From contig OZ241329.1 of NCBI GenBank assembly GCA_965199825.1, positions 1,120,001-1,184,000 on the forward strand: DNA of 64,000 nucleotides. The letters run 5' to 3'. How positions within the stretch are numbered: position 1 is the stretch's first letter; every line of letters starts with the position of its first letter. The notes under the pieces were generated by a model. It was not told the DNA's origin, did no database searches, and saw nothing but the letters and a program-made list of their open reading frames with translations. The stretch comes from Bdellovibrionales bacterium (lineage in GTDB: Bacteria > Bdellovibrionota > Bdellovibrionia > Bdellovibrionales > UBA1609). Positions 1 through 64,000 of this stretch are shown here, piece after piece. A program made the translations under genes and the position numbers.

Positions 1-91
1 TTGGTATTTTATTTTTAAGAGCCACTTCTAAAACGGTTTTGCCTTTTCCGATTGGGACCGTTTTGGCCAAAGGGTAGAATTTCATTTTCAT
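1..91 (-). CDS. N-terminus of a probable 2Fe-2S ferredoxin-type protein (partial, runs off the window start)
   Basis: Manual translation from ATG at 91: MKMKFYPLAKTVPIGKGKTVLEVALKNKIP, resembling 2Fe-2S ferredoxin N-termini. The Cys motif lies outside the window. Not in the ORF track. Confidence 0.55.
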   Translation of the reverse strand, partial: MKMKFYPLAKTVPIGKGKTVLEVALKNKIP

Positions 92-153
92 GACTTTCAG
101 TGTTGAAGAGATTCAATATTGAATCAAGCGATAGACTAGGTTTAAAAAGAGCC

Positions 154-768
154 ATGCGATTTATAGCTTTCGATACCGAAACCACAGGTACTCTTCCAGG
201 TGTAGACCGTATTGTCGAAATCGGTGCGGTGAGATTTAATCGCGGCGAAGTTGAGGCGGTGTATTCCACTTTGATTAACCCATTGATTCCGATGCCAGCG
301 GGTGCAAGCGCGGTAAATGGAATTACGGACGAGATGCTTGTGGGAAAACCAACGATTGATACCTTGCTCGAATCTTTTGCCGAATTTTGTGGTGAAGATG
401 TGATCGTGGCCCACAATGCACCTTTTGATTATGGATTTTTAACCGCTGATATCAAAAAACACGAAGCTAAGGCGGGTCGTGGTCCAATGTTTGATACCTA
501 CTCATTATCTAAAAAAGTTTTCCCGGGTTTGGCAAATTATCGCCTTAGCACTTTGGTGGATCATCTTAAAATTGAAGCGGGCGAATTTCATAGAGCCGAG
601 GCCGACGCTGCAGCTTGCGGCACTGTATTTATCCGGATGGTTGAAAAGATTTTTGGCCACGCCAATGAGCTGCCCCCATTCGAAAATCTCATTGCGCTCA
701 GTGGACGAGAACCACTTAAATTTCCACAGATCATCCCACAGCCAAAGCAACTCGAACTTTTGTTTTAA
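154..768 (+). CDS. DEDDh 3'-5' exonuclease (DnaQ/Pol III epsilon-like)
   Basis: Motifs FDTETTG, VAHNAPFD, HRAEADA. Start moved to ATG 154. Confidence 0.92.
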   Translation: MRFIAFDTETTGTLPGVDRIVEIGAVRFNRGEVEAVYSTLINPLIPMPAGASAVNGITDEMLVGKPTIDTLLESFAEFCGEDVIVAHNAPFDYGFLTADIKKHEAKAGRGPMFDTYSLSKKVFPGLANYRLSTLVDHLKIEAGEFHRAEADAAACGTVFIRMVEKIFGHANELPPFENLIALSGREPLKFPQIIPQPKQLELLF

Positions 769-1109
769 AGGGCTGAGGCCACAGAGTGATGAGCTCTTAG
801 AAGTTTGGCCTCTGGATATTTCCAGCAGTACGATTCCTGTCCACAATCAAAATCAACAATGTAGAGGCCTTTTGGGTTTGCACCAAGTTTGCGAATCTTG
901 CTGTACCAATTCGAAATCAAATCATTGATCTCTTTTTCGATAACCATAATTTGTTTTGTGAGATGAGCCGGAGTGGATTCAAGCTGGGTGATTTTTTTTT
1001 CGGTCAAGTCACTTGATTGTTTTGTAATGTGAAGGAGGATGGGCAAAAGGTCTTCAGCTTCGTGAAGATCAAATCCATTTCGACAATTGATCTTGATGAT
1101 CGGGGCCAA
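765..1109 (-). CDS. DUF2203-like protein
   Basis: Coiled coil followed by KGLYIVDFD...YCWKYPE. Confidence 0.7.
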   Translation of the reverse strand: MAPIIKINCRNGFDLHEAEDLLPILLHITKQSSDLTEKKITQLESTPAHLTKQIMVIEKEINDLISNWYSKIRKLGANPKGLYIVDFDCGQESYCWKYPEAKLLRAHHSVASAL

Positions 1110-1182
1110 TCCTTATCTCCTCATCTCAAGGATGCAGGAAAATTAAAAAAAGGTCGGCCGGAATTTGCTGAACTAGACCTTT

Positions 1183-2007
1183 TTAAGAGTCCATCCCTTT
1201 TGTGATCTGCAGAGTTTGTCCGCCGATGAGCAAAAGAAGAGTAATGACAATGGCGGCAATAATTAAAAACCTGAGATAAGTCCCAAAGCTCCATTCCTCG
1301 CCGTCTTGAATCGCCAGGTCTTTGGATATGCCCTTTTTTCTTACCAGCATTCGATCGCCTACCTTCGTTCCCGTTGGCGAAGATACTTTTACAAGATTTG
1401 TGGTGCGTTCTTCTGAATCTTTTCCGCGACGATCAACATAAAATTCACCTTCTAAATAGCGATTATTTGCGCCTGCGTTTCCACCCTTTGAATTTAATGC
1501 CGATCCAGGGATCGAACTTCCAGAACTTCCAGTGTAGCGGGCATTCTTTTTACTAAAGTCATCATCGACAGATCCTTGATTCGAGCCGCGCGATCCCGAA
1601 CTTTGCGAAGCGCTGCTACTGCGAACCGGAATATTGCTTGCGCTGGAGGATTCATTTTCGCTTTTTGTGGGCCGACTTGTTTGCGATAAAGAACTCGACG
1701 AACTCGATGAGCCTGATTTTCCCGAAGAGCCGCTGGCATTTTGGGCGAGAGATTTACCATCGCTCAATGAGAATGGTTTATAAGTTGCCGCACAAGATTG
1801 CCCATTAGCACCGGGATTACCTTGAGCCGACATCAATTCGCCAGTCTCTAATAAACAGGCAAGGTAATTGCCAAAATAATTTTCGGCATAGGATTTAAAT
1901 GCATCATTAAACTGATACACAACCCCAATGATGATCGCGACAGTGATCATCACCACCAAAATATATTCCAACATCACTTGGCCCGATTGGTTATTTAAAC
2001 GCTTCAT
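1183..2007 (-). CDS. Pilin-like (TadE/Flp-type leader) protein with Ser-rich linker and C-terminal TM helix
   Basis: NQSG|QVMLEY class III signal plus hydrophobic helix; divergent from the Tad operon. Confidence 0.7.
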   Translation of the reverse strand: MKRLNNQSGQVMLEYILVVMITVAIIIGVVYQFNDAFKSYAENYFGNYLACLLETGELMSAQGNPGANGQSCAATYKPFSLSDGKSLAQNASGSSGKSGSSSSSSSLSQTSRPTKSENESSSASNIPVRSSSASQSSGSRGSNQGSVDDDFSKKNARYTGSSGSSIPGSALNSKGGNAGANNRYLEGEFYVDRRGKDSEERTTNLVKVSSPTGTKVGDRMLVRKKGISKDLAIQDGEEWSFGTYLRFLIIAAIVITLLLLIGGQTLQITKGMDS

Positions 2008-2024
2008 GTCTTACCTTGAGATAT

Positions 2025-2052
2025 TGATCGGTCAAAAACTGTCGCTTCTTTA
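2025..2052 (-). promoter_or_regulatory. Putative sigma28 (FliA)-type promoter for the 1183..2007 gene
   Basis: Minus strand TAAA-N16-ACCGATCA versus consensus TAAA-N15-GCCGATAA. Confidence 0.5.
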
Positions 2053-2126
2053 GACAGATGACTAGCGCATTTCGGCTAAACAGATTTAAGTCGAGATAAA
2101 GTCTGTATAGTTGTTGCTAGAGTCCT

Positions 2127-2153
2127 TATGTCATCTGAGCTAGTGGCCGATAA
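2127..2153 (+). promoter_or_regulatory. Putative sigma28 (FliA)-type promoter for flp
   Basis: TATG-N15-GCCGATAA, with a perfect -10 box ending 16 nt before the flp start codon. Confidence 0.6.
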
Positions 2154-2169
2154 ATTAACGGGGGAACAT

Positions 2170-2358
2170 ATGAAAAACATAATGAATTTAGCAAAACGAA
2201 TTCTTAAAGATGAATCTGCTCAGGGAGCAACCGAGTACATCTTGTTACTTGTGATCGTTGTTGGTCTAGCAATGCTCTTTAAAGGCAAGATCATGGAAAT
2301 GGTGACCGGTAAACTCGACGAATTAAAAACTTCGTTAGGAACAGTAACAAGCAGCTAA
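2170..2358 (+). CDS. flp: Flp family type IVb major pilin
   Basis: 62 aa, KDESAQGATEYILLL motif; GGGGA RBS before ATG 2170. Confidence 0.88.
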   Translation: MKNIMNLAKRILKDESAQGATEYILLLVIVVGLAMLFKGKIMEMVTGKLDELKTSLGTVTSS

Positions 2359-2552
2359 TGACTCTAGAATCCATCTTACTTCTTTGCTTGTATGCTTTTG
2401 TGGTTCTTGGAGCTTTTTTAGGCCCCAAGGGCCCGCTCTCGACATTTCAAACTTCTGCACCTCGACTCGCAGCTAGGGTCGAGCGCAATGTCACAACCGC
2501 AATTGGTTTTCGTACTTTGCAAAATAAAAATTGGGAATATGATAGTCCTTAA
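2358..2552 (+). CDS. Small pilin-like protein
   Basis: MTLE plus hydrophobic helix; translationally coupled to flp (TAATG). Confidence 0.6.
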   Translation: MTLESILLLCLYAFVVLGAFLGPKGPLSTFQTSAPRLAARVERNVTTAIGFRTLQNKNWEYDSP

Positions 2553-3031
2553 TGATCTTACCCACGCTCATCCTTTTAAGCGGCGTTATTGATGATTTGC
2601 GCTGTCGCAAAGTCCATAATATATTAGTTTTATTTTGTTTACTCGCAGCACTCACCACTGTTGGCATACAATCAGGTTATATGGCCTTACCGTATGCTCT
2701 CCTTTCTGGTGTGATCACACTTATCATTTGCTTGCCGCTCGTGATTGCCCAGGTCATGGGGGCGGGCGACATGAAGCTTCTGATGGCGTTTGCGGTGGCG
2801 ACCGGTTGGTCCAGTGCATTGTGGGTTTTGATCTATTCATTTTTATGGGGCGCTTTGCTTGGTGTCTTTAGAGCGATCTTGCGTGGTGAAGGCAGACTTT
2901 TATTATTTAGCACCATTCATGTGGCCATGCTCAAAAAGGCTTCACCGCTGCCACTCCAAAAAATTCCTTATACGGTGGCATTGTTGTTTGGTTGGCTTAC
3001 CCTGTTGTCATTGACCGGATTCAGAATATGA
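2552..3031 (+). CDS. Prepilin peptidase (A24, CpaA/TadV-like)
   Basis: DDLR..KVHN, MGAGDMKL and IPYTVAL motifs; multi-TM. Confidence 0.88.
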   Translation: MILPTLILLSGVIDDLRCRKVHNILVLFCLLAALTTVGIQSGYMALPYALLSGVITLIICLPLVIAQVMGAGDMKLLMAFAVATGWSSALWVLIYSFLWGALLGVFRAILRGEGRLLLFSTIHVAMLKKASPLPLQKIPYTVALLFGWLTLLSLTGFRI

Positions 3032-3285
3032 AACGACTCAAAAACAGTTCGGGTCAGTTTTTGGTCGAAGGAATTTTACTTCTCACTGTGTTAATGGCTT
3101 CAACAATTTTTATCGCAAAATATTTTAAAGAAAATAATTTAATTGCCCAATTGATTTCAGCCCCTTGGCAAAGTCTTTCGGGCATGTTGCAAAATGGGGT
3201 GTGGGCACCACCGGCAAAGTCGATGTCGCTTCATCCCAATAAATTTAATCGACACTCATCTCTAAAGGGTGAATCTCCCACATGA
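3028..3285 (+). CDS. Minor pilin-like protein
   Basis: NSSG|QFLVE class III signal; start moved to ATG 3028. Confidence 0.7.
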   Translation: MKRLKNSSGQFLVEGILLLTVLMASTIFIAKYFKENNLIAQLISAPWQSLSGMLQNGVWAPPAKSMSLHPNKFNRHSSLKGESPT

Positions 3286-3896
3286 GGTCCGAGCGGGGAT
3301 TTATCACGGTTGATTTCTTATTCGCCTTTGTTCTCGTGCTCTCATTTAGTGCTCTGTTGTTTGCACTCACTTTGACTTTGACGGTTGCTGAGATCACTCA
3401 ATACATCACATTTTCTGCGGCTCGAAATTACTATGCGGCTCATCAAGACGAAGCCGAGCAAGAGATGCTTGCAAGACAAAAGTTTTCACAATTGGTTGAT
3501 AATAAAGTTTTGAGTCCGCTTTATAAAAACGGTTGGTTTATTATTGATAAAACTTTAGAGCAGGGAACAAACATCAAAGATCTCTCTGTGGCCTACAAGG
3601 ATTACGCCGAAAGTGCGGGCGATCCCAATACCTTTTGGGGCGTGGGCACTTCATTTACCGCAAAAATTTTGGATTTTAATGTTCCCTTTTATGGCTCAAC
3701 CAATGATGGCAATACCGGAGGTTTTAAAACCTTTATTGCGAGCTATCTTGGGCGTGAGCCCACCGCGAGTGAGTGTTACAACTTTAATACTCAGCGCTGG
3801 GCAAGTATTCGGGCTCTCGATACGGGTGGTGCTGCTCCCTATTCTACTGGAACGGATCCCACAAAGTATGTGGTGGTAACAGACAATGGCTGCTAA
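3282..3896 (+). CDS. TadE/TadG-like pseudopilin
   Basis: ERG|FITVD leader, TM helix, SAARNY motif. Confidence 0.7.
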   Translation: MRSERGFITVDFLFAFVLVLSFSALLFALTLTLTVAEITQYITFSAARNYYAAHQDEAEQEMLARQKFSQLVDNKVLSPLYKNGWFIIDKTLEQGTNIKDLSVAYKDYAESAGDPNTFWGVGTSFTAKILDFNVPFYGSTNDGNTGGFKTFIASYLGREPTASECYNFNTQRWASIRALDTGGAAPYSTGTDPTKYVVVTDNGC

Positions 3897-4359
3897 CAAC
3901 CTTCGTTCACAAAATGGAAATGCAATGCTTGAGACTATTCCGCTGCTCGCAATTTTTGTGATGTTTGTGGGGTTTGGATTGGGACTTTTTGGATTTATTC
4001 ACACCGGAATTTTATATTCCATCGCCGCACGAGCGTACACGTCAGAAATTTTTCGTAATCGAACAAATTTAACCTATCACCGAGAAAATCTGAACGCGAT
4101 CTTAACCAACAAGCCCTTTGAAGGACGATATCATTTTATCCAGTCCGATACTGTGGCGGCTGCTGGAGACAAACCCATTGTTGCCACAGCACGACCGATT
4201 GCAATGGGAACCATGGCGCCAAAACTCCAGGCCAATAAAGATGTGCACAACAACAAGATCTTTTCGCTCGACGTTCGTAACCAAAATGTCGGGGTGAGTC
4301 CTGCTTGGGTGATGGTCGGGTATGGGATGTGCCTCAATGCCCATTGTGGCGGCGATTAA
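3886..4359 (+). CDS. TadE-like pseudopilin
   Basis: QNG|NAMLE leader, TM helix, AARAY motif. Confidence 0.72.
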   Translation: MAANNLRSQNGNAMLETIPLLAIFVMFVGFGLGLFGFIHTGILYSIAARAYTSEIFRNRTNLTYHRENLNAILTNKPFEGRYHFIQSDTVAAAGDKPIVATARPIAMGTMAPKLQANKDVHNNKIFSLDVRNQNVGVSPAWVMVGYGMCLNAHCGGD

Positions 4360-4392
4360 TCTGTCTCAATTTAAGAAATCTTTAGACCTCCC

Positions 4393-4420
4393 TAAACAGA
4401 ATGTTGAGTTGTTCCGATAC
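4393..4420 (+). promoter_or_regulatory. Putative sigma28 (FliA)-type promoter for the cpaB operon
   Basis: TAAA-N16-TCCGATAC upstream of ATG 4444. Confidence 0.5.
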
Positions 4421-4443
4421 GATATTAGGGAGTCTTTCTAGCT

Positions 4444-5328
4444 ATGAATCAAAATGAAACTCGCACCTTATGGATCAGCGTTGGCTCGGCTCTTTTTGCT
4501 GTGTTTTTACTTTATAGTTACACTCAAGAGAAAAGTGCGCAGCTCACCAAAAAATTTGGTGCTAAAGAAAACGTCGTTATCGCAAGCAAAGATATTATGG
4601 AAATGGAAACTATCGACGAGACCATGCTCCAAGTCGTTGAGCGTCCGGTTGATTTTATCCAGCCCCATGCGATCAAAGAACCCGAACGTGCAGTGGGTCT
4701 CGTAGCACTTGCTCCAATCAAAAAAGACGAACAAATTTTAGAAAGTAAAATCTTAGAGCCCGGTCCTGTTACAGGATTGTCGCTTCAAGTTTCGCCAACC
4801 AAACGTGCAGTCACAATTCCAATTGATGAAGTGCGCGGCATTGCAAAACTCTTAAAACCTGGCGACCGCATTGATTTAGTTGCAGCTCTGGATGTGGGTA
4901 AGGGTCCTTTGCAACACCGCGAAGTTCGAACTCTGATGGAAGATGTTCCAATACTCGCCACGGGTGTGCGAATTACTAATGAACTTCCACGCCTTTATGA
5001 AAAAATCGGCAAAGATGATTATATCAAAGATATCCGTGCAGACACCACATTCACAACGATCACGGTTGAGGCATCGCCAAAAGAATCACAAGATTTAATT
5101 TATATTTTGTCGACGGCTCCGGGATCTTTATTTCTAACACTCAGACATCCCTCGGATCACGCCAAACACTCACTCGGATCCACCACAGTCGAAGGAATTT
5201 TGGGAAAAGTTGATCCCAACCTGATCGAAGCTCAAGTGCGTATACCAGCTTCGCTCCCACCTCCGCCACCACCACCAAAGCCACAGCCCGAAAAACGCAA
5301 GAAAAAGGGGCCCTTTGTTGACTTATAA
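4444..5328 (+). CDS. cpaB: Flp pilus assembly protein CpaB/RcpC
   Basis: N-terminal TM, SAF-like region, RAVTIPID..LLKPGDRIDL. Confidence 0.9.
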   Translation: MNQNETRTLWISVGSALFAVFLLYSYTQEKSAQLTKKFGAKENVVIASKDIMEMETIDETMLQVVERPVDFIQPHAIKEPERAVGLVALAPIKKDEQILESKILEPGPVTGLSLQVSPTKRAVTIPIDEVRGIAKLLKPGDRIDLVAALDVGKGPLQHREVRTLMEDVPILATGVRITNELPRLYEKIGKDDYIKDIRADTTFTTITVEASPKESQDLIYILSTAPGSLFLTLRHPSDHAKHSLGSTTVEGILGKVDPNLIEAQVRIPASLPPPPPPPKPQPEKRKKKGPFVDL

Positions 5329-6775
5329 ACATCTTTTATTTTTATTTCTTTTTAGCTTTGCGGCTGTCGCTCAAGAAGTCGACGACATCATTCCTTTGAA
5401 TGTGGGTTTTCCCTCAGATAAAGTGATTGAGGATTTACCAAACGCCATCGACGTCGAAGGAACTTTTCGCAAAGTCACTCATGCCGAATACGATGCGGCC
5501 ACCAAGAGCATCCGATTTAATCCTTTTAAAGAAGGATCCGCTTCGTTTGTGATTAAAGAAAAAGGCTCAGGCAAGATTCTTTATAAATTTACTATTGATG
5601 CGCGTAAGACCGATTTGCAACGGGTGGCTAAAGAGATGCAAGCCCTGCTTGCAACCATCGAAGGCATCACCATTCGCATTATAAACAATAAAGTTGTGGT
5701 CGACGGACAAATTCTTTTGCCCACCGACATGAAGCGCATTCACAGTGTGGTCAAGCAATACGGAAACCTCGCGACCACGTTGGTGATTTTAAGTCCCATC
5801 GCACAAAATAAAATTGCCGAATTTATTGAACGCAAAATCAACAATCCAGAAATTCGTTGTAGCGCTGTAAACGGGAAATTTATTCTAGAAGGTTTTGCAA
5901 CAGACCAGCCTGAAAAAGATAAGTCCGAAATTATTGCCAAGATGTACATCCCCGATGTTGTGGTGGATGAGGCTGTTGCAGATAAAAAAGTATTAGAGCG
6001 CAAAGTGGATATGGTGATTAACCTCATCAACCTTCGTGCACCTCCCCAGCCCGAGCCCGCAAAGCTTGTGCAGATGGTGATCCACTATGTGGAATTGCAA
6101 AAAGATTATTCGCGCAGCTTTCGATTTCAGTGGACTCCTGATATTGGCGACGGATCCTCGGTTGGATTTTCAACCGGCGGAGCGGGTCAAGGTGGAGTGG
6201 TCTCAACCATCACCGGAACCATCAGTAATCTTTTGCCAAAATTAAATTGGGCTAAACAGCATGGTTTTGCTCGAGTGCTCCAGAGTTCAAGTTTGATCGT
6301 GCAAGATGGTAAGGCCGGGATCTTAAACTCAATCACTCGATTGCCTTACCAAGTTGTAAATGCTCAAGGCCAACCCTCAACCAATTTCGAAGAGACCGGG
6401 ATTAAAACAAATGTGACTCCAGAAATTATGGGGCAACGTTCGGACTCGGTAAAATTGGCTCTTAATTTTGCGGTAAAAAGTTTGATCAGTTACACCGCTC
6501 AAGGCCCCACAACTTCAAGCCGTGAGATGCAAACCACCATTCATGTAAAGAGTGGTGCGAGTGCAGCTGTGGGTGGATTGATCACTTCGGATACAGGAAC
6601 TGATTTTAATAAATTGCCTGCGAATGGCAGCACAAATCCTTTGATCTCTCTTTATGCTTCAAAAGATTTTCGCAATAACCAGAGTCAATTTGTGGTTTTT
6701 GTAACTCCAATTATTAAAAGCTCGGCCAGCACAGGATCAGATAAGATTAAGCAAAAATTTAGAATGTCCAACTAG
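5315..6775 (+). CDS. cpaC: Tad secretin (CpaC/RcpA-like)
   Basis: Signal peptide; secretin C-terminal pattern (SAAVGGLI...SKDFRNNQSQFVVFVTP). Confidence 0.85.
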   Translation: MLTYKHLLFLFLFSFAAVAQEVDDIIPLNVGFPSDKVIEDLPNAIDVEGTFRKVTHAEYDAATKSIRFNPFKEGSASFVIKEKGSGKILYKFTIDARKTDLQRVAKEMQALLATIEGITIRIINNKVVVDGQILLPTDMKRIHSVVKQYGNLATTLVILSPIAQNKIAEFIERKINNPEIRCSAVNGKFILEGFATDQPEKDKSEIIAKMYIPDVVVDEAVADKKVLERKVDMVINLINLRAPPQPEPAKLVQMVIHYVELQKDYSRSFRFQWTPDIGDGSSVGFSTGGAGQGGVVSTITGTISNLLPKLNWAKQHGFARVLQSSSLIVQDGKAGILNSITRLPYQVVNAQGQPSTNFEETGIKTNVTPEIMGQRSDSVKLALNFAVKSLISYTAQGPTTSSREMQTTIHVKSGASAAVGGLITSDTGTDFNKLPANGSTNPLISLYASKDFRNNQSQFVVFVTPIIKSSASTGSDKIKQKFRMSN

Positions 6776-6788
6776 AGGTACTTCGTCG

Positions 6789-9032
6789 GTGATACAAGAA
6801 AACTGTCATTTGATAGTCGTTATGGGCGGCAAGGGCGGCGTGGGAAAAAGCGTTTTCGCCGCAAACCTTGCAGCCGCTTTTTTAAGCGAAATGCGTGCCC
6901 CCACATTATTGATCGATCTTGATAGCAGAAGCTGTGGAGATCAAAATATCATCACGGGTCTTAGGCCTTTAAAAACAATCAATGAAGTCGCCCAATTTTC
7001 GGGTGCAATGACTCCCCAAGCGGTTGCCACGCTTGTTACTAAACACGCCTCGGGCTTAGGCTACATCGGTGCGGTACAAAGTCCCGATCAAGTTCTAACC
7101 GTTTCGCCAGAACTCTTAAAGAAACAACTCTTTGGTTTAAGCCAGAATTTTAAATTTATTATTGTCGATTGTGGGACCGAAATTGGGCCGGCTCAACTCG
7201 CTGTGATTGAAGATTGCAGTGCACTTTTGGTTGTGACCACACCCGAAGTTTTGGTGATCAATCAAACTCGAAGAATCTTAAATGATTTGCAATCGGCAAC
7301 TGTTCCCCAAGAACTGTTTCAAATTGTGTTAAATAAAACCGGCAAAAATGGTTTAGACCCCAAAGCAATCGAGCAAACTTTAAGACGCCCCTTGATCGGA
7401 TCAATCCCTCAAGACGACGCCACTGCTTACGCAGCTTTAAGTCGATCGGCCCCATTTGTATTTTCAAGTCCACAAACTCCATTAGCTCTTGCTCACTTTG
7501 ACGTGGCCCGAAAGCTGACCGGCGGAATCTTACAAAGATTAAAAACATTATCGCGACCAAAAAATCTTGCGGCGGCAGCTCCGGTTGCGGCAGTGACTGG
7601 TGCAGTTGAAAAGGGATCCCCTTTAAAGAAAAAAGAGCGCGGCCTCAACGCGGTGACTCTTTTAAAAATGCAAATCCATTCTGAATTGATCAAAGAGATG
7701 GATTTAAAAAAAGATATGTCGAGTATCCAAGGTGATTCTTCAAAAGAAAAAGAATTGCGCACAAAAACTCAACGTGTGATTTCAAATTTGATTGATCGTT
7801 TAGGCCAAGGTCTTCCGCGCGAAGAGCGCTCGCAAGTGATCAAACAAGTTTTGGATGAGTCCTTGGGGCTTGGACCACTTGAGGATTTATTGGCAGACCC
7901 TACTGTCACAGAGATCATGGTCAACGGTTGCGATAAGATCTATGTCGAGAAAAGCGGAAAGCTCACTCTCAGTACGGTTGTGTTCACCAGCAATCTGCAA
8001 CTTCGAAACGTGATCGAGCGAATTGTTACTCCACTTGGCCGACGTATTGACGAAAAGACACCTTATGTCGATGCCCGCTTGGCCGATGGATCTCGAGTGA
8101 ATGCGGTGATTGAACCGTTATCGATCGATGGTCCCGCTGTCACGATTCGAAAATTTCCAAGTTCACGCATCACACCTGATGATTACATTCGCTATCAATC
8201 GATCACCAAGCCCATGGTGGATTTTTTAAAGATCTGTGTGGAGCAAGGTTTAAATGTGATCATCTCTGGCGGTACGGGCTCTGGTAAAACCACTTTGCTC
8301 AACGTACTTTCGGGATTTATCCCTGTGAACGAACGTATTATTACGGTTGAAGATGCGGCAGAGCTTCAATTAAAACAAGAACACATTGTTCGCCTTGAGA
8401 CTCGTCCTGCAAACATGGAAGGCACTGGCGAAATCACCATTCGAGATTTAATTCGCAACTCTTTAAGGATGCGTCCTGATCGCATTGTGGTGGGAGAGTG
8501 TCGAGACGGTGCAGCACTTGATATGCTTGCCGCAATGAACACCGGTCACGATGGGTCGATGACCACAGTGCATGCGAACACCCCACGAGAAGCGATCGCA
8601 CGACTTGAAACTTTGTGTATGATGGCCGGTATGGACTTGCCCGCGCGAGCCATCCGCGAGCAAATCGCGGGTGCGGTCGACTTGATTATCCAAATTAGTC
8701 GAATGTCAGACGGCTCTAGAAAAATTATTAGCATTACCGAAGTTGTGGGCATGCAGGCCGAGACGGTGACCCTTCAAGAAGTATTTCGATTTAAAGAAGA
8801 AGGCTTTGATAAAAATAGAAAAATCATCGGCCAGTTTCAAGCGATGGGTTTGATTCCGACATTTATCGAAAAATTTGAGCAGCGAGGCGTTGCGATCCCA
8901 AGAAATTTATTTATTTCTGGCGGCGGCGCGGAAGCTGCTCCCGAAAAAGCGGCAAGCACACCGGCAACAACGGTTCGCCCACGTTTGGGTGTGACAACAC
9001 CGCTTAAGCCCACGGGATCGGACAATAAATGA
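6789..9032 (+). CDS. tadA: Fused TadZ/CpaE (MinD-like) and TadA/CpaF pilus ATPase
   Basis: N-terminal GGKGGVGKS P-loop; C-terminal GGTGSGKTT, LRMRPDRIVVGE, MNTGHDGSMTTVHAN. Confidence 0.93.
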   Translation: MIQENCHLIVVMGGKGGVGKSVFAANLAAAFLSEMRAPTLLIDLDSRSCGDQNIITGLRPLKTINEVAQFSGAMTPQAVATLVTKHASGLGYIGAVQSPDQVLTVSPELLKKQLFGLSQNFKFIIVDCGTEIGPAQLAVIEDCSALLVVTTPEVLVINQTRRILNDLQSATVPQELFQIVLNKTGKNGLDPKAIEQTLRRPLIGSIPQDDATAYAALSRSAPFVFSSPQTPLALAHFDVARKLTGGILQRLKTLSRPKNLAAAAPVAAVTGAVEKGSPLKKKERGLNAVTLLKMQIHSELIKEMDLKKDMSSIQGDSSKEKELRTKTQRVISNLIDRLGQGLPREERSQVIKQVLDESLGLGPLEDLLADPTVTEIMVNGCDKIYVEKSGKLTLSTVVFTSNLQLRNVIERIVTPLGRRIDEKTPYVDARLADGSRVNAVIEPLSIDGPAVTIRKFPSSRITPDDYIRYQSITKPMVDFLKICVEQGLNVIISGGTGSGKTTLLNVLSGFIPVNERIITVEDAAELQLKQEHIVRLETRPANMEGTGEITIRDLIRNSLRMRPDRIVVGECRDGAALDMLAAMNTGHDGSMTTVHANTPREAIARLETLCMMAGMDLPARAIREQIAGAVDLIIQISRMSDGSRKIISITEVVGMQAETVTLQEVFRFKEEGFDKNRKIIGQFQAMGLIPTFIEKFEQRGVAIPRNLFISGGGAEAAPEKAASTPATTVRPRLGVTTPLKPTGSDNK

Positions 9033-9907
9033 GTCTGATTTTTGGCAACGATTTTATATTTATACCTTTGTTCGCGATCGCCATTTTTTTAGCGGTTTAT
9101 AACAGCGCTGAACGTGTGCTGCAGTTTCTCCATTCAAGGAGCAGTGGCACTCGCGAAGAGATTATCAAAACTCTAGATTCTATGTTTGTCGAAATCGACA
9201 ACAAGCGAATCACCTGGATGCTGTATGGTTTAAGCTATGGACTTGGGGTTTTGTTTTTTATGGCCCTTTGGCCCAATGTGATCCCTGGATTGATTATTGG
9301 AATCGGAATGATGATGGTGGGCTTTACCCTTCCTCGCGTGGTGGTCAAAAATCTGTGGGAATCGCGCTGCAATCGTTTTGTAAATCAGATGGTCGATGGT
9401 TTAACCATTATGGGCAATGGAGTAAAAGCGGGTTTAAGTATTACCCAGTCGATGGAACGTGTGGTTGAAAACCTTAACGGTCCGATTGCTCAAGAATTTC
9501 GCCTAGTTCTAAATAAAATCAGATTAGGGATGGCCGTCGAGGAAGCCCTCAATGAACTCGGTGAGCGAATTCCGCGCCAAGATCTGCAAATGTTTGTGAC
9601 CGCGATTAATATTTTAAAGGAAACCGGCGGTAATCTTGCCGAAACTTTCGAAACGATCGTGCTCGTTGTACGAGAGCGTCAAAAGATTGAAAAGAAAATC
9701 CAAGCCCTTACAGCTCAAGGATCGATGCAGGCGATTATCATCACGCTTGTGCCCTTTGTCCTTCTGGGAGTGTTTTTGATGCTTGATCCTGGTTATGTAA
9801 TGCCTCTGTTTACCAAGCCTTTAGGATGGTTTGCCCTGGTCATGATGCTCGGCCTCCAAGTAATTGGTGGCGTCATGATGAAAAAGATAATTACAATTAA
9901 GGTGTGA
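9029..9907 (+). CDS. tadB: TadB (T2SS F-family) inner-membrane platform protein
   Basis: KAGLSITQS, ETGGNLAE motifs; TM helices. Confidence 0.88.
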   Translation: MSLIFGNDFIFIPLFAIAIFLAVYNSAERVLQFLHSRSSGTREEIIKTLDSMFVEIDNKRITWMLYGLSYGLGVLFFMALWPNVIPGLIIGIGMMMVGFTLPRVVVKNLWESRCNRFVNQMVDGLTIMGNGVKAGLSITQSMERVVENLNGPIAQEFRLVLNKIRLGMAVEEALNELGERIPRQDLQMFVTAINILKETGGNLAETFETIVLVVRERQKIEKKIQALTAQGSMQAIIITLVPFVLLGVFLMLDPGYVMPLFTKPLGWFALVMMLGLQVIGGVMMKKIITIKV

Positions 9908-9926
9908 TCTTCAAGGGAGTGGGGCC

Positions 9927-11576
9927 ATGCCAATAGTCATCGTGATGTTCTTCGCGTTAAGTTCCTATGCAACAGTAAATATGAAAGATGCGGCGTACTC
10001 GGAGACGAGTAACGACATGAGCGTGCCTGGAGTCGGATACGACCTCAGAGTCCTCCGCACCTATAGTAGCCGATCTGTTTATAGCGGAATTTTTGGTTAT
10101 GGCCAGTGCTCTGACGGCGAAACTTCGCTTAAAGTAACACCAGAAAATTATCTTCAAGTGACAGAGTGTGGTGGTGGACAAAAGACTATGTACACCCCTC
10201 GCAAAGCCGATCCCGAAAAAATCGAAAGCACGATTAAGACGATCATGAAGGAAGTGCGTCAGAGAAAGCAAACCAATGATCAGCAATACTATTCGAATCT
10301 CGAAAAAGAATTGCATGAAAATGTGGTTTTACGCGAAGAATTGGGTCGCCAATTAGATCTTAAAGGAAAAGTCGAAGCAGGTGCGGTGTACTTTGCAAAT
10401 GGTCGTGAAAACGAAACCGTCGTTCTAAAAGACAACCAATACACTCGAACCATGGCCGATGGAACCTATCAAAAATTTGATATCGAAGGCCGCATGGCCA
10501 GCATGTACGACCGCAATGGCAACTACATTAAGCTCGAGTGGAAAAACGAAATGCTTTTATCCATGACCGATAACAGTGGTCGAAAGCTTGCGTTCAAATA
10601 TAACCCGACGACCAAAAAAGTTTCAGAAGTGGTGGGCCCCAACAATTTGAAATGTTCTTACGTCTATAAAGGCGAAGACATGATTTCAGCCACCAATGCG
10701 TGGAAGAACACATTTAAATACTCCTACGATGATCAACACAATATGACCCGCATCGATTTTCCCGACAACACTTACAAAGCGTTAACATTCAATAAAGAAA
10801 AAGATTGGGTCACCACCTTTCGCAATCGCAAAGGCTGTGTTGAAAGCTATGCCTATGATCCCGACAAGAGCGATCCGGTCAATCACTACACCTCAACCGT
10901 TACAAAAAAATGCGGTGGTGAAGTGACCAACCAAAGTACCTTTGAATTTTTATTTAAAAAACGGGCCGACGGAACAAACAAATACCTCGCCCGGCTTAAA
11001 TCCGACGTGAACGGTGATGTGACAGACACCACTTTCCATGAGCTTTTTGGTAAGCCAATTTCAATTGTTCACAACAAAGAGACCACCAATTACGCTTACT
11101 ACGATGATGGCCTGATCAAATCGAAAAAAGAAAAGCTGCGCGAAACCGATTTTCAATACAAAGACAAATGCCGCAAAGTTTCAAATGTCGAAATCAAATA
11201 TTTCGAAAAAGAAAAAGCGACCACTCCAAAGATCTTAAAAACAGCTTTTATTTATGACGAAGTAAAATGCAATTTGCTCGGCGCAAAAAATTCCGATGGC
11301 CTCCAAGTTAAACTCGAGTACGACACCAAAGGCCGAATTCATGTGATCGAAGATCAATCCAAAAAAACGGTGATGATCAAATACGAAGATCGTTTTGGAA
11401 AACCCGCAATCGTCTCGCGACCAGGCCTTGGCACAATCAAAGTCAGCTACAAAGCCGACGGTGAAATTGATAAAGTGGATAGCAAAGAAGGCCCAACAGT
11501 CGCAGTCCAAGTGGCCGGTGTTTTTAACAACATGCTCGATATGCTCGCCCCTGCCCAGGCCGAAACGAATTTATAA
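9927..11576 (+). CDS. Secreted YD/RHS-repeat protein (Bd0109-like)
   Basis: Signal peptide, LRTYSSRS..GIFGYG Rhs-like N-terminus, repeated YD/YxY units; directly after tadB. Confidence 0.8.
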   Translation: MPIVIVMFFALSSYATVNMKDAAYSETSNDMSVPGVGYDLRVLRTYSSRSVYSGIFGYGQCSDGETSLKVTPENYLQVTECGGGQKTMYTPRKADPEKIESTIKTIMKEVRQRKQTNDQQYYSNLEKELHENVVLREELGRQLDLKGKVEAGAVYFANGRENETVVLKDNQYTRTMADGTYQKFDIEGRMASMYDRNGNYIKLEWKNEMLLSMTDNSGRKLAFKYNPTTKKVSEVVGPNNLKCSYVYKGEDMISATNAWKNTFKYSYDDQHNMTRIDFPDNTYKALTFNKEKDWVTTFRNRKGCVESYAYDPDKSDPVNHYTSTVTKKCGGEVTNQSTFEFLFKKRADGTNKYLARLKSDVNGDVTDTTFHELFGKPISIVHNKETTNYAYYDDGLIKSKKEKLRETDFQYKDKCRKVSNVEIKYFEKEKATTPKILKTAFIYDEVKCNLLGAKNSDGLQVKLEYDTKGRIHVIEDQSKKTVMIKYEDRFGKPAIVSRPGLGTIKVSYKADGEIDKVDSKEGPTVAVQVAGVFNNMLDMLAPAQAETNL

Positions 11577-11586
11577 CGAGGTTATG

Positions 11587-11862
11587 ATGAAGTCGCTTTT
11601 TGTTTTTTTGCTTTTTTCAGGTTTTTGTTTTGCAGACGCACCAGCTTTAAAAGTGTTTCAAGGCGCGCCCTTAGAATCAAACGAAGATTCAAGATCCGAA
11701 GGCACCTTCGGCAATGACGGCGTATTTTGCGAAGACTGCTACGCCCGTTGGGCCGAGACGCAGTATAATATTCCACCTCAAGAGGCGATCAGACGCGCTC
11801 GCGATATCGCGGCGAACATCAAGAAAAACAACGGCGGTTCTTCTCAGTCTACTGATCATTAA
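11587..11862 (+). CDS. Small secreted CxxC protein, positional homologue of Bd0108 (Hit)
   Basis: GAGG RBS, signal peptide, FCEDC, polar tail; right after the YD-repeat gene (start 11584 or 11587). Confidence 0.6.
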   Translation: MKSLFVFLLFSGFCFADAPALKVFQGAPLESNEDSRSEGTFGNDGVFCEDCYARWAETQYNIPPQEAIRRARDIAANIKKNNGGSSQSTDH

Positions 11863-11863
11863 T

Positions 11864-12532
11864 TTAGTATCGCCGCACATCCATCAGTTTACCGCATTGG
11901 TCGGCAAATCTTTGAGACTTAAGCCTGCTGCGCATCCCTCCGGGAATGACATAGTCGTTACTTTTCCAACTGACAGTGGTGGGATAAACCAAACTTCGTT
12001 TTTTTATTTCACCATTAACCGAGGGATAGAGGATACCCGCCTTAAACGTTGCGTGCTGAAATCCTAGATATTCAGTGAGTGCTTTGAAAAGATTAAATTG
12101 TTTTAAATCTTCACCTGAAAAATACCGAGAGCTAAAGATAAAAGATTTTTTAGGGTTGTGATAAAATTCAATCGCTACAACATCTGCCGGATGTAATTCC
12201 GGATCTCGATAAAATTCCTTAGCAAGATACAAAAAATCAAATTGAGCATTTTTTGTTTTCAAGTTTTCGCCCGTGACCCAATATCTACTAAGGGCATTGC
12301 CGTTTGAGTCTAATGTTCGAAAAGCAAAAATTTCTGAATCACCTTCGTCCTTGGACTTCTCTAAAATCCACTTGTCAAATTCGGTGAGCTCTTCGTTTTC
12401 TACAAGATGAATGCCGTCTGGCAATTTTTTAAATTGAAAGCCCGAAACTAAATTGGCAAAGGTCGAATCCACTTTTGCAGCTATTGCGTAGTTCGAAATT
12501 AAAAAGGCGCAAACCAAGAGGTAATTTTTCAT
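11864..12532 (-). CDS. Secreted hypothetical protein
   Basis: Signal peptide MKNYLLVCAFLISNYAIA; 222 aa. Confidence 0.7.
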   Translation of the reverse strand: MKNYLLVCAFLISNYAIAAKVDSTFANLVSGFQFKKLPDGIHLVENEELTEFDKWILEKSKDEGDSEIFAFRTLDSNGNALSRYWVTGENLKTKNAQFDFLYLAKEFYRDPELHPADVVAIEFYHNPKKSFIFSSRYFSGEDLKQFNLFKALTEYLGFQHATFKAGILYPSVNGEIKKRSLVYPTTVSWKSNDYVIPGGMRSRLKSQRFADQCGKLMDVRRY

Positions 12533-12593
12533 TAGGGTTCCTGTAAGAGATATAAAAATTCTGGTTTATAATTAATGTAGAGTTCAGTCCTGC

Positions 12594-13427
12594 TCAATTA
12601 GCAAACACAATGCCGATCCCCCGGTGATGGGCACGATGATGACCCGAGCACAACAAAGTGAGATTTTCGATTTCATTCGTCCCACCGAGCGATATCGGTT
12701 GGATGTGATGAATATCGAGGTGCCGTTGCTGATCACATCGCTCGCCATTTTTATTGATGTGTGTGCATCGACTCTGATGAATGTGATAAACCTGGCGTTT
12801 CAACAGCGCGGTCATATTGGGCGACTTCGTCGTTGGGCACGATTTTTTTAATGGATCGTGTTTGACCAAAAATTGATCGACAAGCTCGTTGATAAGATCT
12901 TCCACCGTTGCAGCTTTTTTAAATTTTTGGCTTAACAGATCTTGGGCTCTTTTAAATGACACATATTTTTGTTCAGCCATTGAAAATGTGATTTGAACTC
13001 GCTCAGTTTCGCCCACCACACAAAATCGTGTCCGCTCGGGTAAAGCTTTTTCAGGATGAGCTTTGGCTATTTCTTTTTCTAAACTGCGCTTTGTTCCCTT
13101 CGCCTTATCAAACCAGTGTTGAGCATTCTCTTTTGTTAATATGCCGCTGATCCTGTTTGCTTTTGAAATTGAAATTTCGCCTGATGCGATTTGAGTTTTA
13201 AGTGCAGGAATCTCGATAAATTTTTTGGCAAGTTTATTAAAGATGCTCGCAAGCTCTTCAGATAAATGGAGCTGCTGGGTTGAGTATTCAAAAAGGGAAC
13301 GACATCCAAATTGATAATAGGTTTTATTGCGCCACACCTGCTCTAAAGCATTGAGCAAAAGCAATTCGGATTTGCGGTGATTTTCAGCCGCAACTACAGC
13401 GTTACGATGAACATTTAAATGATCCAT
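12594..13427 (-). CDS. HNH endonuclease with helical N-terminal domain (copy 1)
   Basis: RCTH...RC..RHLDIHHIQPISLGGTNEIENLTLLCSGHH; AGGAGA RBS before ATG 13427 (277 aa); paralogue of 50042..50848. Confidence 0.88.
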   Translation of the reverse strand: MDHLNVHRNAVVAAENHRKSELLLLNALEQVWRNKTYYQFGCRSLFEYSTQQLHLSEELASIFNKLAKKFIEIPALKTQIASGEISISKANRISGILTKENAQHWFDKAKGTKRSLEKEIAKAHPEKALPERTRFCVVGETERVQITFSMAEQKYVSFKRAQDLLSQKFKKAATVEDLINELVDQFLVKHDPLKKSCPTTKSPNMTALLKRQVYHIHQSRCTHINKNGERCDQQRHLDIHHIQPISLGGTNEIENLTLLCSGHHRAHHRGIGIVFAN

Positions 13428-13450
13428 AAATATCTCCTGTTTAGGAGAAG

Positions 13451-13459
13451 AGTGTAGCA
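13451..13459 (-). promoter_or_regulatory. Putative extended -10 promoter of HNH copy 1
   Basis: Minus strand TG-C-TACACT; the equivalent TG-T-TATATT is at the same place in copy 2. Confidence 0.4.
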
Positions 13460-13650
13460 CGGGTTTTTTACCAATGGTTTTGATGTGCTCCGAGATGATT
13501 TTTTAGACTCTGTTTTTGTTGTTATTTTTGGTCACAGAGGTGCGCCTCATCGACGATTATTAAAAACACATTCGATTGATCGAATTTTTTCGATACAGAG
13601 CACTCTGGTGCATCAAAAACTGCGTCAATCTATTTCGAGAAAATCAATGT

Positions 13651-13883
13651 GGGCACGATAATTTTGAATCTAACCAAAACTCCGGAGGTGTTCGGTTTTT
13701 GTTTAGATTAAAACACTGGGCATGAGAAAATTTAATTCTCAGCGGGCACGACAATCCTCAACCCGATTTGACAAGCGGGCACGATCATTCGTGAACTGTT
13801 TTAACCAGCGGGCACGACAATCGACACCGCCAATCGCTACTCAAACGGCCCCAATCTACCTTCGTTCATCCCGGCGGGCACGA
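13651..13883 (+). repeat. Array of short (GC)GGGCACGA direct repeats with variable spacers (array 1)
   Basis: GGGCACGA at 13651, 13744, 13777, 13810, 13876 (last spacings 33, 33, 66); variant GGGCATGA at 13718. Confidence 0.85.
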
Positions 13884-13995
13884 CAGAAAAACTGTCTCAA
13901 AACAAGACACTTCTCCTCGAGCCGCAATGTGCGCGAGCCTGTCTACAAATTGGTCATCGTCAGGAGCCAAATAGACCTACACCGCCGTTTCGCTT

Positions 13996-14010
13996 TGGCA
14001 CAAGGATGGC
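13996..14010 (+). promoter_or_regulatory. Putative sigma54 (-24/-12) promoter
   Basis: TGGCAC-AAGGA-TGGC with correct GG/GC spacing, upstream of a GAGGAG RBS. Confidence 0.5.
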
Positions 14011-14035
14011 TATATAAAGCTCAAGAGGAGTCTAT

Positions 14036-14221
14036 ATGAAACGATTATTAATTTTGGTTCTGCTTGCTTCTGCCCAAACCGCGATGGCTTGTCCTTATGA
14101 AGCTGTTGTTAAAGCTCTCAATTCAAAGTCCGCAGATGAAAGATCTCGCGCCTCGCAGATTTTAATGGCCGTGCAATACTCGCAAAGCCATCCTTCAACT
14201 TCATCAAATTCTAGTCGTTAG
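14036..14221 (+). CDS. Small secreted peptide
   Basis: Strong RBS GAGGAG; signal peptide MKRLLILVLLASAQTAMA; 61 aa. Confidence 0.7.
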   Translation: MKRLLILVLLASAQTAMACPYEAVVKALNSKSADERSRASQILMAVQYSQSHPSTSSNSSR

Positions 14222-14504
14222 ACTCTCGAGTCACATCGGGATGTCGATCGATGCGAAATTTTTCTTCGCGTGAGCCGGCTCGCTGGGTGCGCGATTTAAT
14301 TTGATTGGTCACCCGATCCCAAACTCGGGTGATTGAAATCACTGATGCATCTACGACCGAATCAATGGGTTCTAAAATCACCGAGTGTGTCGCAAGAGAG
14401 ACCGCTCTTTGCTCCAAACTTTTTCCGCTCACATGAATTTGCAACAGCAGAACAATCACCAAGCTTGCAATTAACGTTCGGGCAAACGACCAAAACTGAC
14501 TCAT
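14211..14504 (-). CDS. Hypothetical membrane-anchored protein
   Basis: N-terminal TM helix; AGGAGA RBS; follows the response regulator. Confidence 0.6.
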   Translation of the reverse strand: MSQFWSFARTLIASLVIVLLLQIHVSGKSLEQRAVSLATHSVILEPIDSVVDASVISITRVWDRVTNQIKSRTQRAGSREEKFRIDRHPDVTRESND

Positions 14505-14506
14505 CT

Positions 14507-14884
14507 TTATTTCTCCTTTTTAAAAGCCGCGGATTCTAATGCGCGGATCACATCTTGTGATTGAAACGGTTTAACCACGTAACTACAACACCCAGCCTCA
14601 AGCGCACGAAGCACCATTGTTTCTTGATCAACGGTGGAGCATGCGATGATGCGACAAGTGGGGTTGAGTTTTAAAATCTCTACGGTCGCTTCGATTCCAC
14701 TTTTTTTGGGCATGACGATATCCATCAACACCACTTCTGCACCAGTCTCTCGCACAACTTGAACCGCTTGCTCTCCGTCCTCGGCTTCACCAACGATTTC
14801 CCACTCCGAACGCGACTCTAAAAGGTGCCTAAGCACATCCCTAATAAACGCAGCGTCATCGACCAAAACGAGTTTAATTCCCAT
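14507..14884 (-). CDS. Single-domain CheY-like response regulator
   Basis: LVDDAAFIR, LMDIVMP, VKPF; start moved to ATG 14884. Confidence 0.9.
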   Translation of the reverse strand: MGIKLVLVDDAAFIRDVLRHLLESRSEWEIVGEAEDGEQAVQVVRETGAEVVLMDIVMPKKSGIEATVEILKLNPTCRIIACSTVDQETMVLRALEAGCCSYVVKPFQSQDVIRALESAAFKKEK

Positions 14885-14934
14885 CTTCCCTATTATAGGG
14901 TCGGGGCTATCATTTTCCCAATGAGATTTTTTTA

Positions 14935-15624
14935 ATGGATCCCTTAACACTGATAGAAAAGCTGATCGATCAGCTCTCTGGCCTTTCGTCCACAACGGTA
15001 TATTTCACGATTGTTAGTGTTTTATTTATCTGTGGCCTTGGTATTCCTGTACCCGAAGATCTCACCCTCATTTCAGCCGGAGTGTTGGCCTCGCTCGAAA
15101 CCATTACGCTTCCGGGTGCAATCATCTCATGTTTTTTTGGTGTTCTCTTGGGCGATGCTTTACTTTTTAATTTGGGTCGACGTTACGGCAAGCGCGCTTT
15201 TCAATTGCCATTGATAAACAGAATCTTCACTCCCGATCGTGTGGCCGCAGCGGAAGATCGAATCAAAAACAATTCAAAATTTATTTGTTTTATCGCGCGC
15301 TTCTTACCAGGACTCAGAGCTCCGGTGTATCTTACCGCAGGAGTGATGGGAGTAAAACCAACCACATTTTATTTACTCGATGGAGCAGCCGCTCTCATTA
15401 GCGTCCCGGTGTGGGTGTATGGGGGATGGTATTTTGGTCAGGCTCTAGAAGATGCAATGGGATTTGCAAAACGCATGCAAGTATTTTTGCTGGTCTTTGT
15501 GGGAGGCTTTATGGCGTTTTATTTTTTGCTCAAATGGCGAAAAAAACAACAAACACTCACCGACGAGATGCTTTTAGCCCAAAAAAATCGCGATAAGAAA
15601 AATCCGAGCGACCCCAAGTATTGA
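14935..15624 (+). CDS. DedA family membrane protein
   Basis: GLGIPVPED, GDALLFNLGR, IARFLPGLR. Confidence 0.9.
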   Translation: MDPLTLIEKLIDQLSGLSSTTVYFTIVSVLFICGLGIPVPEDLTLISAGVLASLETITLPGAIISCFFGVLLGDALLFNLGRRYGKRAFQLPLINRIFTPDRVAAAEDRIKNNSKFICFIARFLPGLRAPVYLTAGVMGVKPTTFYLLDGAAALISVPVWVYGGWYFGQALEDAMGFAKRMQVFLLVFVGGFMAFYFLLKWRKKQQTLTDEMLLAQKNRDKKNPSDPKY

Positions 15625-15656
15625 CCCTCCTGTTTTAGACTTGCACACTTAAATCC

Positions 15657-17189
15657 ATGTCATCATTAATTTTTGCCTTTCTTTTTATAGCAAACGCCCA
15701 AGTTGTTCAAAATCAGGGTGTCTACCGCAGCGACGCCGATGAGCTCGTCACCATCAATAAAATATCGGCTCTGCCTTTTATCGATAATCTTGATGGAATA
15801 TATGCAAGACCTCTTGAGGCCGACTTTATTGAGAATCTCAAGCGCAATCCCCAATTTGATTTTGTGCCGGCCGCACTCAGCTTTACGCCCGAGGAACTCC
15901 AAGCAGATTTACAAAAAATAGATCAAGTGTGCAATGTCATCAATGCGGACGCATTTTTTGCCACCCATATTGTCAAAACGCCAGACGGCATTCAAATCCT
16001 AATGAATTTTTATCTTACAAAAGATAAACGGCTGTTTGCTCAAGCCGAAGCTAAACAAATTAAATTGAGCGACATCCAAAGTCTTAAACAACAAGTTCAA
16101 AAATTAACCGAACAAATTATTTCGCGAATTCCTTATCGCGGGATGATTCTCTCAAGACAAAATCTGCGGGTCACAATCAACTTAGGATCTCGCGATGGAA
16201 TCCAAAAAGATCAGATTTTGCCGGTGATCCAAATTATTTCGTTAAGCCGCCACCCCAAATTTGATTTTGTAGTAGGTACCGAAAAAGAAATCTTAGGTAA
16301 AATTCAGATCACAAAGGTTGACGAAACTTTGAGTTTTGCCAACATCATTTCAGAACGCGAAAAAGAAACCATCCAAAAATTCGCCAAACTCTCGGCACTA
16401 GAATTTGTTTCCTACACTCCCAACACCCAACAACCAGTCACACTCAAAGACCAAAACTTGTATGGCGAACATCCCACAGCATGGGTTCCCAAGGAGCGAC
16501 CATTGCTCGGCGAAGTGGGAGCAAATTTTGGGTTGGGCAATTTGGCAATCAATATGGACACCAGCAACGGATCACTAGATGGAGGATCTGGATTGATTCC
16601 GTTGATTTCACTCACTGGAGAACTTTGGGTAACAAATGAATTTTCGGTTCATGCCAATTTATCGCAAGCGATTTACACCACAGGGAATCCTCAGGGCGCA
16701 CCATCCAAACTTTCGGGCGGGCTTTCGAGTTACGATTTTTTATTTGGCTACAATTTTCGCTTGGGTCCCGATGTGTGGGGTCCAGATATCGAAGCGTTAA
16801 TTGGATATTCCTCAAGCCGATTTTTTATCGACGATTCAACGCCCACATCTTTTACCTCGCAAGAGTACAATGGTTTTAAATTTGGTGTGGGAGGCTCAAC
16901 ACCTATAACGTTTGATCGCAATTGGGGTGTAGGCGCCCAAGCCTTTTTTTATATTCAACCCAATCTGAGCGAACAACCGGTAAGCTCCGGGGCCACAAGT
17001 CGCGCGACCATCAATCAGTTTTCAATTTTTGGATATAATAAAGTGAGCGAACACATTCGACTTAAAATGATGGCAAATTTTGAATTGTTCTCGGCCAACT
17101 TTACCGGTGCTGGAACGCGCGTGGATACCGCAACGAGTGCTTCGCAACGCCTGCTCACTCTTTCGGGGGGAGTGAGTTATCTGTTTTAG
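15657..17189 (+). CDS. Secreted protein with probable C-terminal outer-membrane beta-barrel
   Basis: Signal peptide; alternating beta-strand pattern ending GVSYLF. Confidence 0.65.
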   Translation: MSSLIFAFLFIANAQVVQNQGVYRSDADELVTINKISALPFIDNLDGIYARPLEADFIENLKRNPQFDFVPAALSFTPEELQADLQKIDQVCNVINADAFFATHIVKTPDGIQILMNFYLTKDKRLFAQAEAKQIKLSDIQSLKQQVQKLTEQIISRIPYRGMILSRQNLRVTINLGSRDGIQKDQILPVIQIISLSRHPKFDFVVGTEKEILGKIQITKVDETLSFANIISEREKETIQKFAKLSALEFVSYTPNTQQPVTLKDQNLYGEHPTAWVPKERPLLGEVGANFGLGNLAINMDTSNGSLDGGSGLIPLISLTGELWVTNEFSVHANLSQAIYTTGNPQGAPSKLSGGLSSYDFLFGYNFRLGPDVWGPDIEALIGYSSSRFFIDDSTPTSFTSQEYNGFKFGVGGSTPITFDRNWGVGAQAFFYIQPNLSEQPVSSGATSRATINQFSIFGYNKVSEHIRLKMMANFELFSANFTGAGTRVDTATSASQRLLTLSGGVSYLF

Positions 17190-17928
17190 GGATGAGACCC
17201 TCTTTTAAAATATATTTGCAATAGTAGTCATGGGAACTGAGTCCTGCACGTGCGGCTTCGATTCGGTCATTAAAAAATTCGGGCAACCGTTTTGTGTCTG
17301 TCTCAAATCCTTCGGGCCGTAATGTTAAACCTGCCAAAAATTCTTGAGCCTGATCTAGGGTAGTGTGTTCTGGCAGCGTGACAATGATATCATCGAAGTA
17401 CGCGTGAAATTTAATGTTCATCGCACCTTCTGGATTAGGTAAAGTGTAAGAGTGAATCACTTTTTTAAAGACTGTGCCCTCACGTTTGACGATCACTCGA
17501 TCCAAATAGGAATAATGATCTTTTAAGGAGATGTCGGAATTCATTTTCGAATGCTTGATCACACTCGCAAACTCTAAGGCAGTTAAACCCTGACTCCAGC
17601 TTCCGCTCACCAAAAACTGAACCTTAAATAGATCTTCAAGTTCTGCAAAAATAAAGGGTGGGTAGTTGCTAATCAAATCGGAAATATGAGCAGGAAGGTT
17701 CTGATTGTTCAGTGTTCTTAAAAATGGAATTAAATCTTTATTCTTTTGCTCCATTAAAACTATAAGTTTGGGAACGATATTTCTTTGCGCAAATTCAGTC
17801 TGAAGAGCTGGAGTCAGTTGCGACATCTGTCTAAATTGTTGAGACAAAAAAGAATTCAAATCGGTGTGAGCCACTGCTCTTAACGAAAAGCTTCCGACAA
17901 CGCATAATAAAATAAACAATGTTTTCAA
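17155..17928 (-). CDS. Secreted hypothetical protein
   Basis: Probable TTG start at 17928 gives signal peptide MKTLFILLCVVGSFSLRAVA; the longer track ORF runs through a repeat/hairpin. Confidence 0.6.
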   Translation of the reverse strand: MKTLFILLCVVGSFSLRAVAHTDLNSFLSQQFRQMSQLTPALQTEFAQRNIVPKLIVLMEQKNKDLIPFLRTLNNQNLPAHISDLISNYPPFIFAELEDLFKVQFLVSGSWSQGLTALEFASVIKHSKMNSDISLKDHYSYLDRVIVKREGTVFKKVIHSYTLPNPEGAMNIKFHAYFDDIIVTLPEHTTLDQAQEFLAGLTLRPEGFETDTKRLPEFFNDRIEAARAGLSSHDYYCKYILKEGLIPKTDNSLPPKE

Positions 17929-17973
17929 AGGCACCAACCTCACTTTAGTTTCTTGATCTACTTCAAAATCCGG

Positions 17974-17991
17974 ACAAAAAAAAGCCCAAGG
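17974..17991 (+). repeat. 18-bp direct repeat ACAAAAAAAAGCCCAAGG, copy A
   Basis: Identical to 21681..21698 in the groEL terminator. Confidence 0.7.
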
Positions 17992-18080
17992 ACTAAAAGC
18001 TTGGGATTTGTTAGATTTATGGTTATGGGTGCGCGACTTCATGCGAATTATAAAATATTTATCCAAACCTTATTTAAAGA

Positions 18081-18108
18081 AAGCCCAAACCTAAGAGGTG
18101 TTGGGCTT
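18081..18108 (-). terminator. Hairpin terminator after the paralogue array
   Basis: AAGCCCAA...TTGGGCTT stem. Confidence 0.5.
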
Positions 18109-18126
18109 AACGAATTTAAGGTTTAA

Positions 18127-18789
18127 CTAGCGTGTAGGAGCGAGCGACACAGAATTTGTAGAATAAGCCTTTGCCACTTTCTTAACACTCTTCACATAGG
18201 TATTTAAAAATTTAGGGTCATCTGCGTAAAGGGTTGGAACTGAATCACCATTTACTCTCAACTTTTCTAAAAACTGGTCATACTTTGTTAACTTCGTGGT
18301 GAGTGACTGATCTACATCCATATATGTGAAGGTTGATAAAAAAAGTGAAGCAAGCAGGTTTGGAATATAAGGTACACCGACAGCTCGGCCAACCATAACC
18401 AGAAGCATAAAGGTCTGTGTTTGGCTGGTCACATAAGTGACATAAGATCCCTCGAGAAAGGAACGCCACCAGCCTCGTGACAAACGTTTATGAAGGTCGG
18501 CAGCGACCGAATTTTTAAAAGCTTGGTGTTCCAATTCGGAAGCGAAAGTGATGCTTGCGGTAATTGCCTCACATTTAAGATCGCCATTGTTGATTTCACC
18601 ACTGAAAGCTTGCCCAATTTTTTGTGGTTCGTCAGAAGGCACCACGCAGACTTCAAACTTTGATGTTCCACCTTGTGCAGTCTCAACCAACACCTGCTGG
18701 GTTGTGAAACTCACTATGTAGGGTGTACGAACGATGTCGCTTTGGAATGCAAAGCTCTGAGCGAAAAATAACAAATTCATCAAAATCAT
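18127..18789 (-). CDS. Secreted paralogue family member 1
   Basis: MILMNLLFFAQSFAF signal; RTPY, FEVC, CEAIT; hydrophobic central segments; GAGGA RBS. Confidence 0.75.
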   Translation of the reverse strand: MILMNLLFFAQSFAFQSDIVRTPYIVSFTTQQVLVETAQGGTSKFEVCVVPSDEPQKIGQAFSGEINNGDLKCEAITASITFASELEHQAFKNSVAADLHKRLSRGWWRSFLEGSYVTYVTSQTQTFMLLVMVGRAVGVPYIPNLLASLFLSTFTYMDVDQSLTTKLTKYDQFLEKLRVNGDSVPTLYADDPKFLNTYVKSVKKVAKAYSTNSVSLAPTR

Positions 18790-18934
18790 AAATCCTCTTT
18801 TCTTAGTGCGATCGCTACCATGGTTAACGATCAAAAAAAAGCTCATGGCAAAGAAACCTTAGGCTTTTATAAACAATCAGATAGCACTAAATAAGATTTA
18901 CATGACATGCTACCGCATTCTGAAGTCCAAAAAA

Positions 18935-19579
18935 TTAATGGGCTATCGAAGGACCAGCAAATCGAGACACAGCTGTTTTTGAAACTTTTTGGACAATATC
19001 TTGATAGAGGTCGAAGAGATCAAAATCATCGGTATATAAAGTCACAGGTTGGCCGCCGTTCGATTTAATCATTTTCAAAAGCTGGATATATTTAAGAGCT
19101 CGCATGACAGGTGGAGGTGTAGTTACACCATAGAGAACACCTCCTACAGCGCCTGTGCCCAATTGCCAAAGCAAGGGCAATCCAGCTCGCGATGTGACGT
19201 AAGTGATGATAACGGCTGTCCCCACAGCACTCGAAATAAATTTATACGAATCGACAATCAAACTTGTCCATCTTCCACGAGATAAACGTTTGGTGAGTTC
19301 AGCCGATATCAACTTTCGAAAAGAATAATAATCAAAGTCAGATTTAAAACCTATGTCTTGAGTGATCGCTCGGCACAAGAGAGCTGGATCGTTGAGTTGT
19401 GCCCCAATTAAGATTGGATCAGCATCAGCAATTGGGCAGACCTCAAAGCGTGAGTTTCCGTTTTGTTCGGTTTCTACGAGTGCTTGTCCCAATGTTAAAT
19501 CAACAATGTAGGCCGTGCGAACCATCGCGCTTTGAAATCCGAAACTTTGGGCGACGAAAAGCAGTTTTAGTAAAATCAT
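18935..19579 (-). CDS. Secreted paralogue family member 2
   Basis: MILLKLLFVAQSFGF; RTAY, FEVC, CRAIT. Confidence 0.75.
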   Translation of the reverse strand: MILLKLLFVAQSFGFQSAMVRTAYIVDLTLGQALVETEQNGNSRFEVCPIADADPILIGAQLNDPALLCRAITQDIGFKSDFDYYSFRKLISAELTKRLSRGRWTSLIVDSYKFISSAVGTAVIITYVTSRAGLPLLWQLGTGAVGGVLYGVTTPPPVMRALKYIQLLKMIKSNGGQPVTLYTDDFDLFDLYQDIVQKVSKTAVSRFAGPSIAH

Positions 19580-19606
19580 AGTTCCTCGAAACAAAAATCA
19601 AATAGT

Positions 19607-20263
19607 TTAATGAAGAAATCCCGTGGGCACGCTCTCGAAATTTGGTGTCATGGACTGAGCTGCGGTTTCGTAAAGTTTCATCAATTTTGAATCATCAGCA
19701 AAGATAACCACAGGTTGATTCGCCAATTTTTTGATATTGATTTTCGCCTGTTTCAATTTGTTATCTCTCAAATCAAGAAGCCTGAAAGATTCATTGAGGC
19801 CTAAGTAGGCAATAGATAAAAAAGCAACTCCCGCAACCATTCCAGGTAATACAAAACCGGCGTATCCTCTAAAAAAGGAGTAGGCAGCTGATGCAGAAAA
19901 GAATGATCCAGGAACAAACGCAAGCGTAACGAACGTATCCTTAAGAATATCCCTATTGTTCATTACCTCAAGATGTCGAAGGAATTTTTCGGAAAATTGT
20001 TTTCGTATCGCCTGAAGTTCACCCTCCGAAGAAAAGCGGATCTCGTTGGTGATTGAGCGACAGGAAAGATCTGATCGATTTATGTTTTCAAGAGGAGTAT
20101 GGATATAGGAAGGCAATTTGCAAATTTCAAATCGTAGTCCATTTGTATTTACATTTTCGACAAAAGTTTCGCCAGTCAGAGAATTGACGATATAGGGCGT
20201 CCTCTGAACCGATGTTTCAAATCCAAAACTTTGGGCTAAAAAAACCAAATTTAATAAAATCAT
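19607..20263 (-). CDS. Secreted paralogue family member 3
   Basis: MILLNLVFLAQSFGF; RTPY, FEIC, CRSIT. Confidence 0.75.
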   Translation of the reverse strand: MILLNLVFLAQSFGFETSVQRTPYIVNSLTGETFVENVNTNGLRFEICKLPSYIHTPLENINRSDLSCRSITNEIRFSSEGELQAIRKQFSEKFLRHLEVMNNRDILKDTFVTLAFVPGSFFSASAAYSFFRGYAGFVLPGMVAGVAFLSIAYLGLNESFRLLDLRDNKLKQAKINIKKLANQPVVIFADDSKLMKLYETAAQSMTPNFESVPTGFLH

Positions 20264-20273
20264 AAGCTCTCTT

Positions 20274-20915
20274 TTAATTTTTACGAGGGGACAAAGTTGC
20301 CGCCCGTAAGTCTTGCGGGGTTACGTTCTTCACGGCTTTAACATAGACATCAATAAAACGAGGGACATCCGAAACAATCAGAGGAATTAGGCCTTCATTC
20401 AGCCCAACGGATCTGGTAAACTGATTATATTTAGTTATTCTATACAATGAATCGATAACATTTTTTGACACAACCGCAACCAAAGCACCCGAGCCGATAA
20501 TTAAGGATGGCCACACCGGGAGGCGACCTTTCTTTATCACAAATTCTAAAAGGGTGCCCGAGGCAAAAGCGCTAGAGTACAAGATATAGTTCTCGGCCAC
20601 TAAGTTCTTCCACCAACCTCGAGACATTTGTTTTTTTAGCTCGGTAGAGATTAAATATCTGTATGTCTGAAAGTCGGTTTCAGACTTCAATTCGAGGTCC
20701 GCAGTGATTGCTTCGCACGAGGTCAGGTTCTTGGTATCGACAGGAGAATCAAATTTGATTGTGACCATTTGACATTTTTCAAAGTGAATCGATCCTGCAT
20801 GGTTGACTTCAATTAAAGTTTCACCCGTCGTCGAATTGATAAAATAGGGCGTTCTCACCGCCTCAGATTCAAATGCAAAACTTTGGACCATAAACAATAA
20901 ATTCAATAGAATCAT
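20274..20915 (-). CDS. Secreted paralogue family member 4
   Basis: MILLNLLFMVQSFAF; RTPY, FEKC, CEAIT. Confidence 0.75.
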   Translation of the reverse strand: MILLNLLFMVQSFAFESEAVRTPYFINSTTGETLIEVNHAGSIHFEKCQMVTIKFDSPVDTKNLTSCEAITADLELKSETDFQTYRYLISTELKKQMSRGWWKNLVAENYILYSSAFASGTLLEFVIKKGRLPVWPSLIIGSGALVAVVSKNVIDSLYRITKYNQFTRSVGLNEGLIPLIVSDVPRFIDVYVKAVKNVTPQDLRAATLSPRKN

Positions 20916-20970
20916 AAAATCCTCTTTTAAAAAAATTTCGTACCATCGTTCACAATCAACAAAAAACTTT

Positions 20971-21636
20971 TTACCTTTTAGAAATCAGCTGATTCTTAAT
21001 GTATTCGCTCGTTGAGGTTTGAAGTGTATGTTCGTAAAGTCCAAAAAGGGCCTGCTTCTTGACCTGAATCCCAACACTCGGTTGTGTCCCGCTAGAAGAA
21101 CTCTCAGAGCTTCCATTTGTATTGTATTGATCGAATTCAGGATTCGAAAACAGTTGTTTGGCGCTGTAATAAGTCATGACACCTGCTCCAGCAATGGCAG
21201 AAAAAACTAACTCCATAGCGTCGTCCACAAATATCCACACCCATATGCTTGGATTTCTAGCAAGCGCGTAAACCGCTAGCCCACCCAGCGCCACTCCGCC
21301 CACCAACTTGTAGTAATTGATGTGGCCATAGGTTGCCTTGAGGCTTTCAAAATATTTTTTGTTTAAGTTAAATATAAAATCTCTGTGATTCGACTCAGAC
21401 TCAAATTTTAATTGGGGAGTTCTTACTTCACAAACGGTGGAGGCCTCGCTCAAAGATTGAACGGGGTCGGGCGATTTGACATCAAACTGACACATTTCAA
21501 ACATGTATGTGTCATCGCCTAAAGCGGTTTCGACGAAAGCAGATCCACTGCTCATGTTCATAATTAACGGGGTTCGATGAATTGTATTCTCGAACCCAAA
21601 ACTTTGAGCAAATAGGATTAGGTTTAACAGAATCAT
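20971..21636 (-). CDS. Secreted paralogue family member 5
   Basis: MILLNLILFAQSFGF; RTPL, FEMC, CEVRT. Confidence 0.75.
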   Translation of the reverse strand: MILLNLILFAQSFGFENTIHRTPLIMNMSSGSAFVETALGDDTYMFEMCQFDVKSPDPVQSLSEASTVCEVRTPQLKFESESNHRDFIFNLNKKYFESLKATYGHINYYKLVGGVALGGLAVYALARNPSIWVWIFVDDAMELVFSAIAGAGVMTYYSAKQLFSNPEFDQYNTNGSSESSSSGTQPSVGIQVKKQALFGLYEHTLQTSTSEYIKNQLISKR

Positions 21637-21682
21637 TTTTGACCTCTTTATTTAGGGATCACAGATACCCCAGGTCCAAAAC

Positions 21683-21718
21683 AAAAAAAAGCCCAAGGTA
21701 AAAATCACCTTGGGCTTT
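21683..21718 (-). terminator. Rho-independent terminator of groEL (overlaps direct repeat copy B)
   Basis: AAAGCCCAAGGT/ACCTTGGGCTTT stem with an A8 tract (U-tract on the minus strand). Confidence 0.8.
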
Positions 21719-21746
21719 CTATAATTCTGTAAAGGCTAAATGAGCT

Positions 21747-23390
<1,644 letters not shown>

Positions 23391-23406
23391 TCAATTCCTT
23401 GTTTGC

Positions 23407-23709
23407 TTAGTTAAAAACGCCGAGGATATCTTCCTCGCGCATCATTAGAAATTCGGTACCTTCAAATTTAAGTTCGGTTCCAGAGTATTTTCCGAAGAGA
23501 ACTTTATCGCCAACTTTAACTTCAAGAGGCATGGTTTTGCCGTCTTCAGTCACGCGACCTTTGCCGGTGGCTACGATTTCGCCTTTGATGGGTTTTTCTT
23601 TAGCAGAATCAGGAATAATAATCCCACCCGAAGTTTTGTCTTCCTCAGCCATGCGTCGCACCAAAATGCGGTCATGGAGCGGGCGTACGTTAACTTGTGC
23701 GCTAGCCAT
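23407..23709 (-). CDS. groES: Co-chaperonin GroES
   Basis: [22 protein letters not shown]. Confidence 0.99.
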
Positions 23710-23805
23710 TAATGAACCTCCTCATAATTGTTTTTTGATTTAAGATAAAAATCATTGTCAATATGGAGCGGTCCCAGTGGGAGTCAAGGAAAGGGCTAAA
23801 AAAAA

Positions 23806-24189
23806 TTAATGATTTGGAGAGATTGCACCCGAAAGCTCGTCGGCTTGGGGGTTTAAAAGAACATAGAGAAGCTCAGACGTCTCTTGCTTAGAAAGGCGTT
23901 TAACAAGGGCAGAAAGGGCTTGGGGTTGGTTTCGAAATTTGGCCAAATAGGCAGCCGAGTACTCAGCTAGGCTTAATTCTTTTGCTGACTGAAAAGTTTC
24001 ATTTGCGCGTTGCACTTCGAGCTCAATTTTTGGATCTACTTCTTTTTCTAGCGCAATTTTGTTGTTGAGCCTCACCACTTGGTTGCGCGCCTCGACCAAT
24101 TGCTGCTCCTTCCATGCCTTAAATGGCATGATCGAAGGCTCTTGAGCCAGGCAGAGGCTAATAAAAAGTGAAGCGAGGATCATAGCCAA
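23806..24189 (-). CDS. Secreted hypothetical helical protein
   Basis: Signal peptide; coiled-coil character. Confidence 0.6.
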   Translation of the reverse strand: MAMILASLFISLCLAQEPSIMPFKAWKEQQLVEARNQVVRLNNKIALEKEVDPKIELEVQRANETFQSAKELSLAEYSAAYLAKFRNQPQALSALVKRLSKQETSELLYVLLNPQADELSGAISPNH

Positions 24190-24281
24190 AAAGGCTTCAA
24201 GAGGTGTGCCCCAAATAAGTCTTAAGCTTTCTGCTAACTTGTATATTTTTTAGAGCGCAATTTTGGGCGCTTTTAAGGGTT

Positions 24282-24884
24282 TTAGATGCGTTTTTCGTCG
24301 TAGTTGGTCAAAACCTGAATCAAGATTCTAAATTCGCCTGAACAATTCAGTACGGAGTTTTTAGAAACTAAATTGCACGTAAGGTGACGAATAATTCCTA
24401 AGCTTTTCTGCTGCGCCCATAGTCGAACCTTTGGAAAACACTCTAACAACCGAAGCTGAAAATCTTGGTCAGCGAGCTCAACAACCCTTGAAGTCGACTC
24501 ATCAACAAATAGAGATTCAACAGCTGCGGGAACTTCGAAATCTTTATTTATGGTTTCGGTTTCAAAAATCACCGATCGTTTAAAACGAAATTGGATTTTA
24601 AGTTTTTCTTTTTGTTTTACTAAGTTCACCGTAAAAGGGGAGCTTGGCATGGGGCCGGTTGTTTGATATTTGCGAGTTTTAAGAGGAATCAGCTGTTCAC
24701 TCACCGCAGTTGTCATTTGGCCGCTTAAGTTAAATTGACCATAGATTTCGTCAAGATCGTGCGAATGCGAATCCTTGGCACTAAAATTTTGTGTAAAGCT
24801 GACCTTGATCTCGTCTTTGACCAATGTTTCGGCAGATGCAAACGCAGAAATAAAACCTAGAAATATAAACTTATTCATCAACAT
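24282..24884 (-). CDS. Secreted hypothetical protein
   Basis: Signal peptide MNKFIFLGFISAFASA. Confidence 0.6.
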   Translation of the reverse strand: MLMNKFIFLGFISAFASAETLVKDEIKVSFTQNFSAKDSHSHDLDEIYGQFNLSGQMTTAVSEQLIPLKTRKYQTTGPMPSSPFTVNLVKQKEKLKIQFRFKRSVIFETETINKDFEVPAAVESLFVDESTSRVVELADQDFQLRLLECFPKVRLWAQQKSLGIIRHLTCNLVSKNSVLNCSGEFRILIQVLTNYDEKRI

Positions 24885-25003
24885 TTTCCCTCACACATTA
24901 ACCCATTAAGAAATTAGGCCAGCTCAGAAAATTTACGGTCCAAGAATTAGAAAGACAAATTAATTCTGATTGCACAAGTTTTAGGTGCACGAGAGATTAG
25001 GCC

Positions 25004-26863
25004 ATGAAAAATTTTTTGATTCTTTTTGCATTGTGTTTTGAGGCGCAGGCTCGCCTCGCCAATCCCGATGAACTCGGGTCATGGACCGAGAGTTTGAGCA
25101 TCGATTACGATGTTAAAAAAGATGGGACCTCAACCATAATCGAAGAAATTCGGATCAAAATCGAAAATGAATCGGGGCGTGCCTCTCAAAGTGTTCAGAA
25201 CATTTTGTTTCGCCCTTTGAGTGAAAAGCTCGAGCTTGTTGAGGCTTATACCCAGATTAAAAACAAAAAAATTAATGTGGATAAACAAAACACATCTATC
25301 GAATCGGGGGGCAATAATAAACCGGGATTTGATGATCAAAACAAATTGATTGTGGCGTTTCCTCAAGTTGAAATTGGGTCGACCCTTGTGATGAAGATCC
25401 GGTTTAGTGAGTTTAATGTGGCCGAAAAAGATTTTTTTTCGATCTATGTCATTTTGAGCGATGCCTATCTTAAAAAACTCCATATTCATCTGACCTCGGA
25501 GCGGCCTTTGTTTACCCGACTTCGTGACCCCCACAAAGTGCTTCATCTTAAAACTAGCGTGAACGATGGGCGCTATGAGTTAGAGCTTTCGAATCGCACT
25601 CCTATCCAAAATGCGGTGATTGGTGAGGCGAATTCTTATCTGATCGATGAGTCGTTTCCGTCTCTCACCGTAAGTAGTAAAGAAAAGTGGGATTCATTCG
25701 CTCCACAAACCGAAAGTGCACTCCAAAAAATTGAAAACGAAGCTTTGCCCAAAGTTTTTGAACCTATTATTAAAGCGGCACAAAAAAAATCGGCGGTGGA
25801 CCAGGTGAATATTGCGACCGCTCAGCTTGCCGAGAGGATTCGCTACTTTGGAGATTGGCGTCGGGTGAGAGGCGATTATCTGCCGCGTTCGTTAAATGAA
25901 ATCGCAACTTCATCCTATGGCGACTGCAAAGATATCGCGCTCATTACCGAAAAGATTTTGCGCAGCTTAGGCTTTGAGGCCCATATGGTTTGGGTACTTC
26001 GAAGCCAAGACGTAGCTCCGCTTGAGTCTCAGTATCAACTTCCAGCATTCCAATTATTTAATCATGCGGTTGTAAGAGCTAAAAAAGACAATCAGGTTTT
26101 TTGGGTCGATGCGACCAATGTGATGAGTCTTGCGCCCTACACTCCGATCGATATCGCCGGTAGACCCGCTTACGTATTGTCGGAGCATCCCCATCTCGAG
26201 ATGATTCCCGAAATTTTAGAATCGAACTACAGCTCAACGAATGAAGCCCATATTTTTTCAAAGCCTCATCGTGCTGCCGAAATCAAAGGTCGATATGAGG
26301 CGTCGGGATTGGCGGCCGCGGTCAATTGGACCGATGTGATTAGCCATTCGACCGCTGAGGATGACTTTAATTTTATCGAAAGCTTTCAGTCCTCAGCCGT
26401 ACTTAAAGACTACCAGATTTCGGCGGTTAAAAATAAAAGTCGCATTATCCAAAAGTACAGTAGAAGTTATACCGCAAAATATGATGAGTTTTTTCATGAC
26501 TCCACCGCGGGCCGCGCTACCGAAATGACATTGCAACGTCCCTTTTCAAGCCTGTTCTCACTCAACACCAAAGATCGCTACAGTGATTTTGTTTTGGGTG
26601 CACCCACCGAGTACAAAAATAAAATAATCTTTCCGAATCAAAAGGTTTTGGGCGATCAACCGATGTCTTGCGCTATAAATTCAAAATGGTTTAGTTACTC
26701 ACAGCATATGGAAACGCAGCCACAAGATTTAAGTTTTTCAACCGAGTGGCAAATCCATCAAAGAGTCATTACCAGCGACGAGATGGTCACAAAAGATTTT
26801 TCTCGAGTTCAGGGCGAGCTGCGAGAGTGCTTGTCACGCCGAGGTTTAGTTTTCAAAAATTAG
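25004..26863 (+). CDS. DUF3857/transglutaminase-like domain protein
   Basis: Signal peptide; GDCKD, FNHAV, WVDAT triad motifs. Confidence 0.85.
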   Translation: MKNFLILFALCFEAQARLANPDELGSWTESLSIDYDVKKDGTSTIIEEIRIKIENESGRASQSVQNILFRPLSEKLELVEAYTQIKNKKINVDKQNTSIESGGNNKPGFDDQNKLIVAFPQVEIGSTLVMKIRFSEFNVAEKDFFSIYVILSDAYLKKLHIHLTSERPLFTRLRDPHKVLHLKTSVNDGRYELELSNRTPIQNAVIGEANSYLIDESFPSLTVSSKEKWDSFAPQTESALQKIENEALPKVFEPIIKAAQKKSAVDQVNIATAQLAERIRYFGDWRRVRGDYLPRSLNEIATSSYGDCKDIALITEKILRSLGFEAHMVWVLRSQDVAPLESQYQLPAFQLFNHAVVRAKKDNQVFWVDATNVMSLAPYTPIDIAGRPAYVLSEHPHLEMIPEILESNYSSTNEAHIFSKPHRAAEIKGRYEASGLAAAVNWTDVISHSTAEDDFNFIESFQSSAVLKDYQISAVKNKSRIIQKYSRSYTAKYDEFFHDSTAGRATEMTLQRPFSSLFSLNTKDRYSDFVLGAPTEYKNKIIFPNQKVLGDQPMSCAINSKWFSYSQHMETQPQDLSFSTEWQIHQRVITSDEMVTKDFSRVQGELRECLSRRGLVFKN

Positions 26864-27997
26864 ATTTTTATGGATCTCTTCGAGAGAATTTTGAAAGGTG
26901 ATGGTCCCATCTTTCTCGATCGTGCTAAATCGTTGGGGATATTTTTGAGTATGTAAAATCTGAGCCAATGACAGGCTCTGATAAGAATTGATATCGGTAA
27001 GAAGATCATGGTCAGCCCCTCGTACCAAGATAATTTGTGCCTGTGGACGGCTTGCTAAAATTTTGAGGTAGCGAAGATAAATTCGTCTTGGAATTACCGA
27101 ATCGCGTGTAGGAATAACCAACCGGATTTTTGAACTTGTCGAAATTTTTGGTAGAATCTCAAGGGCATCAATTGCTCGAATACCAAAATACAGTTTGGAT
27201 GCGCCATTACGCAAAAGCCGATCATTACTAAAGTGGGGAAATTTCATGAGGCCGGTTTCGAACAACTGGCTGTCATTGAACTCTCTCACCCAATTGGCCA
27301 AACCAAAGGACAAAGAATTAAATAAAGAATAAGAGCTGTCGACCGCGTCAACGAGTGTGGGAGCATAAAGCTTGTCCAGCGACATGGCCCCTGGTGCGAT
27401 CAGATCAAAACCAATTTCTCTTAAGCTTTCATCTTGAAGCATGAGGCTAGGCCCCAACCACGCACTATAAGAAAAAGTTGAGACCGCCTCAAGTTCGGGT
27501 CGTTGCGGCAGAGATGTATTTTGCCAAAACCGAGGTGTTCTCACAAAGTTTAGAAAATCTTTGGCAATTGCGAGTTGCGACTGCGCACTAATTTTAGGGA
27601 TCAGATGATTGGGGCCATTGTTTACGATTTCATTAATCCAAGTAGCGCCTTGCCCACGCAGTTCGACCACCACCACATGGACGTGTTCGCGACTCTGAAG
27701 GAGGAACTGAGAGTCTCGTGCGGTATTTTCGAGACTCGAATCGAGGCCCAAAAATTGAACAATAAATTTTGAACTTGGATGTCGTGCAGAATAAAGCTGG
27801 TAGCGGATTTCATGCGTGGGGTGTGAAGATGGAGTAAACCAAGATCCGGCTAACTGCTTTCGTCGCTCAAGCCATAAGGCGGGTGGAGTTGCCTCGCGAT
27901 AAACTCTTTCAAGATTAAAGCGCAGCTCGCGAGCACATTGGTCGGCATATGCGCCTAAACAAAAATTAAAAAGTAGAATAAGAACGCGGATCATCAC
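26846..27997 (-). CDS. Secreted alpha/beta-hydrolase-fold protein
   Basis: ELRGQG, FSYS elbow, DSVIP, ADHDL. Confidence 0.6.
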   Translation of the reverse strand: MMIRVLILLFNFCLGAYADQCARELRFNLERVYREATPPALWLERRKQLAGSWFTPSSHPTHEIRYQLYSARHPSSKFIVQFLGLDSSLENTARDSQFLLQSREHVHVVVVELRGQGATWINEIVNNGPNHLIPKISAQSQLAIAKDFLNFVRTPRFWQNTSLPQRPELEAVSTFSYSAWLGPSLMLQDESLREIGFDLIAPGAMSLDKLYAPTLVDAVDSSYSLFNSLSFGLANWVREFNDSQLFETGLMKFPHFSNDRLLRNGASKLYFGIRAIDALEILPKISTSSKIRLVIPTRDSVIPRRIYLRYLKILASRPQAQIILVRGADHDLLTDINSYQSLSLAQILHTQKYPQRFSTIEKDGTITFQNSLEEIHKNLIFEN

Positions 27998-28032
27998 TTG
28001 CCACCCCCCGGTGAAGTCGCTACATCATAGCA

Positions 28033-28425
28033 GTGATGGAATCTCATTCAAATAAGATGTTGCAAGAGTTGTCGAGTCTAATGCTTAAGATCCACAAGGA
28101 TCTGATGAATCTGCAGATGATCGAATATTCGCAGGCTCATGGTCCTGTGGTCTCGCCCAATCAAAAATTAAATTTGCTGTTGAATCACTCTGATTTTCAG
28201 TGGTTTAGACCTTTAAGCACTTTGATTTCGGTGATTGATGGACTGGTTTTTCAAAAAGAGCCGTTAACCCCAAAGCAAATCAGTGAGGCCGAGGATCAGA
28301 TTCGTGCCCTATTTTTTTCAAGCGAACTCAGCGAGTTTCAAAAACATTATAAGGCCGCGCTGCTTGATCATCCAGAGACAGTCCTTCTTCATCAAAAATT
28401 AAAATCGATTATGGAACTGCAGTGA
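28033..28425 (+). CDS. Hypothetical protein
   Basis: 130-aa ORF with FQWFRPLS; first gene of a coupled operon. Confidence 0.65.
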   Translation: MMESHSNKMLQELSSLMLKIHKDLMNLQMIEYSQAHGPVVSPNQKLNLLLNHSDFQWFRPLSTLISVIDGLVFQKEPLTPKQISEAEDQIRALFFSSELSEFQKHYKAALLDHPETVLLHQKLKSIMELQ

Positions 28426-29117
28426 TTATTTTTGTTTTTTTGTTTCGGTGCTTCGCACTTTGTTTTGCAATGGATCCCTTCGAAATTCAGGTGTACGATG
28501 GTAAGGTCAATGAGGTGCATGAGAACTCATTAGAAAATCATCTCAACAAGGGTGACGACGCCCATCTTACCTTTGAGTTTGCACATGGAATGACTCCTTA
28601 CTGGGAGTTAGGGGCTTATCTTCAAACCGCATTGAATGCCCAAAATCAGTACCGCTATGGTGGGGCCAAACTCAGAACAAAATTTGTGAATCCAACCGTT
28701 AAGCCTTGGCATCTTGGTGTCAATTTTGAAATTGCAAATATCCCAACTGAATTTGAAGAGGACCGCTGGGGCGGCGAGATGCGACCGATCATTGGTTATG
28801 AGTGGAAGCGTCTCCTCATTTTGGCCAATCCCATATTAGAGTTTGGTCGGGTCAATGGGCCGATTCGAACGCCTTCGTTTTCACCGGCTGTTAAAATTGG
28901 TTACGACACCCTCCAAGGCTACCGATTAGGTTTCGAATATTATGCGAGTTTTGAAGCCTTAAATGCCTTAAAAAGTTTGGATGAGTCCGAACAATATTTG
29001 TTTGGAGCCTATGACTTGTTAAATTCAAATTTAGAATTGAATGTTGCGGTGGGATTTGGGTTTGGTGCACCTAGCGTCAACTCGATCGTAAAAGTCATTT
29101 TTGGATTTCCGCTGTGA
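28422..29117 (+). CDS. Probable outer-membrane beta-barrel protein
   Basis: Signal peptide; amphipathic beta-strand pattern. Confidence 0.6.
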   Translation: MIIFVFLFRCFALCFAMDPFEIQVYDGKVNEVHENSLENHLNKGDDAHLTFEFAHGMTPYWELGAYLQTALNAQNQYRYGGAKLRTKFVNPTVKPWHLGVNFEIANIPTEFEEDRWGGEMRPIIGYEWKRLLILANPILEFGRVNGPIRTPSFSPAVKIGYDTLQGYRLGFEYYASFEALNALKSLDESEQYLFGAYDLLNSNLELNVAVGFGFGAPSVNSIVKVIFGFPL

Positions 29118-29929
29118 TGATTCCGGCATTATTTTGTTGCTCGGTGATCGCAGGATTTTTGGGAGCCTTGCTTGGCATTGGTGGCGGGATTTTGATCATC
29201 CCTTTTTTAACCCTTTTTCTTCATATCGATATTCGCTTTGCGATCGCGGCGAGTTTGATCTCGATTGTTGCAACCTCCTCTGGAGCTGCAGCAAGTTTTT
29301 TGCGCGACCATTTGACCAATCTTCGAGTGGCGGTGCTGCTCGAAGTCGGTACGGTGTTTGGGGCAATCACTGGCTATTTGATTTCTCATAAAATTGAGAG
29401 TCGATATCTGTTTTTATTATTTGGATTTTTTTTACTCTTTTCAGCGGCGATGATGCTCAAAAAACGCGAAGATTCTTTGGCGCATCAGGATCATCCTTGG
29501 TCCAAGGCGCTCAAACTTTCGGGCAGTTTTCCAAATGAAAAAGGTCAGATGGTGACCTATCCGGTAGACCATGTGCCACTCGGATTGATCTTAATGTATG
29601 TTGCCGGAATTTTATCTGCACTCTTAGGTATTGGGAGTGGAATTTTAAAAGTCTTGGCAATGGATAGTGCAATGAAGCTGCCGATGAAAGTGTCTTCAGC
29701 TACTTCCAACTTTATGATTGGGGTAACCGCAACCGCGAGCGCGGGAGCTTATTTTTTTGAAGGATCTGTGCGCCCACAAATCGCTGGGCCTGTGGCTTTG
29801 GGAATTATTGTGGGATCTTTTTTTGGTGCACAGCAAATGTTAAAAATAAAATCTAAAACGATTCGGATCCTTTTTATTGTGGTGCTGGTTATTGCTTCAA
29901 TCCAGATGATTCAAAAGGGATTAACTTGA
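29114..29929 (+). CDS. TauE/SafE family sulfite exporter
   Basis: GALLGIGGG, ALLGIGSG, ATSNFMIGVT. Confidence 0.9.
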   Translation: MMIPALFCCSVIAGFLGALLGIGGGILIIPFLTLFLHIDIRFAIAASLISIVATSSGAAASFLRDHLTNLRVAVLLEVGTVFGAITGYLISHKIESRYLFLLFGFFLLFSAAMMLKKREDSLAHQDHPWSKALKLSGSFPNEKGQMVTYPVDHVPLGLILMYVAGILSALLGIGSGILKVLAMDSAMKLPMKVSSATSNFMIGVTATASAGAYFFEGSVRPQIAGPVALGIIVGSFFGAQQMLKIKSKTIRILFIVVLVIASIQMIQKGLT

Positions 29930-30267
29930 AACTTGAATTGACGATTGCCAAAATTTTGCGGGTTGGTGTTTTAATTTCGGCGATATTATTAGCGGCAGGA
30001 CTCTTAGCTCAATTTAAATCCACAGACTTTAGCCTTTATCAAAATTATTCCGAAATGCCGCTGAAGACCGCGTTGGCGCAGGCGATCGATCAGCAACAGT
30101 GGGGGCTCTTGACGTCCTACGCAGGCCTTGCTGTGCTGATTTTACTTCCTTTACTTCGGGTGGGACTCACCATGATTGTTTTTGCGCTTCAGCGCGATTT
30201 TATATTGGCATTTATTTCGGCAATTGTTCTTACAGGCCTACTGATCAGTGTGCGCCTCGGATTTTAA
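29926..30267 (+). CDS. DUF1634-like membrane protein
   Basis: ILRVGV...LILLPLLRV; usual partner of TauE. Confidence 0.8.
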   Translation: MKLELTIAKILRVGVLISAILLAAGLLAQFKSTDFSLYQNYSEMPLKTALAQAIDQQQWGLLTSYAGLAVLILLPLLRVGLTMIVFALQRDFILAFISAIVLTGLLISVRLGF

Positions 30268-30342
30268 AAACCGTTTTTTAACTCGCAAAAGATTTGATTC
30301 ACTACTAAAACTTTATCTTCACAATAACTTTGGGGAGGTCTC

Positions 30343-31791
30343 TTGAGCACACCACGTATCACAGTCGCGCACGGCGATGGAATCGGGCCAGAAATCATGG
30401 CGGCGACACTAAGTACTCTTGAAAAAGCGGGTGCACAGCTTGCTTACGACACCATCGAAATTGGTGAAAAAGTTTATCATCGCGGACAAACTGCGGGCAT
30501 TGATGATTCCTCTTGGGATTTGTTACTAAAAAATAAAATCTTTTTGAAAGCTCCCATTACCACACCCCAAGGTGGCGGTTTTAAAAGTTTGAATGTGACG
30601 GTTAGAAAAACTCTTGGGCTTTATTCTAATGTGCGCCCTTGCCGGGCGTACTCGCCATTTGTCACAACCAAACATCCAAAAATGGATTTGGTGATCATCC
30701 GCGAAAATGAAGAAGATCTTTATGCCGGCATTGAACACCGGCAAACTCATGAAGTTTACCAGTGCTTAAAACTGATCACGCGTCCTGGAACCGAAAAAAT
30801 AGTGCGATACGCTTTTGAGTTTGCCAAACGAGCTAAGCGAAAAAAGGTCACCTGTTTTACCAAAGACAACATTATGAAAATGACCGATGGGTTATTTCAT
30901 AAAGTGTTTGATGAAATCGCGGCTGAATATCCCGACATTGAACGTGAACATTGGATCGTTGATATTGGTGCGGCCAAGCTTGCTGATACTCCAGAAGCTT
31001 TTGATGTGATTGTGATGCCCAATCTTTACGGCGATATTTTAAGTGATGTTGCGGCTCAAATTGCTGGATCTGTGGGACTTGCGGGATCTTCAAACATTGG
31101 CGAGCAGTGCTCGATGTTTGAGGCGATTCATGGATCTGCACCTCGCAGGGCCAACCAAAATTTGGCCAATCCTTCGGGCTTAATGCTCGCAGCCGTGCAG
31201 ATGCTGGTTCATATGGGTCAAGGCCAAGCCGCAGCCAAATTTCACAACGCTTGGCTCAAGACAATCGAAGATGGAATTCACACATACGATATCTTTCGCG
31301 AAGGTCAGAGTCGCAAAAAAGTGGGAACAAAAGAATTTGCAATGGCAGTTTGTGAGCGTATGGGTGAGGAGCCAAAAACTCTTCAAGCCGCAAAATATTC
31401 TGACGAAGCACCACTCGATCTTCGATATAAAAATACCGCCACAAAATTGGCTAAAAAAGAATTGGTGGGGATTGATATTTTTGTTCAGGAGAATGATCGC
31501 GATCCAGAAGCTTTGGCCAAAAAAATTCACTCCGCTCTTAAAGATATACCCCTTGAGCTGCAGATGATTTCGAACCGAGGTCTTAAAGTTTATCCTCATG
31601 GCCGTAAAGAAACTTTTTGTACCGATCATTGGCGCTGCCGATTTATGGCGCCCAAGGATCAAACCACCGATCAACAGACTTTTTGTAAATTGATGATCGA
31701 AATGGCAAATGCAAAAATGGATGTGATCAAGACAGAAAATCTTTATCTTTTTGATGGAGAAAAAGGCTTTTCACTCGGACAGGGTCAATAA
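30343..31791 (+). CDS. icd: NADP-dependent isocitrate dehydrogenase
   Basis: GDGIGPEI, KAPITTPQGGGFKSLNV, EAIHGSAP. Confidence 0.95.
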   Translation: MSTPRITVAHGDGIGPEIMAATLSTLEKAGAQLAYDTIEIGEKVYHRGQTAGIDDSSWDLLLKNKIFLKAPITTPQGGGFKSLNVTVRKTLGLYSNVRPCRAYSPFVTTKHPKMDLVIIRENEEDLYAGIEHRQTHEVYQCLKLITRPGTEKIVRYAFEFAKRAKRKKVTCFTKDNIMKMTDGLFHKVFDEIAAEYPDIEREHWIVDIGAAKLADTPEAFDVIVMPNLYGDILSDVAAQIAGSVGLAGSSNIGEQCSMFEAIHGSAPRRANQNLANPSGLMLAAVQMLVHMGQGQAAAKFHNAWLKTIEDGIHTYDIFREGQSRKKVGTKEFAMAVCERMGEEPKTLQAAKYSDEAPLDLRYKNTATKLAKKELVGIDIFVQENDRDPEALAKKIHSALKDIPLELQMISNRGLKVYPHGRKETFCTDHWRCRFMAPKDQTTDQQTFCKLMIEMANAKMDVIKTENLYLFDGEKGFSLGQGQ

Positions 31792-31794
31792 AGT

Positions 31795-33006
31795 TTAGCG
31801 AACATAAAATGGATTCGTATAAATCCACGGAATCCATTTTTTGCCATCAGGCAACGGCAGTGTTGGAATCACTCGAACCATGACTCGGTAAACCCCTGGA
31901 AGATGAAGGGGCATCCGAGTCAGTTTCGAATTTGAGGTCATTAATTTTTCACCATTGCGAAAGATAATTACATCCATCGGCACTTGAGGCTTCATCGGAA
32001 CCTCAACCGAAATATTGATCCCTTCATCCAATTTGATTTCTGATCCCATAGGGATAACCGTTTCGTTTTTGTCGGTGAGCCAAGCATTAAATCCCTTAGG
32101 ATTGGCGAGCGAATCGAGACTAAGGTAAAATCGCCCCTGCCTTAAAGCGGTACCAATTTTTAATCGATCCGAGGATGGATTGCCGGTGAGTTCAGTGGTG
32201 AGTAAAACATGATTGCTCATCAATCCAAAAAGGGTGCGGTAACTCGGAAATGATAAGACATGTGAACCATAAATTTGAAGTTTAGATTCAGCATCAGAGC
32301 CTGCAAATCCCACAAAGGTTCTTCGTGTTCCGAGATAATCCCAAAGATCGAGCTCTTGATAGGGATTTTCGAATAGTCTTAAAAAGGCGAGTCGCTCATT
32401 AAAGGGCCAGATAAATAGAGTCCATAAAAAACTGAGTTTTGAATGAAGCCATGCATTTTGCCAAATCAGTTTTAAATTGATGATCTCCATTCCATCCATA
32501 CCAATCGGAATTTCTCCGTTCCACTGAAAATTGGGTTTAAACGGATGGGCTAACACCAATATGCCGCTTTGGCGTGAACGATGGGATTGCGACAAAAGAT
32601 CGGTGAGCATCACTTGGGCTTGGCCGGCACTCTTAATATTTGCGGTGACTGCGGCATCGAGCATTAAAATTCTTGAATTCAAGTAATTGTATTTACCATC
32701 AACAAATACCAAAAGGTTATTGTGGTATCCCTCAACCCCGGTGGGTTGTTCGTACAAATTCAAGTCAGTCAGAAAAATAAAATCAAGCTCAGCCTCTTGA
32801 GCTGCAGAGATTACGTCGCCAAAACTTCCTGTTCCGGTACTTAAATCGGTGTGGACATTGATCACTCCTTTGTAGTCGTGAAAACCTTTTGGGTTTTCGG
32901 CCACCAGTTCTTTAGGAATGATTTTGATATCAACTCGGCTCAGAATTAATCCGTAGATAAAATAAAAAAATAAAAAACCAAGTGCGATTTTTTTTATTAA
33001 GGTCAA
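31795..33006 (-). CDS. PHP-domain metallohydrolase-like protein
   Basis: VHTDLSTG, FLTD, LAHPF, AGSDA. Confidence 0.7.
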   Translation of the reverse strand: MTLIKKIALGFLFFYFIYGLILSRVDIKIIPKELVAENPKGFHDYKGVINVHTDLSTGTGSFGDVISAAQEAELDFIFLTDLNLYEQPTGVEGYHNNLLVFVDGKYNYLNSRILMLDAAVTANIKSAGQAQVMLTDLLSQSHRSRQSGILVLAHPFKPNFQWNGEIPIGMDGMEIINLKLIWQNAWLHSKLSFLWTLFIWPFNERLAFLRLFENPYQELDLWDYLGTRRTFVGFAGSDAESKLQIYGSHVLSFPSYRTLFGLMSNHVLLTTELTGNPSSDRLKIGTALRQGRFYLSLDSLANPKGFNAWLTDKNETVIPMGSEIKLDEGINISVEVPMKPQVPMDVIIFRNGEKLMTSNSKLTRMPLHLPGVYRVMVRVIPTLPLPDGKKWIPWIYTNPFYVR

Positions 33007-34316
33007 CGTGGGTCAACCTCGACCAATTCAAAATTGTGGGAAAGAGGGCTCCGATTGGCGATCACAAAATCTTTTTGATAGTCTTGCGGTAACATTTCAT
33101 TTGGCTCACTGATCCAAAAAAATTTTTGACCTTTCATCGGTTGAGATTGAGCAAAAAAATCATAGGCATCCACACGACTCGAACCTTTTAGTTTATATAT
33201 TTGGCGCCTTAAATCAAAACTGATACTTGCAGCCATCTGGTAGGATCGTCCGTAAATAGGATTTATTTCTTGGACCTGTTGAGCAAGATCAGCAAAGACT
33301 TTTGATTCACTCGATTTTGTAATTGGCAGCCATTGATAGCGGAGCTGACTCAATATTAAAATAATGGCGACCACCCAAAATCCAAAAGTGAAATTTAGGG
33401 TTTTTTTAAATTTCAATCCGTGAGAACTCGCAAGAGCAAGCACCGCGGGGAATGCAATAATGGGCCAGTTGATTTCGGGCCGTGACTTAAATGAAGTAAT
33501 CAAAAAAAACAAAAATGGAAATAGCGCAAAAAACCAGAGCTCCCAATTTTTTCTAGATCGAGGTGCTTGAGACAACAGCCACAGCACAGTGGGAAAAATA
33601 AGAAAAAGTTCTCCCAAAATATAAGTCCGTGTCCATTCGAATTCGTAAGGCTCACTTCCAATCCCATGATTGAGTTGGAAGGCAATCGAAGCCCAGTGAT
33701 TTTGAATATTCCAAATGAGGACGGGAAGACTCGCAAGGATCAGTCCAGGAATGAGGGCAACAGACCAAATCACAATGATCCTCATCGGGACACGTTCTGA
33801 TAAAAGCCAGATCAAGGCACACGGAAAAAATAAAACCATCACATATTTTGATAAAAATCCGAGTCCAAGACTGAATCCAAGATAAAACGCAAACTTCAAT
33901 TGTTTGGTGTCTATAAGTTTGGTCATCAAATAAAAACTCAATGACCAAAAAAACATCAGTGGCAAATCGGGTGTGACGATCACGCTGCCGGGTCCGGTCA
34001 AGGGGTGTAACGCAAATAAAATAGCCCATAAATAGAGTGAATCGGGAGAGAGATATTTTTTTAAACCCAAAAACCAAAACACGCCGGTCAGGTGGCCAAA
34101 TAAAACCGCAGGCCAGCGAACCGTTTCACCAAATGGTTCAAAGATTTGACCCACCCAAAAAAGCCAAGCCACAAAAGGGGGATGATCAAAAAAACTCCAC
34201 TGAAGATTATGACTCCATGCCCAGTAGTAGGCTTCGTCTGCAAACAGTGGAATAAAAGCCGAAACCAATAATTTTAAGATTAATGAGTAGCTAAATACTT
34301 TTTGTATTGGGGTCAC
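33003..34316 (-). CDS. ArnT/PMT-like (GT39/GT83) membrane glycosyltransferase
   Basis: DEAYYWAWS, DHPP, TPD, LSKY. Confidence 0.85.
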   Translation of the reverse strand: MTPIQKVFSYSLILKLLVSAFIPLFADEAYYWAWSHNLQWSFFDHPPFVAWLFWVGQIFEPFGETVRWPAVLFGHLTGVFWFLGLKKYLSPDSLYLWAILFALHPLTGPGSVIVTPDLPLMFFWSLSFYLMTKLIDTKQLKFAFYLGFSLGLGFLSKYVMVLFFPCALIWLLSERVPMRIIVIWSVALIPGLILASLPVLIWNIQNHWASIAFQLNHGIGSEPYEFEWTRTYILGELFLIFPTVLWLLSQAPRSRKNWELWFFALFPFLFFLITSFKSRPEINWPIIAFPAVLALASSHGLKFKKTLNFTFGFWVVAIILILSQLRYQWLPITKSSESKVFADLAQQVQEINPIYGRSYQMAASISFDLRRQIYKLKGSSRVDAYDFFAQSQPMKGQKFFWISEPNEMLPQDYQKDFVIANRSPLSHNFELVEVDPR

Positions 34317-35137
34317 GGCAACTTAATTGTTTTGGGTTTACCAAGATCTCCTGGCACACCTGTGTCGCGACCATTGATAATGATGTCAATTGCGCCACCG
34401 TCGCTAGCTTCAACGTGAACCACACCTTTTGTTTTGATGGTGTGGACCTGGTCGGGTTGAAGTGTGATCTCAGTCACATCACCGCCGTTAACCTGAAATT
34501 TAAGGGTCACTTTATCCAAAGCCTCAAATATAATCTCGTTTTCGACATCACGTTTTTTTGGTGCGCTCGAAGGCTTGGGTTCTGGTTTTGGAGCTTCAAC
34601 TTTGGCTACAACTTCGGGTTTTGGAGTCAATGTAGGTGTTGGAATCGGAGTGGGCTCTATAGGAATCGTGATTGGCGATTCTGAGATGAGAGGTGTTGCT
34701 GAACTCACTGGACTCGAGATGGGAGCCGGGTCCGTTTGACGTTCGCGTTCATATTTTTCCATCAAGTTTCGCAACAAAAGAATGACCAAGATTAAAATAC
34801 CGATGGCTGAGATCGCAATTGCCTTGATAGTTCGGGCCCGCTTTTCGATATCTGGAAGAGCCGATGAGACAGTGGATTCTTTTGTTTGGATAACAGGCTG
34901 ATCGACAATGCTCTCTTCTTGGTAAGCCTTTAAGGTCGCCTCTGGATCAAGCTTCAAATAGCTTGCGTAAGAACGAATAAACCCGCGCAAAAATGTTCGT
35001 GCCGGAAGTTGAGCCTCATCGCCAGCTTCCATTGCGGCCAAAACTTTAAGATTAATTTTTGTGGCCATGCTCACTTCAATAAGTGAAACACCTAACTTTT
35101 CTCGTGCAGCTTTAAATTTTTCGCCCGTTTTTTTCAT
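34313..35137 (-). CDS. rodZ: RodZ-like HTH/TM/DUF4115 protein
   Basis: HTH with FLRGFIRSYASYL, TM, Pro-rich linker. Confidence 0.85.
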   Translation of the reverse strand: MKKTGEKFKAAREKLGVSLIEVSMATKINLKVLAAMEAGDEAQLPARTFLRGFIRSYASYLKLDPEATLKAYQEESIVDQPVIQTKESTVSSALPDIEKRARTIKAIAISAIGILILVILLLRNLMEKYERERQTDPAPISSPVSSATPLISESPITIPIEPTPIPTPTLTPKPEVVAKVEAPKPEPKPSSAPKKRDVENEIIFEALDKVTLKFQVNGGDVTEITLQPDQVHTIKTKGVVHVEASDGGAIDIIINGRDTGVPGDLGKPKTIKLP

Positions 35138-35874
35138 TTTAGCATTTCCATGATCATCCGCGCTTGAGGCGCATATTCGCTATTTTCATATTTAGCCAGA
35201 AACAAGGTCAGCCGGTCTACCGCATTATTTCGATCGCCTTTTTTAAAATAACTTAATCCCGAAAAAAACAACGGCTCATCGAAATTATTATCTCGACACA
35301 GCTGAGTGGCCTGATCAAGCGTTTTGGCGGCACGCTCAAAATTCTGAAGCTCATAATGTGTGCGCCCCATGAGGTTTGTGGCTCCGCAATCGTTAGAACG
35401 AAAATTTAAGGACTGATTGAGAGTTTTTTTGGCCAGTTGGAAATCTTTTTTCTTAAAGTATCCTACCGCAAGTGTGGTTAAGATCTGATCGGGTTTAGAA
35501 AAAGTAAGGTCATCCGCAGCAATTTTGAGCTGGGTAATCGCATCATCAAATCGACTTTGATCGATCAACATTTTGCCATAATAAAATCGGGCTTCGGTAA
35601 ATTTCTTGTCCAATTGCAGCGCTCTTTTGAAATGTTCCTCAGCCGTGGCAAAGTGCTCTCGAACAGAGTAGGCAAGACCCAGATACATCTGAATTTGTTT
35701 ATTTTTTGGATCTAATTTTTCGGCTAGTAGCAGTTCACCAAGAGCTTCAGGGTTTTTGTGATTCCCTAAGAGTGAAGCTCCGATTTGCAAATGGAGTTGG
35801 GCTTTTTTGACATCGGTTTTAGAAGCAGACACACAGCCACTTAAAAATACCATCAAGCACAACAAAAATTTCAT
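35134..35874 (-). CDS. TPR lipoprotein (PilF/PilW/Tgl-like)
   Basis: Lipobox LSGC, TPR repeats; upstream of rodZ; start ATG 35874. Confidence 0.75.
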   Translation of the reverse strand: MKFLLCLMVFLSGCVSASKTDVKKAQLHLQIGASLLGNHKNPEALGELLLAEKLDPKNKQIQMYLGLAYSVREHFATAEEHFKRALQLDKKFTEARFYYGKMLIDQSRFDDAITQLKIAADDLTFSKPDQILTTLAVGYFKKKDFQLAKKTLNQSLNFRSNDCGATNLMGRTHYELQNFERAAKTLDQATQLCRDNNFDEPLFFSGLSYFKKGDRNNAVDRLTLFLAKYENSEYAPQARMIMEMLK

Positions 35875-35913
35875 AAACCTAAAGTAACAACAGTTTCTGA
35901 CATTATCCAATTA

Positions 35914-36966
35914 TCAATTTCGACGCTGCATAACGCAAAGAGTTTCGATATGCGCGGTTTGAGGAAACATATCAAAACCTTGAACACTTGTGATGACAAA
36001 GTCCTGCATCAAAGGCTCAAGATCGCGCACCAAAGTCATCGGCTGACAGCTGACATAGATCAGTGTCTCAACATTTTTTTGATTGAGTAAACCTTTGATC
36101 ACATTTGGAGTTATTCCCGCACGGGGAGGGTCTAGCAAAATCGTATCGCACAAAGTCCGATTTGATTCTAAATAAGTCTCAACATTCTCACACACAAATT
36201 TGATATGCGACTGCGCATGGGCTAATTGTTGAGCGAGCTGAATACTTGATTTTGAAAGCTCAACTCCTGTGACTTCACTCAAAGGTAAGTGCTGTGCAAT
36301 CGGAAATGTGAAATTTCCGTGACCACAGTAAAGATCCAATATTTTTTTTGAATCAGGAGAAATTGCGGCGAGCACCGCCGTGATCAGATTTTTATTTTGC
36401 TCGGTATTGACCTGCGAAAATGTTTGATTGTTTGAGTCGGTTACAGAAATTTCTTTGCGTTCAGTTGAGCGATCAATATTTTTCATTTGGTTAGTCACAG
36501 CGAGCTCGGTGATCGGGCAATCTTCGATCTCAACCAGCTTGTGACTGGATCTTGCAAAAAAGCCCATACGTCCATTTTTAAAATGCAATTGAATGCGGTT
36601 GCGATACCGGTAAGTCAAAGGGGAGGGCAAAAAATTTTTGAAAGTCGGATTCAGTTTTTGAAAAGTCCGCCGCAAGATTTTGTCTTTTTGATTAAGCTGT
36701 TCTTGATAGTCCACGTGTTGCCAATCGCATCCGCCGCACACTCCAAACACGGGGCATTGGGGTAAAGTGCGCGAAGCTCCAGATTCGATCACTGAGATCA
36801 CTTGGCCCACAGCAAATCGTTTTTTTCGTTCGATAATTTTTATTTCGACAAGATCGCCAGGAGCGGTGAAAGGAACAAAAATAACTTCACCGTTATGACG
36901 GCCAACTCCGCGGCCGCCATTGTAGGATAAACTCTCGATACGAACTTTAAGAATTGACGAGTTCAC
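35914..36966 (-). CDS. rlmD: TRAM-domain RNA m5U methyltransferase (RlmD-like)
   Basis: [35 protein letters not shown]; probable GTG start at 36966. Confidence 0.8.
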
Positions 36967-37372
36967 TGGATTCGAAAAACAAACCGAGTTCGCGTTTTGC
37001 ACTCTCAGCACTGTCAGAGCCATGCACTGCATTTTCGCCCATGCTCCCACCAAATTCGGCACGCAAAGTTCCAGCCGCAGCTTTTTTAGGATCGGTTGCG
37101 CCCATGATTTCGCGATTGCGCAGCACCGCGTTTTCGCCTTTTAAAGCCATCAGCATCACTGGGCCTGAAGTCATAAATGTCACAAGCTCACCAAAAAATG
37201 GACGCTCTTTGTGTTCGGCATAAAACTCTTCACACTTTGATTTATTGAGGTGGACTAATTTTGCTCCAGCGACTTTTAGTCCGCTAGTTTCAAATTTGTG
37301 AATGATGGCTCCGATTGCACCTTTTTTGACGGCATCGGGCTTAATAATACTAAACGTAGTTTCTACGGACAT
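36947..37372 (-). CDS. ndk: Nucleoside diphosphate kinase
   Basis: [15 protein letters not shown]. Confidence 0.98.
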
Positions 37373-37383
37373 TCGAACTCTCC

Positions 37384-38250
37384 TTATAAACTTGATTTTA
37401 ATGTGGATCCGAGATCAGCCGGACTTTGTGCAATATGGCAGCCCGCAGATCGAAGTGCATCAAATTTCGCTTGGGCTGTGCCTTTGCCGCCACTAATAAT
37501 TGCACCGGCATGACCCATTCGTTTTCCGGGAGGCGCAGTAGATCCTGCAATAAAGCAGGTGACAGGTTTTTTGAATTCTTTCTTGATGTATTCCGCAGCC
37601 TCTTCTTCGGCTGTTCCACCAATTTCGCCAATCATAATCACCGCATCGGTGCCAGCATCTTTATTAAACATTTCTAGTATATCAATAAAGTTTGTACCAT
37701 TCACGGGATCGCCGCCGATTCCAACACAACTACTTTGGCCAAGGCCGACTTTGGATAACTGATAAACCGCTTCGTAAGTCAACGTGCCTGAGCGCGAGAG
37801 CACCCCAATGCGTCCTGGTTTATGAATATGACCAGGCATAATTCCGATTTTGCATTCGCCGGGGGTAATAACGCCGGGACAGTTGGGTCCGATCAACCGA
37901 GTTTTTTTGCCCTTCATATAATTTTTTGTCTTAACCATATCCAAAACAGGGATGCCTTCGGTGATGCACACCACGAGTTCAAGACCAGCATCAACCGCTT
38001 CCATAATCGCATCGGCTGCGAAAGGAGGCGGAACATAAATCACACTTGCGGTTGCTCCCGTTTTTTCGACCGCATCGCGAACCGTATCAAAAACAGGAAG
38101 ACCAATGTGAGTGGTTCCACCTTTTCCTGGAGTCACCCCACCTACCATTTTGGTTCCATAGGCCACGGCTTGCTCAGAATGAAATGTTCCCTGTGCACCA
38201 GTAAATCCTTGGCAGATCACTTTGGTATTTTTATTTACAAGAATCGACAT
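37384..38250 (-). CDS. sucD: Succinyl-CoA synthetase alpha subunit
   Basis: QGFTG, GPNCPG, RMGHAGA. Confidence 0.98.
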
Positions 38251-39419
38251 CAGTGTGCTCCCTTAACTGCGGTTACGATTTTTTCTGCGGCATCGGTAAG
38301 ATCATCTGCAGGAGTGATATTTAAACCACTTTCTGCCAAGATCTTTTTGCCTAACTCAAAATTTGTTCCCTGGAGGCGAACTACAAGTGGAACACTTAAG
38401 CCGAGTTCACGGCTGGCGGCGATCACACCTTCGGCAATAATGTCGCACTTCATGATTCCACCAAAAATATTGACCAGAATTCCGCGAACGTTTTTATCTT
38501 TTAAAATCAGTTTGAAAGCATTGGTGACTTTTTCTTTATTTGCACCACCGCCCACATCCAAAAAGTTGGCCGGTGAACCGCCATGAAGTTTAATGATATC
38601 CATAGTGGCCATCGCAAGACCCGCACCGTTAACAAGACAGCCAATATTGCCGTCGAGTTTAATAAATGCCAGATCGTATTTACTCGCTTCGATTTCTGAG
38701 GGCTCTTCTTCGCTCAAATCGCGAAGTTCGACCACATCGGAATGGCGAAACAAAGCATTGCTATCAAAATTCATTTTTGCATCGAGCGTGATGATGTCGC
38801 CGTCTTTGGTCACAACAAGAGGATTGATTTCTGCCATCGAACAGTCACTGGCTTCGAACGCTTTATAAAGAGCCACAAATTGATTTGCGGCCTTGCTTGC
38901 CACTTTGTCTTTCATGCCGATCGCAAACGCAAGTTCGCGCGCCTGAAAGGGCATCAGACCGACTGCAGGATCAACCACCACTCGGGTGATTTTTTCTGGA
39001 GATTTATCGGCAACTTCTTCGATGTCCATTCCACCTTCGGAACTGGCGATCAAAGTCACTTTGCCAAAAACACGATCAACAAGTGCGGCCACATAATATT
39101 CTTTTTCGATGGCACAGCCTTGCTCAACTAAGACTTTTAAAACTTTTTTGCCCTCTGGTCCGGTTTGATGGGTAACAAGGGTCATACCAATAATGTTTTT
39201 GGCGTAGGTTTTAACTTCGTCTAAAGATTTTGCGACTTTTACGCCGCCACCTTTACCGCGACCGCCGGCATGAATTTGGGCTTTGACAACCCAAACCGAT
39301 CCGCCGAGTTCTTGCGCCGCTTTGACCGCGGCTTCGGGAGTGTCCGCAGTAATTCCTTTTAAGGTCGACACACCAAATTTACGTAAAAGTGCTTTGGCTT
39401 GATATTCATGAATATTCAT
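38250..39419 (-). CDS. sucC: Succinyl-CoA synthetase beta subunit
   Basis: [27 protein letters not shown]. Confidence 0.98.
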
Positions 39420-40375
39420 TAGAACTCCAATTTCTTAAGTGCTTCGACTAATTCGATCACTGCTTTTTTAGAATGCTCGAGTCCTGCGCGTTCGGTGTCA
39501 TTGAGTTTGACCTCAATCACTTTTTCTAAACCATTTCCACCAAGGCTGCACAATACACCAATAAACAAATCATTGATGCCGTACTCACCTTGTAAAAATG
39601 CAGCACAGGGAAGAACTCGTTTTTGATCGCGCAAAATACTCTCAGCCATTTGCACAGCACTGGCCGAGGGAGCGTAAAATGCAGATCCTGTTTTGAGTAG
39701 GCCAACAATTTCTGCGCCGCCATTGCGTGTGCGATCAACTAATGCTTGAACCCGATCTGCAGGCAAAAATTCTTGAAGTGGAATTCCACCAACCGAACAA
39801 TGGCGCGGCATTGGGACCATGGTATCGCCATGACCACCGAGCACAAATGCTTGGATATCTTTGACACTGACATTTGTTTCTTCAGCAATAAAAGATCGAA
39901 AGCGTGCAGAGTCTAAAACTCCAGCCATCCCAATCACTCGCTCTCGAGGAAATCCCAAAACATCTTTTGCAACAAAGGCCATTGCATCTAAAGGATTGCT
40001 GACAACAATCACAACACTTTGAGGTGCGTATTGTTTAATTCCCTTACACACTTCTTTCATAATTTTGGCGTTGGTTGAAAGTAAGTCATCACGGCTCATT
40101 CCAGGTTTACGCGGAATTCCAGCAGTCACAATCACCACATCAGAATCCGAAATGTCTTTGTAATCCGCAGTTCCAACAACGCGCGAATCAAAACCTTCAA
40201 CAGGTGAAGCCTCAAAAAGATCAAGGGCTTTTCCCTTTGCGACCCCTTCGTTCACATCGAGAAGGACCACATCGCCCAATTCTTTTGCGGCTGCCCAATG
40301 CGCGCATGTTGATCCAACAAATCCCGCACCAATCACAGAAATCTTTTTACGTTTGTGTCCCATATCGAATGCCAC
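39419..40375 (-). CDS. mdh: Malate dehydrogenase (LDH-like)
   Basis: [21 protein letters not shown]. Confidence 0.96.
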
Positions 40376-40498
40376 CTTTCAGGTATTTTTTTAAAGCCCA
40401 TGTTATATCAGAGCGCCGTTTCGATCTTCAACTTCGCTACTCTGTGCAGCGAAGCGTTACCTTTACAATCCCAAACTCACAGAGCACACTGAACCAAT

Positions 40499-41092
40499 AT
40501 GAAAATGATGATCTCGATTTTAATTTCTTTTTTGGTAAACGGGCACGCGCAAATTTTAATGGACGATTCTCAAGGCACAACAAAGTCCAGTATGAGCATG
40601 CGTTCGGCTAATGATATTTATGATATGCGACGCTCGCATCGGGTGGGCGCCGGATTTTCGGCACTGGGCCCAAGTGGAGTGGCGGGACTTATCGTCGAGC
40701 TTAATTTTACGACCGAGAATAGTTTTGTCGGTGGTTTTGGAATGGGCTCAGATTTTCAGGCCTTCCATCTTCAGGTGAAACATGTGTTTGGCGGAAATTA
40801 TGTCAGTCCATATTTAAGTGGCGGAGTTGCACACTGGTACACACCGTCCCCTCAAGGGAATCTTGAAAAAACTCATCCTAGCTTTTTGGTCGACAGATTT
40901 TTGACCGCAGAAAAACGTCAAAGCGGAAATTTTCAGGAAAATATTTTGTTTCCCGCATTTGGAATTCAATATGTTCAGTTTTCTGGTGCTTATGCGGGTG
41001 CGAGTCTTTATGCCGAAGTCGATGCATTGTTTGATATTAATTCGCTAGTGATGGTGCCCACGGGCTCTGGCGGATTTCTTTATTACTTCTAA
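40499..41092 (+). CDS. Small outer-membrane beta-barrel-like protein
   Basis: Signal peptide; beta-strands; C-terminal YYF. Confidence 0.65.
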   Translation: MKMMISILISFLVNGHAQILMDDSQGTTKSSMSMRSANDIYDMRRSHRVGAGFSALGPSGVAGLIVELNFTTENSFVGGFGMGSDFQAFHLQVKHVFGGNYVSPYLSGGVAHWYTPSPQGNLEKTHPSFLVDRFLTAEKRQSGNFQENILFPAFGIQYVQFSGAYAGASLYAEVDALFDINSLVMVPTGSGGFLYYF

Positions 41093-41103
41093 ATTTTAGA
41101 CAT

Positions 41104-41134
41104 AAAAAAACCCTTAAGCTTTTGACTTAAGGGT
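41104..41134 (-). terminator. Rho-independent terminator
   Basis: ACCCTTAAG/CTTAAGGGT stem with an A-tract (U-tract on the minus strand). Confidence 0.75.
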
Positions 41135-41160
41135 CTCAAACACTCTGATTAACAGAGGAT

Positions 41161-41238
41161 TTACTTTTTCTTACGAGCAACTTTTTTAGTAGCTGTTTTT
41201 TTCTTTGATGCTTTTTTAGCAACTTTCTTTTTAGCCAT
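41161..41238 (-). CDS. 25-aa Lys-rich basic peptide (H1-like composition)
   Basis: MAKKKVAKKASKKKTATKKVARKKK; AGGAGG RBS; own terminator. Missed by the ORF track. Confidence 0.75.
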   Translation of the reverse strand: MAKKKVAKKASKKKTATKKVARKKK

Positions 41239-41368
41239 TTTCGGATCCTCCTGGGATGAGTTTCAATGTTGTTCACATTGTTGTTTCAATTCAAGTGTAC
41301 CTTGGCGACTTCATCGGTCAATAGAAAAAATTAAATATGTCATCGAAATTGCAATTCAAGGTCTAGCG

Positions 41369-42133
41369 ATGACAACTCAAAACATATTTGTGTTTACCAT
41401 GTGTTTGTTCGGATTGATGTCCGCACTTCGGTCACTTCATCAACTGAATGAATCTGCAATTTGCGAGCGTGATGATGTGAAAACAGCTGCAGCACTTCAC
41501 TGTTTTTTCTTAAGCGCGCCGATATTGATCTCAATATGGACACCCATATTTGCAATCGGGCTTATGGCTCTGCACATCTTAGGAACAACCCACATTTTAA
41601 AAATCGCCCTCTACTTCAAGTTCCGAAAGTTCGAGAACCAAAAGATTTTTTTCTTAAGCTTTTTGATTTTAAAGATGAAGGGAGGTCTTTCGCTCCGATC
41701 GGCAATCAAAGAACTCACTCTCGATTTTGAAAGTGGGCAAAAGTTTTTATATGTCTTTGCTCGCCAACTGCGCGAGACGCTTGAGACTGCAAAAGTCTCC
41801 CGCGGATTAAGCGAACTGCCCAATACTGCAGAACTGGCTCGAGAAATTCTGCAAGCCGAACAAAGTCCGCAACACTGCCTCAAGCGGTTGATCAACTTGC
41901 GTGAACGATTTAAAAAACAATTTTCTTTTCGACAAAGGTCCGGACAAGCGCTGACTCAGATTCGGGCGCAAACAATTATTCTTGGATTTCTTTATGGCGC
42001 CCTGATGGCGTTCGTCACTTACCAATATGGCATCAAACGGTTTGTGGAGCTGCGAGTGCTCTCAATTGTCCTGTTCGGTATCGGAGTAACTTCAGTTTTT
42101 TATTTGGGAGGTAAAATCAAATGGAAGGTTTAG
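41369..42133 (+). CDS. Divergent TadB-like membrane protein
   Basis: KGGLSLRSA and Q..AQ plus two C-terminal TMs, resembling the T2SS F family. Confidence 0.55.
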   Translation: MTTQNIFVFTMCLFGLMSALRSLHQLNESAICERDDVKTAAALHCFFLSAPILISIWTPIFAIGLMALHILGTTHILKIALYFKFRKFENQKIFFLSFLILKMKGGLSLRSAIKELTLDFESGQKFLYVFARQLRETLETAKVSRGLSELPNTAELAREILQAEQSPQHCLKRLINLRERFKKQFSFRQRSGQALTQIRAQTIILGFLYGALMAFVTYQYGIKRFVELRVLSIVLFGIGVTSVFYLGGKIKWKV

Positions 42134-42552
42134 CGCCGTCATATCAGTTTTTGCTGAATATTCGCTTAGCTCTTGAAAATGGAGTGGCATTGCGGACCGC
42201 TTTGATTAACGAAACCAAAAGTAAATCGGATGAGTTCCATCAAGAGGTAAGGCGTTGGCTCGCTTTCGAAGATCAAGCGCAGTCGATGCCACTCAATCAA
42301 ATTACACCCAATGCCTATCGACGATGTTTATTTCAAATTTTATCGCAAGGCTTGCGGGGTCAACCGGTGCATGCGGCTCTGATCGAAATCGAGGAAGAGT
42401 GGGACGAGAGCTGTCGGGATGATGTCGAACGCCATTTACAAAAACTTCCGATACTGATGCTTTTGCCACTTTTGTTTTTGCAGTTTCCGGCATTTTTACT
42501 TTTGTTACTCGGTCCAATCATTGGGGATTTCCTCGAAAGTTTACATATATGA
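42121..42552 (+). CDS. Short TadC-like protein
   Basis: KLPILMLLPLLFLQFPAFLLLLLGP matches the TadC C-terminal pattern. Confidence 0.6.
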   Translation: MEGLAPSYQFLLNIRLALENGVALRTALINETKSKSDEFHQEVRRWLAFEDQAQSMPLNQITPNAYRRCLFQILSQGLRGQPVHAALIEIEEEWDESCRDDVERHLQKLPILMLLPLLFLQFPAFLLLLLGPIIGDFLESLHI

Positions 42553-42899
42553 AGTTCGTTGCTTTTTTATTATTAAAATTGGCGGTGGCGGGCGGTTTAT
42601 GCCAGCACCAGCTCGAAGATCGCGAAGTTCCGATTGCCTGTTTTGCCAAAATAAACAAAATCAAAAACCAGGAGCACCGCCAAATTTTTAGCGATATTTT
42701 AGAGCGGAGGTGTGCTGCGGCTGTAAATGAAGAATCGCGAGTTGAGCGGTTGGTGATCCTCGAAAAACATCCGATCTTATCGGCACAATGTCGAAAAGTG
42801 GTCTCAACAAGATTGCTAAAGATTATTTACCGCAACGAAGACGATGCCCCGGAGGAGATCGTAAAAGTCTTAAGCAATGACGGAACGCTATTTGAATAA
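42549..42899 (+). CDS. Small Cys-containing secreted protein
   Basis: Signal peptide, four Cys. Confidence 0.55.
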   Translation: MKFVAFLLLKLAVAGGLCQHQLEDREVPIACFAKINKIKNQEHRQIFSDILERRCAAAVNEESRVERLVILEKHPILSAQCRKVVSTRLLKIIYRNEDDAPEEIVKVLSNDGTLFE

Positions 42900-42908
42900 G
42901 ACAAAGTT

Positions 42909-44033
42909 GTGTCATCACCACTTTTACCCTCCACACAGTACGAAGTTCAGGATTATATCGGCCGCGGCCATTCGGCAGAGGTTTATCGCGCGATTCGGGT
43001 TGATCATTCTCTTGGTTTACAACAAACCGTGGCTCTTAAGATTCTTAACGATAAGACTCTTGTCGACGAGTTAAGACGCGAATTTGAGAGCTTAGCCCAA
43101 ATTAGGTCACGCTACTGCGTGCAGCTTTTTGGATTTGAGAATTGGCAAAATAGGCCAACGTTGGTGTTGGAATATGTTGACGGAGTCGATCTTGAAACAC
43201 TCCATCACGAGGGTCTTGAAGAATCTGAAATTACTGAGTTGCTGCGCCAAATTCAGTGCGGTCTTTTGGATTTAAGCGAGCAGGGTTTGTTTCATGGGGA
43301 TTTAAGCTTAAGAAATGTTTTGGTGGATAAATCGGGAACCGTTCGTCTCGTCGACTATGGTCACGCCAATTATTCCGAAGATCATATGTCTGTGACGGTT
43401 GATTATGTGGCGCCTGAAATTTTTAAAATGCAAAAACCAAATCTAAAAAGTGATTTGTTTTCGCTTGCGCGCCTCGAACAATTTTTGCGATTGAGCGGGT
43501 CGGCCACCGCAATTCTTTTTTATCAAAATTTAAATGAAGATCCTGAACAGCGAAAGCTTCTTCAACTCGAAGAAAATATGGCAGCACGAGAAAGCATAAA
43601 AAAACGGGTGCTCGAGATGAAGCTGCGACAACTTTCACGACGGGCATCCACGCTGCGCATTATCTTTGGTGCCTCAAACAAAACCAAAATAGTGCAGCAA
43701 CTCTCGATTGCGGCAATCGTCTGCCTGACTTTTATTTTGCCACAGAGTCAGTCGTCCACCATTCCACATCTTCAACACAAAATTGTGGCGCGACCCTTGG
43801 AGCCTGCTAAAAGCAAAATTGTTTTAGCTCAACCGGTAAACTTGTCGATTCGTACAAAAAATTGGATGCAGGTTGAAATCAACGGACAGAATTTAGGCTA
43901 TACACCAGTACTCACAAAGATTTCTCCTGGACCTATCCACATCCGTTGGCAGGGCGCTAAATCTCGCGGGCAAAGAACTTTGACTCTCCTTGAGGGACAA
44001 AATAAAGTTCTAAGCGATTCGTTCTTTCGCTAA
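42909..44033 (+). CDS. Hanks-type Ser/Thr kinase with C-terminal PEGA-like domain
   Basis: GRGHSAEVY, VALK, HGDLSLRN, DYG, APE, SDLFS; VEINGQNLGYTP. Confidence 0.85.
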   Translation: MSSPLLPSTQYEVQDYIGRGHSAEVYRAIRVDHSLGLQQTVALKILNDKTLVDELRREFESLAQIRSRYCVQLFGFENWQNRPTLVLEYVDGVDLETLHHEGLEESEITELLRQIQCGLLDLSEQGLFHGDLSLRNVLVDKSGTVRLVDYGHANYSEDHMSVTVDYVAPEIFKMQKPNLKSDLFSLARLEQFLRLSGSATAILFYQNLNEDPEQRKLLQLEENMAARESIKKRVLEMKLRQLSRRASTLRIIFGASNKTKIVQQLSIAAIVCLTFILPQSQSSTIPHLQHKIVARPLEPAKSKIVLAQPVNLSIRTKNWMQVEINGQNLGYTPVLTKISPGPIHIRWQGAKSRGQRTLTLLEGQNKVLSDSFFR

Positions 44034-44053
44034 AAAATATCCTTGGGGGGAAA

Positions 44054-44251
44054 ATGCCGGCAAAAGAAAGCTCTCGTATCGAGTCGCTCGAAGTCTTAGT
44101 TGATGAACTTTTAAAAGACTCACCTGAAGAAAATCTTGTTCGCCAAAAGATGGAACAGATTGGTCTCGAATATCAAACCGATCCGGTGATTCGACTCAAT
44201 GATGTACTCCAAGCGCTTCGAGTTCCTGCACCCAAATTTAAGGATCTTTAA
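44054..44251 (+). CDS. Small hypothetical protein
   Basis: G-rich RBS; directly upstream of the PLP enzyme. Confidence 0.6.
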   Translation: MPAKESSRIESLEVLVDELLKDSPEENLVRQKMEQIGLEYQTDPVIRLNDVLQALRVPAPKFKDL

Positions 44252-44253
44252 TA

Positions 44254-45420
44254 ATGAAAAAAAACGAATCGCTCGGATTTGAAACTCGGGCCATTCATGC
44301 GGGCCAACAACCTGATCCAACGACAGGTGCGATTATGACTCCTATTTATATGTCGTCGACATATGTGCAGCAGTCGCCGGGTCAGCATAAAGGTTATGAA
44401 TATTCTCGTACAAGCAATCCAACCCGACGCGCATTTGAAGATTGCATGGCCAGTCTCGAAGGCGGCGTGAGAGGTTTTGCTTTTGCCTCGGGTCTTGCGG
44501 CGACAACAACCGTGATGCATCTGCTGACCTCGGGCGATCATGTTGTTGCGGGCGATGATATGTACGGCGGTACATTTCGTTTGTTTGATAAAGTTTTAAA
44601 ACATCACGGTCTAGAATTTACTTATGCCGATTTGACTGTGCTTGATGAATTAAAAAAAGTGGTAAAACCAGAAACAAAACTGATCTGGCTTGAAACTCCC
44701 ACGAATCCCACCCTCAAGTTGGTCGACATTGCGGCGATTTGTGCTTTCGCTCGACCAAAAGGAATTTTGGTTGCGGTCGATAACACGTTCATGAGTCCGT
44801 ATTTTCAAAAACCACTGGAGCTCGGTGCCGATATTGTTGTGCACTCCACAACAAAATTCATCAATGGCCATAGCGATATTGTTGGCGGAATGGTTGTTAC
44901 GCGCACTCAAGATCTTGCAGAAAAGTTGGCTTTTTTAAGTAATGCAATGGGTGCGATCGGCTCTCCCATGGATGCTTTTTTTGGATTGAGAAGTTTAAAA
45001 ACATTGGCAGTTCGGATGCGCGCCCATCAAGAAAATGCCATGAAAGTCGCCGAATATCTCGAGCAACATTCTTCTGTCGAACGGGTTTTATATCCTGGGC
45101 TTAAAAGTCATCCCCAACATGAGCTTGCGGCAAAACAGATGAGCGGCTTTGGTGGGATGATCACATTTTTTATTCGTGGTGGATTGAGCGAAGCCAGAAC
45201 ATTTTTAGAAAACGTAAAACTTTTTGCCTTGGCCGAAAGCTTAGGTGGGGTCGAGTCCCTGATTGAGCATCCCGCAATCATGACACATGCGAGTGTTCCT
45301 GTAGCGATGCGCAAGAGTTTAGGGATTGATGACCAGTTGATTCGACTCAGTGTGGGGATAGAAAACGTTCGCGATCTCATTCATGACCTTGAGTTTGCTT
45401 TTACGAAGCGCCAAGGTTGA
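44254..45420 (+). CDS. Cystathionine gamma-synthase/gamma-lyase (Cys/Met PLP family)
   Basis: YSRTSNPT, ETPTNP, HSTTKFINGHSD, AESLGGVES. Confidence 0.93.
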   Translation: MKKNESLGFETRAIHAGQQPDPTTGAIMTPIYMSSTYVQQSPGQHKGYEYSRTSNPTRRAFEDCMASLEGGVRGFAFASGLAATTTVMHLLTSGDHVVAGDDMYGGTFRLFDKVLKHHGLEFTYADLTVLDELKKVVKPETKLIWLETPTNPTLKLVDIAAICAFARPKGILVAVDNTFMSPYFQKPLELGADIVVHSTTKFINGHSDIVGGMVVTRTQDLAEKLAFLSNAMGAIGSPMDAFFGLRSLKTLAVRMRAHQENAMKVAEYLEQHSSVERVLYPGLKSHPQHELAAKQMSGFGGMITFFIRGGLSEARTFLENVKLFALAESLGGVESLIEHPAIMTHASVPVAMRKSLGIDDQLIRLSVGIENVRDLIHDLEFAFTKRQG

Positions 45421-45466
45421 CAGCACGAAACTGGGTCGGTACTTCTGTGCGATCTTATTTCATTAA

Positions 45467-45542
<76 letters not shown>

Positions 45543-45547
45543 CTTCA

Positions 45548-46207
45548 TCACCCATTAAGTTTTAAAATTAGGTTTGAGCTGAGTTCGAGCTCACACGGAT
45601 TTTTTAATTTTTCTGCGAGGCCTTGCATTTGATAGCGCAGCCATTGCTTTTGTTTTTCGCTAAATAAGTTGGGGTTTGATTTGTTGAGGACACGAAATAA
45701 AACCTGATTCAATTTTCTTAAGCGTGCGGTGCGAATATCGAGTGAGCGTTCAAAATCGAAAGTCAGTTGGGTCGATTTGGTCAAATATTCCTCCGGCGCT
45801 ATTACATAAACCAAATATAAAAAGTGGGTGAGTGCTGCCATCGAGGAATATTCATCGGGTTCTTTTTCAATCACACGATCCAATAAAAAATTAATTTGGC
45901 GAATTCCTTGCGGCCCGTTGAGAATATAAACCGCATTGTCGGGCAGGAATGAATTTTCACCGTAGATAAACTTCCATTGGGCTTCAAAGGTGACACTGCT
46001 CGTGACTTTGACTTCAATAAATTCAATTTCAGCTACAAATGCAGAAGAGAGTGAGTTGAGTGTGGCTGAATTCAGCAAACCAACTCCTTGATTAAAACTT
46101 GCAATCGCATCGTGGGAGATATGTTCAAGTGTTGGGATATCAAACACCACTCGAATCTGTGAAGCCGAAGCTTCAAAGGCAAAAAAGAAAAAAATGAAAT
46201 ACTTCAC
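45548..46207 (-). CDS. Secreted hypothetical protein
   Basis: AGGAGA RBS, GTG start 46207, signal peptide (VKYFIFFFFAFEASA). Confidence 0.65.
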   Translation of the reverse strand: MKYFIFFFFAFEASASQIRVVFDIPTLEHISHDAIASFNQGVGLLNSATLNSLSSAFVAEIEFIEVKVTSSVTFEAQWKFIYGENSFLPDNAVYILNGPQGIRQINFLLDRVIEKEPDEYSSMAALTHFLYLVYVIAPEEYLTKSTQLTFDFERSLDIRTARLRKLNQVLFRVLNKSNPNLFSEKQKQWLRYQMQGLAEKLKNPCELELSSNLILKLNG

Positions 46208-46412
46208 GTCGTTTCTCCTTAGGGAGCTACGTTCCGTAGGGACTTGACCCAAGTCAAGATGTGGATGTGGCTGAAACAAGAATGAATAGGACTAATTTAT
46301 TCACAGGAAGTCTCAAGTTGAGGCCTTAAGATTGCAAACAATCCGACCATTAGGTTCGGCACCGCTTTAAAACTAAATTGACTGTGATTTGGGTCAAAAC
46401 CGGGAGGCAAAT

Positions 46413-46574
46413 ATGCACAATTTATTACTACCCACTTTAAATGCGGAGATTCTTTCATCCCTCCCAGACCACATCCAGAGCCGCACGGGATCTTCATCTG
46501 TTGTTTGGGTTATCGGATTTATCTTGGGAATGATTCTGTTGTCGGTGGTTTTGCCAAGATTAATGAGCCGTTAG
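46413..46574 (+). CDS. Small membrane protein
   Basis: GGGAGG RBS; C-terminal TM helix. Confidence 0.55.
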   Translation: MHNLLLPTLNAEILSSLPDHIQSRTGSSSVVWVIGFILGMILLSVVLPRLMSR

Positions 46575-46888
46575 TCGATGTTGTTGTCCTGATCCACACT
46601 GCTGACCTCGATATTTGGAATATTGAGATCGCTCTCTTCGCCTAAAATAAATCCTTCAAGCGGGGCTCGTTCATTCAGATCGCCAGTTTCTTCGGAATTT
46701 CTGGTTTGTATTCCTGCACCAGCTGAAACTTCCACAGCGGGAAGCTCAGATTCTTCGATTAAATCATGCTTCGTTTGCATTGATGGGAAAGCCGAAGTCA
46801 TGCCCTCTTTGCGACGATGCTGCGGAACCGATGGGTATTGCAAATCCAGTTTTTGTTGATTGCGACGGTCATTTTCGGTTGTGGGCAT
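46571..46888 (-). CDS. Acidic hypothetical protein
   Basis: 105-aa ORF directly downstream of the GST gene, with an AGGA RBS. Confidence 0.5.
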   Translation of the reverse strand: MPTTENDRRNQQKLDLQYPSVPQHRRKEGMTSAFPSMQTKHDLIEESELPAVEVSAGAGIQTRNSEETGDLNERAPLEGFILGEESDLNIPNIEVSSVDQDNNID

Positions 46889-46896
46889 AACAAATC

Positions 46897-47526
46897 CTAT
46901 TTTACAGTTTTGGCCAGTTCGTATGCTTTTTTAACTGCAGGTCGTTGTGCCATTGTCTCAAACCATCTTTTGATATTTGAGAAGTCCGAAAGTTTTTGGC
47001 CCAGCATTTCGTATGGAGCAATCCAAGGATAAATTGCCATATCAGCAATTGAGTAAGTGTCAGCCACAAACTCTCGATTTGCGAGTCGATCGTTAAGCAC
47101 TTTGAAAAGACGCGCGGTCTCATTGACGTAACGCTCGATCGCATAAGGAACTTTTTCGGGAGCATGCTTTGAGAAATGAGAATTTTGTCCAGCCATAGGA
47201 CCTAAGCCCGCGACTTGCCAAAATAACCATTCTGAAACAGCAACTTTACCGCGATCATCGTGGGGAACAAATTTTTTGGCTTTTTCGGCAAGATACCAAA
47301 GGATTGCACCCGACTCGAACATCGAAATCGGACCTTTTTTATCTGCAGGTTCGTGATCAACTATCGCAGGCATTTTATTGTTGGGCGAGATCTTTAGGAA
47401 TTCCGACTTAAACTGCTCTTTGGCATTAATGTTTACCGGATGAAGCTTGTAAGGAAGTTGGGCTTCTTCGAGGAAAATTGTGATTTTGTGTCCGTTCGGA
47501 GTGGGCCAGTAGTATAAATCAATCAT
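46897..47526 (-). CDS. Glutathione S-transferase / GSH-dependent oxidoreductase (YfcG-like)
   Basis: MIDLYYWPTPNGHK, SPNNKMPAI, FESGAIL, SIADMAIYPW. Confidence 0.92.
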   Translation of the reverse strand: MIDLYYWPTPNGHKITIFLEEAQLPYKLHPVNINAKEQFKSEFLKISPNNKMPAIVDHEPADKKGPISMFESGAILWYLAEKAKKFVPHDDRGKVAVSEWLFWQVAGLGPMAGQNSHFSKHAPEKVPYAIERYVNETARLFKVLNDRLANREFVADTYSIADMAIYPWIAPYEMLGQKLSDFSNIKRWFETMAQRPAVKKAYELAKTVK

Positions 47527-47581
47527 AATGGCCGCAGCGTACATCCGTGCGGCCAAAATATAAAACATTTTTTTTAAAGGA

Positions 47582-48358
47582 CTAGTGGGTACTCAAAATT
47601 TCCTTATTGGTTTCGCGTACGATCGAGCCACCCTCTAAGCTTACAGTCTGATGTGAATAAATCGTAGCCTCTTGACTGCATGGAAAAAGAGTTGAAGCCG
47701 AGCTGTCAGTCAAAATGTTCACATCAACAACAGATAAAGTTTGTTGTGAGCAGTTGGACCGCGCGCCATAACGCTTGATGATTCGATTTGCTGGAATCAG
47801 TTTACCCGAATCTGTCGAAAAAAATCCGCTCTCGATTGTTTGGTTGACTGCAGTTGTCATGTTTAAATCACAGGGAGATGAAGGGATTGGCGCATCAGTT
47901 TCACCGTAAGTTTCAAAGTGATTGCCAGCCGCATCTCTAAAAAATTCGGTTTTACTTCGGATTGGATGTGGCCAGATGTCCTCTTTGGTATATTTGTCGT
48001 AGCTTGTCTTACTATCCGCAGACCGAGTGATTACGATCAGCCCTTTGGTCGTTTGATGAATTGGATTTTGACCCTCATAGTTCTCATGAAGCTCACGAAT
48101 ATAGATAAACTTTTTTTGTTTTGTAAGACAGCTCACAAAATCTTCAGGTCTTTTTAGTAGAAGCTGATCTTGCAAGAAATCTTCTAGAGATTGAAAGACC
48201 TTTACCGATCTATCAGGATTAAATCGATCATCATGAAAAGTGGTTTGGTGATATCCACCCAGCGATTCATCGAATGAGCCACCTGATGGATGATCAATAA
48301 AAGTTTTTTTCTCACAACCAAAAGAAAGCAATAATAAGAGCGGGAGCCATTTGTTCAT
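47582..48358 (-). CDS. Hypothetical lipoprotein
   Basis: Lipobox LLSFGC. Confidence 0.65.
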   Translation of the reverse strand: MNKWLPLLLLLSFGCEKKTFIDHPSGGSFDESLGGYHQTTFHDDRFNPDRSVKVFQSLEDFLQDQLLLKRPEDFVSCLTKQKKFIYIRELHENYEGQNPIHQTTKGLIVITRSADSKTSYDKYTKEDIWPHPIRSKTEFFRDAAGNHFETYGETDAPIPSSPCDLNMTTAVNQTIESGFFSTDSGKLIPANRIIKRYGARSNCSQQTLSVVDVNILTDSSASTLFPCSQEATIYSHQTVSLEGGSIVRETNKEILSTH

Positions 48359-48456
48359 ATAAGAGTCCTTTCTTTAACGAACAACAGAACTCACTCCAAG
48401 ACTGATGCCGAGGCGGTAGGTCCGTTTAATGCCTTAATAGGAATGAAGATATGAAA

Positions 48457-49377
48457 TTAGGTGTGGGCCGATGACAATTTTTGGCTGCAGATGCGGGTCT
48501 TAAAGAGCAACATCGAGAGACCAACAAGCACAAGAGCAGTCGCAAATAAAAAACGTAAGGTGACGGGCTCGTTTGCAAGCCCCCATCCTAATCCCACTGC
48601 AATCACCGGATTTACCAATGTGTAAGTGCTCAAAGCGTGAGGCTCAACACTGCGACCCAAGAACGAAAAAGCACCAAACGCAACAACAGACCCAAAAATA
48701 GTCAGATAGGCCCATGCCCAAAATGAAGTTGAGCTGACTTGAGAAATCTGAAACCCAAAAATTTCGCCCGTGGTGATGGCAATCAGCATCACAACAAGTC
48801 CACCAAAAAAAAGTTGGGCGCCGGCATAGCTAAATGGACTTTTTGTTTTAGCAATTTTACGTTGAAGATGAATTCCAGTAGCCCACAACCAACTCGACGC
48901 CAAAACCAGAAACACTGCAAACTGTTCAGCACCCGCATTTGTTTGCTGTTCAGAGGCAATGAACGCCACACCAACAAGTCCGATCAGTGCACCCAAAATT
49001 TTCCTGGGTCCTGGCCAACTTTCGCCAAAAAAAAGTGGACCAAACATCATCACCCAAATCGGCATGGCGCCGATAATCACTGCGGCAATTCCTGAGGAAA
49101 CCCATTTTTCGCTGTAGGTCACCGTGGCATTTGCAATCATCAGCAGTGCGCCGCTTAAAAATGAATATTTGATTTCGGATTTCGAGAGTTGAGGTTCTTT
49201 AAAATAGCGGCCAATGCCCGCCATGATCAATCCTGCCAACAAGACTCGGGTTGCGGCCATGGTCCAAGGTGGGATGGTTTCGATCGCAAAACGAATCCCG
49301 AGATAGGTCGATCCCCAAACAACATAAACCGCAAAAAAGGCGAAAATATACTTTGGCTTCAAGAAGTTTGCATACAA
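48457..49377 (-). CDS. EamA/DMT transporter (YedA-like)
   Basis: VYVVWGSTYLGIR, VNPVIAV; ~10 TMs. Confidence 0.9.
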   Translation of the reverse strand: MYANFLKPKYIFAFFAVYVVWGSTYLGIRFAIETIPPWTMAATRVLLAGLIMAGIGRYFKEPQLSKSEIKYSFLSGALLMIANATVTYSEKWVSSGIAAVIIGAMPIWVMMFGPLFFGESWPGPRKILGALIGLVGVAFIASEQQTNAGAEQFAVFLVLASSWLWATGIHLQRKIAKTKSPFSYAGAQLFFGGLVVMLIAITTGEIFGFQISQVSSTSFWAWAYLTIFGSVVAFGAFSFLGRSVEPHALSTYTLVNPVIAVGLGWGLANEPVTLRFLFATALVLVGLSMLLFKTRICSQKLSSAHT

Positions 49378-49442
49378 GCTTGCATCGTTTTAGCCAAGGA
49401 ATTAAACCGGAGAACGAATACCAATTTGATGAAGGATTAAAA

Positions 49443-49895
49443 ATGAAATCAGTAACCGAATTTTGGAGTTTTAATTTGGCCAAAGGCTTAACCGCTAAGG
49501 AAGCTTTGGCTGCAGAAGGTAAATCGCCTGAAGAGATTCAAACCAGCATTGGCGAAAAATTTAAAATGGAAGGCGATAAACTAAAGCACTTTGTAAATGC
49601 GCTTGAAGTTGTGAGCCAAAATCCCGAAGGACTCAGCCGTGTGCTTGTTGTTGGTTTGGCTGAAGGCGAAAAAGTGCCGCTAAAATCGGTACAAGTTGAA
49701 GAATTTTATTATGTGCCTGAGTTCACAATTGCTCCTAAAGCTGTTGTTGGAAAAATTGATCGCAAAAATCAAGACAAAGGCAAAAAAGGTAAGGGCGGCC
49801 CCAAAGAATCTCCATGGGGACTTTCACCTGAGCAAAAGGCTGCTAAAAAAGGACCTCGTAAAGCAGAGGCACCTGCAACTCCTGAGAAAAAATAA
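49443..49895 (+). CDS. Hypothetical protein with Lys-rich tail
   Basis: AAGGA RBS before ATG 49443; followed by a terminator. Confidence 0.7.
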   Translation: MKSVTEFWSFNLAKGLTAKEALAAEGKSPEEIQTSIGEKFKMEGDKLKHFVNALEVVSQNPEGLSRVLVVGLAEGEKVPLKSVQVEEFYYVPEFTIAPKAVVGKIDRKNQDKGKKGKGGPKESPWGLSPEQKAAKKGPRKAEAPATPEKK

Positions 49896-49916
49896 GCTGA
49901 CGTACAGCGATCATTT

Positions 49917-49943
49917 GAGGCCCCGTTTTTTAGCGGGGTCTTT
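49917..49943 (+). terminator. Hairpin terminator between convergent genes
   Basis: GGCCCCG/CGGGGTC stem. Confidence 0.6.
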
Positions 49944-50041
49944 GGGCGGACTTCAAGGTTTGCTTAATCATCCGTAATCTCTGAATCCAACGACGATCGT
50001 TTGCAAATTGCATAAAGTTTTGCCCCAAAGTTTGGCGGCAT

Positions 50042-50848
50042 TCAATGTCGATGATGGGCACGATGATGACCCGAACACAAAATCGTCAGATTCTCGATTT
50101 CATCTGTACCACCCTGTGATTTTGGATGTTGATGATGGATATCAAGATGTCTTTGCTGCGTGCATCTTTCACCATTTTCATCGATGTGGGTACATTGGCC
50201 GTCATACTTTTGATGGAGCTTACGTTTGATGGTGATTTTCGAAGTGCTTTTGGGCGGGCACGATTTTTTGAGCGGATCCAATTTCTCAAGTAATAGCTGA
50301 GTGGCGTGATCGTGGACATCTTGAATAGAGGCGGCTCGTTTTAGTTTTTGACTTAAAAGATCTTGGGCTCTTTGAATCTCTTTAAATTTTTCTTCGCTCA
50401 CCGCATAGGTGATTTGGATCAGAATTGTTTCGCCCACCTGTTTGTATCGTGCCCGCTCGGGAATTGCTTTTTCGGGATGGGCTTTGGCGATTTGTTTTTC
50501 TAAATTTCTTTTTGTGCCCTTGGCATGGTCGCACCATTCGAGAACATTGTCTGAAGTGATGATACTTGCGATGCGGTTAATTTTAGAAACAGAAAGTTCG
50601 CCCGTTTCCATTTGGGTTTTAAGTTCAGGAACTTCAGTAAATTTCTTTGCGAGCTTATTAAAGATGCTTGCCAGTTCCTCTGACATTTTGAGCTGCTTGG
50701 TTGAATACTCAAAAAGCGAATGACAGCCAAATTTATAATAGCTTCTGTTGCGCCACACTTGCTCTAAAGCATTCAACAATTCCATTTCGGTTTTGCGATG
50801 ATTCTTTGCTGCGATCACTGCGGTTTCGTGGATTTTTTGGTGACTCAT
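50042..50848 (-). CDS. HNH endonuclease with helical N-terminal domain (copy 2)
   Basis: QCTH...RC..RHLDIHHQHPKSQGGTDEIENLTILCSGHH; AGGAGATATTT RBS shared with copy 1. Confidence 0.9.
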   Translation of the reverse strand: MSHQKIHETAVIAAKNHRKTEMELLNALEQVWRNRSYYKFGCHSLFEYSTKQLKMSEELASIFNKLAKKFTEVPELKTQMETGELSVSKINRIASIITSDNVLEWCDHAKGTKRNLEKQIAKAHPEKAIPERARYKQVGETILIQITYAVSEEKFKEIQRAQDLLSQKLKRAASIQDVHDHATQLLLEKLDPLKKSCPPKSTSKITIKRKLHQKYDGQCTHIDENGERCTQQRHLDIHHQHPKSQGGTDEIENLTILCSGHHRAHHRH

Positions 50849-51060
50849 TAAATATCTCCTATTTACTGAGTTAAATATAACATGAGTTTTTTTAAGAGCA
50901 TTTTTGATAGGACTCGACTGTTTGTGGAGATCAAGTTTTTGCTGGAGAGTTTGGCTTAAGGTGCGTTTGTGAAGTGCGTGTGTTTCAAAAAGAATCGGAT
51001 GTTTTCAAAAACAAATCCTTGGGCATTTTAAGACACCTAAATTTGCGTCAATATTTTTTT

Positions 51061-51260
51061 TGGGCGGGCACGATAATTTGTTTACCTCATCCGCGGTAGG
51101 CACGAACACTTATCTACCGCTATGGGCGGGCACGACGAATTATGAATCCATCCTGGGCGGGCACGATACTTTCGCAGCCTCATTGGGCGGGCACGACAAT
51201 CCACAACCCCCACTCGAAGCGGGAACGACAATGCACAACCCCCACTCGAAGCGGGCACGA
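51061..51260 (+). repeat. Array of seven short GGGCACGA-type direct repeats with variable spacers (array 2)
   Basis: Core at 51066, 51098 (AGGCACGA), 51128, 51159, 51189, 51221 (GGGAACGA), 51253; spacings 32, 30, 31, 30, 32, 32. Confidence 0.9.
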
Positions 51261-51361
51261 CAATCTAAAAATCCAACCCAATACTGCAACAACAGCCGGC
51301 TCTGGCGAAGGGGCCCAAATAGTCACTTTCAAAAATCATCTAGATCCTGATTGCTCTGATC

Positions 51362-51377
51362 GGGCATTCGACTTGCT
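51362..51377 (+). promoter_or_regulatory. Putative sigma54 (-24/-12) promoter
   Basis: GGGCAT-TCGAC-TTGCT with correct spacing. Confidence 0.55.
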
Positions 51378-51390
51378 CATAAGCTTGTTG

Positions 51391-52542
51391 GTGATTTTAA
51401 TTTTACTTTTACTTCATTTAAAGGCTTTTGCGGGCTGCAACGGTTTGCCGTTGTGCCATTTTACGCTTGCGGTTGTTAATGACGATCAAAAGCCAACACT
51501 GATCACAAGTCAGTATCGCTTTCGTCCGCCCCAAAAAGGCTATCCTACTTTAGTTTATATTCCTGGCGGACCGGGTGAAAAGGCTTCCGATAAAAGTTTT
51601 GATGCGTTTTTTGATTCTCCTCCACAGTTTGGGGTTCTCCTCACCGATCCTCCCTTTATCGACATGCAAAGTAGCGATAAATTTAAAAAACTGATGACCT
51701 CACAGTTTGTGGCAGATGTTGTGTCAAAGGCGATTGAGGATGCAGGAGTTGAATCTAACTATATTTTGTTTGCTGATTCCTATGGAACAGTTCCGGCTAC
51801 GATCTTGGCTTCGCAAAAAAAACCGCGTGCGGTTGTTTTAGAGGGAGTGGTCGGCAAGGCTCGGACCTATGACGATTACCGCAATGGATTTCTCAACCAA
51901 GAAACCGAGATCCTGACGCGACTTAAAAATAAAGTTGTTAAAACTTATAATGCTCGGGTGAATTTATTTTTGGATCGCGGATCTTTAAGTGGCGATCAAG
52001 CGTGGGCGATACTACAAACGGTTTTGATCGATCGACATCATAATGGAAAGATTTGGCTTGAAACATTGGCCGAGCAAAGCACCCAACTTCGAATTCCTAA
52101 TTTTTTAAAAATGCTTAAAGATGTTTTTATGCTGAGTGTGGCAAAACATTTTGGCTCATCCCAGTTAAATCTGAATCAGGTTATCAACTGTCGAGAACTT
52201 TACTATGCCGAAGGTCACACCGATGAAACCTGTGACGGATCACCCAAAACTCTTTTTGATTCCGCTCAATATCAGATTCAATCGCCTGTCATTTATGTGG
52301 TTGGGGAAAATGATCCGATCACTCCTGATAACGGTTTTTATCATTATTCCAATCAAAAGACCGACCAAAAGTGGTTGGTACTTGTGAACGATGCGGGGCA
52401 TGCCCCATTGTCGGTGGAATTAAAAAACTGTGCGGTTGATTTTTGGAATAGTTTTATTGATCAAAATAATCTTGATGGTGCTGCACAAGTTTTAAAAAAC
52501 TGCGGCCGCACTTCTGGCAATAAAAAAATGGCGTCGAAGTAG
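51391..52542 (+). CDS. Secreted alpha/beta hydrolase (S33-like)
   Basis: PGGPG, DSYG, GENDPITP, AGHAP; probable GTG start gives a signal peptide. The track extension runs through the repeat array. Confidence 0.8.
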   Translation: MILILLLLHLKAFAGCNGLPLCHFTLAVVNDDQKPTLITSQYRFRPPQKGYPTLVYIPGGPGEKASDKSFDAFFDSPPQFGVLLTDPPFIDMQSSDKFKKLMTSQFVADVVSKAIEDAGVESNYILFADSYGTVPATILASQKKPRAVVLEGVVGKARTYDDYRNGFLNQETEILTRLKNKVVKTYNARVNLFLDRGSLSGDQAWAILQTVLIDRHHNGKIWLETLAEQSTQLRIPNFLKMLKDVFMLSVAKHFGSSQLNLNQVINCRELYYAEGHTDETCDGSPKTLFDSAQYQIQSPVIYVVGENDPITPDNGFYHYSNQKTDQKWLVLVNDAGHAPLSVELKNCAVDFWNSFIDQNNLDGAAQVLKNCGRTSGNKKMASK

Positions 52543-52603
52543 GGGCGCACAACCCGACAATTGTCTTGTTGAGCAAACATCCAAAATCAATGACACTGTT
52601 TGG

Positions 52604-53101
52604 GTGATCATCATTTTATTTATACTCCAAGCCTTTGCCACCGAAGTCTGTTTTTCACCGGATCAACCTTGTGACGAAAAACTGAGCGCCTTGTTGAGCG
52701 AGGCCAAAAAATCAATTTCAATCGCGATATATGATATCAATCTTGAACAGGTGATCCACCAACTGATCAAAGCCAAGCTCAGGGGCGTGAACGTTCGAGT
52801 GGTTGCCGATAAAAGACAAAGCAAGGGATCGCACTCGGCGGTATCCACTTTGGTCAAAGCCAATGTTCCGGTTCGGTTTGGTCGCCAAAGGGGAATCATG
52901 CACGACAAGTTTACAATCGTGGATGATCAAACTCTTCAGACCGGGTCGTTTAATTATACCCACCACGCAGCAACCGCAAATCAGGAAAATCAAATTTATT
53001 TAACCGACCTTGAGGTAATTAAGAAATTTGGTGAGCGATTTGAAAAGATTTGGATGGGTGCTGGCCCTACAATTCCGCGCAGAGTCTCTAGCGAAAATTA
53101 A
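52604..53101 (+). CDS. Single-HKD phospholipase D/Nuc family protein
   Basis: VCFSP, MHDKFTIVD, TGSFNYT, NQEN. Confidence 0.88.
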   Translation: MIIILFILQAFATEVCFSPDQPCDEKLSALLSEAKKSISIAIYDINLEQVIHQLIKAKLRGVNVRVVADKRQSKGSHSAVSTLVKANVPVRFGRQRGIMHDKFTIVDDQTLQTGSFNYTHHAATANQENQIYLTDLEVIKKFGERFEKIWMGAGPTIPRRVSSEN

Positions 53102-53127
53102 AATAATCGGCTAAGACCTTTAACTTC

Positions 53128-54129
53128 ATGACCGAAAAAATGTTGCTCCACCATCTTTATCAAAACCCTTTTGTTCTGGCACCTATGGCCGGAATTACCG
53201 ACTGCTCTTTTCGCTCATTCATGCGCGAGATGGGCTGTGGAATTGTGGTTACCGAGTTGGTCTCGGCCATGGGTTTAAAATACAGTTCTGAAAAAACTCG
53301 GGCGCTGATGGCTTACGAAGAATCACAACGCCCCATTGGCATTCAACTCTTTGGAGAAGATTTAGAGAGTTTTAGTTTTGCTGCTCGCGAAGCCGAAATT
53401 GCGGGTGCCGATTTTGTTGATTTGAATTTTGGTTGTCCCGTTCCCAAGGTTGTTAAAAAGGGAGCGGGTGCTGCAATGCTCAAAGACCTCAAACAACTGG
53501 CTGAAGTCTTAAGAACGGTGAAACAAGCGGTTAACATTCCGGTGACTATAAAAATCAGAACAGGTTGGGATGAGCTCTCTCGTAACGCTCATGAGATCGT
53601 CAAGATTGCTGCGAACGAAGGTATAACTTGGGTGGCCATCCATGGACGCACTCGCGCGCAAGGTTACAGTGGACAAGCGGATTGGGATTATATTCGCTAT
53701 GTGAAATCGGTAAGTCCTATTCCTGTCTTGGGCAATGGCGATATTCACTCAGGCTCTCAGGCGCGCATGCGTTTGGATTCAAGTTTGTGTGACGGGGTTT
53801 TGATTGGTCGAGGATGTTTAAAAAATCCTTGGATCTTTCGAGAGGCCAAAGGCCAAGAGGTGGAAAAAAATTATGAAGATGTTTTGTTGAAATTGATTGA
53901 GCATTTAAAGAAATTTAATTCTGAGCGGATTGTGATGTTACAGATCAAAAAATTCGCCACTTGGTATTCGGCGGGATTTCCAGAATCTTCGGCCTTTCGT
54001 TCGACCGTTTTTAAAATGAAAGAGTCTGACCAATTGATCGAGGCGGTATTTGATTACTACCGCTCTTTGAAAGGCTACTTGCAAAAGGATACAAGCCAAG
54101 AAGCCTTTTTGATGGGTGGCCATGGTTAA
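53128..54129 (+). CDS. dusB: tRNA-dihydrouridine synthase
   Basis: LAPMAGITD, LNFGCP, KIRTGW, HGRT, NGDI. Confidence 0.9.
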   Translation: MTEKMLLHHLYQNPFVLAPMAGITDCSFRSFMREMGCGIVVTELVSAMGLKYSSEKTRALMAYEESQRPIGIQLFGEDLESFSFAAREAEIAGADFVDLNFGCPVPKVVKKGAGAAMLKDLKQLAEVLRTVKQAVNIPVTIKIRTGWDELSRNAHEIVKIAANEGITWVAIHGRTRAQGYSGQADWDYIRYVKSVSPIPVLGNGDIHSGSQARMRLDSSLCDGVLIGRGCLKNPWIFREAKGQEVEKNYEDVLLKLIEHLKKFNSERIVMLQIKKFATWYSAGFPESSAFRSTVFKMKESDQLIEAVFDYYRSLKGYLQKDTSQEAFLMGGHG

Positions 54130-54130
54130 T

Positions 54131-55447
54131 TTATTTGGATTTAAAAATCTTCCAAGCCTTTAAATTATTGTAGGCCTGGGCCACCTCAAAATCATTGCGT
54201 AGCAATTTTGTTTTATCCGAAAGTGCTTCTTTTTCTTTTACAGAATCAGTACTCCACCAAGTTCCTTTGGCCCGTTTCTTTGTTTTCCCTTCGACCGCTT
54301 TGACTTCGGCATCACCTAAAAGATGGCCTTCCATATCTTGCTCGCGCCGACCTTCATCCGCCTTGAGTGTGGCTTTTTTTAATATCTCGTTATCGATCGG
54401 ATCAAACACGATATCAGGATCGATGCCGAGGGCTTGGATCGATCGACCTTTTGGAGTGTAATAGCGTGCCACTGTCAGTTTTAATCCTGATCCATCGCCG
54501 AGCTTGATTACCGATTGGACCGAGCCTTTACCAAAACTGCGTTGGCCCATAATCACCGCGCGATTGTTATCTTGGAGTGCACCGGCCAAAATTTCTGATG
54601 CACTTGCGGTGTACTCATCGATTAAAACGATAATTGGAAAGTCGGGCATGGTGCCTTGTTTCTTGGCGCGGATGATTTCTTTTTCTTTGGGATCACGCCC
54701 GATGGTGCTGACGATAATTCCCTCGTCTAAAAACATATCGCTGATCTGGACGGCTTGATCGAGTAAACCCCCTGGGTTTTTTCGCACATCTAGAATAAGT
54801 CCATTTATCTTTTGATGTTTTTTGGTGTGATCTTTAAAAATTTTGTCGAGCTCACCGGCTGATGTTTCAATAAAACTTGTGAGTTTGACATAGGCATAAC
54901 CATCATCAAGATCGGTGTACTTGGCAGATTTCAATTTGACAGTGGCGCGCTCAAGAGTAAATGCTTTTGGTTTATCAAAACCTTCGCGGTAAATTCCGAG
55001 CATCACTTGGCCTTTTTTGTTTTCGCGCATTTTGAGTGCGGCGTCGGCAAGGCTTAATCCTTTAGTGGACTCATTGTTGATTTCTACAATTTTGTCTCCG
55101 GGCTGGATGCCGGCCTTAAATGCGGGAGTGTCTTCAATAGGTGAGATGACGGTGAGGACTCCATCTTGGATGGTGATCTCAACCCCAAAACCACCAAACT
55201 CGCCCGAGGTTTCGGATTTAAATTCACTGAACTTTTCTGATTCCATAAAGCTCGAGTGGGGATCTAATTCGCGGAGCATTCCTTTGATCCCGCCATAGAT
55301 TAATTTTTTGGTGTCGACCTCTTCAACGTAATATTGCTGAATCAGATTCAACACTTTGGCAAAAAGCTGAAGGTCTTGGTAGCGTTCGGCAGCGAAGGCT
55401 GTGCTAAAGCAAACAGCGCCAATCATCAGCCAATATTTCATTTTCAT
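54131..55447 (-). CDS. S41 carboxyl-terminal protease (CtpA-like)
   Basis: LDPHS, PDZ, NPGGLL, TASASEI, FGKGSVQ; start ATG 55447. Confidence 0.93.
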   Translation of the reverse strand: MKMKYWLMIGAVCFSTAFAAERYQDLQLFAKVLNLIQQYYVEEVDTKKLIYGGIKGMLRELDPHSSFMESEKFSEFKSETSGEFGGFGVEITIQDGVLTVISPIEDTPAFKAGIQPGDKIVEINNESTKGLSLADAALKMRENKKGQVMLGIYREGFDKPKAFTLERATVKLKSAKYTDLDDGYAYVKLTSFIETSAGELDKIFKDHTKKHQKINGLILDVRKNPGGLLDQAVQISDMFLDEGIIVSTIGRDPKEKEIIRAKKQGTMPDFPIIVLIDEYTASASEILAGALQDNNRAVIMGQRSFGKGSVQSVIKLGDGSGLKLTVARYYTPKGRSIQALGIDPDIVFDPIDNEILKKATLKADEGRREQDMEGHLLGDAEVKAVEGKTKKRAKGTWWSTDSVKEKEALSDKTKLLRNDFEVAQAYNNLKAWKIFKSK

Positions 55448-55457
55448 TTTAGCTCCC

Positions 55458-56525
55458 TCAAAAGTTGTTGGCCTGATTCTCCGGTTTGTTTTTGATCCAA
55501 GGAAGCGGATCAATTGCGTCAGAAAAATGCCGAATTTCGAAATAGACTCCATTGATTTTATGAAAGGGTGAAAAGCTGGTAAACCCCAAAACTTCACCTT
55601 CGTTCACATCATCGTTCAATTTTAACCGTAGATTACTTAAAGTCCCGTAGACCGTGTGATAATGATCGCCATGATCGACGATAACGACAAGACCATTTCC
55701 GGGGAGGGGTCCGCTAAAAACCACTTTGCCGCGATGAACCGAGCGTACTGCAGCACCTTGCGAGCTCTCTAAAAATAAACCCTTATGAGACAACTTGTAA
55801 TGAAGCTCTGGGTTTTCGATAAAGCCATATTCCTGTCGGACTGGACCTTCTGTTGGCGTGACTAAAAGTCCTTTGCGCTCAAAAAATGCTGTTTCATAAA
55901 CCACGTCTGAATCTTTGCGCAGATCTTTAATCTGCATGAGCGCCTGCTGCTGATGGGTCTGAAGTTTTTCGAGCAATGCCGATTTTGATTTTTGCTCAAA
56001 CTCGAGCAAACCTTCTTGCCCCTTTAAATCGATCTGAATTTTGGCAAGCCGTTCGACTTTGGTTTTCAACATCTCGCGATGTTCACGAAGAGTTGTTAAG
56101 TTGAGCTGAAAGTCTTTGATCAATTCGAGATCGCGCTCGGAAACCAATTTTAAAAATTTAGTATGACGAAAGAGATCATTCGCATTGAATGACGAAAATA
56201 AAAGTCTCAAGGTGGATTGAAAATTCATGCGGTACATCGCACTCAATCTGCGCGACAGATGAAGACGTTGCGAATCCATTTTGCTTTCAAGAGTTCCAAT
56301 CATTTTTGCAAGACCGCGAGCATCGTTTTTTGCCAGCAGCATCTTGTCGGTCAGAGCTCCCCGTTTTTGGCTCATCGATTTCATTTTTTTATTGATGGAA
56401 TAAAGAGTACCTAAGACTTCGCGATTTTTTATTTCGTCTTGCGACAGCCGAGTTTTTATTTCCTCAAAGGACGGCTTGACACTGACGGTTGCGGCAACGG
56501 CCACACTCAGAAAAAGTCGGATCAA
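55458..56525 (-). CDS. envC: EnvC-like murein hydrolase activator (coiled coil plus degenerate M23)
   Basis: Long coiled coil, IVDHGDHYHTVYG, YFEIR; downstream of ftsX; probable TTG start 56525. Confidence 0.85.
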   Translation of the reverse strand: MIRLFLSVAVAATVSVKPSFEEIKTRLSQDEIKNREVLGTLYSINKKMKSMSQKRGALTDKMLLAKNDARGLAKMIGTLESKMDSQRLHLSRRLSAMYRMNFQSTLRLLFSSFNANDLFRHTKFLKLVSERDLELIKDFQLNLTTLREHREMLKTKVERLAKIQIDLKGQEGLLEFEQKSKSALLEKLQTHQQQALMQIKDLRKDSDVVYETAFFERKGLLVTPTEGPVRQEYGFIENPELHYKLSHKGLFLESSQGAAVRSVHRGKVVFSGPLPGNGLVVIVDHGDHYHTVYGTLSNLRLKLNDDVNEGEVLGFTSFSPFHKINGVYFEIRHFSDAIDPLPWIKNKPENQANNF

Positions 56526-57415
56526 GATGTCGACCTTTCTGCAGCAGCCCATCCTGAGGCTTGGGTCTGGACGCAGAAGTAAGCCGAGAGCCAACCAAAA
56601 AATCCACCAAGACCTATAAATCCCATGCTTTGAAAAAGACTTAAAAATTGAAGATTCAATTTCCAAAGAGCAATGCTGTCTTCAAAAAATTGGAGTTGCC
56701 AATGGTAAAACCCATAACAAAAAAGAATGGCAAAGAGAGATGCAGCACTTCCGATAAATGCACCTTCAGCCAAAAAAGGAGCTTTAATCATTCGTGAGGT
56801 TGCACCGACCAATTCTAAAATTTCGATTTCGTCGCGCCGTTGTGAAATTGCCGAACGGATAGAGAAGCTCACAATAAATAAACTCGCGACCAATAACAGC
56901 GCCATCAAAAAATTAGAGGCACGAGCAAAGGTTTTGATAAAAGTAAGATAATTTTCGATCCAGCCTTGACCATAGGAGACTTCGTCGACTCCGTCCATTT
57001 GGGTCAGTGCCGAAGTTAGGGATTGAACACTCTGGTTGGGTTTAAGCTTAGTCTCAAAACTTGCGGGCAATGGATTTCCAAAATCGGCATCCGACAAAAG
57101 CCCTGCTGAATAAAGGCCCATTTCAATCTTAAATTTTTTAGCCGCCTCTGATTTTTCGACAAAATTGATGCTCTCAAACTGATTTGAGCTTTCTAATTTT
57201 TGACGAATCTTTTTTAAAGCTTCGGGCGAGATCATGTCGCGAAGATAAACCGTGTATTGCACCGACTCGCCCCAAACCTCAAAAACATGCTGCAAGTTTT
57301 TTTGCACACAAAAAAAACTGGCAATCACAAAGAATGTGGCGGTGAGTACAAAAAGGGTTGTGGTTTGTGTTGTGGGATGATGACGAAAACTGCGTTTGAT
57401 GTTTTGCAAAATCAT
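56522..57415 (-). CDS. ftsX: Cell division permease FtsX
   Basis: NPLPASF, RRDEIEILELVGAT, PFLAEG. Confidence 0.92.
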   Translation of the reverse strand: MILQNIKRSFRHHPTTQTTTLFVLTATFFVIASFFCVQKNLQHVFEVWGESVQYTVYLRDMISPEALKKIRQKLESSNQFESINFVEKSEAAKKFKIEMGLYSAGLLSDADFGNPLPASFETKLKPNQSVQSLTSALTQMDGVDEVSYGQGWIENYLTFIKTFARASNFLMALLLVASLFIVSFSIRSAISQRRDEIEILELVGATSRMIKAPFLAEGAFIGSAASLFAILFCYGFYHWQLQFFEDSIALWKLNLQFLSLFQSMGFIGLGGFFGWLSAYFCVQTQASGWAAAERSTS

Positions 57416-58077
57416 CGTCGTTGACCTGCTTCGATGTTGCCACTGCGTATCTCAACCACGCGGCGGTTATAGGATTTTACGAGAGAATCATCGTGAGTTG
57501 CGATAAACACGGTTGTGCCTTGAGCATTGACCCGATCAAACAAGCCCATGATTTCTCGTGAAAGATCTCGGTCTAAATTTCCGGTGGGCTCATCCGCGAT
57601 CAGCACGCCCGGCTGATGAATCAGAGCTCGAGCAATGGCCACACGCTGTTGCTCTCCTCCACTCAAATGCTCAGGGTAGACATCATGTTTAAATGAAAGT
57701 GCAACTTGATCTAAAATTTCATGCACTCTTTTTTGGATCATCTGGGGGCGGTCGCCCCGAATTACAAGTGGAAGCGCCACATTTTCAAAAACGGTGCGTG
57801 TTTTTAATAAACGAAAATCTTGATAGACCACACCGATGCGGCGACGAAGATAAGGTATTTTATTTTTTGATATTTGGTTGAGATCAAAACCTGCAACGTT
57901 CACTTGACCCGAAGTTGCCTTATCGTATCCAGAAAGAAGGCGAAACAGAGTGGTTTTTCCAGCCCCGCTGGGACCGGTAAGAAAAACGAATTCACCTTTA
58001 CCTATTTCGAGATTTATATCTGAGAGAGCCTGCACAGGGCCGGGATAGCTTTTGTAGGTGTGAGAAAAAGAGATCAT
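57412..58077 (-). CDS. ftsE: Cell division ATPase FtsE
   Basis: GPSGAGKTT, VYQDFRLL, LSGGEQQR. Confidence 0.95.
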   Translation of the reverse strand: MISFSHTYKSYPGPVQALSDINLEIGKGEFVFLTGPSGAGKTTLFRLLSGYDKATSGQVNVAGFDLNQISKNKIPYLRRRIGVVYQDFRLLKTRTVFENVALPLVIRGDRPQMIQKRVHEILDQVALSFKHDVYPEHLSGGEQQRVAIARALIHQPGVLIADEPTGNLDRDLSREIMGLFDRVNAQGTTVFIATHDDSLVKSYNRRVVEIRSGNIEAGQRR

Positions 58078-58097
58078 GCTCTTATTCTAACGAAAGT

Positions 58098-58352
58098 TTA
58101 AAATAATTGTCCCGAAACCAAAAGATCTAGAATTTTGTCGTGTTGGAATCTCATCGCCATACGAATGGCCGATGTCCCCGCCGCAGGACCACCTGGCAAG
58201 ACTTGGGTATAGGGTGTCTTAATACTTTTAACAACCGCACCATTCTTGAAGACACGACTGACTAAATAAGGATTGTCGAATCCCCAGTCTTCGGTTTGAA
58301 CGTGGTATGCGTAACCCGTCACCATCACATCAGAATTGTAGCCCTTTTCCAA
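58098..58352 (-). CDS. Conserved-looking hypothetical protein
   Basis: GYNSDV..YHVQTEDWG; GGAGG RBS. Confidence 0.65.
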   Translation of the reverse strand: MEKGYNSDVMVTGYAYHVQTEDWGFDNPYLVSRVFKNGAVVKSIKTPYTQVLPGGPAAGTSAIRMAMRFQHDKILDLLVSGQLF

Positions 58353-58416
58353 TCAGCCCTCCGTTTAAAAAACTATAGGGCTTGGTCCAGACGAAATTAA
58401 GTATGAAAGCGGCGCG

Positions 58417-59070
58417 CTACAACTTTGCGGGTGCGGGAGGTTGAGAAATTTGGTGTGACGCCTTCTGGACCCCACGAACAAAAGCCCGAAAAGCTTCGGG
58501 AGCGTCAAGATGTTGGTCGATCGCATCTTCGATCGTAACGATTTTGTCTTTGGATTCGAGTCGTTTCGAATTTAGCCAGCTCAACATAGGAACCGAAATA
58601 CCAACCATCGAGGCCATGACTGCCGACACCATTCCGCCCGCAGCAACAGGAACTACCGCTAACAAATGCACCCACTGGGCAATTAAAAATAAATCAACCG
58701 CGGCCATTGCGCCTGTGCCGGCTAAAAATTTACGCTCATTCGCTTCATGAAAGTTTTTGAGCTGGAGCTGAGTTTCTTGAGCCACCAATTTGTTAAATTT
58801 ATTTTGGACATCGAACGAAGTCAGATTCATAGCCGGAGTTACTGGAGTACATTTAAGATCAGGCCGTTTTATGAAATCATTGAGCTGTGCATGGGTCTGA
58901 ATTTTTGGATCGTATTGGCAAACCTCAAAAACTGTCATATTTGAGTCGTAAACAGTTTTTGTTAATATTACGTGATGGGTAGAAGAAATCTGGTACGCCT
59001 CTCTGACCGGCAAAGAGTTTGTGAAGGCAGAGGCGAGTACAGTGGTAAGGCTAGCAATTAAATTAATCAT
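58417..59070 (-). CDS. Secreted protein, distant member of the 18.1-21.6 kb paralogue family
   Basis: Signal peptide, REAY, FEVC, DLKCTPVT; Gly/Ala-rich hydrophobic segments. Confidence 0.65.
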   Translation of the reverse strand: MINLIASLTTVLASAFTNSLPVREAYQISSTHHVILTKTVYDSNMTVFEVCQYDPKIQTHAQLNDFIKRPDLKCTPVTPAMNLTSFDVQNKFNKLVAQETQLQLKNFHEANERKFLAGTGAMAAVDLFLIAQWVHLLAVVPVAAGGMVSAVMASMVGISVPMLSWLNSKRLESKDKIVTIEDAIDQHLDAPEAFRAFVRGVQKASHQISQPPAPAKL

Positions 59071-59083
59071 ACATCCCTATTTA

Positions 59084-59098
59084 GCAGAATATATGCCA
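59084..59098 (-). promoter_or_regulatory. Putative sigma54 promoter
   Basis: Minus strand TGGCAT-ATATT-CTGC. Confidence 0.45.
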
Positions 59099-59103
59099 AC
59101 CTT

Positions 59104-59664
59104 TTAAAGAGGACTGACCACCAGCTCCGGATTTTTGAGTTCGTTTTGCAAAATACTTTGAATCGCATCAAGAGTTCCCATCATCGCTGAGGGACATCCC
59201 CCACATGCTCCTTGATAGATCACTTTGAGCTCATTATTTTCGAGCGAGATTACCTCGATGTCGCCTCCATCTGCCTGAAGACCGGGTCGAATGGTGCGAT
59301 CCAAAATTTCTTCAACCTGTTGGCGCTCAGCACTTAAACTACTGCGGTCAATGGTGGGATGAGATTTTTGGTCACTCAGCTGAAAATCTGGATTGTGAAT
59401 ATCGCCGCGAGTTTTGATTACCGACTCGACTTGATCGGCAACGATATCATCATTGAGTTCACCGGTGTGGGTCACACTCATTGTGTTTTGAAACAGATGC
59501 ACTTGGGTCACTCCGGGGATCTGAAAAACACTCTCAACCATTTTAAGTCCATCGGCTTGCTTGGGATCTGTAAAGGTGGCCTTGCCCTCATTTTTTAGAG
59601 GACGATTGACAATAAATTTCATCGCCATCGGATTTGGTGTTGGCTGCATCGAAACTTCGATCAT
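59104..59664 (-). CDS. Nfu/NifU-family Fe-S carrier
   Basis: PTPNPMAMKF, IRPGLQADGGD, GACGGCPS. Confidence 0.9.
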   Translation of the reverse strand: MIEVSMQPTPNPMAMKFIVNRPLKNEGKATFTDPKQADGLKMVESVFQIPGVTQVHLFQNTMSVTHTGELNDDIVADQVESVIKTRGDIHNPDFQLSDQKSHPTIDRSSLSAERQQVEEILDRTIRPGLQADGGDIEVISLENNELKVIYQGACGGCPSAMMGTLDAIQSILQNELKNPELVVSPL

Positions 59665-60866
59665 AAAAACATCTCCCTCGATTTTTTAAACGCCCTAATA
59701 AATTTAAAAATTTCATCTTCGGTGTTGTAGATGCTCAATGACGCCCGCATTAAACCTGAAACACCAAAACGAGTCATCAAAGGTTGAGCACAGAGATGGC
59801 CCGCACGCACCGCGATTCCTTGTTGATCTAAAATATGTGCCGCATCCGAAGGATGTACACCTGGAACGCTAAACGAAGTCACCGACGTTTTTTCGCCACC
59901 AGAGCCATAGATGTTGACCTCTTCGCTTTGAATCGCCTCTTCAAATTTTTTGCCGAGATGATGTTTGTAGTCGCAAAGACTTTCGAGTTTTTGTTGATCG
60001 ACAAAATCCAAGGCGGCTCCAAGACCAAGCACTCCGCTGATATTGGGGGTTCCGGCCTCAAACCGATAAGGCGCATTGAGATAAGTTGTTCCCCCAAAAC
60101 TCACATCCGCAATCATAGACCCACCCGATTGATAGGGCGGCATTTGATTGAGCAAAGCTTCGCGGCCATACAAAACCCCAACTCCAAATGGGCCAAAAAT
60201 TTTGTGGCCCGAGAACGCTAAAAAATCACAATCGAGTTTTTGCACATCTGTTTTAAGTGCTGCGATACTTTGTGCAGCATCCACTACGGTAACAGCACCC
60301 ACTTTTTTTGCGGCAGCAATCAATTGCTCGATGGGATAAATAAGTCCGGTCACATTTGAGATGTGCGCTGCCGATACCAGTTTTGTTTTTTCAGATATCG
60401 GTGCGCGTGAAAGATCCCACTGGCCATTATCTAAAATTGGCAGCACACGAATGATGAGATCTTTTTCTTGAGCGATGATTTGCCAAGGGACAATATTGGA
60501 ATGATGTTCAACTTCGGTCAGCAAAATCTCATCGCCCGGTTTTAAAAATTTGCGAACATAACTTTGGGCAATCAGGTTGAGGCTTTCGGTAGTGCCCTTG
60601 GTAAAAATAATTTCTCGATTGGACCGAGCATTTATAAATTGGGCCACATGAGTGCGGACCGCTTCGTATTTTTCGGTACCTTCGTTCCCAAAGTAATGAG
60701 CACCGCGATGAATGTTTGCGGCCGACATGCTGTTGTACTTTTCCATTGTCTCGGTCACAACCCGAGGTTTTAGGGTCGTTGCTGCATTATCAAAGTAGAT
60801 CAGCGGATGACCACGCACTTGGCTGCTCAATTGAGCGAAGTGCGATCGAATATTTTCGATATTCAT
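59661..60866 (-). CDS. sufS: SufS cysteine desulfurase
   Basis: YFDNAATT, FSGHK, FEAGTP, VRAGHLCA. Confidence 0.95.
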   Translation of the reverse strand: MNIENIRSHFAQLSSQVRGHPLIYFDNAATTLKPRVVTETMEKYNSMSAANIHRGAHYFGNEGTEKYEAVRTHVAQFINARSNREIIFTKGTTESLNLIAQSYVRKFLKPGDEILLTEVEHHSNIVPWQIIAQEKDLIIRVLPILDNGQWDLSRAPISEKTKLVSAAHISNVTGLIYPIEQLIAAAKKVGAVTVVDAAQSIAALKTDVQKLDCDFLAFSGHKIFGPFGVGVLYGREALLNQMPPYQSGGSMIADVSFGGTTYLNAPYRFEAGTPNISGVLGLGAALDFVDQQKLESLCDYKHHLGKKFEEAIQSEEVNIYGSGGEKTSVTSFSVPGVHPSDAAHILDQQGIAVRAGHLCAQPLMTRFGVSGLMRASLSIYNTEDEIFKFIRAFKKSREMFL

Positions 60867-61690
60867 TTGCGCCCCAGAGCACTCACAAATTGGGCTTCTA
60901 AAGCACGAATCGACTTTTCAACTTTTTTTTGCACTTGAGTTCTGAACTCAAGACCTTCAATAAAAAAGAAAATTTCATTAATAAAACTCTCAGATATCAA
61001 GCGCACAGAATCGCCTAAAGAAAGCCCTCGGCTTTGAAGGTAAAACAATTGCTCAGGGTCCATTTGCCCAACGGTTGCGCCGTGGGCGGCTTTGACATCA
61101 TCAGCTAGGATTTCGAGTTCGGGCATAGTTTCAATATGTGCTCGTGGCCCTAAAAGTAAAGCCGCACTTTTTTGTTTTGAATCTACTTTTTGGGCAAATG
61201 GCGCAATATGAATTCGACCACGAAAAAAGGCTTCGCCCTGCTCAGAAATCAGCGCCTTAAAGAGCTGCTCACTTTGTCCTAAGGGCGCAAAGTGCATCAT
61301 TTCGACCTCAGTTTTTGTTGAGGCTAGAGGCTCTATCAATGAAAGTCCATAATATCGGCTTAATGCTTTTTGTTCATTTTGTTTGAGAGTGGTTTTTAAT
61401 TCACCCAGCGCACTCACCGTAAAAATGGAGGCGGTGCTCTCTTGAGCTTGATCAATAATCAAATGATTTTTGACCTGATCCAAAAGAGAAATTCGAACAT
61501 GCTGAACCGAACTTTTTGCACCCAACGATAAACGGGTTGTACCTTCGCCACTGCAAATTTCTAAAATATTGAGATGCACATTTGGGGCGATATTAAGGGT
61601 TCGCTCAAATGCGGTATCCAACACTACAGTTTGATGATGAAAACTCTGATCCAGATTCATATTAATGGAGCGTTCTCGTGATCCAGTCAT
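60863..61690 (-). CDS. sufD: SufD (short form)
   Basis: [27 protein letters not shown]. Confidence 0.88.
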   Translation of the reverse strand: MTGSRERSINMNLDQSFHHQTVVLDTAFERTLNIAPNVHLNILEICSGEGTTRLSLGAKSSVQHVRISLLDQVKNHLIIDQAQESTASIFTVSALGELKTTLKQNEQKALSRYYGLSLIEPLASTKTEVEMMHFAPLGQSEQLFKALISEQGEAFFRGRIHIAPFAQKVDSKQKSAALLLGPRAHIETMPELEILADDVKAAHGATVGQMDPEQLFYLQSRGLSLGDSVRLISESFINEIFFFIEGLEFRTQVQKKVEKSIRALEAQFVSALGRK

Positions 61691-62423
61691 AGCCTTCTTT
61701 TTCGAGTTTTAAGGCCAGCGACCGATCTCCGCTTTTGACAATTCTGCCATCAATCAATACATGGACAAAATCAGGAACGATATAATCCAAAAGTCGTTGA
61801 TAGTGAGTGATTAACAAAATCGCATTGTTTTTATTTTTTAGTTTGCTAACACCGTCGCCCACAATTTTGAGCGAATCAATATCAAGCCCCGAATCGGTCT
61901 CATCCAAAATCGCCAGACGAGGATTAAGGATAGCCATTTGCAAAATTTCGTTTCGCTTTTTTTCACCGCCCGAGAAACCTTCGTTCACCGCGCGATCAAA
62001 AAACTGTGGGTCCATTTCGACAATCTGAGATTTTTTGCGAGCAAAATCATAAAAATCACTTTCATTCATTTCGGGAGCACCCTGATATTTGCAAATCGAA
62101 TTAAAGGCGGTTCGCAAAAAAGTCAGGTTGCTTACGCCCGGAACTTCTACCGGGTATTGGTAAGCTAAAAAAACACCTTCTTTGGCGCGCTCGTCAGGCG
62201 ACATCTCGAGCAAATTTTTTGGCTGCAGATTGACGTCATACAAAACTTCGCCACCGGTGACCGTATAGCTCGGGTGGCCTGCTAAAATTTTTGACAAGGT
62301 ACTTTTACCCGAACCGTTGGGGCCCATGATTGCATGGACTTCGCCCGCATTGATTTTAAGATTGAGCCCTTTAAGGACTTCCTTATCTTCGACTCGTGAT
62401 TTTAAATCTGTAATCGTAATCAT
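61662..62423 (-). CDS. sufC: SufC ATPase
   Basis: GPNGSGKST, GFSGGEKKRNE, DETDSGLD. Confidence 0.97.
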   Translation of the reverse strand: MITITDLKSRVEDKEVLKGLNLKINAGEVHAIMGPNGSGKSTLSKILAGHPSYTVTGGEVLYDVNLQPKNLLEMSPDERAKEGVFLAYQYPVEVPGVSNLTFLRTAFNSICKYQGAPEMNESDFYDFARKKSQIVEMDPQFFDRAVNEGFSGGEKKRNEILQMAILNPRLAILDETDSGLDIDSLKIVGDGVSKLKNKNNAILLITHYQRLLDYIVPDFVHVLIDGRIVKSGDRSLALKLEKEGYDWITRTLH

Positions 62424-63848
62424 TTATCCCACACTATTTTCTAATTTCATTTCGATCAATTTGACCGCTTCAACACTAAATTCAAGTGGCAGCTCTTTAA
62501 AAACATCTTTGCAAAATCCATTCACCAAGAGTGAGATCGCTTGCTCTTGATCGAGCCCACGCGATTGCAAATAAAAAAGCTGATCCTCGCTCAATCGTGA
62601 CGTGCTCGCCTCGTGCTCAACAATGGTGGAGCTATTTTTGACATCAATAACCGGAAAGGTATTGGCACGACTTTGATCGCCCACCAACATCGAATCACAT
62701 TGCGAATAATTTCTGGCGTTATGAGCCGATGGCAGCACTCGCACAAGTCCACGATAAGAATTATTTGAGCGATCGGTAGAGATCCCTTTGCTAATAATCG
62801 TGCTCTTGGTGTTTTTTCCGATGTGGATCATTTTTGTACCGGTATCGGCTTGCATTCGATCATGAGTCAAAGCCACAGAATAAAATGCACCCACCGAATT
62901 ATCACCTTGGAGTATCACGCTTGGATATTTCCACGTGATTGAACTTCCGGCTTCCACTTGAGTCCAAGAAATTTTTGAATTCTTGCCCGCGCATTTTCCG
63001 CGTTTGGTCACAAAATTGTAAATGCCACCGCGACCTTCACGATCACCCGCATACCAATTTTGAACCGTTGAATATTTAATCTCAGCACCTTCAAGAGCAA
63101 TCAACTCCACACATGCAGCATGGAGCTGGTTGTTGTCGCGTTGGGGAGCGGTGCAACCCTCGAGGTAATTTACAAAACTATTTTCATCAGCAATCAAAAG
63201 AGTGCGCTCAAATTGTCCGGTGTCTTTGGCATTGATTCTAAAATAGGTCGAGAGATCAATCGGGCAACGAACACCTTTGGGAATATAACAAAACGATCCA
63301 TCGGTAAAAACCGCGGCATTGAGTGCTGCAAAAAAATTATCGCGCGCCGGAATGACCGATCCCAAATATTTTTTAACAAGATCGGGATACTCTCTGATCG
63401 CCTCAGAAATTGAGCAAAAGATCACACCATGTTTTTTTAAAACATCTTGATGGGTTGTTCCCACCGAAACGCTATCAAACACCGCATCGATCGCGACCCC
63501 AGAAATTCTTTTTTGTTCGCTTAATGGGATACCTAGACGCTCAAATGTTTTGATGAGTTCGGGATCCATTTCATCCAAAGATTTTTTGGTCTCTTGTTTT
63601 TTTGGCGCAGAATAATAAGAAACGGCTTGATAATCGATGGGCTCATACTCAGCCGTTGACCAATGAGGCTCTTTCATCCCTTGCCAAATTTTAAAAGCTT
63701 TTAGCCGTTGCTCGAGCATCCACTCTGGTTCTGATTTCTTATTTGAAATAAAACGGATCACGTCTTCATTGAGTCCCTTAGGAGCCGTATCGCTTTCAAC
63801 ATCAGAAATAAAACCGTATTTGTATTCACGCTCTAGTGGTTCTTTCAT
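62424..63848 (-). CDS. sufB: SufB Fe-S scaffold
   Basis: [29 protein letters not shown]. Confidence 0.98.
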
Positions 63849-63999
63849 TTTTGATAAGCTCCTTAATGGTCACATTTTGATAAAAAACTTTTAATCGTCG
63901 ATTCAGTTCGCTGAGTGAAGATTGCAAATTACAAGTGTCAGAAAGATCGCAACTCTTTTTTTCGTGAAGGCAGCGAGTGATATGCTTTGGCCCTTCGAT
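63826..63999 (-). CDS. C-terminus of an Rrf2/IscR-family regulator (partial)
   Basis: Manual translation [25 protein letters not shown]...VTIKEL with three Cys; upstream of sufB. Confidence 0.8.
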
Positions 64000-64000
64000 G

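Follow-up and report, generated by a model that had tools for sequence, protein, structure and literature searches.

The unit at 12594..13885 of the window, the stretch of 64,000 nucleotides of a Bdellovibrionales genome that was analysed as a whole, contains a repeat cluster that is likely the amplified self-site of a widespread HNH cassette with a predicted ParB-like head, and it is not a CRISPR-like system. We consider it probable that the locus is a selfish cassette of about 1.05 kb without a transposase, consisting of a site, a fixed 200-bp leader and an HNH gene that ends in the same site; the encoded protein would bind and cut near its own site, and repair would build the arrays and spread the cassette.

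The features of the locus are listed in Table 1. The original prediction had described the unit as the second copy of one found further on in the window (copy 2 in Table 1); the unit is real, but it is one of 28 places matching the HNH protein in the 2.84-Mb genome, 24 of which are full-length. All peptides that had been quoted for a 277-aa paralogue of copy 2 are present in the open reading frame (62% identity), and the predicted motif positions, five exact and one variant, were found again without change. The motif copies within the ORF and the leader of fixed length had gone unnoticed in the original prediction. Orientation of the array and its distance from the gene agree with copy 2 as claimed, with the first motif 223 bp from the ATG here and 217 bp in copy 2. 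The location one gene past the hit-like locus was likewise confirmed, the order being Tad gene, RHS gene, hit-like ORF, 222-aa orphan ORF and HNH gene. For the 222-aa orphan no match was found among 40 relatives with the query used. Elsewhere in the window, at 18127-21636 on the minus strand, tandem paralogues of 213-239 aa are located which show a DNA similarity of 61-74% and are spaced 650-790 bp apart.

Table 1. Features of the HNH locus, its neighbours and the other cassette copy of the window (positions are those of the window).
Feature	Position	Strand	Remarks
RHS gene (single-copy) and short secreted hit-like ORF	9927..11862	+	left syntenic anchor
Hit-like short secreted ORF after RHS gene	11584-11862	+	
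Orphan ORF with signal peptide, 222 aa	11864-12532	-	
HNH gene, 277 aa	12594..13427	-	three predicted domains
Motif copy in last codons of HNH gene (H-R-A-H)	12629..12636	+	
Motif copy in linker codons of HNH gene (S-C-P)	12835..12842	+	
Third internal motif copy, E-R-A-R codons	13026..13033	-	degenerate (7/8); exact in most paralogues
Ribosome-binding site AGGAG	13434..13438	-	from sequence
Extended -10-like box (TG-n-TACACT)	13451..13459	-	consensus likeness only
Leader spacer of fixed length, 166 bp	13457..13622	-	
-35-like box TTGACG	13623..13628	-	consensus likeness
Array	13649..13885	+	five exact and one variant motif, C/A-rich spacers
Exact GGGCACGA in array	13651, 13744, 13777, 13810, 13876	+	
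Variant motif GGGCATGA in array	13718	+	
Module common to array at C1:565.2 kb	13668..13702	+	35 nt, 91%, E 2e-6
Recurrent near-palindromic word TCCGGAGGTG	13681-13690		within the module 13668..13702
TACCTTCGT, separate word dispersed genome-wide	13857..13865	+	within the 66-bp unit of the array
ORF with signal peptide beyond array, 61 aa	14037-14221	+	
Response regulator	14507..14995	-	right syntenic anchor
Cassette copy 2	50042..51260	-	gene 50042-50848, same leader, array 51066-51260

The word GGGCACGA

No 8-mer of the genome is more strongly over-represented than GGGCACGA, which occurs 522 times compared to 55 expected. Upstream of HNH genes 152 copies are located, 71 lie within these genes, 9 downstream of them and 75 are isolated, while the remainder is found mostly in 10 orphan arrays. 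The window contains 16 exact copies (1.5 expected), a number attained by none of 100 shuffled sequences, and 15 of these are located in or beside the two HNH loci. An upstream GGGCACGA is present in 27 of the 28 copies, and none was found in reversed orientation within 700 bp.

The codons that spell the terminal motif are fixed (H264 CAT in 24 of 24 copies, R265 CGT in 24 of 24, A266 GCC in 23 of 24); at other conserved four- and sixfold degenerate sites the mean share of the top codon is 0.52. Furthermore, in another clade the linker motif is found 20 bp further along; there it is reversed and read in a different frame (A-G-T). Frozen motif codons together with a linker copy in two frames and orientations show that selection acts on the DNA and not on the protein. 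A comparison of the motif with its neighbouring DNA had been proposed as a test of the prediction, and the frozen codons show that GGGCACGA is the more conserved of the two. The isolated copies, 68 of which are genic, compare with about 55 expected, so the word is not avoided, and a genome-wide motif of the Chi, KOPS or uptake type was rejected since single GGGCACGA sites are near background. Judged from the lineage-specific words of parS format described below and from the ParB-type head of the protein, GGGCACGA is likely the binding site of its own ParB-like protein and would represent one parS-like half-site.

Only one of the 28 copies and few motifs are located in C1:1.65-2.5 Mb, the third of the chromosome on the terminus side, where 8.6 copies would be expected, in an interval that was picked after the fact; the parS pair of this genome is located at 964 kb. 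The genome also contains 107 copies of a different over-represented word, TACCTTCGT(T)C(A)C. These are single copies distributed evenly and without replichore bias, located mostly in genes and there in several frames. In the window the word is found at 1360, 13857, 53615 and 60677, and it lies within 150 bp of an HNH motif in 7 cases compared to 1.5 expected. This word is a candidate site of some chromosome-binding protein.

The leader and its split promoter-like boxes

All 25 copies with a full leader (that is, all but the copies 799110, 805042 and 1029842) carry TTGAC 198-204 bp before the ATG. The spacing between this -35-like box and the extended -10-like box, which is close to the ribosome-binding site, is 165-168 bp (167 bp in 15 of 25) and not 17 bp; once 150 bp are subtracted, its spread corresponds to that of an ordinary 17-bp spacer. 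Genome-wide the split pattern was found 24 times, in each case in front of an HNH gene. A search of the strand of the HNH gene revealed no sigma-70 pair of the normal kind. The spacer diverges about as fast as silent sites and is nearly free of indels, with T-tracts in its first half and A-tracts in its second half. In relatives, Myxococcota included, the boxes are spaced 164-167, 172-173 or 181-184 bp apart; the pattern does not fit in G034 and in part of one other lineage. We infer that the leader would be a split promoter, active only with about 150 bp looped or wrapped out. No precedent for such a 17+150 geometry was found in the literature searched, subscription papers being outside this search.

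A nucleosome-like periodicity of 10.5 bp was not seen in the leader (two near-duplicate leaders were left out of the skew and periodicity profiles), and the histone-fold families PF00808 and PF09123 were not found in G000 with the queries used. A guide RNA in the leader was rejected, as there is no fold (z about -0.3), no RNAalifold structure and no Rfam match. The match of leaders to their own flanks (8.7 nt) is like that to other flanks (8.9 nt), and matches to the genome are at chance level. RNA run X5 yielded poly-T artefacts only. In the sigma-54 consensus the GG of the -24 box is followed, ten bases later, by GC at -12. A sigma-54 box in the array units was rejected, since G is found in 7/101 and C in 22/101 units at the -12 positions and the -12 element is thus absent. 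In the divergent pair 799110 and 805042, which has no full leader, the motif is located 132-134 bp from the ATG and the recognition helix is changed.

Arrays

The intervals of the array at 13649..13885 are 67, 26, 33, 33 and 66 bp long, and the 66-bp unit shows no motif remnant at its midpoint. The 33-bp period of the original prediction applies to two of the five intervals only. Throughout the genome the arrays contain 344 units of 16-127 bp, 102 of which are distinct, and the lengths of the distinct units have modes at 16-20 bp (25 units) and 30-33 bp (16 of 102) with a tail up to 127 bp. Helical phasing was rejected, as the Rayleigh test for 10.5 bp gave P 0.16 and the signal at about 12 bp is due to the two length modes. 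The claim that both motif and spacing are under selection was therefore upheld for the motif, with its frozen codons, but not for the 33-bp spacing, where lengths are bimodal and phasing is missing.

Arrays range from 1 to 39 units, and many are perfect minisatellites of 16-20 bp. For 80% of 339 units a sister of at least 75% identity is present in the same array. In polar arrays the diverged units are gene-proximal and the identical ones distal, and the closest gene copies share their arrays over the first one or two units only. A search of 13640-13930 against 50,697 phage records at E 10 gave no match, in a collection that is unlikely to hold phages of this lineage. With these own-array sisters and no phage match, the suggestion that units arise by duplication and drift and not by capture was supported, and the array repeats have likely grown by local duplication rather than by CRISPR-like acquisition of foreign DNA. 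The similarity that had been noted between the spacer at 13752-13776 and the terminal spacers of copy 2 (19/25) is at the level expected from shuffled spacer middles (P = 0.12). A different unit, 13668-13702, is genuinely common to this array and to one located 568 kb away (91% over 35 nt). The supposition that the array is an obligatory part of the unit was not supported, since in 3 of 27 copies just one motif is located upstream and the G036 subfamily described below is array-free. It is an outgrowth, and the conserved parts are site, leader and gene. Two sister copies have a homologous array after the stop codon as well (C1:534305-534540 and 575425-575502).

Every long intergenic minisatellite among the top over-represented words listed is built on GGGCACGA. 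A mirror GC skew is centred on all ten orphan arrays, with a mean of 0.41 compared to 0.008 +/- 0.205 in 306 control intergenic regions, and 0 of 20000 random draws were as strong. Its sign is such that each strand running toward the array is G/T-rich; at the locus studied here, the plus strand is C/A-rich distally and G/T-rich toward the gene. That single-stranded 3' tails are subject to deamination while a break is repaired is established chemistry. The skew at the orphan arrays is likely a repair scar, having the sign expected from deamination of such tails. No mirror skew was found at single GGGCACGA sites (57 tested) or at non-coding palindromes of relatives (15 tested, mean -0.12), so that a putative cutting scar is seen only at the arrays of this genome.

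A near-palindromic word of the TCCGGCGGTG type is located near motifs 16 times compared to 1.2 expected, one of these places being 13681-13690 of the window, within a module of about 50 bp that is found in HNH-linked as well as orphan arrays. This word may be read by a second DNA-binding domain, and the presence of the module in both kinds of arrays suggests that orphan arrays could be relics of lost cassettes.

The HNH protein

The model of the 277-aa protein has a pLDDT of 87. Residues ~16-125 are predicted to fold into a DNA-binding domain of the ParB/KorB type, with a Z-score of 7.1 to KorB (3.1 A, 97 residues), 6.8 to ParB-parS (10.3 A, 112 residues) and 6.5 to Spo0J (2.8 A, 91 residues), and these three are the best non-HNH fold matches of the protein. 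Residues ~141-198 resemble a ribbon-helix-helix (RHH) dimer domain (144-198 against RHH proteins, Z 4.2-4.5), and a zinc-binding HNH domain is located at the C-terminus (205-270). The fold Z-scores are moderate and all below 8, a range which the tool calls common; a Foldseek search with the model gave no match at E<=0.001, and the HTH_ParB profile matches 17 of 118 relatives at E<=0.05. As the ParB-like alignment begins at residue 16, there is no space for an N-terminal CTP-binding domain, and the ParB N-terminal Pfam domain was found in none of 118 family members. In domain searches, the cassette protein matched no transposase family. Residue 68 (K or R) appears to track the inner bases of the half-site, in two or three lineages only.

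The protein is predicted to form a dimer. Residues 1-200 obtained a dimer score of 0.72 compared to 0.00 for the best control. Of 30 solved pairs 20 attain the mark, compared to 1 of 23 single chains; resemblance to solved RHH dimers may help the score. The runs agree in 96% of contacts with a pLDDT of at least 84, and strand 144-150 pairs across the chains, which supports the prediction. The HNH nuclease residues are intact and under purifying selection: H240, H241, N255, H264 and H268 are invariant in 118 sequences, and dN/dS between HNH copies is 0.07-0.18 (9 pairs). Four broken copies (internal stop, truncation, internal deletion and fragment) are left out of the codon, tree and dN/dS counts.

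Relatives and their words

The HNH protein is matched in 21 of 41 genomes of the order, in several of them 20-39 times, and the 25-39 matches each in G036, G013 and G015 represent independent lineage-specific expansions. Named relatives belong to Bdellovibrionales and, further off, to Myxococcota and Actinomycetota; the family profile finds 4,078 clusters at 1e-30. Viral relatives could not be confirmed and a metagenome protein scan found no relatives, while a metagenome scan for the motif pair gave 74 loci, mostly of high GC, one of them with a weak HNH-only match. The G036 subfamily (39% identity) has the same architecture, the leader and often a linker palindrome, and no arrays. In other lineages different words are found at similar positions, beside the leader, within the linker codons or directly after the stop codon, and within one genome several unrelated subfamilies occur side by side, each with a different word.

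The surroundings of 74 related genes (113 kb; loci that were shorter than 750 bp or had mis-called starts are excluded) contain 34 perfect 16-bp palindromes at 24 loci. Their density of 0.30 per kb is 13 times that in this genome (0.023 per kb). The other 50 of the 74 loci contain no perfect palindrome, so a self-palindrome is not universal or is often degenerate. An 8+8 palindromic form is given for parS and NBS in the available part of PMC7383237, and the palindromes of the relatives share this form. The half-site of G010 agrees with the word of this genome at 7 of 8 positions. A word of at least 14 bp is common to the upstream and the gene or downstream parts at 13 of 63 loci compared to 2 of 369 swapped controls, and at one G036 locus (L015) the upstream palindrome has the same central variant as the linker copy of its own gene.

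One Myxococcota relative (L084, from a MAG) is fused to a RuvA C-terminal domain, which hints that host branch migration may be exploited. This member carries its palindrome three times, in the gene and after it. REP-like inverted repeats of ~45-120 bp adjoin many HNH genes (G015 L032-L041; G036 L002, L014, L018, L021 and L023). Simple tandem repeats of 4-7 bp flank related genes at L004, L008, L024, L029, L038, L053, L057 and L058; they may fit repeat-generating repair and may include assembly artefacts.

Dispersal of the cassette

Close pairs of copies are 90-96% identical, and their similarity begins at the first motif upstream and stops 5-15 bp after the terminal one; thus, the unit is bounded by direct copies of GGGCACGA. 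A target-site duplication above control was not found (5.04 vs 5.00). The RHS gene to the left of the locus is present in 40 of 41 genomes, and in 20 relatives no HNH gene or array is located within 6 kb downstream of the RHS orthologue. The response regulator is kept next to this orthologue in 16 of the 20, and in 13 of those 16 the gap between the two genes is 844-1365 bp compared to 2955 bp here. Cassette and orphan gene sit inside an otherwise conserved interval. Since the HNH gene is absent at the locus in the 20 relatives, the cassette likely arrived there by insertion. The idea that the unit has moved is thereby supported, and the search for empty sites in related genomes that had been recommended found the interval empty in 20 of 20 relatives at this locus.

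A second strain (run X3, patchy cover) showed no within-species empty site: it has the 3' end of the HNH gene at this locus and also the copy located at 639 kb with its own flank, in a cover that excludes the array at both window loci. Close copies are mosaics; in one pair identity is restricted to the last 480 nt. The same sharp ends could therefore result from gene conversion between old copies. The mosaic copies and the two loci occupied in the second strain weigh against recent movement.

Comparison with known systems

The cassette belongs to none of the families tested. The REP13E12/DUF222-HNH family of Actinomycetota (PF02720 plus PF01844) is likewise a multicopy stand-alone gene with a helical N-terminus and a C-terminal HNH domain, and the cassette shares with it the C-terminal HNH domain, the multicopy and dispersed occurrence and the lack of a transposase. 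Myxococcota relatives in which the split leader is likewise found match DUF222 over its first 115 positions (E 7e-7 to 0.005). Two of the 118 closer relatives match DUF222 weakly, one Myxococcota relative is above the cut-off with the N-terminal part, and for P0001 and P0002 there is no match to PF02720 at E<=1, P0001 being much shorter. The cassette family is remote kin of DUF222-HNH and not a member. The TTGAC leader was not seen before two Kribbella DUF222 genes that were viewed. The family is listed solely as a repetitive element in the available part of PMC10589994, and no description of self-sites, split boxes or arrays of DUF222-HNH genes was found in the literature searched, which did not extend to subscription papers.

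The likeness to ParB, Spo0J, KorB and Noc consists of the predicted DNA-binding fold, the predicted dimer and the 16-bp palindromes of parS/NBS form in relatives. Unlike ParB and Noc, the cassette has neither an N-terminal CTPase domain nor a ParA partner but fused RHH and HNH domains, and its sites are located in and around its own gene, in this genome as direct-repeat half-sites. Free-standing HNH homing endonucleases are selfish nuclease genes without a transposase that home to an allelic site and do not contain a target of their own. The cassette resembles them as a likely selfish nuclease gene without a transposase that would spread by host repair, but it is dispersed over unrelated loci and keeps several copies of its own site.

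An HNH gene beside a short repeat array is also known from TIGR-TasH, CRISPR and IscB/OMEGA systems. Here, by contrast, no Nop or RuvC domain and no structured RNA was found, and the units are self-duplicated; Nop is absent from the fold matches, the non-HNH part being taken by the ParB-like and RHH-like folds. The resemblance to IscB is limited to the HNH domain (NCBIfam IscB 30 bits vs a cut-off of 175), and IscB/OMEGA and HEARO were rejected, as there is no RuvC and no structured upstream RNA (no Rfam match, and the leader fold as above). A CRISPR array was rejected because there is no constant repeat with unique spacers of near-constant length. TIGR arrays have a 36-nt dual-repeat unit according to the available part of PMC12045711, and TIGR-Tas was rejected with one motif type and units of 16-127 bp here. 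Insertion sequences (DDE, HUH, serine and IS110) were rejected since there is neither a transposase nor a target-site duplication above control. A nickase together with a polymerase (Bst polymerase, N.BspD6I and others) generates repeats of the nickase's own site in vitro, as described in the available part of PMC10520511. That synthesis is template-independent, whereas here the arrays are genomic and the nuclease is putative, and the comparison is an analogy only.

Proposed mechanism and alternatives

In the mechanism we propose, a dimer with ParB-type heads would bind GGGCACGA as a parS-like half-site, and dimers at the sites in and before the gene would span or cover it and thereby control it, the split -35/-10 pair working once about 150 bp are looped or wrapped out. 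Cutting near the site followed by host repair would duplicate the site into arrays. Movement would proceed through host recombination between the terminal sites, which would rarely copy the cassette elsewhere. A broader proposal, which we put forward only tentatively and regard as rather doubtful, is that these cassettes form a new class of prokaryotic mobile elements with thousands of protein clusters in Bdellovibrionota and Myxococcota, in which a ParB-derived head with RHH and HNH domains replaces the transposase, and which would have self-marks, a split sigma-70 promoter looped by about 150 bp, nick-seeded arrays and copying by host recombination.

It might also be that the word is an autoregulatory operator only, that the arrays are products of neutral slippage between two operators that happened to be neighbours and that old copies, once spread by a machinery now lost, have been homogenised by gene conversion. 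The mosaic copies, the same occupancy at the two loci checked in strain X3, the variation of array length between 1 and 39 units, the absence of arrays in G036, and the lack of a target-site duplication would all agree with this explanation. It is nevertheless unlikely, though the most serious competitor, because it leaves unexplained the mirror skew at 10 of 10 orphan arrays, the fact that all listed long intergenic minisatellites are built on GGGCACGA and the catalytic residues invariant in 118 sequences, and because the lineage-specific expansions in G036, G013 and G015 (25-39 matches) point to an activity of the gene itself. The self-site cassette is preferred here.

Domestication by the host, with ParB-like dimers organising or protecting the origin half of the chromosome or with the protein acting as an addiction or defence nuclease, is improbable. 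The depletion of copies in 1.65-2.5 Mb (1 of 28 compared to 8.6 expected, post hoc), in the half with the skew terminus, the parS at 964 kb and the purifying selection on the HNH gene are consistent with it, but 20 of 40 relatives have no match to this query, cassette positions are not conserved, the 277-aa model lacks the ParB CTPase domain and unrelated subfamilies with different words share one genome. A guide array of the CRISPR or TIGR kind, in which captured or programmed spacers direct the HNH protein, is suggested by the repeat-spacer appearance here and at copy 2, by the 16 of 102 distinct units of 30-33 bp and by several long arrays with one end more diverged. We regard it as highly improbable, since unit lengths range from 16 to 127 bp, many arrays consist of perfect minisatellites of 16-20 bp, a sister is present within the same array for 80% of the units, and the most diverged units are located at the gene-proximal end. 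In addition, there is no match to the 50,697 phage records or to Rfam, the leader is unfolded (z about -0.3) and does not match its own flanks, the repeat is also frozen within the ORF, no Nop or RuvC domain was found and relatives use single palindromes.

Significance

Multicopy HNH genes of the DUF222-like kind are common and unexplained, and this genome offers an anatomy that can be tested: a candidate site of parS format that varies between lineages, a promoter-like pair 17+150 bp apart across two phyla, and a repair-like scar at the arrays. If the proposed explanation is true, these cassettes would represent mobility without a transposase and a source of bacterial minisatellites, and they would amount to a naturally occurring collection of compact sequence-specific nucleases, each accompanied by its site.

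Follow-up and report, generated by a model that had tools for sequence, protein, structure and literature searches.

The locus at positions 50042..51265 of the window, i.e. the 64,000-nucleotide stretch of a Bdellovibrionales genome analysed here, raises the question of why a periodic array of short repeats stands next to a stand-alone HNH nuclease gene. Two answers were offered in a preliminary description made from the sequence, namely (a) a minimal guide-RNA array processed into units of about 31 nt that program the HNH protein, or (b) phased protein-binding sites belonging to a selfish mobile element. As developed below, a selfish cassette whose nuclease reads the repeat as DNA is probably the better answer.

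The nuclease gene and its array

The nuclease gene occupies 50042..50848 on the minus strand; its 268-aa product exceeds the cut-off of Pfam HNH, and the ORF is preceded by the putative ribosome-binding site AGGAGA (50855..50860, minus strand). Upstream, on the plus strand, seven candidate cognate sites with the consensus AGYGGGCACGAYA form a degenerate minisatellite of 30-32 bp units at 51061..51262 (motif starts 51066, 51098, 51128, 51159, 51189, 51221 and 51253); re-measurement returned the spacings first given (32, 30, 31, 30, 32 and 32 bp) as well as the four repeats of the form TGGGCGGGCACGA. Five of the seven copies are exact GGGCACGA, those at 51098 and 51221 reading AGGCACGA and GGGAACGA, respectively. 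The intervening sequences had been said mostly to differ apart from the last two; the latter are indeed near-duplicates, but all six spacers are mutually similar rather than independent, with spacer-spacer alignment scores of 2.15-2.77 against -0.3 for shuffled sequences, a level reached in 0/2000 shuffles whether or not the duplicated spacer is included. Besides, spacer 1 is common to paralogue 8 (22/23). Of note, a 151-base contig from run X4 (depth 2) carries 12 other letters in place of 51080-51122 and one unit fewer (window 51059-51240), a single weak record that suggests an array polymorphism in a related strain.

Exact GGGCACGA occurs 16 times in the window against 1.5 expected, 16 being reached in 0/100 shuffles, and five of these copies lie inside two HNH genes (50056, 50256 and 50447; 12629 and 12835). 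The second gene, at 12594..13427 (minus strand, 62% identical), repeats the layout of the first, as previously noticed, with five upstream motif copies at 13651..13883 (plus strand; spacings of 93, 33, 33 and 66 bp). A single copy indeed lies outside both loci in the window, at 28302; the genome total is 522. No cas-like gene was recognised among the window ORFs, in line with the first reading; the neighbours at window 52604-58077 are, from their translations, what we take to be phospholipase D-like, dusB-like and S41 peptidase genes followed by envC-ftsX-ftsE.

Spread of the site and of the gene

The genome holding the window measures 2.84 Mb (100% complete), and its protein neighbours are Bdellovibrionota. 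HNH paralogues were found by tblastn at 28 loci, i.e. 27 with a 5' end and one fragment, and defects among the 27 amount to one internal stop, one internal deletion and one copy deprived of the HNH part. An exact site is present upstream on the same strand in 27/27 copies with a 5' end, and inside the gene in 28/28. Regarding the restriction of GGGCACGA to HNH genes, the word is common genome-wide, yet 13-fold denser in their vicinity, at 1.45 per kb for the 235 copies within 2.5 kb of HNH loci against 0.107 per kb for the other 287, many of which belong to the solo arrays described below; once loci and arrays are masked, 79 copies are left for 49 expected. The word GCGGGCACGA was counted 300 times in this genome against 0-16 times in 40 relatives.

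Same-strand neighbour distances of up to 45 bp (n=260) fall at 16-20 bp in 221 cases and at 30-33 bp in 16, so that the unit of about 31 bp is peculiar to the locus 50042-51265. Helical phasing of the sites was rejected on this count, and what survives of answer (b) is the attribution of the sites to a selfish element. Many genomic GGGCACGA arrays are perfect tandem repeats, one 18-bp unit being common to arrays at about 258, 1203 and 1618 kb. Ten arrays are solo and intergenic, mostly with 16-20 bp units and with up to 39 copies (G000:C1 246215-246848, 484400-484715, 751483-751749, 808687-809763, 953715-953895, 1355531-1355991, 1538411-1538766, 1575773-1576471, 1618395-1618838 and 2055089-2055384).

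Sites held within the coding sequence

Three candidate cognate sites lie within the gene at 50042..50848: one at 50056..50063 (plus strand) in the last codons, which encode HHRAHH and make the right-hand homology border of the cassette, one at 50256..50263 (plus strand) in the linker between the ribbon-helix-helix (RHH) and HNH parts, over the codons for SCP, and one on the opposite strand at 50447..50454 (minus strand), over those for ERAR. Among paralogues, the in-gene sites lie at three places, namely +394, on one strand, +585 or +605, on either strand and over the codons for SCP or AGT, and +785-797, the linker site of the other paralogues being 20 bp further, on the opposite strand, in the codons for AGT. 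An inversion of the linker between subfamilies was ruled out, both orientations standing side by side in copies 15 and 18.

Codon choice was counted over the copies having the peptide word, copies 9, 12 and 15 left out: within HHRAH, CGT is found in 25/25 (background 0.19) and GCC in 24/25 (background 0.26); ERAR is written GAG CGG GCA CGA in 17/19 copies having it; and the linker uses TCG TGC in 14/14 or GGC ACG in 9/10, the background of key codons being 0.11-0.26 but reaching 0.63 for TGC and 0.46 for GGC. With synonymous positions fixed in three reading contexts and on both strands, the site is, as judged from codon usage, under selection at the DNA level; that neither strand nor frame matters agrees with a binding site in double-stranded DNA. 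Gene conversion among paralogues may partly account for this fixation.

Predicted folds and catalytic residues

The 268 residues, modelled from 95 sequences (pLDDT 95.8), are occupied by three fold matches, i.e. a ParB/KorB-like DNA-binding domain (residues ~13-127), an RHH (~143-195) and a zinc-binding HNH domain (~200-268). In VIA-align, residues 13-127, the N-terminal domain for which a structure had been called for, match the DNA-binding domains of KorB, ParB and Spo0J (8qa8, 6s6h, 1r71 and 1vz0, four chains among the top eight matches) with Z of 6.3-7.0 and rmsd of 2.8-3.6 over 91-98 residues, and residues 143-195 match the RHH proteins TraM, MazE6 and NikR with Z of 4.6-5.2, such middling scores (Z <8) for helical domains possibly reflecting common arrangements. 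Residues 200-268 align to HNH domains, the best being that of IscB (Z 7.6, rmsd 1.6, 57 residues). While Foldseek returned no match to the model at E <= 0.001, weak sequence matches to ParG, CopG and HTH_ParB agree with the fold assignment. Within the families listed by the fold search, no Nop or RuvC protein was met except via the HNH part; against the IscB profile NF040563, the protein scores 33.5 bits for a cut-off of 175, over residues 205-267 only. The protein is predicted, from this model, to be a ParB/KorB-type DNA-binding domain followed by an RHH and an intact HNH. Residues C219, H239, N253, H262 and H266 are invariant in the 95 sequences, and H238, C229, C258 and H261 nearly so; we presume their catalytic and zinc-binding roles by analogy with colicin HNH domains.

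A leader of fixed length

Between array and gene, on the minus strand, lies a leader bounded on the left by the -35-like TTGACG (51046..51051) and, 168 bp away, on the right by RTGnTAnnnT (ATGTTATATT, 50874..50883), which is extended -10-like; its interior (50884..51045) bears phased T- and A-tracts and diverges fast at fixed length. The paralogue has its own leader at 13451..13628 (minus strand), with TTGACG (13623-13628) 168 bp from GTGCTACACT (13451-13460). The distance from TTGAC to RTGnTA is 167-170 bp in 25/27 copies of the genome, where RTGnTA stands about 30 bp upstream of the start codon. Copies 9 and 10, two divergent paralogues (G000:C1 799110 and 805042; 46-49%; GTG starts), are devoid of the 167-170 bp leader and have a site at about -140.

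Beyond this genome, the TTGAC/RTGnTA pair was sought at 101 other loci, i.e. those with enough upstream DNA and many of them from the same genomes, and was found at 165-188 bp in 76 (block shuffles: mean 3.3, max 9) and at 165-170 bp in 58 (mean 0.8, max 4). Loci fetched later and held out gave 17/43, made up of 7/20 GC-rich loci (shuffle mean 0.08) and 10/23 others (0.33), and the pair is therefore common, not universal. The interior shows 45% mean identity among paralogues; for copy 25 compared with the three sisters closest to it, the interior scores 0.64-0.67 with coding sequences 90-92% identical and lengths that differ by one base at most. A/T content oscillates in phase with a period of ~10-12 bp, with powers of 0.43 and 0.29 against null maxima of 0.12 and 0.06, values inflated by kinship. 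That the length and not the sequence of the leader is kept across two bacterial phyla, in genomes of 35% to 73% GC, points to a mechanism based on DNA geometry.

As regards RNA, the leader matched no Rfam family, the consensus energy of 22 paralogous leaders was 0 on both strands with covariation included, single leaders gave z mostly near 0, and GC-rich leader sets gave weak folds only (consensus -2 to -6 kcal/mol; z averaging -1.5 and -1.3 against a crude shuffle). No solo leader was found in the genome, the leader being confined to HNH loci, and a collapsed 19-bp form showed no excess there. A small ORF was discarded as well, since lengths differ by single bases and a frame is open in 8/25 only.

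The two anchors resemble the sigma70 -35 and extended -10 elements. TAnnnT follows TTGAC by 16-18 bp in 0/101 leaders, and the pair as a whole is therefore not an ordinary promoter; a -35 match precedes the leader's TA hexamer in 3/101. The last T of this hexamer is present in 24/25 leaders here, in 27/49 other AT-rich and in 0/27 GC-rich leaders, so that RTGnTA can function as an extended -10 promoter in the Bdellovibrionales genome. Compared with normal sigma70 spacing, the leader is in excess by about 148 bp in the 167 class and, in the 175 and 186 classes, by 156 or 167 bp. Three readings fit alike, namely a promoter that is looped or wrapped, an element end measured by a protein, or two unrelated sites at fixed distance. 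One tentative version, which we regard as rather doubtful, is a split sigma70 promoter, usable only when the intervening stretch is looped, wrapped or, as one unit, cut out, with the cassette protein as the switch; the ParB-fold/RHH protein would then sit on the sites within the gene and on those immediately before the -35. Were this true, the cassette would represent a widespread kind of protein-guided mobile nuclease with a clade-specific HTH-site code and a length-coded DNA switch, the generation of bacterial minisatellites being a side effect.

Evidence for mobility

Homology between close copies stops just past the HHRAHH site on one side and just beyond the first upstream site on the other; it ends at the last codons, the C-terminal tails differing among paralogues. 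In two runs, contig depth rises over about 50044-51080, with loose ends at 50044-50052. Copies 3 and 14 each interrupt a gene pair whose members are direct neighbours in 11/15 and 12/19 of the relatives' loci, respectively, all in other genera; from the translations, we take copy 3 to lie between ddl and ftsQ and copy 14 between deoC and deoA. The flanks of four copies that are 90-95% identical at the nucleotide level are unrelated, and synonymous codon changes among these copies are 2-3x the non-synonymous ones. Direct copies of the site are found at both cassette borders at variable distance, TTGAC being 11 to 175 bp from the first exact site, and the site is therefore no attachment point of fixed position. 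Neither a target-site duplication at the cassette borders nor a convincing excision joint in the contigs was seen, unplaced joints in the latter fitting paralogues.

Homologues and their own sites

The HNH family comprises 935 clusters at 50% identity (E <= 1e-30), with matches in 46/101 of the Bdellovibrionota genomes searched and 0 to 36 matches per relative, often in multiple copies. The preliminary description had suggested looking for motifs in the flanks of homologues: GGGCACGA is missing from 43/43 loci at <=40% identity, but many of the homologues carry sites of their own. In G216, the proteins share the helix ASIxNKxAKK, and GGGCACGA is found in the linker of 5/5 copies whose linker is assembled, together with a 7-mer version 43 bp before TTGAC in 2/2, in opposite orientation; this genome has no GGGCACGA array and no genome-wide enrichment (17 vs 15 for the control). 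In GC-rich homologue loci, whose hosts, where named, are Kofleriaceae, Haliangiales and 'Deltaproteobacteria', a parS-like palindrome GYCCCA(CG/GC)TGGGRC lies in the gene or flanks in 29/31 and is enriched genome-wide in 2/5 genomes counted. Elsewhere, CAGTTCTTAAGAACTG is present at both ends in G015, TCTTCCCGGGAAGA at -222 and +587 of L249, and CTGTCCCGGGACAG at -226, +665 and +907 of L255, in both latter cases matching the site positions of the Bdellovibrionales genome; L249, L255 and L262 bear at these positions CCCGGG-centred palindromes. In several clades (G036, G220), no clear candidate site was seen. The type of site goes with the type of helix; kin share both, and the helix-site match is therefore not a proof.

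At 16/70 homologue loci, a word of at least 9 bases is shared between both ends (control mean 5.7, max 11), such words being direct in 16/70 and inverted in 12/70. As side observations, some 9-mer occurs at least three times upstream of 13/76 homologue loci, and L020, L087, L010 and L155 have upstream tandem arrays of other words (17-bp units; repeated GTCCCAGCTGGGAC; 14- and 26-bp units), the 17-bp units stemming from a repeat that flanks L020 and that we take to be dRS3-like. In viral contigs, three homologue queries returned one marginal match of 21 residues, then none; 46 viral stretches with three motif copies were mostly coding-type repeats (37 stretches with spacings divisible by 3), with one weak HMM match.

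A probable selfish cassette and its alternatives

Starting from computed properties, i.e. the copy number, the borders, DNA-level selection on the site, the three folds, the catalytic residues, the empty sites of relatives and the clade-specific sites, we infer that the protein probably binds its site via the ParB-type domain, dimerises via the RHH, nicks nearby DNA and represses its own gene, and that repair of the nick copies the cassette and expands the units. The cassette would be a selfish element of ~1.0 kb, having spread over 28 chromosomal places and consisting, in order, of site(s), AT-rich stretch, TTGAC, fixed-length leader, RTGnTA and the gene, which closes with a site. Its protein would recognise GGGCACGA (AGYGGGCACGAYA) in double-stranded DNA through its own helix-turn-helix domain of the ParB type, the HNH nicking or cutting near the bound sites. 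Repair of such site-directed nicks, with the site as micro-homology, would copy the cassette and would also expand site-containing units into minisatellites, namely the array of the window and the ten solo arrays; the array would then keep no record of foreign DNA, but be a by-product or serve as a titration sink. Sites both upstream of and inside the gene would let the protein repress its own expression, and repression at a distance is described for KorB (PMC11790492). Several observations count against this explanation: 287 of 522 copies of GGGCACGA are situated >2.5 kb from any HNH locus, one array stands upstream of a Y1 transposase gene, TTGAC and the first exact site are at variable distance, G216 has neither arrays nor an excess of the word, and some clades show no clear site.

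An unlikely alternative is a domesticated, self-repressing nuclease serving in the DNA-damage response or the degradation of prey DNA, with the sites as operators and with copies arising by duplication and gene conversion. Purifying selection, the mostly intact state of the copies and the quasi-absence of homologues from the viral contigs (three queries, one marginal match) speak for it, as does the reported status of mycobacterial 13E12 HNH genes as LexA targets (PMC4181829). Against it, the copies stand singly at unrelated places, some between genes that are adjacent in relatives, their number varies widely among relatives, and homology stops at the last codons with differing C-terminal tails.

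Another factor could instead bind or spread the word, be it a nucleoid or silencing protein of the host or the Y1/RAYT-like transposases, the cassettes merely collecting it or inserting nearby, which we consider quite improbable. In its favour are the ten solo arrays far from HNH genes, one array standing upstream of a Y1 transposase gene, the 17 Y1/RAYT-like transposase matches (PF01797) of the genome (e.g. G000:C1 247156, 423196 and 1598553), none of them an HNH locus, the presence of a second over-represented word, WACCWTCGTTCRC, of which 7/61 exact copies lie <=40 bp from GGGCACGA (random 0.9%), and the dRS3-like repeat beside L020. However, the Y1 genes have a different word, ATGACAYTGCCC, near 12/17 of them, for GGGCACGA near 1/17; the site is kept among the codons of the HNH gene and accompanies the protein clade into G216; and the HNH protein itself has a ParB-type DNA-binding fold.

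Finally, the guide array of answer (a) is highly improbable, and the array beside the HNH gene is very probably something else, despite a short conserved repeat, variable sequence in between, an HNH whose closest fold is that of IscB and the X4 contig, whose different and shorter gene-proximal array could result from turnover at the leader end: unit length is not kept among paralogues, perfect tandem arrays are many, the motif also occurs within the gene, on either strand, and two DNA-binding folds plus the HNH take up the protein. Moreover, the spacers, homologous to each other and to paralogue 8, matched no phage or plasmid significantly (best E 3-10) and, in their own genome, gave significant matches only to self, sister spacer and paralogue 8, and neither strand of the array RNA folds better than shuffles (z +0.8 and +1.0).

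Comparison with known systems

The nearest known kin of the cassette are the DUF222/13E12-HNH genes, to which it adds an asymmetric site amplified into arrays and a fixed-length leader. Like REP13E12 or DUF222-HNH genes of Mycobacterium tuberculosis and others, the present ones are stand-alone, multi-copy, helical in their N-terminal part and HNH in their C-terminal part; the cassette protein differs in being shorter with a clear RHH, and the cassette in its asymmetric site in tandem arrays and its leader. DUF222 (PF02720) gave no match above cut-off at these HNH loci and matched 2/95 homologues (best E 0.009), and one Atlas neighbour cluster of the protein has DUF222 on 14% of its members. 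In the literature, 13E12/DUF222-HNH genes appear as gene-conversion hotspots with no defined function (PMC13061034) and 13E12 genes are listed as repeats (PMC10589994).

With ParB-parS, KorB-OB and Noc-NBS, the cassette protein shares, at middling scores, the DNA-binding domain fold, but it has no room for the N-terminal CTPase domain of ParB and is fused to RHH and HNH. In its presumed working, the cassette amounts to a ParB and its site joined to a nuclease. The palindromes of the homologues resemble parS and NBS. GGGCACGA differs from parS in sequence and is dispersed rather than clustered at the origin; parS-like sites of the genome were seen at G000:C1 964356 and 964919, near the GC-skew minimum at 972316, likely the origin region.

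RAYT-REP/REPIN systems consist of a mobile-type nuclease gene flanked by genome-specific short repeats, which spread alone and enter reading frames. The cassette resembles them in the genome-specific short repeats around a nuclease gene, and departs from them in having HNH instead of HUH-Y1 and a short non-hairpin word in direct arrays, with the Y1 genes having another repeat. CRISPR arrays have repeats >20 nt and unique, uniform spacers that match mobile DNA, whereas the core is here 8-13 nt and the spacers are mutually similar and matchless. IscB-omegaRNA or HEARO share with the cassette the HNH similarity and a length-constrained non-coding stretch upstream, but this stretch has here neither Rfam match nor conserved fold. 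TIGR-TasH likewise places an HNH gene beside a short-repeat array with variable parts; as described in PMC12045711, TIGR combines edge repeats that alternate with loop repeats, guides of 36 nt, a Nop domain and an HNH at the N-terminus. The cassette differs from that description by its single repeat type, variable unit, C-terminal HNH and DNA-binding folds. In the main text of open-access papers, nothing was found on the HNH family in Bdellovibrionota, its site, its ParB fold or a fixed-length leader.

The family is a large one, and for the 13E12 repeats, its closest relatives with a name, no function has been defined. With 27 diverged paralogues having one common site, kept even in coding sequence, and G216 as a second genome that shares helix and site, a clean test system is at hand. 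As predicted from sequence and model, the 268 aa would make up a small nickase or nuclease that acts at specific sequences and has natural variants of differing specificity, and the cassette suggests a cause for a bacterial minisatellite family.

Other repeats of the genome

Among 9-11-mers, none exceeds expectation in this genome as much as WACCWTCGTTCRC (TACCTTCGTTC / TACCATCGTTC), which has 53 copies against 0.75 expected after masking and occurs in coding and non-coding DNA on both strands (window 1360, 13857, 53613 and 60677); in G040, several of its 16 copies lie just before apparent Y1 transposase genes. It may be a binding site or an uptake-like word. A MITE-like module of ~90-120 bp, bounded by the inverted repeats AAATYTCCGGMGGTGT ... 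ACACCYCCGGAGATTT, is interleaved with many of the arrays (window 13676-13695; G000:C1 1565960-1566066, 246300-246760 and 1249040). Besides, copies 5 and 7 are followed by degenerate repeats derived from the gene's own 3' end (G000:C1 534305-534540 and 575425-575644).
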